Source: Bugula neritina (Eukaryota; Animalia; Bryozoa). Taken from it: a stretch of 64,000 nt of DNA. The position numbers and the translations under genes are program-made. Below, piece after piece: positions 1-64,000 of this stretch. The notes under the pieces are model-generated. The model made no database searches and was not told the origin of the DNA. It was given only the letters and a program-made list of their open reading frames with translations. The stretch covers positions 23,610,767-23,674,766 of the forward strand of contig OZ037766.1 of the NCBI GenBank assembly GCA_964035545.1, written 5' to 3'. Each line of letters opens with the position of its first letter. Within the stretch, counting starts at the first letter, position 1.

Positions 1-199
1 GAAATGATACATTTACCATGTATTAGGTAAGAAAGGAGTAACTAAATATAGTGATGGCTGAAAAAATACAGTGGTTTACTGTGGACGTGGTGTATATATG
101 AGGGATTGTGCTCCCACTTTGCACAGCTAACTTGAGAGCATAGGAAATGGTCTTAGAGATTAATGCACAAACTCAATCACAAACTAAAAAATCACTTAC

Positions 200-3100
200 C
201 CTACTGTTTGAGATTGTGTACATGTCATTCTCTACTTTCTTAGCATAGTTTAATAAATTCATCATCCGAGGGTCACTTATAACTCTGAGATCCGGAGTTG
301 GAAATATAGCTTGGACCCTACAGAAACAGGTAAACTATACAGAAACAGGTAAACTATGCAGAAACAGGTAAACTATACAGAAACAGGCAAACTATACAGT
401 AACCTATAAATATTGTCAACATATTATAACAATAGCAGCTTCTAACTATGATAGAGATAGTAGCAGCAAAATTCTAAACATTTCATAACCACCATCAATC
501 ACTTTCCTGGAAAAATAAACTAGTTATCGTACATAAAATGCTTATCATATCCGTATTGAAACACACAATAAAACTTACAGCTTTCTAACTAGAACAGTCC
601 GTAGGTCTGTCGAGAAATCGAGGTGCCAAGGCTTAGGTAGCACAACTTGTGGGTTGCCAACATCTAAAATACAACAAACATTTACAATATTTATGAGAAA
701 AAAGAGAGGAGACAAAAAAGGCAGGGTAAAAGTTAGAAGCAATAGACCCTTTACAGAGGCCCCTGATATCCCCTTTACAATTATAAGTTGTGTCCTCCCA
801 AAGTGAATAGGTTGAAACTTTGTATAAAGAGCAAACTCATTAAAAATTAAAAGTTTGGCTGCTACTTAAAATTATAATATTGCTATAAAATTGTTCCTTT
901 AGGAAATAGATATTTTGGTAAAAGCACACATATTAGCAATTAGAAAAAAAATTTTAAAATTATTTCTTTATGGATAAATTTGATAGAAAAAACTTAAAAC
1001 ATTTTTTTGCGTTTTTGGTTACTGAGCAATGCTGAAGTGGCAATAGCATTGCTCAGCAACCAAAGCCACAAAATTGAGTTCTAGTTTATTTTCTTCAACA
1101 ATTTTCATTTTGGGAGAACACAACTCTTAATTGTAAGGGAGATGTTGGGAACCTCTGAAAAGAATCTATTGGCCAATAATGGCCCAGTTTGGCTTTTACC
1201 TGCTGTTCGGAGAGGTAGATTTACACCTGCGGTTGGTGGGTTATTGTTAGGACTATATTCCATTCCTAAAGCAGCATATGCCTTTTTCATTTCTTCTACA
1301 TTAATAGGAACACCATTTTGCTGTCTCTGAATTTGAAAGTTGTTTGGAGATGAATTACCTAAAATCAGTTGATCAACATCATCAATATTTTATGGCTGGT
1401 TCACGCTACAGCAAAAAGTGCTATTGCAGTCACAGCAAGATCTAGTTTCAGTCACAGCAAGATCTAGTTTCAGTCACAGCCAGCTAGTTTTAGCAATGCT
1501 TTTAGTCATGAGCCTAATTCATTAGCTGTTATCGGAGTGTTGATTGTTTGAGTGTTTCTACTTATTCCACTGCTACTAGCCAGAATTCTTCAACACAACA
1601 CCTCAAAAACTATCATTTTATTGAAAACAGCTAAAATTAGCAAAAACACGTTTGTAAATTTATCCAAATTATAAATAAAATAACTAAATACAATTAAGCT
1701 AAATTACACTGGTAGATTTAATTATGTTTACGTTGGTAAGTTTAGCTAAATAATACTAGCAAGCCTAAGATTTATTAAAAAATAAAGGAATTTAGGCTAT
1801 TAAAAATAAAATTTTCCTACTGCTTCACCTAAATGACTCGAAGTTAATTTGTCATATTAGTGTGTAGTCCTGTTTCTTGACAGATTACTTTGTGCAATCA
1901 TTGGAACAAGAAAACATGTAAAGAAAATTTTGTTTTAATAATAGAACTTGAACATGTTAATAAACTAGTAACTTAGTCTAACTCGAAGGCAGGTACGAAT
2001 AGTGACTAACCTTGAAAGTTAGAGTCGTGAGGCTTTGCCAAGACTTGAGGTTGCTGAGAGTTTATATGCTGATGACTAGATATGTTGATGTTAGGGGAGA
2101 TGTGATTGGCCACCGGACTGGTCAGGTGATTCTGGAGAACTTGCCCATGGGATGGAAGTTGCTGCTGTTGTTGCTGCTGCACAAGAGATAGCTGCCGAGA
2201 TACGGTCTGACTTGGGTGTGATATGTTAGGGTAGTTGGGCTGGTACTGTGGATGAGCGTTGTTGGCAGGCGCTGTAATAAATCAACACTCTTGGTACTAA
2301 TGGATGTTCTATCTCAACACCACTACAGTCAACGGCAGGCAAAAGAAAGAATTATGGTGGCAAGACCACGTGCTTACAGCAGGTCAAGATGGCGTCTTCC
2401 AGGTCAATAGGTGCTTTACTGGTGTGAGGAAACAAAAGCTAGGCATTTACAAATTGCTGGTTATATTATGCATTCCTGAATAACATGAACTATTACATAA
2501 TCTGAAAGCCAACATTTATTATCTTTCTTACACTATAAAATTGTACTTTACTTTGAATGTTTTGAGAGGGCCAGATGATAGCTTACAACTAAGGCTCATA
2601 ATAATAACAGTGTGCTCTAAAACAAGTTTTATATGGCTTACAGATGCCGTGGTGGAGTATTTTGTTACATGAACCCTGTTCAGTTGACCAGATAGATTTC
2701 AGAGGTGTTCGGACTGAGAGAAACAAGTAAGTGTCAAATATTGTGCCTTACTTAGATCACAGTCTTTAGGCTTCAAGTCAATATTCACTAGAAGTTCTAG
2801 AAACTACCGCCAAGTGTTCAAGGGAATAACAACCCTGCCACATTGAATTCTAGCTAATTTAACTGTAAGTGAGCAGAGGAAGGTTAGATGGGCAGATAGT
2901 GCTAGCATATGAGATGAGATTTCAAGATAATTATAGCTGAAAATCTCCAACTTGAAAAAAATGCTTTATTCCATTGGCAGACAACTTCTAATACTCATAA
3001 TAGAATGACAAATTTATTTTGATTAATACTACTACTTGGAGTAAAGGTATTTTTGAACATTCATTGCAACTATTTAATCAACAGTATACAATTACATTAA

Positions 3101-6100
3101 CATTTTATGTAAACAATGTATGGTCATAACTTTAAATATCAAGGGTGCTCAAGAACTACTAGCTTCCCTAAGCCTAGGGCCACACTGCGTATTTTCGCAT
3201 GCGAACATTTAAACCACAAGTAGCAAAGGTGTCCACTGTATGCGTTGAGAAAACATTCGCACTTGTCGCTCAGCATTCTGAACGCAAGTGCGAATTGTCT
3301 CTGTCATCGTCACCTAATTGGCTGGTAGTTATTTAGCGAGCCCAATTCTTTTATTTTAGTGCAATATTCCAGTAAATTGCGTTTTATTAAAAGCGAGTGC
3401 GATTTAAAAATGAAAGCTTTATTTATCACGCATCACTGACGCTACAGTGGACACCTTTGCTACTTGTGGTTTCAATTTTTGCATGCGAAAATACCCACCG
3501 CGTGGCCCTAGGCTTACAAAAGAATAAATAGACTCATTACTCAAGACTTTTACGCTTCAGTTTATTTATTTTATTTTATTGTCCAAGTATGCAATAATTG
3601 AATATTGTACCCCTTAAACCTAGTAGCAAAACTAATTCAAAACCTGATTTATATGCAATACATTCATGACTAGAAGAGAAATATGAGGGCCATAAAACTG
3701 CTACTATAAAATATGAATAGAGGCAATCATACAGAAGCCAACTTGGCATAAAGTAATCGTTCAAAAATTAGCTAACGATTTTTTGAGAAATTTTACTATA
3801 CAGTGAAGACTAACTACATGCTTGCTAAACATTGAATTAATAAAATGAACGACCAACAAACCTGATTGCCTGCCCGTCACATATACACCATTCACACCAA
3901 TAGTATTCATAGGGTTGGCTACAGAGCTGTTAGTTGCGTACTGAGTACTGCCGTCGCCATTCTGTAGAGGTCTCTTGGATCCAGCTATAGTTGAACCTTT
4001 CTTATGGACAGACTTGAGGGGAAGACAGACGGCACAGGTGGGGTTGGAGCAGTTTTTCCAGTGCGCAATAATTTGGCGTGAAGAGACACAGTGGCTTTCT
4101 ACAAAAAATCATTAACAGTAAAATATTGGAAGATTTTGATGGCAACAGTAGAACTATGTAAAGCAATACACTGGGCTGTAAAATGTAAATTGACCAAGAA
4201 CCCATCACTAAAGGTATTGCAATAGTCTTGTTTATAAGACTGTGTTTATTAGGGACTGGACATCTGGGGTACTAAAAGCATTTTATTGATTTATTGTAAG
4301 ATTTATTCATAAACACTCGAATGGGCTCAGTAGAATTTCCACTTTTTCACTCCTGTAGAAATTGGGTAACCTGGATCAACTGCTGAATTTATGGTGTATG
4401 AATCTATTTATCTTGTAAAAACCTTAGCATTATTCAAATTGACAAGTGGATGCAAAGTAGCAGTACTAGCGTTATTAGTTAAGCTTCCCTTTTCCTCCCT
4501 CATCAGTTGGACCCATGATTATATATACAATATGCAAATAGGTACCATTAGCTAAAAACCTAGCAATTGGCTTTTTAAATAATTCCTCAATGATTTTTAT
4601 AAATGTTTGAAAATATATCACAGTTTCTAAAAATAGCTACATCAATGTTCTTCTAAATATGCAGCATACCGAGAAAAGTATTACTAGAAGGAGAAGTATG
4701 GTGTGTATTCAAAGAGGCCTGCTAAGTACTCTACATTACTGTAACATAAAGTACAAATGAGACAACTCTTGTATGTGACTTTATTAGAACATGCATTGAA
4801 GGAGTATGCCCTTTCGGTTTACAGTGGTGTCCTTAAAATGTGAATTCAGGTTTATTTCAGACTTAATTAAAATCATTTTCAAGATAATGTCTGCCTCTAT
4901 TGCTAGTTGAAAATTTACAAATTTTCTCTACCATTCAACAACAATATGCGTTTTACATGTTTCGATACATATAGGAGTTGTATCCCCAAGTGCTGCTTTT
5001 CACTTACCTTTACAAAGTCTTCCCAGTTGGCAGGTGGACATGTGTGCCAAGGCTTTCTTCATAACAGCACAGTACTGTAATGTGCACACGTTACTTCCAT
5101 CCTATAAGAACAGTCATCAAAGTCGTAATTTTCATGAGCTGCATACATTGCTTATAACTATTAAATTCTCAACATTCAAAAGGTTAACAATTCACATCAG
5201 TTTCTGAACAGTATGCTAGTAGTTTTTGATGAACTCACATATTAGGTTATATTGTTTCAATTACCAAAAATTCATATATTTTTCAAAGTACAATTCCAAT
5301 AGATGGAATAGACTTTTTGGATTTAATAGTGAATTGTCTTTTGGTGAATAAGGTTTGCTTAAAACTGAGAAACATAACAAAATTGAGGCAATAAATGGTC
5401 AATTGATTTACATCCATATTGGGAGATTGATTAAAATTGACTTGTTATGAAAAAAGTAATCTTTTAAAAAAAAAACATAAAAAGTCCCATTTCAACAGCT
5501 TTTCAAGCTATCATTCAAATTATATTGGAGAGTTAATCAACGTCTATCTTGTGCCACATGGTAACCGGTCCTATAAATCACTTTGTTTACTTTATATTAG
5601 TTCAGGTGTTATAAATAGTGTAGTTAGTAAGAGGTGCTGCTTGCTTTAAATTTAGAAACAAAAATTCTCTCACGGCAATTTTATCCTTCAAAATGCTGCT
5701 TGTTCCACTTTTGAAGATAGATGCAGCTTTTGATAGTATATTTGGCAATAACTGAATTTTATTCAACAAGAAATTCTATCAACAAGAGTGTCAAGGAATT
5801 TCCAGCTCAGAATCAAAAAGCTCCTCAGTTTGATACAAAATTTCCATCAGATTCAACATATGATTTTCGGCAAGGGGTGACAGCAAAACATAGTTATTCT
5901 TGTGACTTACTTCATTGGGCCCTGGTTGGTTTGCCCTCTGACACTTGTGAGCGTGCAGGAGCAAGACGAGCTGCTGTGTTATCATACGCTGTTTTGTTGG
6001 GTCAGCAGACAAAGCAACGCCTCCACTTCCGCTGCCAGCAGCTGGGGAGAGAAGATTTGGTCTCATAGTGACCGGCTGCTGCCTCTGTAGCTGCTGAGGT

Positions 6101-8323
6101 CGCTGTTGCTGCTGCTGAGGTCGAACTGTAGAGATTAGAGGCTGGCCTTGTGCTTGAGGCCTCTGGTGCTACAAGATATTACTTACTCTACACAAGCAGA
6201 CACGCAACTATAATTTGCAAAGTAAAATATACTTACATATATATTAAGGATTCGCATTTAAAAAAAACTGGCATAGCTTAGTCGTAAAGCTGTAGGCTTA
6301 CTTACAAATTGAACAAGGCAAAAAGCTGAAATAGTCAAAATAAATCCAAAGCCGCCATTGGTAAATTCTGGTATTAGTGAGCAAGATAACTTATTGAAAT
6401 GAGCTCCTTACCATTCCATTCAGCTGCACTGCAGTGACAGTTTGTGAAGGACGAGAAGGAACAGTGGACATCAGATGCACATTGTTATTGGTTGCCATAG
6501 AAGCAGGCCTAGCAGTCTGTGGGAGTTGAGATTGCTGTACATTAAAGACAGAAGACGTAGCTACAGATGAATTCGAAGCTAAATGGTATCCTCCAGTACT
6601 GCTACCACCAACTCGAATTATTGGCTGTGAAACGGGATGTTGCCGACTGACAATTTGCTGAGATGATAGTTGGCCACCATTGATCTGCTGTGAGACGGAG
6701 CTGTTGGTGTTTACAGTCGTTGATACTATCATTGGCTCATTAGACGAATTGGTTGCATTACTGTTAAGAGAACTCAACCCATTCAAGTTTCCAGCATCTA
6801 AGGAAGTTGGCATGGAAAGAAGAGAGTCTGGCAGGTCATTGAGTGCAGAGAAATCAACTTCTAAAATGGTCAACATGGAATGTAGAGAAACAACTGATAG
6901 AATGTGACTGCATTCTCCAAGACAAGGTAAGTTTTAAAGTATCACTGAAACCGTGTATTCTATGTTTGTGTAGAATTATTTATTCAATTATTGGTAATTT
7001 GATTTAGTATTTTGTTCAAAATCATAATAATAGCTTAAAAAAACTAGGTGTCTACATGCACTTTTAGACAAGAATGAGTTTCAATAACATTGCAACTTAT
7101 TTTAATGACTAACTTGTTCCCTAACTTACTTTCAGAATAAATCGATCTTAGATTCAGTGAGTGACTATTACCAAAATGACCAGCTCTAGGTTTAACTTGA
7201 AAGTTAAAACTAAGACAGGTTATCATATTCATTGATATAACAATAACTAATTTATATCATCAATTATATTAGTATTGTCATTAGTATTTGCAGTTTTATG
7301 AGTGATATTCATATGATCGTATTGATTTTGATCTACTAGTACTAATGTGAAGCATACTACTCGTCAAAAGCTTTATTATACCTATGGCTATAGGCTATAG
7401 TATAGTTCAAGTTATACCAACACTTATAGTTATACTTATAAATTATAGTGACCCTCATAGTCAGAGCAACAGTAATAGTAATTTCAATGTTTATACAAAT
7501 AGTTATACTAATAGTTCAAGTTAGTAAGACTTAAAGTGGGGTATTACTATTACTTTCTACTATTAATAATATACTTCTTAAACATTGATAATAAACAATC
7601 ATAATCATTGTACTTGTTATGAGAAGATACTCAGTAAAATAAATTTTAATTTAAATGTTATTCTAATATGAATCAAAATGTTAATAATTATAATAAGTAA
7701 TTAAGTAATTTTACTTACACTTAGTTACCGTTAGTTTTACAGTCACTGTCTGTGTTGTTATGACCTTAAGTTTACTTTCTTTTTTACAAATTAAAATTTT
7801 AGAACAAAAATGTAATTCAAATTGTCATTTATAAACATTTATAATTTGAAATCCAATACTAACAGTAATAGTGATACACATAGTTGCTTATAGTCATAGT
7901 GCTAACTAATACTAATAGTAACACTACTAGTAATATTAAATTCAATACTATTATTAATAATAGTATTAAATTCAATATTACTATTACAGTATTAGTGTTA
8001 CTAAATATTATTAATAATAATATTTATATTTATACCGGAATTATTCTTATTTAAATATTTATACTTTAATGGCTACAATAATAATTATGAACGTAAATTT
8101 AAAGTATAATTTAATATTCATAATCACTATTATGATTATTATATTTATTTGTTATGCTTGTAAGTAATTAAAATAACGACAGTTTGAGTTCAACGTCAAC
8201 TTTAATTTACTTTTACTTTAAGCTAAAATTCAATTTTTATTTTATACCTGTGAGAGCAGTCGTTTCATCTGGATTCTGAATTTTTGGTCTTTTTGGACTT
8301 GGTTCATCATCTGGCATCTGCAT
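200..8323 (-). CDS. CREBBP: CREB-binding protein / p300 histone acetyltransferase, 5' part (continues beyond position 1). Exons: 8248-8323, 6412-6860, 5911-6168, 5008-5101, 3862-4098, [2642-2713 optional], 2011-2271, 1200-1358, 579-663, 200-317
   Basis: N-terminus [16 protein letters not shown]...[15 protein letters not shown] resembles CBP/p300 (PKRxK...DFGSLFDLExDLPDEL). TAZ1 reads [79 protein letters not shown], with all 12 Zn ligands. MKKAYAALG motif present. KIX reads [57 protein letters not shown]. All junctions are GT-AG and phase-compatible. Confidence 0.96.
319..399. repeat. 19-bp minisatellite (tacagaaacaggtaaacta), ~4 copies, abutting the KIX-exon acceptor
   Basis: Unit read directly; one substitution in some copies. 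Confidence 0.9.
1005..1073 (-). other. ~69-nt near-perfect hairpin in a CBP intron
   Basis: The - strand reads TTTTGTGGCTTTGGTTGCTGAGCAATGCT-ATTGCCACTTC-AGCATTGCTCAGTAACCAAAAACGCAAAA: ~29-bp stem with a 2x2 internal loop and G-U pairs. Confidence 0.8.
1427..1490. repeat. 22-bp tandem repeat (cagtcacagcaagatctagttt), ~3 copies
   Basis: Read directly. Confidence 0.85.
3171..3514. mobile_element. MITE (non-autonomous DNA transposon) in a CBP intron
   Basis: ~70-bp imperfect TIRs (AGCCTAGGGCCAC...AAGGTGTCCACTGTA / TACAGTGGACACCTT...GTGGCCCTAGGCT), flanked by TA on both sides; no ORF. Confidence 0.8.
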
Positions 8324-8830
8324 TGTTAACTTGCAGCCGTTTCAAGTTGTACACATTTAGGATTAAAAACTCATTTTATTTTTATCATGTTGGATTTTAC
8401 AAGAATTTACGGTCGATTCACATTTAGTGATTTACTTGGGAAGTCTCGTGAATTCTCGTCTTAATCTTAAAAACGAGAGTCTGTCTAATATTCCTTATAA
8501 CTCGGTGATATATTGTTTTTGTGTGTATTCTTTTAAACCAGTTGTGTAATTTTATTAATTCTTTCACTTGGCCAAGATAAGAAATCAAGTTCACATCGAA
8601 GAACGCAAATAACTGACTTAAAAGACGGACGGAAAATAAATTTACAAATACAATATGGCAGACTACTTTGTCATTGAACTTGAGATTAAAAGTCGTAATT
8701 AACTGACTCTTGTTGTTTGCGCAAGTAAGTGATATTTACGATATAAATAGCGACTCACAACAGTACAATAGTAATGTGAAGGTCAAATTTCTGACGCAAG
8801 TGTGCGATCTACGAGTGTGTGTAACGAAAG
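8324..8830. promoter_or_regulatory. Putative bidirectional promoter region for CBP (-) and PAM16 (+)
   Basis: CpG-enriched patch between the CBP ATG (8323) and a + strand donor CAA|GTAAGT at 8725, which could splice to the TAG acceptor at 11110 ahead of the PAM16 ATG exon. Confidence 0.55.
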
Positions 8831-9359
8831 TTCTATCTTTGGATTAGCTAATGCCTGATCATTAAATTTAAAATTAATGTTGCAAAATATCATCTCTTTT
8901 TAGGATTGGATTTAGTGTGCTACTAATTGAAGTTTATCTTGCAAAATGATCTAGGATTTTTCAAGTAGTAAAAACGGAAAATGAGCTGTAATCAGCAAAA
9001 CTAAATGTAATCAGTAATCACTAAATCAGTAAATGTAATGACTAACTCTAAGTGAAAGTCTAATGAATCTTATTACTAAAAGTAAATAACTATAACTATA
9101 AGTATAAGTTATAGTATAACTATAAGTATAACAATAAGTATAACTATTACTATTAGTCTTAGATTAGTTATTAGTTATTATTTTTATACTTATAGTTATA
9201 CTAATACTAGTACTAGTAGTAATCATATTCATAATAATTATGAATATCAATATCATAATTATAGTGGCATACTAATAATGATGATGATCATAATGCTGAA
9301 AGTGAAAGTAGAGGATGTACAGTGCACTAAAAGTAAAAGTAAAACTTCAAGTTTAACTT

Positions 9360-9560
9360 AAACTACTACTAGTGCTAGCCTAGTAGTAGTAGTAGTAGTA
9401 GTAGCGCTAGTAGTAGTAATACTACTAGTAGTGCTAGTACTTATACACTTACAGTGTGAGACTGAGTGTCAGTAGTACTACTAGTACTAGGTCTAGGAAC
9501 TACTAGTACTAGGTCTAGGAACTACTAGTACTAGTAGTGCTAGTACTACTAGTAGTAGTC
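9360..9560. repeat. Degenerate (TAG/ACT)n low-complexity tract
   Basis: tagtagtag runs and a duplicated tagtactaggtctaggaactac unit. Confidence 0.75.
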
Positions 9561-10871
9561 TCTATCAGTTTTTTAAGTCTAACTTTAAAGTCTAAGACTA
9601 ATTCTAAGAGTTGCATAGTTAGACTGAAAGTCAAAACTTTAAACTCAGAAGGCATGCATCACTTTTGTTAGACTTAGGGTTAGAGTAAGCCTAAAACTCT
9701 TAAGAGTTAAACTTAAAGTAAATCTACATTTGAACTCAAAGAGAGTAATCAGAATGATAATCATACTCATAGTCATACTGATACTGTAAGTCTCAGTCTG
9801 CAAATACTGATGATGATACAGCTTTCGATTCAAGTTTTTTACGTTTTGGCTCAAATTAGAATTCTCCTTATTATTATTATTATAAGTATACATGTGCTAA
9901 TTTGTACTGCATATTCAGGATTATTTTAAGTTTTAGTTTTAACAAGGTTCAATTATTAATTTCTAATTTATAATGAGAATAGAAATACCACATCAGCTCA
10001 CTTCATTTATTCAAGTAAACAAGTAGCAATTTTGCCTATTTTTAATTTTCGGCACCGTTGGGCATTACATTTGCCATATTAAATAATTGATATTTTAAAA
10101 ATTGAAATAGGGAATACTTTCATTCCAAAATGTGATGCTTGTTACAAAACCTGAAAGTATTGGTTATTTATAGGGGTAAAACAGTTTTTCATAAAACCCA
10201 CCTTTTTATGTATTTAAAATTTCAATTTGTGCCCAAATTTAAGAGAGTATGAGCATTTAAAAGACATTTAAGATCTGTTGGAAGTTCTGATGAAATTTGA
10301 ACCAGATAATTTTTTAGAATTATGCGTGTTAAATACTTTTAGTGACCAAGTATTTTTATTTAGATCATTGCTAATTTCCATGATGTTGCTTCTAGCTTCG
10401 TTCAGCTTTACCACAGTATTAATTATTATCAAATAACTAAATGCTTCTACACAAACTTCCTTTCTGGTTTTATTATATATAATAGTTCAGTTCTACCAGT
10501 GGTACTCTTTTCCTCTTTTAGCTAATAGCGTAAATACAGAAAAATGAGTATTGGTGGCAATCAAAATGTTGAAAAATTGTAAGGGTGCTGGCTACTTTGT
10601 CTATGCATTATTTAGTTTTTTCGCCCAACAAAATTGCTCAAATTATACTTGCCCATTGTTTTCAAGCACTTCTTAGTACAGCAATTATAATTTGATTTAA
10701 AAAGTAAAAATATTTTTCTGACATTTTAAAAGTGTTTTCTTGAACTTTTTAAAGTTAGTTAAATTAATGTAGGTTATTTTAATTTATTTGCCCAAGATTG
10801 TGTTGGAATAGTACTTTTGAAGTCGTATCAATTTTCAAGTATTAGATAACATAGAAGTTTAAAAGTAAGTA

Positions 10872-11020
10872 AGCAGCCGTGGTGTAGTGGTTACAGTGCT
10901 GGTCTAGTATGAAAAGCATTCAGTCATAATTGCCCCTGTGCCACATTAGAATAACTCTGTAGCTCACTTTAAAAAAGCCCTTTCCACCAGAGGCTCTCAC
11001 AAGGATAGCTACTATAAACT
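10872..11020 (+). mobile_element. Degenerate tRNA-derived SINE remnant (internally deleted)
   Basis: Pol III A-box-like TGGTGTAGTGGTTA. The 3' part (cacaagg...ctataaa) resembles the copy at 15369. Confidence 0.5.
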
Positions 11021-11180
11021 CACATTATATTTTTGTAGAAGTTTAAAAGTAGCTTTTGCTTTGTATTTGTATACATCTAACAAAGTTTTCTTGTTTGTTT
11101 TGTAACTTAGATTGACTGAATCATCTTACTTTTGTGCATGATAGTTGGACACTGAACATTTACTACTCTATAAACTCGCA

Positions 11181-13187
11181 ATGGTAGGTAGAATTCTATA
11201 TGTGTGATGTTCTAGCCCACTTATTACTATTCTGTCAATGCTGTTGTTGCTATTTGTGCTATTGAAACCTTTTTATATAACCCATTTTCTGCCCTTGTTT
11301 TGCAAAAAAAAATATGACCAATGGTTTCGTAACTGCATTGATAAAACCAGCCATAGGTCTCACAACTATTACAGCTATTTATATATTGTTGTTATCATAT
11401 TTGTTCAACGATGTGCTTGTACTTCAACTTTCAGCATGAAGAACTATAATTATGACGACAAATGATCTTGGACATTTTTCAAAATTATTTATTTGAAGTT
11501 AATACTCCTTTAGTATTCTAAATATGCATTGCTCTATCTTTTTAAAGATTGGACTATCTGTATTGTAATGAGTTATTTTAAGTTTTTCATATTGGTAAAA
11601 ACTAGCACCGGTCTCCCAATTCTCTTTACGTTGAAGATGCCATAAGTAATTAAGAAAACCTTGAATAAGATGCCAAAATAATAATAGCTTTTATTAAAAC
11701 TCTTTAATGTGATACGTATAACACGTAACATTTATTACACAGTAAAGTTTGCTCTTCAGGCGAAACATTTGATACAAATTGTGGTGCAAGGAATTACAGT
11801 TGTTGGGCGAGCATTTGGTCAAGCTGTTAAGCAGGAAATCAGGTATAGCCAGGAAGCTGCTAAAAGGTCTGGTGGTGGTGAGAAGGGTCAAAGGTCAGCT
11901 CAGTCTGACCTCTACCATGGCTTGACCTTACAGGTGAGGCACAAGTGTATTTATAACTTATATTATGTGTGGTGGCTCCTGAAGTATGACTTCTAATTTG
12001 CTATCATTTATATAAAATAATTGCTGTAAATCCCATGTTTTAGTGGCCGAATGTACTGCTTAAGTTGCCTGCTGCATGTTCTGTTGGTTACACTCTTATT
12101 ATTTCTGTGAAAAGAGTTTTCATCAGCAAGAAGTAGAAACAATCTATCTTTTAATATAAAATTTAGTTATATGAATTTGATATAAGAAAGAAAATAGCAT
12201 GTCGACAACCAAACAGCCTACTATTCAGTTTTTTTAGGATTGACTTTTTAGCTCAGTGAATAAGCGCTCACTCCATACACAGAGCAGGTACTGTATGGGT
12301 TCAACCCTCACAGCCGGCTGGCTATTTTCAAAAGGGCTATTTATTATAAAGACCAAACTTTGGATAGTTGTTTCTTGAACATGTTGAGTTGTCATCTCTT
12401 TGTATCCTTGGTCACAGCCCAGCTGTTTGTATTGACAGGAGGCACAACAAGTTCTCAATGTTAAAGACATCACAGATACTGAAACAGTGGAGAAAAATTA
12501 TAATCATTTATTTAAAGTGAATGACAAAAAGTCAGGTGGCAGCTTCTATCTTCAGTCAAAGGTGAGTGTAGCTTCTCTTGCCAATGATATCTAGAGCCTC
12601 TCACATCCATCCATCCCATCAAAAAGTATGGTGGCTGAGGCAGTTGTTAAGTTTTAATGGAGAGATATATCAGTTAACTTTGACCTCTAAATTAAAATGC
12701 CTGTTTTGTTGAAGTAATAAATGACTGGTGGGTAAAATGTTTTTACAATTGATGATGAAGAATTGGGAGTTGTCTCAATACAGGATACGTTTTTAGAATT
12801 GCTGCAAGCGTGCTAGAAAAAGTTAATTTTCAGCTTTTAAGAAGATGCAGTAGAACATTTTATAAAGGAAAACGGATGTCAAAAAGTGCCAGTACAGCAT
12901 ACACTTCCAATAGTTCAGTTATATTACACCGTTTAGCACAGGCATTTGATGTTCATTATTTGTTATCCTCGTAATTCATTTCTGGTTTAAGCTGTTCATC
13001 TTGTGAACACCTTTAAATCTGTAACTAATCTTTCTACACCAAATGCGTTCAAATTGACACCATTTCTTTTTCTTGGCAGGTTTTTCGAGCAAAAGAACGA
13101 ATAGATATGGAGTTATTAGAAACTTCCCAACAAAAAGAGAATACAACTTCAAAAGACACAGAGAATTCAAACGCTTCCAAAGGATGA
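11181..13187 (+). CDS. PAM16: Mitochondrial import inner-membrane translocase subunit Tim16 (PAM16/Magmas), 135 aa. Exons: 11181-11183, 11760-11933, 12439-12561, 13080-13187
   Basis: [27 protein letters not shown]...[13 protein letters not shown]...[31 protein letters not shown] matches the PAM16 J-like domain. ATG-only first coding exon; all introns phase 0, GT-AG. Confidence 0.97.
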
Positions 13188-15368
13188 AACTAGCTTATTG
13201 TGCAAAGAGACTATAAATTTTCGAGGAATTAGTTACTGCTACAATGATGTAGTACAAGTAATATTATTTGTCACAGTGCTTTTAGAAACAATTAACCTGT
13301 GCACCTTTGTTCACTTGTTTTTATCACTCAACTTCAAACTTTAGGAAATTGTTCAACTTGTTACTGCTGTTGAAATTAAGATTTTTTACCTGAAATATCT
13401 CTGTCAGTTTTACTGGTTGTACCGAATGACTCATTGTAATTATGTAACTGCTCTATTTTGATTAATTATTTTCACAGCTCATTACAAATTAGAGTGTATT
13501 TATAGTATTTTATGCCCTGTGCTTTTTTGTTAAATACAATATTATAAAGCAGAACTTTATTGATCTATCTTGATTTTACAATTTGTAAATTTGCAAATCT
13601 ACAGTTATTAGCTAATGGCTAATTTCTCCAAAAAATTACAAAGCAGCAAGATGAGTTTTTGTCTACAGGGATTTCAAGGGTGGCATGGCAAGCTTATGTC
13701 CTCTTTTCATTGCTTATTAGAATGTATCATTCATATATTTTGCTGATGACCAAAGATTTGGGAGAGTCTTATAACAACCTGACATGTTAACAGGTGTTAT
13801 GAGGATATAATTAGTGGTTTACTCTTCTTTTTGGTGATTTGTAGTTGTCCATTTTGAATTTCTATTATCACCTAAAAAACACCAAAAAAAATTTGAAAGA
13901 GACTATTTTCAAACTTTGAACTAGCAAAAAATTTTTATAATAATTAAGTAATGATAAAATAGTGAGAAAAAATTCACTGCGTGCGAGAATTATTCTTTTA
14001 TTGAACAGACTTCAATTTTTATTATATAAAAAATTATTATCTTCCTTCACAAGTGAATAATGGGACACAATTATTTGTTTTATGAATTTTTCTTGGTCAA
14101 GAAGATAAAGCATTTTTTTTCTGTCTTGGAGCAAATCAACTGCTTAAAATAAAATAGAAAATATTGTGAATGAATTCACCTGTTACTGCTAGTTGCATGG
14201 CAAGGTACATGTGTGAATTTTACTACAATAGCCATAGCTAAAAAGTTCATAGACAATAATTAACAAAAACCACAAAGTAGGAGCATTACTACTTTTTCAA
14301 TGAATGCAGTAAATATTGTAGATAAAAAGTGTACCAAAATTTATTTCAACTTGAATTTTATTATAAAATAGAAGACTAGAAATTAACAGTGAGTGCATAT
14401 ATAACAAGTATATTGCAGATTCTTTTAAATTAGGCTCATGGGTTATAAAATATTATACTATTCTAATTTATATTTCTGGCTCTAATCAACTGTTGTAATA
14501 AATGTTTGCCCTGGGGATTACGATCAGTACACCTATATTAATGTATTAATGAAAGGGTCACATGAAATTTATGAGAAAGAATTATAAATGATGAGCTTCT
14601 ATAAAAGCAATAAGCTTTTGGGAAAACCCTAAGCAAAGTGCACCAAATAACCTCAATTTCAGCATTAAACTGTCTATGTTTTATGTTGTAACAGTCGTTC
14701 TTGAAACCACTCTAACATCTAAAGTAACATGCCCTGCTGGTAAACAAACAATTAAAGGGCACATGGTGCATGTTTCTATGGAGCCTTTAAAATCAACCAA
14801 CTGAAGTATTCAATATAACAATTTATTGTATTGTGGAGTATTGTTTTATTATGATTACTTATTCTGTATTGAACCTTCTATAGCATAACATGTCTGAGCA
14901 CTTTTATTAAGAAAAGCTTTAAAATGCAAATTAGTTTTGTTTCTGCTTAGTGCCATAAATAAATTGATATTATATAAGTGAAAATATGTACACCAATATA
15001 TACAACCATTATTATAGAGAACTGCTTAAGATCTATTTAGCCTATTGTCTTTAAAATAGTCAATGAAATATATTTAAAGTGTGTTAATTACTTTGTATAT
15101 AAGCTATTAATTAAAAGTAAAAGAATTTAAATATATCTTGCCAGGTTAGCAATTTAATTAAAGATAGGTAAATAAGAAACATTTATTTGTTTATTACTTT
15201 AATGATAAAATAAAACGGATATTTCAAACACTAATGTTGTATTGCTGCCTATCTGTTTTCTTTCTACTTCTGTGTAGAATGCAATCAACCAGTAATTTTG
15301 AGATATAGTAAAAGTTGTCTCATTAGAGCACACTGCATTTATTACATTAGTATGTATATTCTAAGTTT

Positions 15369-15540
15369 GGAGCAACAGTGGTCTGGTTAGAGTACTGACT
15401 TAGTAAACACAAAGTCAGGGGTTTGAATCCCAGTTAAGGCCATTGACGATGTCAAGCAGGACTTTAAGCTTTAACTGATCCTTATCCACAACAGAAAACA
15501 TTTCTATCAGGAGTTTTTACAAGGCACTATAAAGCTATTT
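15369..15540 (+). mobile_element. Degenerate tRNA-derived SINE
   Basis: A-box-like GTGGTCTGGTTAGAG and B-box GGTTTGAATCCC at tRNA spacing, followed by a non-tRNA body; cloverleaf not intact. Confidence 0.6.
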
Positions 15541-16199
15541 GAAAACGTAAGATCCAAGTGAGCATCATTTCTTGCCACTGAAACGTAAAGAAAAAAAGAC
15601 ACTATTTTTGCAGAGATTCTAAAACTTTAAAATTGTCTGCTGCAGATATAAACATTCTCACACGTTCTAGCATTTATATATAACCATGTGGCTATAATAT
15701 TTATCTGTTGACAAAATCGATATGATATATTATGCTGTATGATAATGCATGCATGTTGCAACTTTAAAAATAATTATACAAGAAAATAATATATTCATGC
15801 TGGTTATAATTGCAGCAATTTGTGCACAAGGAAATCATAACATGGTGTTTTCTTTCAACTACTGCTATATTAACTTACCTTCACAATTCTACAAGGTTTT
15901 CTATAATCTATAATAAGTTGAATGAAATATTATAAAATGAAATCGGAAGTTGCATAGAAAGCTTTTTAAACATATTTTTCAATATTCTTCATCAACCTGC
16001 ATACTAAACAAATTCTATGGAGCTATAAAATCATTATCTGAATAATAATGACTGTCAATGGCTTACATTCTTTATCAATTAGCATAATTAGTGAATCACA
16101 GTTTGATAATTCAAAGATATTCAACGAGAACAATGCCTAAATACTTATATTTTGTGTGTAATTTAATGCATTCTTTATTGAGTTAGTATACTCATACTT

Positions 16200-16685
16200 G
16201 ACCGGTGGCTAGGCTACATTACTATGAAAACACCAGCACTTATTGATTTCAGAGTCGTCAGCCAATCAGATGCTACGGATAGTTTACGTCTTTATTGTTC
16301 ACAAGGCCATGCGCGCGCGCATATCTATATTTGTTATGATACCACCGTATACACACGGCTGTAGCATATCTCCTGGGACAGTTGACAGAGCATAATAATA
16401 TAATTATATCGTATAGTATACAGTGCTCAGCATTGTATTCAGGTGCAACGTTACAAACAGTTTTTTGCAGATTGAGTTACCAGTCCAGTGAAACTTGATA
16501 GCTAATTTGTTTACTAGAGCTGATATGAAGATGGCTTCAATTAGATTATTAAACACTTAGTAGAACAGGACGGTCACGTATAGTTGGAACACATATTGTC
16601 TGCTCACTATCCAACCTATTACCTGTAGATTACTATTGCTATTCAACTTGCTAACCGGGATAGTCGTTATTGCCATCTTGTAAAG
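16200..16685 (+). promoter_or_regulatory. Putative promoter and non-coding first exon of the M6-like gene
   Basis: CCAAT box at 16262, palindrome ATGCGCGCGCGCAT at 16309-16322, local CpG enrichment and a strong donor AAG|GTAAGG after 16685. Splicing to 21248 puts an in-frame TAA upstream of ATG 21291. Confidence 0.5.
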
Positions 16686-19669
16686 GTAAGGTAGGCCAAT
16701 GTAATACTTCAATTTTTACATAATAGGAAATATTACTTTATGTGATTTATAATTACAGATGTGTTATAGTAGTCAACAGTCTTCTCTTCTTTCTGTTATA
16801 TCTAACTGAATTTTGTAGCCTGAAATTCTTTATTGACATACTAGTATTTATAAGTATTGGCTCAATTCAACAGCAGGTTATGTGTTTTCCATGCCACAAA
16901 TTAAAAACAGCTGCTATTGAATAAGCATTCTATTGGTTTTTGTAATTTTCTAAACCAACAGTAATTTTCAGTTTAAAGTAATTTAAGTAAACAAGAATAT
17001 TTCCCCAACAATGATTGGTATAGTGTTGCCTCTAATGTGCTAAAAGCAGCTATCAAAAACACCTGAAAGCTTAGAACCATCGGATATGAATTTGCAAAGA
17101 TGATGCTGATACCAAAACTGTGTTATATAATTGAAATAGGCACAATAGCCAACTTAGATGTAGATAAATCTAGCTTTTCTTTTCAACTCATCAGATGTTA
17201 TAATTAGCTAATAATGCAACATTTACAATTGCACTGAGCATCAGCAGTTAAAAACATTCAAATGCGCTGAAGATATTTTCTCTTCTATGAAAAAATTATT
17301 TTGGGAGCATTATGTAAGCCAGTTAGTAAGAAACTAAGCTGCATATGAACTTCAGTAGAAGAAAAGACATTCAAGTCTATACTATGTCATGTCATTCATT
17401 TGGTAATAATCATGATGATAATCAAATCATCAGTTAACTTTTAATTATGTATGTTTTTTACTTGCATAGAGCCTTAGTAAGAGCAGCTAAAAAAGTAAGC
17501 GTGAAACTTTTAAATGACTGACAAAACAGCTAGTTGTAGTGCTAAGTAACACTTATGCAGAAACAAACTACTTTATCTAATGACAAAAACTTTAAGGATC
17601 AACATATACATTAGCTGTTGTTATGCCCACACGTTCAAAACTGTTTGTTCACGTATCTCCCTATAAACTACACCATAAAATTGATCTTGATATATAGAGT
17701 ATCTTTCACTTGAGAGCCACTTGTGTGGACACTTTCAAAGCTAACTTGAACTCTAACCTAAGTAATACATATGAGATATAAATAGAATGATAATTGGTTG
17801 CTAATGATAGCTGATAAGAGATCATTGGCCGGGTTTGGCGTTGTAGCCCCAGCAGTAATACAGTATGTTTATAAGAGACTGACAACCTGTTTATATCTTG
17901 AGAGACTGCAGGGTGAGATGTTATGGTGTGCTTCTGTTGATATACTACCCTTGAGTATATAGTATGGTTAATACATTGGGAGAAACAAGTTATACATAAA
18001 GTATAAATAATCTATCTAGGTATCCTGAAAATTTGGTGAATGTCTTAAACAAAGATTTGGTATAGCCAGTGCTCCCAAATGTGCTGCATAGTTGGCTCTG
18101 GGTTATATAATGTTACCCCCCACCTTGGCTTGCAATAGTGAAGTAAGCAAATAGTATCTTCAAGGTGATGCATAAGTTAAAACTTTCTCAACTTGTAGTT
18201 ATTCTGATAGCGGGTAGCTTACTATAGTAATATCTATATGACCAATCCTGCATCCTTCAATTGATAGCCGTTGAACTTTGGGTGCCATTGTTATGTTTAT
18301 AGCCATTTGGGTGTGTTCACATAACCTGAAGTAACATTTAAAAATGCATCTGTATATTACCTATGAGCATTTTAATTTAGCTATGTCGAGTAAAAACTGT
18401 TGCATTTTATTACATGTTAAGCATTCCAGGGGAGAGAACATTTATTGCAGTATGTAGTTGATATAGTTTTTAATAGCTGTATTATTGACTGGCCATATCC
18501 TTGCTACTAGCCTATATAATGTATATTATAATGTGCTTAGTAATGAACATCGTTCAAAGTATATAAGTCTTCCGGTACCTATGTAACGTAATAAGTAACA
18601 TATAACAGAATATTGTAATGTTAGCGCTTCTTGGTAAATCCATGAAATAATATTAAATTTATGATGTCACACTTTTTACAATGGCAATGATTTATGTAAC
18701 ACCAGGAAATACACTGCAAAAAATATGACATTCTGTGATACAATGAAAATATATATATTCCAGCGCTATACCGAGCATTCAATGAGACTAACTTTTCAGT
18801 TGAAGCACAGTAGATTTCTGTATCTATGTTATCAGCTAATGAAGTTTTTGCTTTATAAAACTAAATCATTATTGGTTAATAACTGTTCGTTGTAATACAA
18901 CAAACTACTTAATGGCAATGCCAAAGGTTAAAAGGTTATGTGAAAATAGAGGAGATCTACCAAATTTCCAAACACTAGTTTTTGAGTTTACTACTCAAAA
19001 GCATTTCATCTGCTGAGAGAATAACTTGCAGCATTATTGTTACTAAGGAGCAAAATATCAAAATAGTTTCCAAGTAGCTGTTAGCAACTGCCAACATTTC
19101 TAAAAGGAAGCTATTTAACTTAGATGACTGTGGGCAGTAGTATAGTAAATAGTTGGCTCTGTGCCAACTGCATTCAGCTATCTGGCTATTCGTGTAGCGA
19201 AATAAGCAAACAATTGATAAATAGAACTACTAGATGGTACTAATGACATTGTGCACTTAGCTTACTATCTAATCGAGTATTTCACTATTCAACAGTAACT
19301 CAAAATTATAAAGTTGATTGGTGGCTTTAGGTGACCAGTAATATTTTCTTTTAGAACATATTAATTGTGGAGTTATGTATATTGCTCCCTATTATAGAAG
19401 TTACAACATAGAAAGAATTGAATAATTTTCCGTGTATTACTCTGCCATAAAATATAACCAGTTTTATTTAGAAAAATATAAGGAGAAGTTTTGGGTCATT
19501 TAATCTTTTCTAGATCATTGAGTAGCTGAGTTTACGCTGTAGCACTTAATATGCTTAGGTGACTGTTTTTAGTTTAGTTACCAAATTTAGAAGGTTTTCT
19601 GTTACTAATATAATATATAAATGCATATATATTGGCTATTATTATTCAGTAGCCAGTTTGTATTGTGTA

Positions 19670-19872
19670 AAGCTTTACTAGTATATTATAGCATGCATTA
19701 CTAGTATATATAGCATGTATTACTAGTATTATAGCATGTATTACTAGTGTATTATAGCATGTATTACTAGTGTATTATAGCATGTATTGCTAGTATATAT
19801 AGCATGTATTGCTAGTATTATAGCATGTATTGCTAGTATTATAGCATGTGTTGCTAATGTATTATAGCATGC
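19670..19872. repeat. 20-22-bp minisatellite (tatagcatgtattactagta), ~9 copies
   Basis: Read directly. Confidence 0.85.
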
Positions 19873-21290
19873 AAGTATTACTCATGGCATATACATGTAG
19901 TAGTATTACTAGTATAACATGTTATGCAACTTAATTGAGACATATGGTCTCTGATTTTATCCTGTTTCATACTTTTGAACTAAATGAAAAGAATTTCTTT
20001 AGATACATTTTTTCTATTGTTACTTATAGTATGACATGTTGAAAGGTTTTGAGTAACACAATTACAGTGGTATAATGACAAAAGCAAGTTAGAGTAACAG
20101 TTAGTACACACACTTGTTACACTGGTTTCCTATAGCTTTTAATTCAAGGAGGAAAATGGACTAAAAATACAGCTTTAGTTTATGATTACACTATTTTGCA
20201 TTACGACTGCTTGCATGCTTTCATTCTCTCTCAGTAAACTGGAGTAGTTTTAACAATTTCTTCAAAATTGACTTTTGAGAACAAAAACCTGATCTAAACT
20301 ACAACAAGCTGATGTTGATCCCTTGCCTTTTCTGAATAGGTGTTTGACAGTATTCAAGTCTCTTCTCTAATAGTTTATGAGGACGTTTGTCAATGCTTCA
20401 CAATCATTAATATCGAATCACAGACTAGCAAATTTTTAGAATTCAATATTAAAATCCTAATAGGCTATACAAACTATATTTAACATATGCTGTAGAAACT
20501 ACAATTGCCTTTTCATAAACTCTACATTTCACTCTTAACAGTTCCTGTCATATCTATTAGCATATCAACTCATTTCTTTGCTTTTATTGATTTCAAGGTT
20601 TAAACAAGCAAATCTAATGAACAACATAGTCTACCGCAGCTGTAATAGTCTCCTTCATAGTATTTGTTTGCTGCCACGTTAGCAACTCGCTGCTGACCAT
20701 AATGTAGCTTTATGATCTTTAAATGCCTTTGAAAATATCACTCCAAAACAGGAAGACCTATAGCTTTATATTTGTCAAAATCAATTTAATTATTTCTTAC
20801 AGTCATTTTACCATTACAATTTGGAAAAATTATAATGATTATGCATGTATATGTGTCACTACTTAACTTGCAGTTATTATAAGCCATCTGTGTAATTAAT
20901 GCTGTATACTAGTAACTATAAAATTGAAAGGGGGAAATAACTCCCAAGTATAAGTAAGTGATGACTTTTAAAACCAAACTAAGTTCAAACATGATGCTTG
21001 TCTAATTTTCTTATTACACTCACTACACTGAATACTACCCTCAGTTAGAGTTGGCAGAGCGGCTCTCTACCTAGTGAGTTATTAATAGAGTGCCGTTTTT
21101 TCTCTTCTGTTCTTGCTGTAAACTGTTGCACATGTAACTGGTTTACTTTAGAGTTGGCAGTGAGTCAAGTGAGTTGAGTTAAATCAGTGTCTCTATCTAC
21201 TGTCCCTACTGTATAAATTGTTGCACCTTCAACTGTTTTATTTTCAGGAAGACTGATGTTGACAAACACTTGAATGGTGGTAGTGAAGGC

Positions 21291-24200
21291 ATGTCATATT
21301 CCATGTATCGAGATTATAACACTGACCAGGTTAAAAGTATGCAGACCGGCAAGGTACGCCCCATCATATCAGATCCTATACCAATAGAACCTCTGTCTAG
21401 CCCCAACTCTGCAATACCTTATGCAGGTAAATAAACACTGTATGCATGGCGTAAGGTGTAATGTGTGTATGGGCTATGATTAGTCATTAGCTATACTAGT
21501 GAAAGTAAACAAGCCTTGGATAATTTTAATTTTCATATTGTATATATACCTCATACTTTTAAAAAATAAATATGGTTTTTAAATTTTAAATGATTTTAAG
21601 TTCTATCTGCACTAGAGACTTTAAATAAAGTGTAAAATGTTTGCAAAGGTCTATTTTATAATTTCATGCTGATAACTTATAAGTTTTAACAGATTTATAT
21701 GCACCACCTGCTTTGTGGTGACGGGTCATATATTGGCTTATAAACTATTTTTTGTTGAACTTGAATAAAAAAAGAATAAATGCATCTGAGGAGCATTGAG
21801 TAAAGTGTGTGAGTTAAAATATTTACTAGCTACTAAGACATGCATTCAGTAACGTTTTTAATTATAGTTTATACTTAGTGTACTCTGCATCACGTCGGTG
21901 GAATTGGGTATATGAATTGTAACACGTGTACTTGCTGTGTGCACAATGCACATGTATTTTTAAAACTGAGAAGTCTTTTTTTAAACATGCTAAAGACTTG
22001 TTTCCACTGCAATACAGAAGCAATTAAATACCAAATTTCTATCTGACATCACCAATTAACACCTATATTATTAATATATAGCCTAGTTGATGTTTATTTT
22101 TTTATAAAAATATTAAAACGGTGCATTTAGTTACAGTAAGTGGTAAAAAATAATAGTAGCTTGAGCTATAAAAATGACAAATTCTCTGTTTTTGACGAGT
22201 CGAAAGATGAGTTTGAGATATCCAGAGCACATGACATGAGATATGGAATCACATGACTAAACATAATTCTCTACTCGAGTACGAAAACTGAATAATTAGT
22301 CTCGTATTTAATAAATACTGGGAATTCCAGTTGCTTGTGACAGACTTGTAATGAATGTAATTACAGTTCAAGTTACCGTCTTGACTTTGCATTGCCTTGA
22401 CTGGTTGACAAATTGACAAAAAGTTACACAGATAATTAATTCAGTTAATAGTCTAAAAGACACAGCCATATTCCATGCACCAGGCATGTAATATAAAACC
22501 CGTATATAGTAAATCTTTATGCTTATATGATAAAGTATGTGGTATTTTATTAGTGTTTAGTACAGTATTCATAGCTCAGATCTTATAATACGATGTATTG
22601 TAGTAACTAAACAAAGTGAAACAAATTTTAAGTTGAAATGAAAAACAAGCTATGTTAAAATCTTGTGGTTAATTGCATTAATTGAACATTTGTAAACAGG
22701 CATCTTCTACACATATATGTAAAAGAGGATAAATTATATTTACAATATTTGGTTCAGTTGAAAAAATTATACAAATTTGAGTCTGAATGGATTTTCTTTC
22801 TTAATCTCACTACACACAAAATTTTGAGTTCACATGCTATCAGGTTTATACCAAAGGCAGACATAATTTTGTTGCAGTTGTCTTCTCATGAACAACTTTT
22901 TTTCAATGAAAAGAAGACAACTTCTTTGATTATAAAATTGTGTTCACTTTGAAACTTTGCATCTGTTAATTACAGTAAACATTGTTACTGACAGTAACAA
23001 TTTCTTTTTAAAATGTTTTTGCTGTTTCATTAACAACTTTATATCTCAATAAGCCCATCTGCTGGCTTAAACCGACTGAGTTAAAGTCAATAAAATAGGC
23101 TATTAAATTTTATGCATGTTGGTGACACTGAGGGTATAAACGAATGTTAATTATAGTAAATAAGAATGTTGATTTGCAGTTTAAAAATTGCAAATTTGAG
23201 ATAAGAATATGTATAAATGTCTCTGTAGGATGCAATAAAACATTGTGTTAAAATCACATTAATATAACTTATACAATATAAGCACTAGCATGGTACTACC
23301 AGCACACCTTTCAGTGTGAGATTAGTTACACACATGATGATCACTACCTTTTCGATTTGCAGTCTATAGAAATTACTTTCAGTATACTAAGTTGTCTTTT
23401 ATAGTGGGGGTGCCAACATGCAAAAATGGGCGGGTGGAGCACATCAATACTAACCTTTGTTGCTATATATCACTGCAAAGCCAACATTCTACTGATCTCA
23501 GATCTGCGAGTACCTTTTTTGTATCTGGGGGGGTTCTCTCGTGAGAGGGGTGGATATACAGGGGTTCAGCATTTTTCAAGGGGGGACTATGGAACTCTAA
23601 ATATTTAATTTTCTGAGTAGTTTAAGTTTGACATTAAAAATATTTTCAAGAAATGTTGTACATATATGAAACTTTCTCTAACAAAAATTTTGACCAAAAA
23701 TAAAAAAGTGGGCGGAGCCTATAATATGACAAACTACTTTTTTGCATATACCGGATATTCTCTAAACTGCTACTTTTCTGTTCTAGCATTTAGAGTGTTG
23801 ATTTTTGGTATAAAAATACTCTATTGTGTTCTAATAATGCTCTCCGATTTTCATTACGTTCTGAACTATATAACATCTTTCCCAACCATGACAAATAAAA
23901 AACATAAAACGGGAGTTATCTCCTCCGTTAAAAATTATTGCATTTCTACCCAATAATATTGCTCTTTGTTGATAGGAACAACATCAGCATGATAAAAATG
24001 TATTCTTAGTGTATTTATATTAGCTTATTGACTTATTTTGAATAATTGATTACGATCAATACTATTGAGTATTAATATTCAATATTTACTGTAGAAATTG
24101 AGTGTCAGCAATAATTAACAGACCACTAATATTCGATTTTTTTATCCATAAGTATAGTAACATAAAATATGGTTCATAAAAAAGTAATATTATGATTTCA

Positions 24201-27200
24201 GCATCACAAGCAATTACTATGCTCTTTTATATCAGATATTGGTAGACATTTGTAATTGTATTTATTTATAAATAAGATAGTATTTAAAATTTTAATTTAC
24301 AATAGATCAAGCTTTATTACAAAGTTTTGTTATCTCTAGCGTTTATATACCAAATTAAATATATTATAATTCTTCATCAGAACTGTGTTTGTTGCCATCA
24401 TCATCATAATCAGGCTCTTTGTTTGAAAAAGAAGACTGGCCACTTTTGTTGTTGCAATCGAAACATTCACATAAACCACAGCATTTCATCATCAGGCGCT
24501 TGGGTTTGCATGCTTTACTCTTACAGCCTGCTTTTTTGCATTTACATGCTGTTAAAATCACATCTGCGTTTCTCTCAAAATCATATTTTATTGGAGTCAA
24601 GTTAGTATCCCAACCATGGTCAAAAATTGGCTGATGAAGTAAAATAGGTGTAAAAGCAAGTTGCCAAAGTGTAACTTGATAATTGGCTCGTTTCACGTGA
24701 TATTCTAGGGAATTCCTACTAGGTGGTAGCTGTGCTTCACTGGAGACATTTTTTAAAGCCAATATTTTATATCTTGCTTCAGTGATATCATCATAGGCAC
24801 CATATAGGTTGGAGACAAATCATTCACACTCCAAGTATGTTTCTTCTGATACTGGGGACCAATCATCAGAACCTAAAGACAGATTATAGCTTTCCTTTTC
24901 AAGTACCTCCAAAGCACGCTTTTTAGATATTCGGAAGATAAAACTTACTGAGTCACAACCTGTAAGTGCATGGAGTGATAATAGATTCTTGAGAACTTTT
25001 TGTAGATTTTTTTGGCTGATTCAAAAAGAGATATATATCTTCTGTGACTCCCCATTCCAACGAAGATTACTACATCTTTATTAGCCTGCTCAGTTAAAAC
25101 ATTACTAAGATGATGTTAAGCGCAATAATAGCAACATCGGTATCTACTGATCTTATTACTACCAAATCGTAATCACTCAGTGCATCAGCTGCATCAAGGA
25201 TTAATCTCGTGTCTGCTTCATCATGATTGGATTTCAATTTGTTACAATTTGAATGATAATCGTTTTGCAGAACACAGACTTCTTTGGCGCTACACACTAA
25301 AAATGTACCAGCTGGAATTTTCTCAATATGTCTACTCCATGCACCTTCACTCTACCAACTCATTTTTGTTGTGAATATTGCTCAGAAAAGCATTCCAGTT
25401 TTTAGGAACAGGCAGGTTGTTATGAATAATGGAAATAGAGCACATCTATTGGGCACCCCGTCTAATACGCTCTTGTGCTTTAATTAATGTTTCAGAATAC
25501 ACGTCAAACACTACATCAACCCTTGTATATGCTTTGCCACATTCAAGAAATATTTCCAACATCTTCAGAGCATAGCTATAAAAAGTGCCTGATGTTTTTG
25601 TCGAGTGAAGTATGCACATACCATCAATAATGATCGATTTGTTGGTGGACAGTTGACTATCATCATTGGAGGCCCTGTTTCCAAGATATTTCTGTTCCAA
25701 AATATGCATTAGTTGCAATTTGCATGTTTTTCTCATCTGTCCGTTTTCAGTAAATAGAGCAAGAGGAATGGGACCAATTTCTTTCTCTAGAACTGTATGC
25801 AAATCTTGGGCACTTTTGGCACTTATGAGAAGTTTAGCAAATGATATTTTAGGAACATTTGGTTTAATGGCCGGTTGAAGTAATTTAGCCACAAAGTCAA
25901 AGGAAGGGATTTTAAGCCGGTGAATAGCAGTGTAAAATGGTTTTATTGCATTCAAAAGTCTATCGTGAATTAACTTTTGAGCCATTTCTCCTCCCTGAGC
26001 CATAGCAGTCACTATTGACAAGAAGGTCTCCACATCGGGACTTACTCCAGTAGCAATATTAATAAGTTCAGTTGAAGTATTGCTAAACAACTTAACATCA
26101 AACTGCTGCAATGTAAAAAGAATTGCTTGTGTATCAATCTCATCCGTCATAGTTGTGATGATTGTGTCTTCCTTGTGTAGTGTTGATGACTGTGAGGCTA
26201 TTTGGCCAAAATCCTTTTGCAAAGAAAGCAGTTGGGCTCTGATATGACTAGAACCATTTTGTCCGAGCTTCTTCATGGTTGCTAATGCCGATAATGCCTC
26301 CAGATGTTTTACTGTCTCGGTTCAAAGTTTGCTCCAAGACCTGATCTGGAGCCATACCTGCAATTTTTTTTCCTGTCCTATTTACGGTGAATGAACCCTT
26401 TGCAAACATTCCATAAACTTCTGGAGCAGATTCAGGCAAATTTAGCAATCAATAAGGTATATAGGCAGCCACCTTGAGTAGTTTGTGCGATCATACGCAA
26501 AAAATACTGGTAGCATTGCCTGCATATTGTCCAAATATAATTGCCAGTTGCCACTATGCTCAGCTCGAATAAATCCCAACATGGCTTCTACTGCGTGAAG
26601 GTAGGAATTCCAGAACATTGAAAGGTTAGGTTTTAATTTAGTATCAGAATCAAACTTTTTTATAGCAGCAGCAACTTTATCTGCAACAGTGGTCCATTCA
26701 CGCAAGTTATCATCAATAGAAATACGTATTATGAGACTCTAATGGGTCAAACTGATCATTTTATTGAAGCCACTCCGAAAGAGATTTTAGTTTCTGCCTT
26801 GATATTGCCTCATACAAAATCTTGTGTGCCCGTACACCTCTGTTATAATGCTTACCACATAGCACCTGTTTCACTGTAACTTCAGAATATATATCACTGT
26901 GCACAAGAACTTGGGCGAGGCCGCTTGATTTTACCATTTTGCCAAGTGCTGCCATGTAATTCATCAAGATATGAAAACCGCCCATTCGAATTATTGTGTT
27001 TGAACATTCAGTTGGTTTGTTCCATTAAATCTCTTTGGCAATCTTGTAGATAGCTTGGTCAAATGTAATTACTGAATGTTTCTGATTTAAAACTTTCATA
27101 GTTTTTTTTAGCTGCAGAAGGATTGTATAAATTGTTGATGGATCTGTTGATGGTGCATTAATCATTGGGCAATACCCAATGACTGATCTTTTATTATCTT

Positions 27201-30200
27201 CTGTGGCAACCAAATTTCTTACATTAAAGCTACTCCAGCAGGGGCAGTTATGTGTAGAAGGACTTATATCCAATTGAAATAGTTTGATTGGGGCAAGTCT
27301 TGCCAATAGCCAAGCTGTATTTAGATTACATGAATCCTCAAGTGACTTTTTCATATTCAGCAATGTCTCTTGACTAAGTTTTGTGATAAAATATAATTTT
27401 GAGAGCAACGCAGGTGTGATTTTAACAGCATGTAAATGCAAAAAAGCAGGCTGTAAGAGTAAAGCATGCAAATCCAAGCGCCTGGTGATGAAATGCTGTG
27501 GTTTATGTGAATGTTTCGATTGCAACAACAAAAGTGGCCAGTCTTCTTTTTCAAACAAAGAGCCTGATTATGATGATGATGGCAACAAACACAGTTCTGA
27601 TGAAGAATTATAATATATTTAATTTGGTATATAAACGCTAGAGATAACAAAACTTTGTAATAAAGCTTGATCTATTGTAAATTAAAATTTTAAATACTAT
27701 CTTATTTATAAATAAATACAATTACAAATGTCTACCAATATCTGATATAAAAGAGCATAGTAATTGCTTGTGATGCTGAAATCATAATATTACTTTTTTA
27801 TGAACCATATTTTATGTTACTATACTTATGGATAAAAAAATCGAATATTAGTGGTCTGTTAATTATTGCTGACACTCAATTTCTACAGTAAATATTGAAT
27901 ATTAATACTCAATAGTATTGATCGTAATCAATTATTCAAAATAAGTCAATAAGCTAATATAAATACACTAAGAATACATTTTTATCATGCTGATGTTGTT
28001 CCTATCAACAAAGAGCAATATTATTGGGTAGAAATGCAATAATTTTTAACGGAGAAGATAACTCCCGTTTTATGTTTTTTATTTGTCATGGTTGGGAAAG
28101 ATGTTATATAGTTCAGAACGTAATGAAAATCGGAGAGCATTATTAGAACACAATAGAGTATTTTCATACCAAAAATCAACACTCTAAATGCTAGAACAGA
28201 AAAGTAGCAGTTTAGAGAATATCCGGTATATGCAAAAAAGTAGTTTGTCATATTATAGGCTCCGCCCACTTTTTTATTTTTGGTCAAAATTTTTGTTAGA
28301 GAAAGTTTCATATATGTACAACATTTCTTGAAAATATTTTTAATGTCAAACTTAAACTACTCAGAAAATTAAATATTTAAAGTTCCATAGTCCCCCTTTG
28401 AAAAATGCTGAACCCCTGTATATCCACCCCTCTCACGAGAGAACCCCCCCAGATACAAAAAAGGTACTCGCAGATCTGAGATCAGTAGAATGTTGGCTTT
28501 GCAGTGATATATAGCAACAAAGGTTAGTATTGATGTGCTCCACCCGCCCATTTTTGCATGTTGGCACCCCCACTATTATGTAGATTAACATTTCAACCAA
28601 TAATTAATATATTAACAAAGGCTGTGTAGCCTACAATCTCTAAAATAGTAGTTAGCAACTTTGCGGGCACTTCTTGAAACAACCGATGATGAAGCGCGTT
28701 ACAAATTCAATATTATTTTAGGCTAGATTCAAGCGACACAGTTCAATGACCAAATTATAGCCCAAGCTAATAGAAAATCACGCTATTTAAAGTGGGTGTC
28801 CTTGCATTGCTTGATGTAATAGTAGTAGAACAAGTCAAAGGCTCCTGTGCTAAGTTAAAGATCAAGGTTTGTTTCAGTAGCTCCCGAGTTTAGCTGTTTA
28901 CCAGACACCATCTCAACCAGTTAGCCCTTAGCCTATCATTTACTGCACTGGGAAGGCTGTTTGCTAGACTTCTGTTTTAGTAGTACAACTTACTAGTCAC
29001 TGCTTGCGTACAGCAGAAGCCTGTGAGCAAAATGAGGATTCGAAATCGTAAGTATCTACATTAGACAAAAGCTTGAATAGCAAAATACTTAAATAGGCCT
29101 CGTGATTATCATTACAGTTAGTGTTACACCATCATATATTTTTGACCAAAGATCAACAATATAATAATCATAATAATTAATATAAATGTAGTTAGTCCAA
29201 GTATTGAACATTGTCCCATAATTATAAGAATATAACTACAAGACCACATACTTGTATGTTTAATGATTTTATTTATTGATGCCTTGGGCCAACTGCTTGG
29301 GTATAATATAATATTAACTGCAGTGAGTTTGACTGTTGGAAAATTGATATTTTCTCAACAGTATTACTATTACTATTAATTCCTAAAATATGCTTTCCTG
29401 ATTGGTGAAATGTTTTTTAAACTTTTACTTTAGTTAATTTTAAAACAATCTTGTATCTGAGCTAAGTTTATTTTAAACCTAGCATTTAAGTATTCAGTGT
29501 TTGAGAGAGGGAAAAGGGTAAAGAGAGTAGTGGATGGTTAATGGGAGAAGGGGGTGGAGCATGAGAGAAGGGGGTGGAGCATGAAAATGCATTAGATTGT
29601 ACACTTCTATTAATAATACTGCGGGACTGAATCTTGGCTAGAAAGTCAGTTGCTGAGAGACTAAGCTGGGGTTTGAAAGTTAATCTGACTAACTTCTATG
29701 CTGGTGTTGACATTTAGCCTCTGAGCACTACACTGGGTAATGGGATATGTATAATAAAACTGTCTGCCCTCCCCTTTTAACATGATTACAAATGTAGGGA
29801 CTATAATGGTTTCATATTCACTAAACAGATGTAGGGTAATACAGATAAGTGGACTTGAGACTTTTGCAACCAAGTGTGTTAACCAAAGTTTATAAGGCAA
29901 ATTATAAAGGAACATATTTATTAGTTTTACTGCATTTTATTACTTAGAGTAGTTTTAATCATGAAAGTTTTTGAATTCGAAAAAACCACTTGGCCTGTTT
30001 CAATTATAATATTTAAAAAACTACGGCTATTTAAACTAGTAAATGCATATTTTTATGAACTCAGTAGCATTTAAAATGTCCAACTACTCTGTGAGCTACA
30101 AAATTGAAGTCTATTAGTCAACCGTAGAGGGCAAACTTAAGTCTCCCTCAATCTTAGTTCCTAATGTCAAATATTTAGGAAACAATATTAATTGAACCAA

Positions 30201-33200
30201 GTTGAAACATGGCAATAATTAATAACCAATAATTGACATGTTTCAATTTAGTTAATCCCATAGCCTATGCTATAAGACTTGTCTGAATAATGTGTCCTAT
30301 ATTAGTTATTGGGAAAAACATGCATCAACTTCTAGATTTGAAGCTCAATAACTAAAAGTTCCTGATTTTGAAATTTTAGTCAATAGTTTGAACAACCATG
30401 CATGATATCATGGTGGTTAAAGAGTGAATGTAGCTACGATACCACAGATATGGTGAACATTCATTTTAAACTGATATGGATAAGCTACCAGTATATATTA
30501 ACATAAATTTCGTCAGAGTCCCTATTTATTCATGGATTTTATAATTCTATAGTCATGAATAAATGCTTTTATTTCTATCAAGTGCTACTTGAGCAGTTTT
30601 GTAGTTTCTTGGAGTATTCGGTTTACATTTCTTAGACTCTAGAAGGTTTACTTGCCATAAGGGTTTATTCAGCTGATCCAAAAGTCACAAATAAGTATTA
30701 TCACAATTATTTATGAACCTGCCTAAATTCACTCAATGTTAGTGCAATTGCAGTTAGTTTAGCCACTATACACACTGTACTAGTCACTAGCCACTGTATG
30801 ATATTGTAGCCTGGCCTCAGGCTCGTGAGAACCACACGGAACTCGTGTGACGATTTTCGTGAGTAATCCTCTCGTTATGACCAGCCACATACTCGTCGGA
30901 CGAAACACATAATAAATAGTCCGTGAATGAGTTTTGCACAAGATACAGAAAATGCCAAATAAAAAAACATGATAGAAATGAAATAATTACTGTTGCTAAC
31001 ATTCTATTGACCAATCAAATGGTGCTTATCGTCGATTGTGATTTTTCGTCCATCATCATCGTTGTGTACACCCAACGAAGACGATTTCGTTTGAATTCCC
31101 TCAAATCTTCTCATACGAATGTTTTTCGTGTCAAATAGATGATTTCGTGTGATTCTCACGATCGTGAGGCCAGGCCTTTACAGTGAATACAGATAAAGAT
31201 TTGTAAGTTTTTTTCCATTTGGTCCAGTTTGTAGTAAAAGTAAAGAAATAGATATTATGTTTAAAATTCCAACTCCAAATTAAAAAGTTACAGGCAGTTT
31301 TAATGAGAATAGAGAGTAGTCAGCTGGTATTGGCAGCACTGAAACTACCAATATTAGTGGCTAATAAGCATTTGGTATTTCAGGAAATAGATATATTTTA
31401 GTACTACATTTTCACTTTTAGTGCCTTGTATTTCTAGTATAAGTTATGGCCTATTAAATAAGCTTTGTATATTGTGAGACTATGCAACAGTACTAAAACA
31501 CTAATTACAAAAAATATTCACCATTTGTTTAACCACACCAATAAACTGATCGGGCATATTCAGTACCAAAAGTAAGTATTGGAGAATCTGGATACCAAGA
31601 ATACCAGTGCTGTACTGCTATACACTGTGCTGACAAGGTCTTTCCTCTTTAGCCTGGGTGACTTGTTAGTTACCACAATGATGAGTTGAGTACCTCCCAA
31701 ACCCCTTGGTGTAATGCATATATATTTGAAGATCTGGAACTGGTTTATTAGTTTAGTCTTTTGCAGATGTTTAGTTTGGTAGTAGACACCTGGTAGTAGT
31801 AGTATTTAAGTAGTGTATGTTCAACCTTAGATATGCTAATGTAGCCATAACGTAATCTAATCTAGCATCTCTATCTATGTGATTATTAAACTCAATCTAG
31901 GGAAAAAAAAAATGAAAATTAATATGTTTCCATGGCAACCTGGTTTATTTTGTAATACTGAACTTGTGTTGTAATATGATAATATACTAGTTTGTAAACA
32001 TGAATTGTAGATGGAGATAGCCCTTCACCAATACATCACGAACAACAGAGCATGGCGATGAGTCCATACACAGCAGAGGAGAACTACAACTCGCAGCCAA
32101 CTCTGGAGAGATCAACGGCTATGTCTGACGCGGAGAGGTCAGCGAGCAGCAGTTACCCACGGCACATTTCCTCTCCGACTGACACAGTTGATACCATCAT
32201 ACACAATCCAGGAGACAGGAGTAGTCACTACAGCAGTCTGGAACCGAGAAGTGGCTCCCAGCGATCTGTAGGAAACTTTGAACCTCTTATCAGACCAGAA
32301 GAACTTCATCCTTCTGCAACTCAAGGTCAGCCAGTATGGCGTAATCGCTGCAGCCAGCAGCGTTTTAAATTTACCTGCTGTGTTATACAAGCTGTGTGTT
32401 ACTAAATTTAAAATCAAACTAGTCTAGTTTCTAGATTTAAATCTCATAACTTGCGTGGGTAGATGGTAATCAACATTCACGCTCAGTGAACAGAAAAGAC
32501 ATTTCTATATGTTGTTCTTTTGAACTTGTATGAACGTGTCTAACCATATGCCTGTCCATCATGCTGTCTTCTGAATCATCCATTTCATTCCTCAATCATT
32601 TCACACTCTGTCTAAAATTATGCCCCTATTTGGCATCATTGAATTTATAGAACCAATACTAACTTTGCAGAAGGAAAGAGGTCAAATTGTCTTCAAGAAA
32701 CAGGCAGAACTTGTTACCTCAGTGCTAAATTTATGTGTTTATTAGGTATGCTTTTGCAATCCAAGCACTTAGACTTTGAGTTAATTTGTTGCAGTATCAG
32801 TTACAGTGACCTTCCTTCCTGTGTCCAATAATACTGCTACCTGCACTGTATATTTTACTTTAACTTCAACTGTATGCTGTATATCTTACTTGATGGCACT
32901 TTTCAGGCAGTTAGCATAGAGGAAGCTACTTATATAGATGAGGTTAAAGATCCCTTTACTCTTTGACATCAACTACCAGCTGTTATACATAGAATACCCG
33001 TACATTTATGGATATTCCATCTAATAATTATTTCGTAGCTTCAAATCTGATTAAATTTCCAACCTTTTCTCAATTTCTACATTTAGCTCTAGCTGTCCAA
33101 AGTTTTTTCTAGCACCCGTTTATTAGTTGTTCCCTTATCTATATGCAAACAGCTAAACAATAGATTAGGTTTGATCCTAGTACACATCTTTCACAACTCC

Positions 33201-36200
33201 ACAGTCTATTGTCCTACTTGTAAGTGATTATCATCAAACTCAGTGGTGATTGAAGATTACCAATGCGTTTTATATAAAGAGAATACATGTGGCCCATGGC
33301 AAGATACTTGAGAGAAATACAAGTGGCCTAAAGCAAAGACGATGATATACGACTCAGTGTAAACTGTACAGTGATTCACTTCTGTACACTCTTCACAAAG
33401 AATATTTCAACAAGTTGAAATTGAAAAAGAGACTGTGAGAAATCTCATAACTTATTTTCTTAAAGAACTTAGAAATCATGTTGACAAAGCAAGAATAATT
33501 GAGGTACAAAAACAAAGAAAAGTGCTTTTTGTTGACAAGTTTACTATCAGAATAGTCGATGTCACAAAATAAATTAATAAATTTCATTCTCTATTAAAAC
33601 TGGCTGCAGAATTTGAAATAAGACAGCTTAAAAATTTGTTTTCAGATCTAAAGAATGGGATTTCTTCTGAGTCGTAATAATTATGTAAGATATAAGGACC
33701 AACTGTAAGAGGGATCTGTAGAAGCTAATGAAATTAGTCTCGATAATTTTTGTTTTTCAAAGCTGAATTTTTCATATCTACCAACAGCAAACAATGTCAA
33801 ACATTTTTCAGAAAATTTCATCAGCAATGCAGTGGGGGCTTTGAGGAAAGTTGACATGGATAATTAAATCTGATTGACATCCTTTTTTTTGCAAATTAAC
33901 ATAATTTGTGCATTTAATAGTTGCTAGTGTTTATATTCAATTTAACATCTCAGGTTAAAAGTCTGGTTAATTTACAGGAACTTTTGGAGAGCAGACTTAG
34001 ATTTGCTAAAACAGAATTGGCAATTAGTTGTGCAAATGTAACCTACAATGTTGATTTTTAAACCTTTTTGACTTTCCTTTCTTTCAGGTTAAATTCTCTT
34101 CTGAGGTAGCTACAGCAGCTTGTCTTTCTCATATTATGCAGATTCTTTGCTTCTTCTACTCTCAGTCCTAGCCCCTTCATATCTACCATCAATACTAGCT
34201 CCTTCTTATCCTTCTGCCCTCAGTCCTAGCTCCTTCTTATCCTTCTGCCCTCAGTCCTAGCTCCTTCTTATCCTTCTGCCCTCAGTCCTAGCTCCTTCTT
34301 ATCCTTCTGCCCTCAGTCCTAGCTCCTTCTTATTCTTCTGCCCTCAGTCCTAGCTCCTTCTTATCTTTCTGCCCTCAGTCCTAGCTCCTTCCTATCCTTT
34401 TCTACCCTCAGTCTTAGCTCCTTCATGTTCTCCTTTACCCTCAGTCTTAGCTCCTTCATATCCTTTTTCATAACCGGTCACAACAGAGGGTATAGGCTCC
34501 AGTACTGCTTTTCTTGTTCAATGATGTCTAAGTTATGTTATAGATGTCCAGGAAGCTGAAATCAGTGCTGAGAATAACTCTGAGAGTCAAAAACTGATGA
34601 GCCGTGAAGGTGAAGAGAGACATGTTCAGAATAAGACGAGAAGCAACACAGCTACTGGCAAGTCTAAGTTGAGACGAGGTGAGGCTATGTGAAGGTTGTT
34701 TGGTAGTTGTGTAGATTCCAAATTCCAGAGAGGCGACTTGCAGTTAGATGACCAAATTCCAGTTAGACGACCCCAAATATTGCCATCAAATATATGTGCA
34801 GATGATATTAAAATATATTTGACTACTTTAAATTTAAAATAGTTTTAAAAAATTTAGTTATGGCCTATATTATTTAAAAAAATTAGGCATCTTATGGGTA
34901 ATTACTTTAGTAAACTGTCCGAGCAATGATTTCAATGAGTCATATTATGCATACGGCTTCAGTTGTACATCCACCTGGTGCACATGGCTTCACATGAAAT
35001 CAAAATAAATGCAACTTAGTATCAACCATCATTAATTTTTTAATTCCTGATGATTTTAAATAAAGTTGGGGATCGTCTATCTGAACTGAAACTGTGTAGA
35101 AAGGGGTTAATGATGAAATATTTTACTTTTGTGAACGAATTAGGGAAATTTGCTGGTATGAATAAGAATGTTGCATACAGCAGGAAATGGTAACATTCAC
35201 TGCTGTCCTGAGAAGCATACACTGTTGATCACCGCTTCGCTGAAGCTTCTATTTTCTGTAATCACACCTCAATACAAATCGTTGCGACACATTATTATAA
35301 ACTAGTGCTTGCCAGTAGAAAAGCTAAATGTTAAAAATGTTTAAAGATGTGAGAAAACCAAACAGGGTGATTTGGTTGAAATTGCAGCAAGCTCAAGCAA
35401 CAATAATACATTACAGAGCATTAAAGTATACGCAGTATAATTTTATACAGTATTACAGTATACAGTAATATATTATATAGTATGCAGCATGAAAGTATAT
35501 GGTGTTATAGTATACTTTAGACTAGATAGCATTGTACAATCATGTATGTTTATTATCATACTAGCATACATGTGATAAAGGTGTTGTAATGTTGATAGTG
35601 GAGTAACACACAGTCATTTGACAGCTAGAGTGACATTACAGCATGCTATGCCCTCATAACTTGATAAACACTAAATGTCAATCTAAATGGCAGACAGTTG
35701 TGCTTGGAAACTGGCAGGAAACTAGAAAGCATACAAATTTGGAGACACAGATTGGCAGGGTGGGTCAAGCATGGGAGATAATGGCCAAGGGGTCATACAT
35801 ATATTAGCAGAACTGTAAACCAGGAAGGGTAAATTGTTGACTGGTAGATAGGCTACACTCAGTTACTCACACACAATCACATACTTCCTAAACTATCATG
35901 GAATTCTCCCATGATACTTGTAACACAGGGTTAGTTTCCAGATTAAGGATGTTAGCTGACTGATAGCTCACTTGCAGTAGTAAACTTGGTTGAATATTTG
36001 AGTTCAAAGATTTGATCAATTGTTGCAACACAGATTTTACAAATAAATACCAGATGACAGATATTGGAAGAACTAAAAGTAACTGACTTATTTAAAGTAC
36101 ATAGTGATTATGCAGACTGTAGGGTAGTTAGTTGGCACAGGAGTTAGTTTCAGTAAATCACTAAATTAGATGTGAATAATACTATAATTGAGTGGTATAC

Positions 36201-39200
36201 CAAGGATGGAATCATCAATAATATTATGTGTCTAAACTCTAAATGTTGCTGTAAACTAGAAGTTGTCTGCACGTTTGGGGGAACCACCATGAAAATAATT
36301 CAAGCAAATTGAGCAATATCACAAAATTTAAAGCTTGTGGGAAAGCTTGTTAGTATCAAATGAACACCTGTTCTAATCATCACAGTTGAACAATAGGGGT
36401 ATTAGTCATTGCCCTAACAGACATAAAAAATATGCTACTTTAATATCATAACAGAAATCTATTGTTGAAATGGTAAAATCATCCACTTGATCCTTTGTGA
36501 TTTTGAAAGGGTATTTTTGAAAGCTCACTAAGGACAGGCCGAATAAAATGTGATCCCAGCCTAACAGTTTATAAGAGTTGTAAGGTGGCTCAAGCATTGG
36601 CTGACATAGACTTTATATACAGCTGAGAAAAGACCAAATCAGTGTTTAGTATTTTAGATAGATTCTGTCTTACTACCACAGGAATACAAACATTCTCTCT
36701 GGTCTTAATTGAGATGACTGTAAGATTGGTTTAGGGAGATTAATTGTTAATCAATGAGCTTAGGCAAGCTGTGAAAGGCATGATGGCTGTTTTGTCATTA
36801 CATGTCTGCTACCCACATGACTGAAAATTGAAAAAAAATAATCTGTTGACAGACCCCTGATACAGTTTTAACATACTCCTGGTCTTTCATGCATACCACT
36901 ATCTTCATTCTAACACGTAGTCCTTAATGAGTGTAAATTGAGAGTTTAGAGTGGAAGTTTTGAAAATATGAACCATTTTAAAAACTTCGAAAGCCATTCT
37001 GTAATTAAACTCTAGTAGTTTGAGAAATTTTTTATTTGATTATATTTCTGAAAAAAAAGTTTTCCTCAGTAAATTTTGAAATATAAAATAATTCTCGTTG
37101 GTACTAATCCATCAGCAGTGGTACACAGAGAAGTTGAAAGTTTACAAATTTTGTCATAAAGGTCAACTTTATTCAATGAGGGATTACTAATAATACAATT
37201 GGGTTGCAACTATTTTGGCAACAGACATGAGTTTTCAAGCTGGGTATAAAAATAAGCTTAACGAAAGCCATCTTTAGGCTTATGAATTATGTATTCATGC
37301 AATTTATTGCCACAATAGTGGCCATAAGACTAATTACAAAGTGTCATATTATTCATGTAATTGCAGCGAAATATGACAATGTTGCAACTTCTCCTTGAAT
37401 ATCAAATTTACTTTGTTTAGATTGGAAGTAGTAAGCACTACTAGACTGGGAAAGATTTAGGCAAGACAATTCCAAATTTTAAACACTAAGTTAGGTCTGT
37501 TTCACTCTATATAATGATCACTCAAATCTCACAGTTTGCATACAATGTTAAATTTTGTTGCTGATTATAAATTTGAAAAATTAAATTAGCTAAAGGGTCA
37601 ATTAAAACTGAAACTGTGTTTTCTTAAAATGACATCCTCCATGAAGCCGCATGTGTTATATTTTGTTCAAATTCAAAATAGACAATAAGCTTTTTTTAGA
37701 ACTTCGACTAAGGATGACGACCTCATGACACACGCAAGGCTTTGCAAATTGTACAAAAGATTTGGTTATCTTGTATTATTTGTTACCTAAAAATGACAAG
37801 CATGCATTCATTGCATTTTAGGCAATGTTTAAGAATAAACCTTTGATTAGGTTATGAGATTGCAACCGAGTTGCATAACAATTGGACTTGCACAAATAAA
37901 ATGTTTATAAGATGAGGAACAACTCTGGTGGTAAAGACGTCTGTAAAAACTACAAGTTCACTAGATAGTTTGAACTGCTAGTAATACTTATAGAATTATA
38001 GGCTATGAGTCTGAGATCCTATGTTTTTACTTATTAAAGTGGCATAGCTACCATAGACTGGGCATAATATTAAAGAGGGTAGATATATTATGCTTAGCAT
38101 AAGCATCATCCTACTTATATTCTTTCTCGTGTGGTGCTCAGTTGTACGTAGTGTATGCGATTAATTATTATCTCTGTTCCAATATCCAACTATGACATCA
38201 TCCTGGTCTGTTTCAGCCGATTCCTATGCCCCTGGCTCATGCTACTACTGTCTGCGTACACTTAGCTGTAGGAACATGTTCCTTTGGATGTCTCTAATAA
38301 TCAGTCTTATTGGCTGGAGTGTCTCTATATGGAGGAGTATTGATAGCATGGACGACATGTCACACCTTAAACTAAGGACGGGCTACAGGCAAGTACACCC
38401 TTACTTTGTCACAATATAAGTTCTTGGACTAGGGCTAGATTGTAAAGTTTTAATTTGCTGCTAAACAGTTACAGCAAAGGCAGTAAGTTGAAAGTTTGCC
38501 ACATTTGTGTTATGTTAAATTGTGCACAGCTGCTTGTCAAGGAAGTTCCTTGAACAAAAAAGTATAGTTTAGCTGGTCTTTTATATTTTTTCTTGCATTT
38601 ATAGACTCCATTTTTTATGGGCACTTAGTATATGACAGCCTGTTGTCATAAAAGAATAGTTAGTTCAAGTTGTATTTAACACCAACAAGTAACATATAAA
38701 CAAGAAAATATGTGTTGAAACCTGCAGTACAATCCTAGGTCTTGTCATCATGTGTCACATGACACGTGACTCTGGAACTCAGTCTACTCAAACATCCTCC
38801 CTGTATGATGTATAACCAGGATTATAATTATATTCTACATAGTCTGACAGCCCATTAGTCAATATATCAAATGATGTCTAGCAGAATAAAGGAGCTAAAG
38901 AAGAGAATTTCTTTACTACATTAGCTGTGTTATTTTAATTGTATCTAATTTGCATGTAGTTAATTACTTTACAAAAAATAGAATTTAATTAGTACTATCT
39001 TTTTTTCATTTTGCATTTGTTGTATGAAGTTCCCTATTCATTAGTTAACTGTTGCGCTGTAGCAGTTTGTATTTCTTTACCAAATTAGCTTTTCAATTTT
39101 GTCATAGGTGTCTCTCCACTCCCCACTCCCCCTTCCCCTCCCCCATATACCTCAAAGCTTCCACCATTGGTTAAGTTTTACTTTGAGATTGAAAAAAAAA

Positions 39201-41540
39201 TTTTTATGAAGTAGTCTGGTGCATGAAACTACACTGGTTATGTAATTTTGTAAGCAATCATGACTGATTCCCCCCCCCACCCGAAGCTTGGATGAAACCG
39301 ATAGTCCATGACTTCTACGCAGCGTTGAAGAGTATTGGCAGGGTTTTATTATGCTTGCTGCATGAAATTAAAGTCTGCATGATTTTCTTGTTGATACTAG
39401 ATTTTTAACTCTGGCTACCTTGATATTCCAGGAAATACAATATTCTAGGCATTGGCTGATGTGTTTTTTAAGGTCATAGGTAATGTTAGGTCAAAGGTTA
39501 AATTGCATATTCTGTATGTAGGCTTCTTATTGTAGCAATTGTAATATTTATTGTAGCCTATTTTATATAAAGAGTTTATATTTTGTGTTTTATAGTTTGA
39601 ATGGATTTGCCCTAACAGATATGACTGTGATAGTGATATCTACAGCTACGTTCCTCTTCTCAGTCGTATTTCTATTAGTATCTACTTATACCTCGGAGAC
39701 ACTCAGCTCCTATCATCTTGAGTCTAGTCAATCTAATAAGTGTGCTTACTGCTTCACCATCACCGTAAGTCACTACTTGCTCTTGTTCGGTTCCTTTGAC
39801 ATTTCAACTTTTTTTTACATAAACTATCTCAGTAATCTATAAAGAGTTGAAATTCTTTCAAATGCTATTTGTTAATACTTTCCAGGAGAAATTGAGTTTA
39901 AAAAGAGAGTTTGTCACTAGATTTGTATTTGTAAAAAAGTCAATTTATAATTGTCTAAGTGAGTTGAAATGTTTATTTCGCAAATAAATTTTGAGAATAA
40001 TAATTGAAAGGTTATTTTAAAGCTAAATTCACTCAATTTTTATTTATAGCTTCAAGTATATATTGAATTGTTCCATCAGTTTTCAAAATCTGACAATACT
40101 TGAAGAACACTGAAAATCTGACTAATTATTAAGTTTTTGTCTTTTATAAACAACTTTTCAAAACGAGCAACAACATGTAAAAAGTAAACAAATAGCTCAC
40201 ACTTTATAGTGTTGAAATTGTATGTTTAAGTTCAGTTCCTGTTATTACTCATCCATTTGCAGATGTCCTTATTCAGTTGCTTTGCTGTGATCTTATGGAC
40301 CCTTATCATAGCTGCTACAATGATTCCAACTACCATCATTTCTGTAGTACACTTCCTATTCAAGTCTGGAAGTGCTAGCTGTGTGCATCTGCCAAGTTAT
40401 GGTTCGTAGCTGATTATTATTATAATTAATCATTTTCATATTCAACAGCTGGCAAAACAACTTTGTCTACCACTTTGTTAGCAAAATTTTAATGACCATT
40501 TACTACATTGCTAGAATTTTTATTCAAATTTCTTTTAACTAGATAATAAAATTCTTACTGTAATATAGTTGAACATAAGTTATGTACAGGTTTTCATGTA
40601 GTAGTATTAGTTATATAAAGATTGAGGAGATAACTCCAATTACTTGCCTGACAATAAAAATGTAATTTTGAATGAATTATAGCTCTTCCTTGTTCTGGCA
40701 GTTTGTAAAATGTGTTTGAAAGCTCATTTTATTTTATCATATAATTTATTAAAAAAAGCAACAAAATTAAAACCGCCATCTATTTATTGCCTTGTGCACT
40801 TGAATGAAATTTCCTACATACTTGTTTAAACTGTGAGTTATGTTTTATGATGGAGTGCAATGGCTGTCAAATATGTTGCTAATTTCCCTTCATTTAGACT
40901 ATGAGCTATAAATAGTGGTAAACATATGTAGGTATACAGACACCTGTAGTAGTGGGAGTCAGCGATACTCAGTCTACTGTCCAATTACATTGTAATGATG
41001 ACCTTGAAGACTGGCTGGAGAGGTCATGGACCCTTATGACCCCTCTTCTGATTAGCCTTGGCTGTGCTGTCCTCATCGAAATGGTGTTGGTAAGAACCCA
41101 AGGATGACTTAATTTAATGTAGTGTATAGTGTAGACTGCTTTCAAACCTAAATAGTATTGATGCCCACATGTATAATATAGATTCACATTATGCAATTAT
41201 TCAATACTTTTTGAAAATACTATTTCTTGGGTATTTGTTTACCAAATAAAATGTGCCCAAGTATTTTAATGAACTAAAAATAGAATAAGAAACCTTCAAA
41301 GATTTTGCTTTTATACTGTTGAATAAACTCATGTCAAAAATTCTTTAATACGGAAAATAAGGCAGTGAGATTTGAAGCACTCAATATTATATTTGTTTTA
41401 TTTTGTTTCAGATGGGATTTATCATGGTAGTCAGTAGCAATGGCAGACATCTGTATGAGAGAATGGGGTATCTTAGCAACACCAAAACAACTCATGATAA
41501 TAGCAATGACGGCGGGCGTCAAAGACCGCCCTTTATATAG
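21291..41540 (+). CDS. Divergent M6/PLP (myelin proteolipid family) tetraspan membrane protein, 450 aa. Exons: 21291-21426, 32011-32325, 34544-34678, 38217-38388, 39596-39764, 40263-40401, 40932-41089, 41412-41540
   Basis: The 1353-nt spliced frame is open through all junctions and has four hydrophobic segments. Motifs parallel M6a: GSCYYCLRTL (GCFECCIKCL), STYTSETL..KCAYCF (GFFTTGAI..TCGRCV), ILW..IP (LAW..LP), CVHLPSYG (CLDLRQFG), FIMVVSSN (YLMVLSAN). Joining of the first three low-complexity exons rests on splice phase only. Confidence 0.8.
23402..24591 (+). repeat. Left inverted arm of the Academ element (1190 bp)
   Basis: Reverse complement of 27386-28575; I counted about 9 substitutions by eye. 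Confidence 0.95.
24364..27385 (-). pseudogene. Academ transposase-XPG-Cys finger pseudogene, 5'-truncated
   Basis: Collinear fragments: TFDQAIYKIAKEI*W..IRMGGFH, GKHYNRGVRAHK, GNWQLYL..YDRTNYSRWL, DQVLEQTLNRDSKTSGG, IIIDGM, RVDVVFDVY, HDEADTRL, RSVDTDV, HALTGCDSVS, LPPSRNSL..HVKRANYQ, CKCKKAGCKSKAC..KCCGLCECFDCNN. Several stops (27025, 26761, 25446) and frameshifts (~26445, ~26250). Confidence 0.9.
27386..28575 (-). repeat. Right inverted arm of the Academ element (1190 bp), carrying a second copy of the Cys-finger coding end
   Basis: ORF 27383-27613 (+) is nearly identical to the C-terminus of ORF 24364-24762 (-). Confidence 0.95.
30194..30253. repeat. Short imperfect inverted repeat (~25-bp arms)
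   Basis: aaccaagttgaaacatggcaataatt / aataattgacatgtttcaatttagtt. Confidence 0.65.
30809..31175. mobile_element. MITE in an M6-like intron
   Basis: ~35-bp imperfect TIRs GCCTGGCCTCAggcTCGTGAGAAcCACACG / CGTGTGATTCTCACGAtcgTGAGGCCAGGC; CpG-rich interior with repeated TCGT motifs; TSD not clear. Confidence 0.75.
34196..34460. repeat. 31-bp pyrimidine-rich minisatellite (tagctccttcttatccttctgccctcagtcc), ~8 copies
   Basis: The first 4 copies are near-identical and the array decays toward the 3' side. Confidence 0.92.
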
Positions 41541-41651
41541 TTATAGCCATCTCAAGTTTCTTAGCTTATATGTTAGAGTTTCTAAAATTTATAGATCTGT
41601 TGAAATCACTGGTATATATTAAACTTGCATACAACATACTTGATATAAATT

Positions 41652-41842
41652 TATTGTAGATATATATTGTAGATATACATCACTACCATTCATTCATGAG
41701 TCATTTCATTATAAATAATCGCTTTTTTATCATATATTATATCTATATATCTACAATATCTATTGTAGATATATATTGTAGATATACATCACTACCATTC
41801 ATTCATGAGTCATTTCATTATAAATAATCGCTTTTTTTATCA
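41652..41842. repeat. ~81-bp direct duplication (41652-41732 / 41761-41842) in the M6-like 3' region
   Basis: The copies differ only in a T-run length. Confidence 0.9.
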
Positions 41843-44601
41843 ATACGTAGATAAGTGTAGACCATAGAGAAGCAAGTTCCCAAGTGCTGGTAATTTTACA
41901 TAATAACTTCTAGCTTTGTTTATTGTTATTAATATTGCTATTTGCTAAAGTATGTTTTAATCATGTTTAAGAAATGTCATTTATGAAATCGTCAGCTGTA
42001 ATATTGATGAAGACTTGGAAAGCTGTAATTATTAATTTTTGTTTTGTATTAAGGGAAGACAACTTTGATTACAGAGCGATGCCATAATACATAATCAAAT
42101 TATCTATATCTACTCGCTCATTAGAAATACTAGCAGCTGTATGTAAATAATTACTATTTGAAGGTAGAAGCATGGAGCATTCATTCACAATTCTATAAAA
42201 ATGGGAGACCAAGTTTTTTATTTAATTAAGCATTACTATTGTATATAATTATATATTATTCTGCTATAGTACTTTATTCTTATATGCTTTTACACTGGCG
42301 TCTCAATATACAACCACAAAACTATAACTGTAATGTCTTTGTATTTATTATTATTGTTCTCATGTAAATGATCACTTAAGGAATATTAATATTAGCTGAT
42401 CTTCATAGGACGTGAAATCAACAGAGAGTATAAACCTTTCAGTCACTTAAGATGTTCTACTATATAGCAATCAAGTTGGCCCTAGGTTGACTTATAAACT
42501 ATTATAAGATATAATGTGCTAGCAATAGATATTTTTATTGCATTATTTCAATTATCAAGTGACAAAGGCATCATTTTAGAGATAATATTTTGGTTAGCAA
42601 AACAAGTTGGTTACTATTAAAATCTGATGCTAATGAAAGATGTACTGCATTCGATTTCCCTTATAAATTGTATTCAACAATAGACTGAGGGATGATGAAT
42701 ACTGCATAAGCAGAAAACGCAAGTTTAAATAAAAACTGTTTATTACAAGAAATAATACAGACTTAGTAAAAAATCAGAAATTGATCAAATTGCTGTTCAT
42801 AACTAAATGACTGCCGAAACAACCAACGAATTATAAAATATATTTAAAAGGCTCATTAGAAAATGAAATAACTTCTAATGTTAAACGCTTAGATATTATA
42901 TTTTAACTTCAGTGAGTGATAGTAGCAGTAATTAGTATATATGCTTGACAACTAGATCTAAAAATGACGGAGGTCTAGACTAAAATACTCGTACTTTGCG
43001 TAGTCAGTGTGGCACAAACATGGAACTGATTGAAGAGTACAATAGTTATGTAATATGGTCTCTATTTGCATTGCGTAGATGTGTGTCAGTCCATAACTCT
43101 GGCTAGCAGGTATATTCCCAGCAGACGTCTGAACACACTCTACAACAACAGCACTAACAGTACGAGTTATTTTACTATTACATAAAGCAGACAACTCCTT
43201 ATAAATACTTATAGTCGCTATTATACATAGTTGATAGCATCTGTTATGCAAGGAAATGCTAGGAGCCACAAACTTGTCATGTGATGTTACATAACATCTA
43301 TAAAAAATAAGTAAAAGCATTGAAATATATGAACTCGGGCCAACTAAAGCATTTTATCTTTAACAAATAGGTTTAAAGGTTTAAATTAAAAAACTCAGGG
43401 TTTGTGAAAATTACTACAAAATCACTTTAGTAATTTGGAAATTATTAAAAATGATCTGAATATAATATTATGGTAGACTTCATTTTTACACTGAATTATT
43501 AAAAATACAAATGTGGTTAGGAGATTCGCACTTCAATTGCTACTAGCATAGTTACACTATTTAGTAGTACAGCATTTTATAATGATGAATTAAAACCTTA
43601 TTTACACTATGTGTATATGTGTATATACACATATACATATTCACACAGGCATGCAATCCCGAGTACACAATTATTTATCACAATTTCATGAGGAGATTGA
43701 GAAGGCAACTTCAAAAACAAAAACTGCAAAATTGAACATTGTAAACATTGACAGACAAAACCTCTCAACACATTTATGGAATTAATTTTTACAAAAAACA
43801 TGAGTAAAACGTACCACGAAAAATTCTTTTGATCGGACAACTTTTTATAAAAAACAGCGAATTCTGTCCAATATTTGGATTGAGACATTCCACGAGCATG
43901 AAAAGCTTTTGTTATATTAGTACAGCTTACAGAGCTTCTTAGCTATGTTAGCCATCATATGATTTTTCTGCATTTTGTTTGGCCAAGCTTATGTACAGAT
44001 ATTTTGGCTACCATAAAAAAGCTAGCTTTTAGACTATTATATAAAATCAGCACTTTATGTCATTCACTCTCTTTCATATTCAGTGTTTGGTGGTCACTAC
44101 ACGTCGATTAAAACAACAACTTGCATTGTCCTGAAGAATGTAAAAGTGAATCACTACATTAGCTAAAAGGATATGCATCTTTCACAAGCAATTTCATTGC
44201 TGGTATAACCTATTTCAACCATAAATGCACAATTTGAAAAACAAAGTTAATGAGCCATCTTATGATAGCAGAGATACTTAGTAATGCAGAAAACACACTC
44301 AACCTTATAGTTAGTGGATTATATGCCACCCAAAAAAAAGTTTCAAGATCAGCCAAAGAAAAGTAGATGAAGCAACAATTAAACATTGGCAACTAAAAAA
44401 GGCAATAGCATTGCATCTCCAGCAGTTTTCACAAAAATATTTCTGAAACTTTAGTAAAAATTCATCTTTCTAATCTAAATTTTTTAAATTTTCAATAATG
44501 ATGACGAAGTTGCCTTCCCGTTGACCAAGTTGGAGGGCAAACAGTAAGCTTACTTGATTACAGTAGACGGACCAGAATCACATCTGAAGTGATACGTCAC
44601 A

Positions 44602-47600
44602 TTAAACAGGGACAGTGTGACCAAACCTCAGTCTGAACTGCTCAAAGAACATGAATGTAAGAACTGTTTGTGGCCCGAGTCGAGTGAACGCAGGTATAAA
44701 ACCTTTGTAGAATGATGTGAGTCCAGTGGAGGCTATGTCTTTCGCACAAGCTAGGATTCCTGCAACATACTGGCAGATATTAGCTCACAATCTCATGTAT
44801 TGATACTGCAAGTCATCCCTTTCTATAAGTGAATTCTTACCTGTGATATAATAGGATATAATATAATAGAATGTAATATAACATGATATAATAGGATATA
44901 ATCAAATAAAACATTATATTATAGAACATAATATGATATAATATAAGATAGCATGATATATTGAAGTATAATATGATAAAATAAAATAGAACATGATATA
45001 ATGGAATATAATACGAAATAAAACAAGGACTAGGCACAACTTGGCAACTAAAGATCAGGAGAAATTAGTATATCAATTATTAGAAGTATAAAGATTGTGA
45101 TAACTTGTATTCAAGGTTCACTATGTGATGTTTCTTACCAGAGTATGTACCAGGGGCGGCATTCATCATTCTGGTTTTCATGACATCAACAGGCTGTGCC
45201 AAAGCAGTAGCAACGCTAGCAGCGCTAATACTCGCAGTGAAGTGTGTCGTCATATTATCTCTGAAATCACACACCAGATCTTTCCTGACTCCATCAATTT
45301 TATTGACTCAAACAATTTCATATCATTCAATTCCTTAGCTCACAGTTCACATTATTCAAGTAATAACTGTCAATCACTCACTGGGTCACATTATCACGCA
45401 ATAGACCGATATTTAGAAAGCTTGTCTCTTTTCTTACAATAATGTTAATAGAGTTACTGTTGACATCGAGCAAAACATGCTATTAGCTTTACTAATGGAA
45501 ATTAAAGCAAAAGCAAGGGGAAAGAATTTAGAAAAGGCAAAGTATAGTACCTAAAGTATTGAGAAGCTAAGAGGCTCTGTTTGATTTGATCATACATAGC
45601 AATCTGGCCAATCGTCACTAATACTGCTCTGGTACTGGCCATAACTGAACCAGTGAACAGTGTGCTAGCACCTACATAACAGATAACATGCGGGTGATTG
45701 GTGAACCAGAAACTAGCAGGTGTTAACCAATCAGGCACTAGCTACCAGAGGTTTCACCTAGCCACAACTCAACTGCCTCAAGTTTCAGCCAATTGAAATC
45801 TCAGTTTAAGTAGTGAAGTTGAGACTAAGCGTGCGGCCATGGCAAGTGGATGTTCAGCACTGGTCACATAGCAGAACTTCCACTCGAAGCTGGAAGATGC
45901 ACTCGAGCAGATTTTAGGTGGTTTTATGTGAACACAATCCGGAACAGCTATTGCGGAAATGGCTGGTAACTATTAAGTGAGCACACTTCAAGCTTCAAGG
46001 TCACAATTTTACTTTCTAGAGATCAAGTTTGTCTACTTTTTGTGTTTTTATATGGCATTGGATAAAAATGTCATTAGCTAGAAAATTTCCGCTCTTGCTG
46101 ACAAAACATTGTGTATGGTAGATAGTTTTTACAGCAGAAAATCCGTCTAATGTGGCCCCACGCTTACTAATCACAACAAAGGTGTAATCTAGCGAATTTT
46201 CAGCTATATCAGAAAGGATCATGCAAGTTGACCATATCCTGTTAGTGTTATTCCAGAAGTTATGAGAGAAATCTCTTGTCTTGCCAGAACATGTTCAGAC
46301 TATTATGTGAACTCCAAGCGTCAGTAGAGGTTACCCGCTAAGGAGTGGATTTAACAGTGACTTTCAAATTGTAAGTATTAAAGAAGAGTGATTTGACAAC
46401 CAACTCTTTACTAACGGATAATGGCAGAGCATGTGCCCAGACAAGAAATCCCTTTTTATAAAAAAAAAAAACAAAAAAAGCATTTATAGCAACTGAAGAG
46501 ACATGCAGTGACAATATTATTACGCACTTAGGACGATCAGATCAGTGGGCGTGACCGTACTTACTTGAAGTAAGGGGTGCCAACCAGTAACTGTTTAAAC
46601 TGGTCATACATGGCGATTTGACCAACAGTTATGAGAACAGCTCTGAAACTGGCTGTGACGGCACCGTTGAACAAACAGCTTGGACCTTTCAATGTACAAA
46701 CGTTAAGCTTGTAAATTAACATTTATACTAAGTAAGCAAAACAATAGGTTTACTAATTCATTATTTTCTTTAGAATAAGTGAAAAAATAATGAACTCTTT
46801 TTAAAGTAATATCCTAACCAAATAATAAATTAAATTTTTGAATGTAATATTGTTCTAGCTTAGCTCTTGTTTTTTGAATGAAAATGTTCTATACTTTACA
46901 TAGTCTTCAACTATGAATCCCTGCCTTTCAGTTCTAAGGTGACTTAACAAAGTTATGTGCAGAATTATAATATAGAGAATTTGTATAAAATTGTGTTGAG
47001 ATAATATAAAGTAACAAGAAAACAAACTATTGAAATATTGAAAGCATTGACGGCTAACCTTCATAACGAGCTATTCGATACAACCCATGGAACACATTCT
47101 TGTAATTCCTCCTCTGGTCTACGGGTATCTTCATGTCATTTTGCAGTCTAACATTCACAAGGTCACACGGAGTTCCTGCGGCATAAAAATTCAAAAACTT
47201 TAGAAAGCCAATAAATTTATAAAAGCAACTTACAACGACAAAACACACACTTTATATGTTCGTTTAAATGATGTTAGAACGGTCCATATTAGCATGACTA
47301 CCCTGTAGATTATCGCAAGCTTCATCTAACAGTTAGCTATGATTGATAGTATAGTGCCACTGCCTGATAAGTAAAACTATTATAAAGATCAAACAGAGTC
47401 TGTAACTGGCCAAAAGGCAGTAATTAGCTAGGAGTTCTAATAGTGGCTACACACAATTTAGATTTACTAGAGTTTGATCAATTTAATCTACAGGTTTACA
47501 TGCTGCAACATGTAGTATTTTAAAGTCAGACCACAATGCCTAATGTATTTACACACTAAGAAAAAAAACTGCATGGAAACATGTAACTGCTTTGTATATA

Positions 47601-48693
47601 CAACTGTATCCATCTGGCCATAGCTTTACCTAATAGTTGCAGCTACTCATCAACCACCCCCCTCTCTCTCTACCCGAGTTAACCTAACCTACCTACAACC
47701 ACTCTTTCTACCCGAGTTTACTGCAACATACTCACCTACGACTCCACCAATACCACCAGCAAATGTCGCAATGATGACTTTTTCATGAAAAGGTAACTGT
47801 CTACCATTTGTTGTTCTTTGTCCCTGAATTTAAACAAACTCGAATGAAACAAAACTGGCAAAGTCAAACAAATTGTAATTTTAGTGAGTTGATGCAACAA
47901 ATGCAGAAAATTCAATACAAGTTACAAAAAGTTTAGCAGATTTTATTCAAATAAACAATTCATCAACTACGGTTGGCAGGTTTACTAAATTATTATACCA
48001 CAGGACATTAATTTCATGACAAACTTTATATGAAGAGTTATTCCCACCTTGATATATTCGTAGACAGCAAATCTAGTGAGTGAGTATGTCATTTGTCTCC
48101 CAACTGAGGCCGATATACCATTGTATAACCCCAGAAACCCTTCATTTCGCACCACCTGCTTTGCCATACCTATACCAGCATAAGATTTGCAAAACAGTCT
48201 TTCGCAACTTGCAATATTGTAAATTCATTTGTTTGCTCTTTCTAGTGCCTCAATTATTCATAGCACTCAAATAAAATATACTGGAAGCACAACTTTATTA
48301 ACTTTACAGTTGCTCTCATTAGCTTGTCAATGTGCATAGTTGCTCACAACTATATTTGTAATATGATTCAGTTTTTAACGTTAAAATCATTGTCACTGTT
48401 TCAAACGATATAAAAGAGTCTTACGACAAAAACAGGGCCAATAGTGACAATCCGACCTGTACATGTAACACAGCCAACTAAAAGGTTCATGATAATATCA
48501 CACTTACTTATTGAAATTCTGTAAGTACTGACTGATAGTAATAATTATACCTACCTACAAGTCCAAGTTGTGCTTTTTGTTGCGTTTGCAGATGCACTTT
48601 CAGCAAATCTAGAGGATGGGTGCACATTGCAGCAGTAGCTGAGGCTAACCCTCCATGATACCATAAAGCTACTTGCTTCTTTGGCCCATCCAT
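44602..48693 (-). CDS. SLC25A10: Mitochondrial dicarboxylate carrier (Dic), 288 aa. Exons: 48555-48693, 48048-48169, 47736-47823, 47059-47175, [46565-46685 OR 45551-45671], 45139-45260, 44602-44759
   Basis: WYHGGLASATAAMCTHPLDLLKVHLQTQQ, GLYNGISASVGRQMTYSLTRF, GTPCDLVNVRLQND..QRRNYK, QPVDVMKTRMMN, FYKGFIPAFTRLGPQTVLTFMFFEQ. Three Px[DE]xx[KR]-type carrier repeats; the 867-nt frame is open with either alternative exon. Confidence 0.96.
44840..45020. repeat. Degenerate (ATATA/ATATG)n pentamer tract in a Dic intron
   Basis: Read directly. Confidence 0.75.
45551..45671 (-). CDS. SLC25A10: Dic alternative exon 5B (121 nt): GASTLFTGSVMASTRAVLVTIGQIAMYDQIKQSLLASQYFR
   Basis: TAG| acceptor, AG|GTACT donor, phase 1 to 2, open frame. 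Confidence 0.9.
46565..46685 (-). CDS. SLC25A10: Dic alternative exon 5A (121 nt): GPSCLFNGAVTASFRAVLITVGQIAMYDQFKQLLVGTPYFK
   Basis: AAG| acceptor, |GTAAGT donor, phase 1 to 2, open frame. Confidence 0.9.
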
Positions 48694-50449
48694 GTCTGTT
48701 TAATCTAAACTGCAAGTCATACGTTTTCAAGTGAAAACACACAGTATTATTAGAAGAGTAAAACAGAATAAGTAGAATTGTATAGTAAATTTAGTTCAAT
48801 AAAATAATTCAGTAGAGTGGCTACCACCACATATAAAGTTCATGCATTTAATTGGAATATTCATCATCAAACTAGATATTATAAATGAGCTCATAACTAC
48901 CACATGTAACTGGAAGAGAAATAAGCCTAGCATGAGTGAAAAACACTGCACACAAACGGCAAAACACTAGTCCAAATTTTGATTGTATTTATTCCATATA
49001 ATAGTTGGCAATACCAAAAGTAAATAGACATGCATAATAATATTCAGATGGTAATACTAGTAGTAATACTGATATAGAATAAACCATAGTAATATAACTT
49101 GCTGAGCCCAAACTTACCCTTTTGAATAAAAGAGTAAACTAACAGTTAATGATTTACCACACTACACATGTGAATCATTAAATCGAAGAATTCAAAGTAA
49201 AATAATCTATAAAGAGCTTAATGGCATTGATAATCACAATATTGGTTGTAATATGAGTATCTGAATAAGTGTAAAAATAAGTGTAAAATAATAGAAGTTA
49301 CAGTAATAGTTATACTCATAAAACTAGCAAAACTGGAAAACAAATTTGACATAGCATATATCTTACTATCTGGCATTCATCTTCAATTGCATTATTATTA
49401 TTACGATTATTTAGTAAGTTTTAATTACCTTGAGTTACATAGTAAAAAATAATATAGATATGGTAATAAAGATCGTACTAATAATAGCAATGTTGTATTG
49501 CTATTAGAAAAATCTAACTATGGGAAAATTTGACATAATTGGATCACATCTAGTTAAGCTGTGTCTGTAAGCACCATGTCATCAATTTTAGTTATAATAC
49601 TATTAGTATCGATAGTTTCTAGTATTAGTACTATAGACATAGTAGTACTATTAAATAGTGCACAAGTAACAATTAACATTAGCATAAACTGACAAATGAT
49701 GAACAGTAAAATTACAGTCACTGATTTATTTTAAGTCTACATACTTATCTTATTCTTAGTATATGCAAATGTATAGTAAAAGTAACCAAGTAAAGTATAA
49801 AACAATAAACTCACTCAAACTAAAAGATCTTAATCTGAATTCGATAGTCATAGTGACAGTCACTGTTAGTGTCATGCATTTGGACTCTTGGAGTTGGAGG
49901 AATACCAATAGTCAATCTCACACTCAAATACTATAACTCATTACCACTAACAGTAATTGCTTAAGTTACCAAATGATCGAATTATTGATAGTCAAAAACG
50001 ATTGGACACAATCATAATAATAAATTCATAATCATAATTTGGGAATACTAATGATTATGATTATTATTGTGATTATGATTAAATTTAATATATCATAATG
50101 ATAATCATTGTCATTATGATTATGGACATGAGACAGGACATGGTTTACGTTAGTGCTACGATTACCACTGTGATTGTGATAAGCTTTTTTCCTAAACTTA
50201 AATTTAAACATCCAAATTTGATGATATTTATATTGATCTTGATAAACATATCATCATCATGAAGTTGAACTTGAACTCTAGTCTTCACTGACACTAGACT
50301 TCAACCGAGGTTTAACTGAAGCCGAAAACCTTAGGCTTGAAGTTAACTTAAGGTTTAACCTAACTTTAGGTTTGTGTCGCCATCATGATGTATATTTAAT
50401 GACTAAAGTAAATGAAAGAATTAATTTACTCGTAGCAATAAATAAAAAC

Positions 50450-50935
50450 AACTGAATGTGCCAATTCGCCAATTCACCTTGAAAAATAAAAATAAAAACG
50501 ATGATGCCGAAGTAACTTGCTGCGAGAGAGCTTGCACGCGGGGATCGCTAAATGGATCACAGAGGTCGGAGTCATTGAGCGCAGTTTCTGCCTCCACACG
50601 ATTGTCCAGACTCTCAACACTAATCTTGCAATCACTATACTATGTGATCCTAAAATCTATGCTGCATCACGCGATTCTTCTTGCGCACAGCTATAGCAAA
50701 GTCAACATTGACGATGCGAAAATAAACTGCGGACTTTATCACTGAGTGCAATACAATATTATACAGGTCTGTCCACAATACCCGTTATTAGGAATTACGG
50801 TGTTAAATAGGTGTTAAAATGAAACCTTGACCCGACAAGCGGCGTTATTGTATTCGCTGACGCAGTTCGTTGTCATAACCAAATTGAAATTGATGAGAAA
50901 AAAATTGCTCATATTCAATCGTTACACCCAAGCGT
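50450..50935. promoter_or_regulatory. Putative bidirectional promoter region for Dic (-) and the GALNT10-like gene (+)
   Basis: The main CpG-rich patch between the two divergent genes. + strand donor GTAAGT at ~50934 and a candidate UTR exon 51141-51186; - strand donor GTAAGT near 49117. Confidence 0.5.
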
Positions 50936-52011
50936 AAGTGAAATGTTAAATTAAAATACATTGAAAAGCTAAACAATAGCAAAAGAAATTAAAATTTATA
51001 GTAAATATGTAATGAGCTACCACAAAGTTAGTCGTTTGGTCGCTGAACCTTATAACCAAATTATTTAATAATAATATAAATATTATTAATAATATTAATA
51101 ATATTTAATTAGTACTTCAAGATAAATAATTCACTTTCAGATCTGAACACAGATTGAGATTGCCAGAAAGTTTTACCTCATCTGAGGTAATCATTATGAT
51201 TAATATTATGGGGTTACCTATCACTATCACTAGTATCACCTAATTTTATCACTTTTCAGTTTTCTCTTATAACTAATCTATATCATAACAATTTTACATT
51301 AAGAATAATATTATATAATTATAATCATATTATTAGTATTACTATTACTATTACTGATACTATTAGTAAGGCTAAGCGATCAAACTGAAGCGGTTGATTA
51401 ATTTGAATTTCAATATGATGATGAATTTTGAGCTGGTAAAATTTTGATCAATGATTAAATCAATAGTGAGTAAATCGAAATCAAAATGTAATCATCATCA
51501 TTGCAATTACTATTAGCAGTATTGATGTGTACAATACAACCTGACAAAGTCAAGGTGGGTATGAAAAAACTTGTGTACGAAATGACCTGCATCTACCAGT
51601 ATCACTAGTCACTAGGTTTATGACTATTACAATGACAATCACAATGTAATAAATGAATAAGTATAAGTTATATTACATTGCAAACTCAAGTTAATTTTAG
51701 TGTTGTACTTAATCTTTTAGCCTATGGGTTCAGGTCTTTAGGGGTGGGTTTTCTTTTTACTCCTTTCAAAGACAAATGTTATCATTGATTTTTTAAATTT
51801 GTTCATAAAGGCTATCATACTTTTTAATGTTTCTAATCTTACTAAAAGATGGTTGTTTTAACGCGAGCAGTAGTAATCAGATAATATGGTATCAAATATT
51901 AATATCAGTAAAAATTGTAGTCACATGCTTCTATTATAGGCCTATGTCTGGTAAATTAGTAAGTTACTCGTACTACCCTTAATTTTATATCACAGTTTGA
52001 AATAAACAGAA

Positions 52012-52326
52012 TACCTTTTGAAAAACATTGTTTTATCTACAATAGTACATTTTCTAAGCAAAAGCTGGCCAAAATTTACTTCAGCTTGAACTTTTATCTG
52101 CATGTCTGTAGTGTTGTGATTACCCAGTAGTCCAGTGGTGTAATGGTAGCGCGCCAGCTTGCAAGTTGAAGGTCTCGGTTCTAATCAGAGTGGAGGCACC
52201 ACAGGGACTACTGGGCAATCACAACACTACATACATGCAGATAAAATTTCAAGTTAAAATAAAATTTGGTCAACTTTTGCTTAGAAATTGTACTATTGTA
52301 GGTAAAGCAATGTTTTTCAAAAGGTA
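52012..52326. repeat. Foldback element: ~130-bp inverted arms (52012-52140 / 52197-52326) enclosing a tRNA-like loop
   Basis: Arms are about 90% complementary by manual alignment. Confidence 0.9.
52129..52201 (+). pseudogene. tRNA-like pseudogene or SINE head (isotype uncertain)
   Basis: A-box TGGTGTAATGG, D-stem GTGT/GCGC, anticodon-like arm CAGC-TTGCAA-GTTG, T-arm CTCGG-TTCTAAT-CAGAG, 3' TGGAGGC-A-CCA. The acceptor stem is only partly paired. Confidence 0.7.
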
Positions 52327-53479
52327 ATACTTATTTAAATAACTTGAAGTGTACCTGTATTTGTAGAAATGCAATTACTTCGAGTGTTCTCTTTAAACAG
52401 CTTTCACTAGTAGCTTACACTGTTGAGTTAACTAATGCCGGTTCCTGTCAGCTAAAATATCTTATTTTGTTGTAAAGATTCATTGATCTATACGACTGCT
52501 ATATGCAGTTGATGGTACCAGCAGTGTACCCTCATTCAGTTTCATATGTATACCTTGTTAGTCCCACATCTACCTTCTCTGCCTATACATTAACTTTTTG
52601 TTAAACTTGTGGAATAACTGCTTTCTAACCGGCAAATAGACAGAAATATATTTGTCTAATCTACAATATTTTTGTCTAGGAATTGTAAATTATTAAAGCA
52701 TAATCAAAACGATTTACATGTGAACATCTTTAAGGCAGTTACAGTATTAAGATAAAAATGCATGCAATAATTTTATTGCAAATTCATACGAAACAAATTT
52801 GTTAGCTTTATGCTTTAAATTAAATTGTACATAAAATTGAGTTTCTTTAAATATTTCTTCTGCTAGCTTACAAATATGTAACAGAGAGTTTACAATTAAT
52901 ATTTGCTTAAAACATTATGGAGTGCTACCAGGAGTTTGGTGTCGGGATAATGGCCATGATTAATTAAAAAGAATGTTTTTTACAAAATATGATGTGTGGC
53001 TAAATTCAGTAGTAAATTTGCTATAGGCAAATGTCTATGGCTTTATATCGAAAATGTTATATACAAGAATTTTCTTCAATAAATAACAAAAATGGTAATT
53101 GGAATTATTAGTCTTAGACAAATTATTAGAAAGGTATTCTTTTACAAAGTGTCACTCCTTTAATCGTAATGGTCTATTATATGTTATTTTTTAGTGATAA
53201 ATTCCAGTTTGCTCATCTTTAATCATGTTTAATTACCTTAATCTCTTAATAAAGTATTAGACTTAGTTTTTATTGAGGATTCATCAGATTACTGGGTGTA
53301 GTTTACACACCATCAAACTGCTAACTAATATGCCACAAATCCAAGATTATAACTAAGCCTAATAGCTTCTCAGTTTTGCCTGTGCCTTGGTGTATTATCT
53401 ATTAGCTCTGGTAATTCTTGAGAACTTAGTACTGTTGCAGTCTAGTTGACTTATGAGCTTCAGAATAAGGTACTGTTGT

Positions 53480-54010
53480 ACTAGTGCTACTACTACTACT
53501 ACTACTACTACTACTGCTACTACTACTGCTACTACTACTGCTACTACTACTACTACTACTACCACTACTACTACTACTGCTACTACTGCCACTGCTACTA
53601 CTACTACTAATGCTGCTACTACTAATAGTACTGCTACTATCACTACTACCAGTACTGATACTACTACATACTACTACTACATACTACTGCTACATACTAC
53701 TGCTACATACTACTGCTACTACTACTGCTGCTACTGCTGCTACTACTAGTATTACTACTGCTACTACTACTATTACTACTACTACTACTGCTACTACTAC
53801 TGCTACTACTACTACTACTACTACTACTAGTACTACTGCTACTACTACTACTACTACTACTACTACTAGTACTACTGCTACTACTACTGCTACTACTACT
53901 ACTACTACTACTAGTACTACTGCTACTACTACTACTACTACTAGTACTACTGCTACTACTACTGCTACTACTACTACTACTACTACTACTGCTACTACTA
54001 CTACTACTAG

Positions 54011-54064
<54 letters not shown>

Positions 54065-54331
54065 CACTACTACTACTACTGCTACTACTACTAGTATTAC
54101 TACTGCTACTACTACTACTGCTACTACTACTGCTACTACTACCACTACTACTACTACTGCTACTACTACTAGTATTATTACTTCTACTGCTACTACTACT
54201 ACTACTGCTACTGCTACTACTACTGCTACTACTACTACTACTGCTACTACTACTACTAGTACTACTACTAGTACTACTACTGCTACTACTACTACTACTA
54301 CTACTACTGCTACTACTACTACTACTACTAG

Positions 54332-54413
<82 letters not shown>

Positions 54414-54438
54414 GCTACTATTACTGCTACTACTGCTG
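53480..54438. repeat. ~960-bp interrupted (ACT)n microsatellite
   Basis: ACT triplets with GCT/AGT/ATT/ACC variants and phase slips near 53665-53710. Confidence 0.98.
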
Positions 54439-55272
54439 CTTATCTATTATTTATGTTTGTGCAAGTAACTTATTTGCATTTTTCAAAGCTAGCCTATTGT
54501 TGGTAGCTTTTGTCAGTTTCCTATTCACCAAAAGATATGTTGTGTGAACTATTCGGGCGTAGGCATTCAGTAGTATCAATTGTTTGTTATTTGTGATTTT
54601 TCTTGCACTGAGTGACTTGAATTGAAAATTTTTTGAGTTCAGTAGCTGAAAAGTAGAACTTGTCTCATACAATTGTATTGAGCTAGTTTGAATTTTCAAA
54701 AAAGCAAAAAAATGAATGCCTTTTGTCAACTGAGTTTAAAGTTTGTGCTTGATGATTAAGTTTGTGTTACCTACTGTATGTCATATTTACTTATATTGAG
54801 TAATTTCTATCACACCAACATATCTCAGGTTGCCAGTTATTTTGTACTTTCTAAATTCTTTAGTTGCATAATGCTAACTTTACAGGTAACTATTGCTACT
54901 AATATTATAAGTATATGTTATTCAGTAGTGAATTTATATCTACATTTAGTGTTTGCACCTATAAATTAATATAAAATAACTTATGTCACAGTTTTCATTG
55001 TTATTTGGAAATTTTACTGAATATTTTCTATTCTAAACTACCCGTAGACAGCTACTGATATGTTTTATATATTCAGTAAATAAACTAACAGCAACGAGCA
55101 CATGTTGTGAAGTGCCAGTGTTTTGTGTTGTAGAGAGTTAGTGTCACAGTCACAGCTGCATGCATGACACAGCCAGCAAGGTACCCTCTTCAATACTGCA
55201 CCACATAGCTTAGTGCGTAGAGAAGACTAGTAATTCAACCAGTACACAGGGTAGTAAAACTAAGTCAGCATC

Positions 55273-58200
55273 ATGAAGAGGAACACTGTGAGTCTGCTAA
55301 AGTATGTGGCGGCCGCTCTCTGTATCCTCTTATTCGGACCTCACATTTTGAGGAGCCTTATGGGTGAGTCATAGGCAATCAGACTGTGCATAACAATAGC
55401 ATACCTAGGTTTGTGCAATTATTGGCTGAGGCATACGTTAGTGTGGCATTTCATCAGGACACCTGAGTCATTTTCTAACTGGCTTTAGCATCTCTGTACT
55501 AACTTCAGTTCACTGACTTATTTGCTACACGTTTTCTTGGTAATTTATAGTTTTTTAAGTACTTTGCATCCTTGGCCTTAAAGTATGCAAAAGATTATTT
55601 TGGGGCTGATGGAAAACACTTTATAGATCAGAAGTTATACCGAAAGTACAAGGTGCTGACAAAACAGAACTGAAAAATTAAGACACATCTTTTTTATTCC
55701 CAATACTGGCTTAGAACTAATGTGTGCAAACCCTGTAGAACATACTTATATGGCAACATGTTGTTCACTGTTTGTCTACCAAAATCTACTGCATTGTCAA
55801 TGCATGTTTGTATGCTGGGTGGTGTTGTTGTAATGATGCAGTACAATTGAAAGTCTGGTGCTTTCTCTACATTCAGATCGTCTTTTAATGTTTCACAAAC
55901 AATTAGTTATATTAATTTAATTTAATGCTAAAATGCGAGTAAATAATGTTGAAACAAAATATGCTTGTTCTTATTCTACTTAAAAAGTTTGTTATCATAA
56001 AACATGTGCCCAAAATATGTTTAACCCAATTGAACTATTATATTGGCTTTCAAGTAACAAAATACTGTTCTTAAGTTTGTCAAAGTAGGCTGTAGGAGTT
56101 TGTGATTTCAGCTAAAGTATACACCAAACATATGCACGATCAGTGCGCCACTTTTGGTATAAACTTTGTCATAAAAATTCATTATTGTTGACAACATTGT
56201 AAAAGTGTACTATGGCTTAATGAGTGCCAATTGATAATATAGTCGAAGTAGTACTAGTTACTGGTATGTTTATAGTCAGAGATAGACAACTCTTAAAGTC
56301 TACTTCCAACGAATAACTTTTGTTTACCCAACTTCTTGAATAAGCTCAGAGGTTTATGTTTCAAAGTCAGCTGGAATTAGCTCCACCTGTTATTATATTC
56401 AGTGTTCTGATGTTGCAGGTGAGAAAGAGAAGAGTAGATATAGTGACAATGCTATGCCTAGAGCTCCAGATGATATGATAAAAGAACATGGTGATAGTCA
56501 GCCTGTAGTAAAGGTGAGTGGGAGGTGATGTCAGAAGCTCTGAGGGTTTCAATGGTTTGCGGTTGCCTCAAGATGGGCCTTGTTTATACACAAGCATATC
56601 GGCATTGAAATTTACCATAAAATATTGTCTTTTGACGGCCTGTCTTTAGCTATGAATTATAATTTTGCTTGCAAATTAATTTGTGTTTGCTATTGTAGGT
56701 GATCTGTTGTAAATTGATTTTTCTCAATCAACTAGTGTTTCATTTTATTATATTTTATAGTAATTCTAGCTTCTGAGTATAAAGTTATATCGTGGCGTTT
56801 CAATATCGGCATTATGCGCATCTATGAGCCATGCTGAACTTGAATTTAGATATTTCTCAAAATTTCAAGTCCCATTTTCTTAAAATTCAATAATTGCACA
56901 CATCTAATATAATTCAGTTTCTGGTTTCCATAAATATATTTGTAAGAACATGATGCTTTTTATAGTCTCAACTAAAATTTGTGTGTCGAAAGTTTGACTG
57001 CTAGACGCTATTCACATTGAAACGTTTAGCAATTCTTTTGTTAAACCTTTGATGAGATGTTATTTTTTAGTACTGAAATACAGTGAAAAATGAAGAAATT
57101 TTTTTTGGTTTATTTGTAGCGAGAAGTAGCGGAAATGGAACACCGAGACTTACATCTGAAGCAGGAAGTAAGTAATGGTGATGCAATACAGCACCACGGC
57201 GGTATCGGTGTTGTGAATTCGGAGGGTAAGAAGGATTGGCATGACTGGGAGGCTATAGCAAGAGAAGAGCAACGTACAGGTATAGTTATTCTAACACAGT
57301 CTATTACTGCTTTCCATTACTTCGTATTAATGGATGCTCATACGGATGGGTTTGTGGTTGCGGTTTGCATTAACTTATGGCTGTGGTTTCATTCGATGCA
57401 ACTGTTTCCAACCACCCAATGAAAAATCTTTTCACATACGAAACTGGGAAACACAGTGTATTACTGCTATCTGCTTCCACTGTGATCTACATGGGGTACA
57501 CAACTTCACAAGGTGTTGCTAAATGCTTACTTCAAGTCATGTTTTCTAGATTTTAAGGTCGAGTGGCTTACAAAACATACTGTATATAGCACTGTGCAAC
57601 ATTTACATGCGTGTCTGACCACAGATAACATGGAGCCTATTGTGCTGAAGTTGGCTGTTTTAGAGTTGTCTTCTTTGAATATATTGTTTAGACTAATTGC
57701 TTTTATAAACTGTTTAAATCATTGTTTTCTAGCCAATTTGTGTAGATATTTTGCTTTAGTAAATTGTTCAGTTTTGAATGGAATGTTCAATTTAACTGAA
57801 TGCTCTTCAGTATTACTATAGCACTTCAGTGTAAAGATTTCTTTCGCTGAATTCTGGTTATAACTATATCTTCCTACCCTTTATTGTTGTCTTTCTTTCT
57901 TGAATTCATAAAATAGATTCATCATCACCATAACTAGTGTAACTCTCACAGTTTTTATTATCATTTAACACGAGTCTTATAAAACAAAATTATACACCAG
58001 AAAAATAATGTGAGGCAAAACACACTTAAAAGTGAAAGTTTGCAGTTAAACAGTAGCACTATTTACCCTCACTCACTCTAGTCTATCCTTCTGGATAGTA
58101 GCTTATGTAGACTCTCAATGTATTGCTGAGGCAGCAGGCCAGGGGGGTGAAAGGTCAGCGGTGTTGTCTCAAGATTTCTGTGTGTATCTAACAGGTCCTG

Positions 58201-61200
58201 GAGAACAAGGAACAGCCATTATTTTAAATGCTGAAGAGGAAAAGCAGAAAGATAAAATATACAGAGTAAATGGATTTAATGGGTACGCTAGTGACAAGAT
58301 GTCTTTGAATAGAGCTCTTAAAGATATCCGGCATCCCGAGTGAGTCATTGCGTAATCTATACCGTAATCAAAATCTTCCTAACAAACATTTGCTTTATTT
58401 TATAAGTTTTTTGTATTTATCCACTCAAGTTTATACTATTTATGTGCATGTAATCATCTTGTATGGAGATTCTAGGTGAAATAAGACAACCGTCAACTTG
58501 GTGTCACAGATTCCCTTGTAGTTGTGTTACTCTGTTTATTTGTGTGTGAAATTATATTAATTGAGTGCACTGCAAATAAGATTTGCTGTCATTGAAATAG
58601 ATCTTTTGTAAATTGAATATTTCTAGACCTTTTAAAATCAATTAGGCCAAGGTACATATTTCATGTACAATTTAAGTGCTAGAGTGACTTTACAGTCTCT
58701 CACAACTTTGAGATCATATTTTTTCTATTTTACGTTTCTGTCTCATGTTTGTGTTCTATGTTTGTAGTTGTAAGACACAAAAATATGCTGCCAAGCTGCC
58801 CACTGTCAGCGTGGTTGTCCCCTTTCACAATGAACACTGGAGTACTCTTCTGCGGACTGCTGTCAGCGTGCTAAATAGGTCACCACCTGAGTTGTTACAC
58901 GAGGTTATATTGGCTGACGATGCCAGTACCAAAGGTCAGTAGAGGTCATCTCTCAAGTGTGTCTGTTACCTGCTCTAAGTAAAGAGTACGGCAAAGAGTT
59001 CATGTTAGCGCTGCCACTTTCAGAGTTTCTTGGCAAGCCCTTGGAGGATCACCTTGCTAAGAACTACGATGGCAAGGTGAAGGTCGTGAGGGCAAAGAAA
59101 CGAGAAGGTCTCATAAGAACGCGTCTACTTGGAGCTGAACATGCTACTGGAGACGTACTTCTCTTTCTAGATTCTCATTGTGAAGCTAATTTCAATTTCC
59201 TACCTCCATTGTTGGGTGAGTTGTAGCAGTGTTAGATATACTGTAAGCTAACAGGTGTGTTGGCATTATTACCTGGTAATGAAGTGTATTCGCTAGACAG
59301 TCTACCATCACCTAACATATTATGGTGTTGCTAGTTGCTGATTGTCGGAGTTTATTCACTGATGAGTAGATGTAGCATATTCCAAATTACCAGTGGGTAG
59401 AGGATGAATATCTATATAGAGTACAACAGACCAAAGTGTTCAAGTCTGACTAAGCCTCGAAAAGCTATTGTTCCTGTTTACTTTTGAAGACCCAATTGCC
59501 GCTGACCCAAAGACTGTTGTCTGCCCATTCATCGACGTACTGGATTATGAGACATTTCAATACCGAGCCCAGGACGAGGGAGCACGAGGTGCCTTCGACT
59601 GGGAATTCTTTTATAAACGTCTGCCAATCACTGAAGAGGATAAGAAGCATCCTGCTAGACCTTTTGAGTAAGTGCAGTACTGTGGCACCCCACAAACTTT
59701 ACAAAAAACTGTTATTGACAGAAATTTTTCTGTAGGTTTAATATAGCTGCATGCTATAAAAACGTTTATCATCGAAATTGTGAAGCCTAGTATTTTAAGT
59801 GATTCTTGTATCATAACTCTCAAACCAAACCTTTAGAAAATACTATCTCATTTTGTTTTAGTTCTCCAGTCATGGCGGGCGGGCTATTCGCCATTGACAG
59901 GAAATGGTTCTGGGATCTCGGAGGATATGATCCTGGTCTGGATATCTGGGGAGGGGAGCAGTATGAGCTCTCGTTCAAAATCTGGCAGTGTCACGGGCGT
60001 ATGGTAGACGCCCCTTGTTCTCGAATCGGCCATATATATAGGAAGTTTGCTCCTTTCCCTAACCCTGGCATTGGAGATTTTGTTGGCAAGGTTGGTGTTA
60101 AATTATTTCCACAATTTCTTTGTTGGTGTCATGTACTTTAATTGTTGTGCTGCTTTATACAAGATAATTGATACAATATAGAATTCATGTGGCAGTATAT
60201 TTTCTATAATGTGTAATAGGCATGTATTTTGTCAAGATTATTATATTATACATACAATAAATAAGTCATATTACTAGGTTTAGTTTAACCTGCTATATAT
60301 TGACGGTGTTTCCTTTATAGTCATATGTTGTATATTTAGAATTACCGAAGAGTTGCTGAAGTGTGGATGGATGAATATGCAGAGTACTTATATAAAAGAC
60401 GGCCTCATTACAGAAAAATAGGTCAGTGAAACTATTCCCGTATTTCCCATAAGCTTGCAATGTAGCGTAATCTATTTTTTTAGTTCGTTAAACTCAGAAA
60501 TTATCATGTAATATTTGAATTTTTCACTTTTAGTTTATATTTTACTCCTTCATTTTTGTCGGAGAAAAAAATATAAGCTAAAAGTAATAGGCATTTTATA
60601 ATACAATATTTTAATGATAGAATTTTGCGTAGTATCTTTAGTAAAACGCATCTAGCACACAATATATCTAGTTTTAAAGTGTCAATGAAATTTACATTTT
60701 ATGAATGGTTTGAAGTTATCTGTACCAGCCGCCAGTGTTGTTTACCAGCCTCTATTGTTTATTAATTTTTAACAAACTTCATATATTTACTTCACTGCTG
60801 ATAGATGTAATTATTGGAACTGTATTGCATGTATTGCACCTTGTATATGTTTATACAGATACTGGAGATATTTCTGCCCAAAAGGCGATTCGAACTAAAC
60901 ATAACTGCAAACCTTTCAAGTGGTTCATAGAGCACGTGGCCTTTGATCTTAAAGATTATTATCCCCCAGTTGAGCCCGAGCCCTTTGCAACTGGAGAGGT
61001 TAGTCTCTTTTCTAACTCACAGCCTATCTCCAACTGCTGTGTATTTCTAGGTGCCCATTACTACTGTTTTGGGGATTATTGTTTTGTAGAAAGGTGTGTG
61101 TTAACAATAGGTTTACTAATGGTCTTTTGGGCCAACTCTTGTTAATATCCAGATCTATGATAATCGTGAGGTTTTCTAGGTGCCTGTTATTACTATTTTG

Positions 61201-63054
61201 AAGGTTTTTTTCTTGAAAGAGGTTTACTGTTAATCTTTTAAGCCAATTCTTGCTAATATTGAGATTGATTTCTATAACATTGAGGTTTTCAGGTTTGTCT
61301 GCTCGCTATAAGGGAGTATGTGACTCTAAATCAATTACTAGATAAATTATAAGATCTTTAGCTTCTTTTAAATACAGAAGTTTATTCTGATTGAATAGAG
61401 AAACTCCTGTGTTTAAAATATCTGCTCTATTTGTGCCCCTTTAGTATTGAGTTCAAATATTGATGGCTTTAGAATACATGAACTTGTTTTGCGTCAGATC
61501 TGATTTGTCTTCATTATTGATTTCAGCTTTTCAATTTATTTTAATCTTCTCATGTGTTTCATAAAGAAAATATAGTTTTCATGTTTGATACATGGTGGAG
61601 GTCTGACAATGGCATGAAGCCGGTTTCATTTAATCGTATGGCATTATGTAGTGGATATGTAGCATCAGTGAAGATTCAGTCTTGCAATTACTTGCTATAT
61701 CTCAGTATTTGCCTCATTTCAGTAGTTAAGAATTTGCGCCCAGCACTAATAATGTAGTAGTTGATATTTTCATCATTCCTATTAATTTACTTTCAAAATT
61801 TTGAGTATTATAATTATTTTCAATGTAGATTCGAAGCAAAGGAAGTGACTTATGTATTGATACTAAACACAAGGGGCAGTCTGAAAGGTTTGGGCTGTCA
61901 ACATGTTTGAGTGTGAAGCCAGAAGGAGGTGGTGAACAGGTACTTCTAGTTTAAATCACTATCTCTTATCATCTCACACTTCATGTTGTAGTAAACATTC
62001 GGTTTTATATGTTTCAGACTACTGCTATGCTGTCTTTATTTTGTGAGTTTGCTGATTTGTTACCAAGTGAATGTACCACTGAGTGGAAAGCGTATATAAC
62101 ATGTTGGCTATTTCCTGTAGCAATTTGATCTCTCATGGCATAAAGACATCAGAGTTCATGGCCGGACAATGTGCTGGGACGTCTCTACCAGTGTGTTCCA
62201 CGCTCCTATAATTATATTCAATTGTCATGGCATGAAAGGAAACCAGTTCTGGAAATATAACTTGGTGAGAGTTGCATAAGTAAAGTGTTTTTGTATCAGT
62301 CAGTTGGTTGTTTAAGTACTGTTCTCTAACTTGGCAAGAACCCATAAAGCAAGGAATCAAATGCAGTCTAAGTTTTTTATTTCCTAATCACTTTGTACTA
62401 TGCAACTCTAGTGTGCCTGTGGCCTTGTATTGGTGGGGTTAGCTACTAAACTGTAAATACTTTTATAAAAATAGCAAAGCAAACGAGTCAATAGTTACTA
62501 GTTTACTGAAATATGAGCCACACTCAGTTGATGGCTTGAATCTGAGTCTCAGCATTGCTGAAACGTTTGTTTAGGAAAAAAAGTTTGCTGTGGTACACGT
62601 GCTGCAAACTGTTGTAAGTGCAGAATAATTACATGCGATACAGTACAATAATCTATTTGAATATTATGGTTTCAAACCAGATTTGGAATTGTCTTGCCTC
62701 AGCGCTGTTTGTAGCCATATTTAAAACAAATTATTCTGAATACTTGAAATTGTAGCATGATTTCTAAACACTGGAAAGTTACCACCAGCACTAAACATAT
62801 TCCCATGTTTGTTGCTACACTCAGACTATGGGTGTGTATAATATGATTTTGTGTTACCACTCCGTACATTGCTGATGTTGCAGGAGACAAACCAGCTCTA
62901 CCACCAGGTGTCTAACCTCTGTCTGGACTGTAACAGAGACACCAAGGAGCTGTATATGTCTAAATGCGAGGACTCCGTCGTGTCCCAGAAGTGGGAGTTC
63001 ACTAAGATGAACTCTACAGCATTGGCTACCTTGTGGAAAGAAAGGTTACATTAG
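55273..63054 (+). CDS. GALNT10: Polypeptide N-acetylgalactosaminyltransferase, GALNT10/pgant6/gly-10 clade. Exons: 55273-55363, 56419-56513, 57120-57279, 58195-58339, 58768-58934, 59024-59215, 59490-59667, 59862-60090, 60340-60421, 60859-60998, 61829-61939, 62121-62264, 62884-63054
   Basis: Type II signal-anchor [22 protein letters not shown]; KDWHD..GPGEQG; [21 protein letters not shown]; FLDSHCE (DxH); [39 protein letters not shown]; [13 protein letters not shown]; YPPVEP; ricin-type lectin repeats ([23 protein letters not shown]). All phases compatible. Confidence 0.95.
61043..61294. repeat. Old tandem duplication (~130-bp unit, ~2 copies) in a GALNT intron
   Basis: Repeated tttctaggtgcc...tactact/tattact...gccaa(c/t)tcttg...tgaggttttc. 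Confidence 0.65.
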
Positions 63055-64000
63055 TGTAACCATACCATACCTATGTATTATATTATATAACTATACCATT
63101 AGCTATATTTATGCTGCCATAATAATATTGTGGCAAACCACCCGATATATATGTCACAGAAAGTACATGGGGAGACCACTTTCTTATAATGGGGATGTTG
63201 TATAGTCGTGTAGCATAGCTGATGTATACCATACTATGCAATGTTCCATTTCAAGTGATAATAATTTAAATATTTTCTATGTATGATTTAAGCTCTTGAT
63301 GTAATCATTATGTGTTTGAATGCTCATCCTTTAGTCCAGCAGTGAAATTCTTAAATTAAACTAGTGTTCTTCAAGCTCTGCTATTGGTTTAAATTTCTAT
63401 GGAGTATAACTATGACAAGGTTTAGTAACAGTTCGAGGCTTATATAATCATTAATTATATTTAAGTTTATAAAGATGTCTGCCCTTCCTTCATTAGCAAG
63501 CTTATAGAAAACATATCGCACAAGCACAATTCCTAATAAATTTGGTTCTTTTAGGTGTATTTGTTTAAATTTTAAAATATGACCTTATCTTTCATCTATC
63601 TTTTCTTCTGTAACATTTTCTTTCTAACAAGATTCAAATAGAACCAAGTGTTCACATTTTGACATCTACTTGTTTGAAATGTTTTAGTTTGTATGATAAT
63701 ATTACATATATGTATACTGGTATTATGTGGTGGATGCATTGTAACTACAGTACGTCTAGCATTCAGTCTACTAAATAATAAATAAGTGAATTGTTATTAT
63801 TTTTCTGTGATTGCTAAAACATTTCATTATTCAATGTTTTAGCACAAAGCAAAGCAGTCTGATAATTCTTTTAATTATTTGTTTTCCATACAAAAAGTTT
63901 TTCTTTTACTTTTAAAGAGCCAATAAAAAAGATATTTTATGTTTTACAAGTAGCTGTAGATTTTTCTAACTCTCACATATATAATTATGATAATTTTCTG

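What the first reader, a model, noticed from the sequence alone, without database searches (positions are those of the whole stretch)
45551..46685. Tandem-duplicated, mutually exclusive helix-4 exon in the mitochondrial dicarboxylate carrier
Seen: two 121-nt exons with the same phases (1 to 2), intact splice sites and 26/41 aa identity. Including both, or neither, shifts the frame, so exactly one must be used. In the shared GQIAMYDQ block six third positions differ silently (GGT CAA ATC GCC ATG TAT GAC CAG vs GGC CAG ATT GCT ATG TAT GAT CAA), which points to long purifying selection on both copies. Known: this segment encodes the end of matrix helix h34 and TM helix 4, which carries substrate contact point II and the cytosolic-gate [YF][DE]xx[KR] motif. 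Mutually exclusive exons are established for the phosphate carrier SLC25A3; I do not know of a described case for SLC25A10. Inference: one gene makes two carriers that keep the contact-point R-A but differ around it (AVTASFRAVLITV vs SVMASTRAVLVTI; a Cys only in 5A), possibly a tissue- or condition-specific metabolic switch.
Basis: partly seen in the sequence, partly recalled or inferred. Interest (0 to 1): 0.85.

Follow-up and report, generated by a model that had tools for sequence, protein, structure and literature searches.

The report
Either/or helix-4 exons in dicarboxylate carrier
An invertebrate's only mitochondrial dicarboxylate-carrier gene holds two old copies of the exon for membrane helix 4, and its messenger RNAs carry one or the other, so one gene makes two versions of this metabolite transporter; I found no paper describing this for this carrier.

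Summary

- **Gene:** a minus-strand, seven-position gene (48693-44602) encodes a 288-aa mitochondrial dicarboxylate carrier (DIC/SLC25A10 orthologue). It is the only one in this 216-Mb genome.
- **The pair:** exon position 5 exists twice, 5A at 46685-46565 and 5B at 45671-45551. Each is 121 nt, in the same phase, with AG/GT splice sites. They share 26/41 residues and 76/121 bases.
- **RNA evidence:** contigs from four studies join each copy to exon 6. Both copies also continue into exon 4. One run holds both complete branches, exon 4-5A-exon 6 and exon 4-5B-exon 6.
- **Exclusivity:** including both copies gives a stop in the third codon of 5B. Including neither gives a stop after three codons.
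- **Selection:** dN is 0.24-0.28 and synonymous sites are saturated.
- **Age:** the pair is old but lineage-restricted. The nearest relatives I could reach (about 85% identical in other exons) have one exon 5 and, instead, a tandem whole-gene copy. Lingula, Lineus and a tardigrade have single copies.
- **Parallels:** Owenia isoforms differ only in the helix-4 region, and nemerteans carry arrays of alternative helix-6 exons, so the theme looks recurrent.
- **Literature:** no paper on mutually exclusive exons in this carrier was found.
- **Open:** whether the two proteins differ in function is untested.
- **Verdict:** a new member of a known kind, like SLC25A3 exons 3A/3B.

The parts
48555..48693 (-). 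Exon 1: start codon at 48693, helix 1 with the signature P-L-D-L-L-K
   Evidence: ORF and Pfam Mito_carr positions 7-40; read joint to exon 2; GT donor
48048..48169 (-). Exon 2: rest of repeat 1
   Evidence: Read joints on both sides in 4 runs; AG/GT sites
47736..47823 (-). Exon 3: start of repeat 2
   Evidence: Read joints; AG/GT sites
47059..47175 (-). Exon 4: helix 3 signature P-C-D-L-V-N-V-R and matrix helix h34. It ends with one base of a split codon and is the shared upstream partner of 5A and 5B
   Evidence: Pfam positions 24-58; joint 46685/47059 and exon-4 letters on both the 5A and 5B contigs
46565..46685 (-). Exon 5A, 121 nt: linker F-N-G, helix 4 with S-F-R-A-V-L-I-T-V and Y-D-Q-F-K. 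It holds the only cysteine that differs between the two copies
   Evidence: Pfam positions 62-94; joined to exon 6 in X2, X4 and X8 and to exon 4 in X8, with exon-4 letters hanging off in X1, X2 and X4
45672..46564 (-). 893-nt intron between the two copies. It shows no similarity to the other flanks. UGCAUG motifs lie at 46506 and 46224 and a GCAUG at 45691
45551..45671 (-). Exon 5B, 121 nt: linker F-T-G, helix 4 with S-T-R-A-V-L-V-T-I and Y-D-Q-I-K
   Evidence: Pfam positions 62-93; joined to exon 6 in all 4 runs; its contig runs on into exon-4 letters in X8 and X4
45139..45260 (-). Exon 6: helix 5 with P-V-D-V-M-K. It is the shared downstream partner
   Evidence: Pfam positions 4-37; joints 45260/45551 and 45260/46565
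44602..44759 (-). Exon 7 coding part: helix 6, with the stop codon at 44604-44602. The 3' UTR continues to about 44554
   Evidence: Pfam positions 47-92; read joint; frame check

Best explanation
This is a real pair of mutually exclusive, tandem-duplicated exons in the animal's single dicarboxylate-carrier gene. Each mRNA takes exon 5A or exon 5B between exons 4 and 6, and either choice gives an intact 288-residue carrier. The two proteins differ at 15 of 41 residues. The swapped piece runs from the linker after matrix helix h34 through the whole of transmembrane helix 4. It therefore holds the contact-point II hinge and the mobile 'gate element' of domain 2. The contact-point R-A-V-L, the G-Q-I-A-M stretch and the gate motif Y-D-Q-x-K are identical in both copies. 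The differences lie before the arginine (T/M at -4, F/T at -1), at two I/V swaps, inside the gate motif (F/I), and at the cytoplasmic end of the helix.

Shown: both exons are spliced in, each to the same neighbours, and both are under purifying selection. Taking both or neither creates an immediate stop codon.

Inferred: such mis-spliced forms are removed by nonsense-mediated decay, which is what enforces the one-of-two outcome. The two isoforms probably differ in kinetics, regulation or lipid contacts rather than in substrate class. The choice is probably regulated between cell types or conditions.
For: Anatomy and frames.

RNA: four runs from four studies give the joints 45260>45551 (4 runs), 45260>46565 (3 runs) and 46685>47059 (X8). 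In X8, two 179-nt contigs are the two complete branches: about 30 nt of exon 4, then 5A or 5B, then 30 nt of exon 6. The contig depths of 5A plus 5B add up to roughly the depth of the constitutive exons in all four runs (155.6 against 137-152; 173 against 151-234; 82.6 against 40-77; 33.2 against 28-35). The 5B:5A ratio varies from 0.55 to 2.3. The tool warns that contig depth is a poor measure.

There is no retrocopy: exon 6 and exon 5 match only this locus in the genome.

Selection: dN is 0.24-0.28 with dS saturated. Of 20 coding differences between the window and the RNA lineage, 19 are silent, including the only one listed in 5A.

Family: all exon peptides hit Pfam Mito_carr in the right order. 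The nearest named proteins are mitochondrial dicarboxylate carriers.

Structural reading: contact point II lies on H4 and [YF][DE]xx[RK] lies on even-numbered helices (PMC12410006, PMC7611774). The arginine aligns with the contact-point arginine of the equivalent helix in solved ADP/ATP carriers.
Against: All RNA evidence comes from assembled contigs, not raw reads. Rare both-in or both-out forms, true expression levels and tissue patterns therefore cannot be read from it. The runs are only guessed to be RNA, although the GT-AG joints and the lack of a retrocopy make DNA unlikely. They differ from the window by 1-5%, so they come from another strain or sibling lineage. No functional difference between the isoforms has been shown, and the key binding and gate residues are identical, so the two proteins could be equivalent. 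I found no convincing RNA-structure or splice-site incompatibility mechanism. The nearest relatives lack the pair, so it is not a deeply conserved feature.
Confidence: 0.85

Rival explanations
1. The splice choice is real, but the two proteins work the same. The pair would then be kept because each exon copy has become tied to a different splicing or expression context, or simply because losing either copy is now harmful. That is subfunctionalisation of regulation, not of transport.
For: Every residue with an assigned role is identical in 5A and 5B: the contact-point R-A, G-Q, and Y-D-x-x-K. Many of the differences are conservative (I/V, V/I, K/R, T/S). Helix-4 exons evolve fast in this lineage in general: dN is 0.22-0.25 against the relative's exon 5, compared with 0.08-0.10 for exons 4, 6 and 7.
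Against: dN/dS is far below 1 in both copies although they have diverged at 15 of 41 residues. Non-conservative changes sit one and four residues before the contact-point arginine (F/T, T/M). The known carrier case, SLC25A3 3A/3B, gives isoforms with different kinetics (from my own knowledge of Fiermonte et al. 1998, not checked here).
Confidence: 0.3
2. One of the two exons is mainly a 'poison' or noise exon. Its inclusion, alone or together with the other copy, would serve to down-regulate the gene through nonsense-mediated decay rather than to make a second protein.
For: Joint inclusion gives an immediate stop. Contigs cannot exclude low-level both-in forms.
Against: Each exon on its own keeps the full 288-codon frame. 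Both single-inclusion forms are present in several studies at comparable contig depth. No both-in joint was reported. Both copies show strong purifying selection at the protein level.
Confidence: 0.05
3. The tandem pair is an assembly artefact: two alleles or haplotypes, or a collapsed paralogue, laid side by side.
For: None beyond the general possibility in a long-read assembly.
Against: The copies differ at 37% of bases, and their flanking introns are unrelated. A DNA run holds 91% of the sampled words of the 4.5-kb stretch. RNA from four studies splices each copy to the same exon 4 and exon 6. No second DIC gene exists in the genome.
Confidence: 0.01

Closest known systems
SLC25A3 (mitochondrial phosphate carrier) exons 3A/3B of mammals
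   Same: It is in the same protein family. It has a tandem-duplicated pair of about 40-codon exons used one at a time, which swaps a membrane-helix segment inside the folded carrier. It is cited as an established mutually exclusive pair with a developmental and tissue switch (PMC5740500).
   Different: It is a different carrier and a different part of the protein: the N-terminal region of repeat 1 rather than helix 4 of repeat 2 (position from my own knowledge). It occurs in vertebrates. Isoform kinetics and a disease link are known for it, and nothing functional is known here.
Tandem-exon-duplication mutually exclusive exons enforced by frame shift and NMD (Hatje et al. 2017, PMC5740500)
   Same: The exons have equal length, equal phase and homologous sequence, and they lie inside a folded domain. 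The exon length is not a multiple of three, so joint inclusion breaks the frame. That paper reports this as a common way exclusivity is kept.
   Different: That catalogue is of human and Drosophila genes and does not mention SLC25A10. NMD was not tested here.
Whole-gene duplication of DIC in other animals
   Same: It also yields two DIC proteins that differ in helix 4, among other places. The nearest relative (L009) has a second tandem DIC gene. Scallops have two adjacent DIC genes. An Anopheles entry (P0159) looks like two fused tandem genes.
   Different: There the whole protein and its promoter are duplicated. Here only 121 nt are duplicated, and the rest of the protein and the promoter are shared.
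Alternative duplicated exons in other spiralian DIC genes (Owenia fusiformis; Lineus longissimus, Tubulanus polymorphus)
   Same: One DIC gene makes isoforms that swap an even-numbered helix. The two 304-aa Owenia isoforms differ only in residues 164-188 (end of h34 and the first half of helix 4). The Lineus gene has four tandem homologous last exons for helix 6, matching NCBI isoforms X1-X5.
   Different: The exon borders differ (Owenia) or the helix differs (helix 6 in nemerteans), so these are independent duplications. They exist only as database isoform annotations.

Membership tests
Mitochondrial carrier family (SLC25, Pfam PF00153) | Three tandem repeats of about 100 residues, each matching Mito_carr | tested here: met
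   Exon peptides match the profile in order: exon 1 at positions 7-40; exon 4 at 24-58, then exon 5A/5B at 62-94; exon 6 at 4-37, then exon 7 at 47-92. Short exons score below the whole-protein cut-off on their own (14-17 bits for exons 4, 5A and 5B). Exons 1, 6 and 7 pass it.
Mitochondrial carrier family (SLC25, Pfam PF00153) | Px[DE]xx[KR]-type signature on odd helices and [YF][DE]xx[KR] on even helices | tested here: met
   P-L-D-L-L-K in exon 1, P-C-D-L-V-N in exon 4 (N at the last place; the relatives' and other animals' DIC sequences read here have the same D-x-V-N-V-R) and P-V-D-V-M-K in exon 6. Y-D-Q-F-K in 5A and Y-D-Q-I-K in 5B. Motif definitions come from PMC12410006.
Dicarboxylate carrier, DIC/SLC25A10 orthologue | The closest named relatives are DIC rather than other carriers, and the gene is single-copy in the genome | tested here: met
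   Full-length proteins found through the exon-5 profile, and their kin, are named mitochondrial dicarboxylate carrier or SLC25A10 in arthropods, annelids, molluscs, a brachiopod and vertebrates. The exons are 58-68% identical to them. The next-best match in the own genome to exon 7 is only 53% identical. No formal reciprocal-best test or tree with other carrier subfamilies was made.
Dicarboxylate carrier, DIC/SLC25A10 orthologue | Exchange of malate, succinate, malonate, phosphate, sulphate and thiosulphate | not testable with these tools
   This needs reconstitution into liposomes. The substrate list comes from PMC12410006.
Mutually exclusive tandem-duplicated exons | Adjacent homologous exons of equal length and phase with intact splice sites | tested here: met
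   121 nt each, phases 1 to 2, AG/GT, 63% base identity (76/121), 63% residue identity (26/41).
Mutually exclusive tandem-duplicated exons | Each copy is joined in RNA to the same upstream and downstream exons | tested here: met
   joints exon 6-5B (4 runs), exon 6-5A (3 runs) and 5A-exon 4 (X8, with exon-4 letters hanging off in three more runs). The 5B contig continues into exon-4 letters in X8 and X4.
Mutually exclusive tandem-duplicated exons | No productive mRNA carries both copies or neither | tested here: inconclusive
   No such joint is listed, but contigs drop rare variants. By sequence, both forms stop at once, so neither can make the carrier.
Mutually exclusive tandem-duplicated exons | Regulated use, specific to tissue, stage or condition | not tested
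   The only hint is that the 5B:5A contig-depth ratio varies from 0.55 to 2.3 among four runs. The tool warns against reading levels from contig depth. No sample descriptions were available.

The most novel reading that the evidence does not exclude
Spiralian animals have repeatedly and independently made the dicarboxylate carrier modular. They duplicated the exon for an even-numbered 'gate' helix and spliced the copies as alternatives: helix 4 in this animal, the h34/helix-4 segment in the annelid Owenia, and helix 6 in nemerteans. Sister lineages reach the same end by duplicating the whole gene. If so, the contact-point/gate element of one domain would be the natural tuning knob of this carrier. 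These natural isoform pairs would then be ready-made chimeras for finding out what sets DIC kinetics or substrate preference.
Probability: 0.35. Interest if true: 0.65.

Novelty: new member of a known kind. Interest (0 to 1): 0.5.

Why it matters
The dicarboxylate carrier links the TCA cycle with gluconeogenesis, fatty-acid synthesis and sulphur metabolism. In the model animals where it has been studied, variants arise as separate genes where they exist. Here a single gene yields two carriers that differ only in helix 4. According to current models, that helix carries the contact point that discriminates substrate classes, and it is the hinge and moving gate of domain 2.

This gives a clean natural experiment. 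The two proteins are identical except for 15 residues in one mechanistic element. Comparing them in liposomes would show which carrier properties that element sets. It also adds a second carrier, after SLC25A3, to the short list of mitochondrial carriers diversified by mutually exclusive exons. Together with the relatives' tandem gene copy, it illustrates that exon duplication and gene duplication are interchangeable routes. The find is not a new kind of mechanism, and this genome appears to hold many such exon pairs.

Tried and rejected
- **RNA structure that could enforce exclusivity.** An inverted-repeat scan of 45200-47120 gave only short chance-level pairs. The 12-nt hairpin just upstream of 5B folds no better than shuffles (z -1.9). 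Dropped.
- **Splice-site incompatibility or steric hindrance.** All sites are ordinary GT-AG, and the intron between the copies is 893 nt, so neither applies.
There are four in 1.8 kb against about 1.4 expected. One lies downstream of each exon, so they do not tell the copies apart. Kept only as a lead.
- **Chimeric origin by deletion between two tandem genes.** Rejected: all exons of the window are closer to the relative's orthologue than to its paralogue.
- **Dating by a tree of the 39-residue segment** (91 rows; only hits aligning without gaps over nearly the whole exon were kept). 5A and 5B fall with the nearest relatives in one weakly supported, unresolved group (81/77). The order of duplication and speciation stays open.
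- **Search for fragment ORFs of other species carrying a 5A-like and a 5B-like exon.** Only 9 hits, and no species with two forms.
- **Owenia genomic DNA.** It was withheld, and I did not seek it another way.
- **The damselfly 'isoform X2'** was not on record.
- **Left out.** All searches were exon by exon, by reference. The frame check printed only lengths and phases. There is therefore no structure model of either isoform.

Full report
**What is in the sequence**

On the minus strand between 48693 and 44602 lies a gene with seven exon positions. Read joints and a GT-AG check fix the model:
- exon 1, 48693-48555
- exon 2, 48169-48048
- exon 3, 47823-47736
- exon 4, 47175-47059
- exon 5A, 46685-46565
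- exon 5B, 45671-45551
- exon 6, 45260-45139
- exon 7, 44759-44602

With either exon 5 the frame stays open for 288 codons plus the stop, and every intron is GT-AG.

The two exon-5 copies are each 121 nt. Each takes one base from exon 4 and gives two bases to exon 6. They share 76/121 bases and 26/41 residues. In the whole 216-Mb assembly the 5A peptide matches only itself and 5B.

**Is it used?**

I laid the contigs of four runs from four studies on 44300-48800. The runs are only guessed to be RNA, but they show GT-AG joints at every intron. The genome holds no second copy of exon 5 or exon 6, so a retrocopy cannot explain the joints.
- Exon 6 is joined to 5B in all four runs and to 5A in three.
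- 5A is joined to exon 4 as a listed joint in X8. In X1, X2 and X4 the letters hanging off the 5A contig are the tail of exon 4.
- The 5B contig of X8 continues into 19 letters that are exon 4 with one variant base. The X4 contig does the same more shortly.
- In X8 two contigs of 179 nt each are the two branches of a splice bubble: about 30 nt of exon 4, then 5A or 5B, then 30 nt of exon 6.
- No 5A-5B joint and no exon 4-exon 6 skip was listed. Contigs can miss rare forms, so this is absence of evidence only.

The contig depths of 5A and 5B add up to about the depth of the constitutive exons in each run, and their ratio varies from 0.55 to 2.3. The tool warns that contig depth is a poor measure, so I treat this as a hint.

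**Why only one at a time**

The exon length is not a multiple of three. Reading 5B after 5A gives K-C-stop. Joining exon 4 directly to exon 6 gives E-I-I-stop. Both stops lie far upstream of the last junctions. By the established rule such mRNAs should be removed by nonsense-mediated decay; this is inferred, not tested. This is the commonest way exclusivity is kept in the human catalogue of such exons (PMC5740500).

I found nothing else that would enforce the choice:
- The splice sites are ordinary.
- The intron between the copies is 893 nt.
- Inverted repeats are at chance level, and a small hairpin before 5B is unremarkable.
- GCAUG motifs are mildly enriched but lie near both exons.

**Selection and age**

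Between 5A and 5B, dN is 0.24-0.28 and synonymous sites are saturated. Nei-Gojobori gives no estimate and maximum likelihood gives about 21. The flanking introns share nothing. The RNA runs come from a lineage 1-5% different from the window. Of 20 coding differences listed, 19 are silent and one is V to L. The only one listed in 5A is silent. So both copies are old and constrained.

How old is less clear. Contigs from ENA metagenome assemblies hold the same gene from an unnamed relative.
- Exons 4, 6 and 7 of the relative are about 85% identical to the window's, and synonymous sites are saturated there too.
- Locus L006 covers exon 4, both introns and exon 6, and has a single exon 5 with the same borders. 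A lenient search found no remnant of a second copy.
- Locus L009 holds a second, more diverged DIC gene directly upstream of the start of the orthologue. That lineage therefore has a tandem gene copy instead.

The window's genome has no second DIC gene. A tree of the 39-residue segment puts 5A, 5B and the relatives' exon 5 in one weak, unresolved group. The brachiopod Lingula, the nemertean Lineus and a tardigrade have one copy of this region, with different exon borders. The duplication is therefore restricted to this animal's lineage. Whether it predates the split from the L006 species, with later loss there, cannot be decided.

**What the exon encodes**

The exon peptides match the Pfam mitochondrial-carrier repeat in order, and exon 5 covers positions 62-94 of the second repeat. 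That is the linker after matrix helix h34 plus the whole of helix 4.

In solved ADP/ATP carriers the best match is the equivalent helix of repeat 3. There the exon's arginine aligns with the contact-point arginine, and M-Y-D-Q aligns with the gate motif.

Two reviews support the reading (PMC12410006, PMC7611774):
- Contact point II on helix 4 discriminates substrate classes.
- [YF][DE]xx[RK] on even-numbered helices forms the cytoplasmic network.

Both copies keep R-A-V-L, T, G-Q-I-A-M-Y-D-Q and K-Q. They differ at 15 places:
- in the linker, including the middle residue of F-x-G
- at -4 and -1 from the arginine (T/M and F/T)
- at two I/V swaps
- inside the gate motif (F/I)
- at the cytoplasmic end of the helix

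5A alone has a cysteine. From this I infer tuning of kinetics, lipid contacts or regulation rather than a change of substrate class. This is inference only.

**Family**

Full-length proteins reached through an exon-5 profile, and then through their own relatives, are named mitochondrial dicarboxylate carrier or SLC25A10 across animals. The window's exons are 58-68% identical to the best of them. Hence there is no full-length query and no structure model.

**Comparison with what is known**

The closest precedent is the phosphate carrier SLC25A3, with its mutually exclusive exons 3A/3B (PMC5740500). Five full-text searches found no paper that describes mutually exclusive exons in the dicarboxylate carrier. 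The library does not hold all journals.

Database annotations do show related cases that nobody seems to have discussed:
- Two Owenia fusiformis proteins of 304 residues differ only within residues 164-188, the end of h34 and the first half of helix 4. The borders fit the Lingula/Lineus exon, not the exon here.
- The Lineus longissimus gene has four tandem homologous last exons for helix 6, matching isoforms X1-X5. Tubulanus has two.

These look like independent events of the same type.

**Verdict**

It is a new member of a known kind: well documented by RNA, lineage-restricted, and of moderate interest. Earlier notes of this scan report many other exon pairs of this kind in the same genome, and they call the animal a bryozoan, which I did not test.

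Noticed in passing
L009:608-3967 and L009:5592-5717: In a relative found in ENA metagenome assemblies, a complete second DIC gene lies directly upstream of the start of the orthologue. It is 74% identical to the window's exons 4, 6 and 7. Its signature motifs are altered (T-H-R-L-N-L-L in place of T-H-P-L-D-L-L), but the exon matches found contain no stops. It may be a diverging or decaying tandem gene copy.
   Followed up: partly
L012:5968-6063, 7030-7125, 7318-7413, 8441-8617: The DIC gene of the nemertean Lineus longissimus has four tandem homologous copies of the last exon (helix 6). They match the different C-termini of NCBI isoforms X1-X5. Tubulanus polymorphus isoforms X1 and X2 differ in the same way.
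   Followed up: partly
proteins P0339 and P0395 (Owenia fusiformis CAH1793748.1 and CAH1793747.1): Two annotated 304-residue DIC proteins of this annelid differ at 11 residues, all within 164-188 (end of h34 and the first half of helix 4). This probably reflects a separate pair of alternative exons.
   Followed up: partly
window 44540-44560, minus strand: About 50 nt after the stop codon there is a consensus-like donor (GTAAGC). At 44554 the RNA contigs of all four runs leave the window sequence for up to 255 letters, and those letters are not found anywhere in the 64-kb window at up to 4 mismatches. This could be a 3'-UTR intron with a distant acceptor or a structural difference between strains.
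   Followed up: partly
window 46506, 46224, 45691, 45480, minus strand: Four GCAUG motifs (two of them UGCAUG) lie in the 1.8 kb around the exon pair, against about 1.4 expected. One is 58 nt after the 5A donor, one is 19 nt before the 5B acceptor, and one is 70 nt after the 5B donor. They could be binding sites for an Rbfox-type splicing regulator. There is no conservation test.
   Followed up: partly
proteins P0159, P0160 and clusters of P0358/P0378: Gene-level duplication of DIC seems common. An Anopheles dirus entry of 516 aa looks like two fused tandem genes. A beetle entry of 387 aa carries the third repeat twice. Scallops have two DIC genes with adjacent accession numbers.
   Followed up: no
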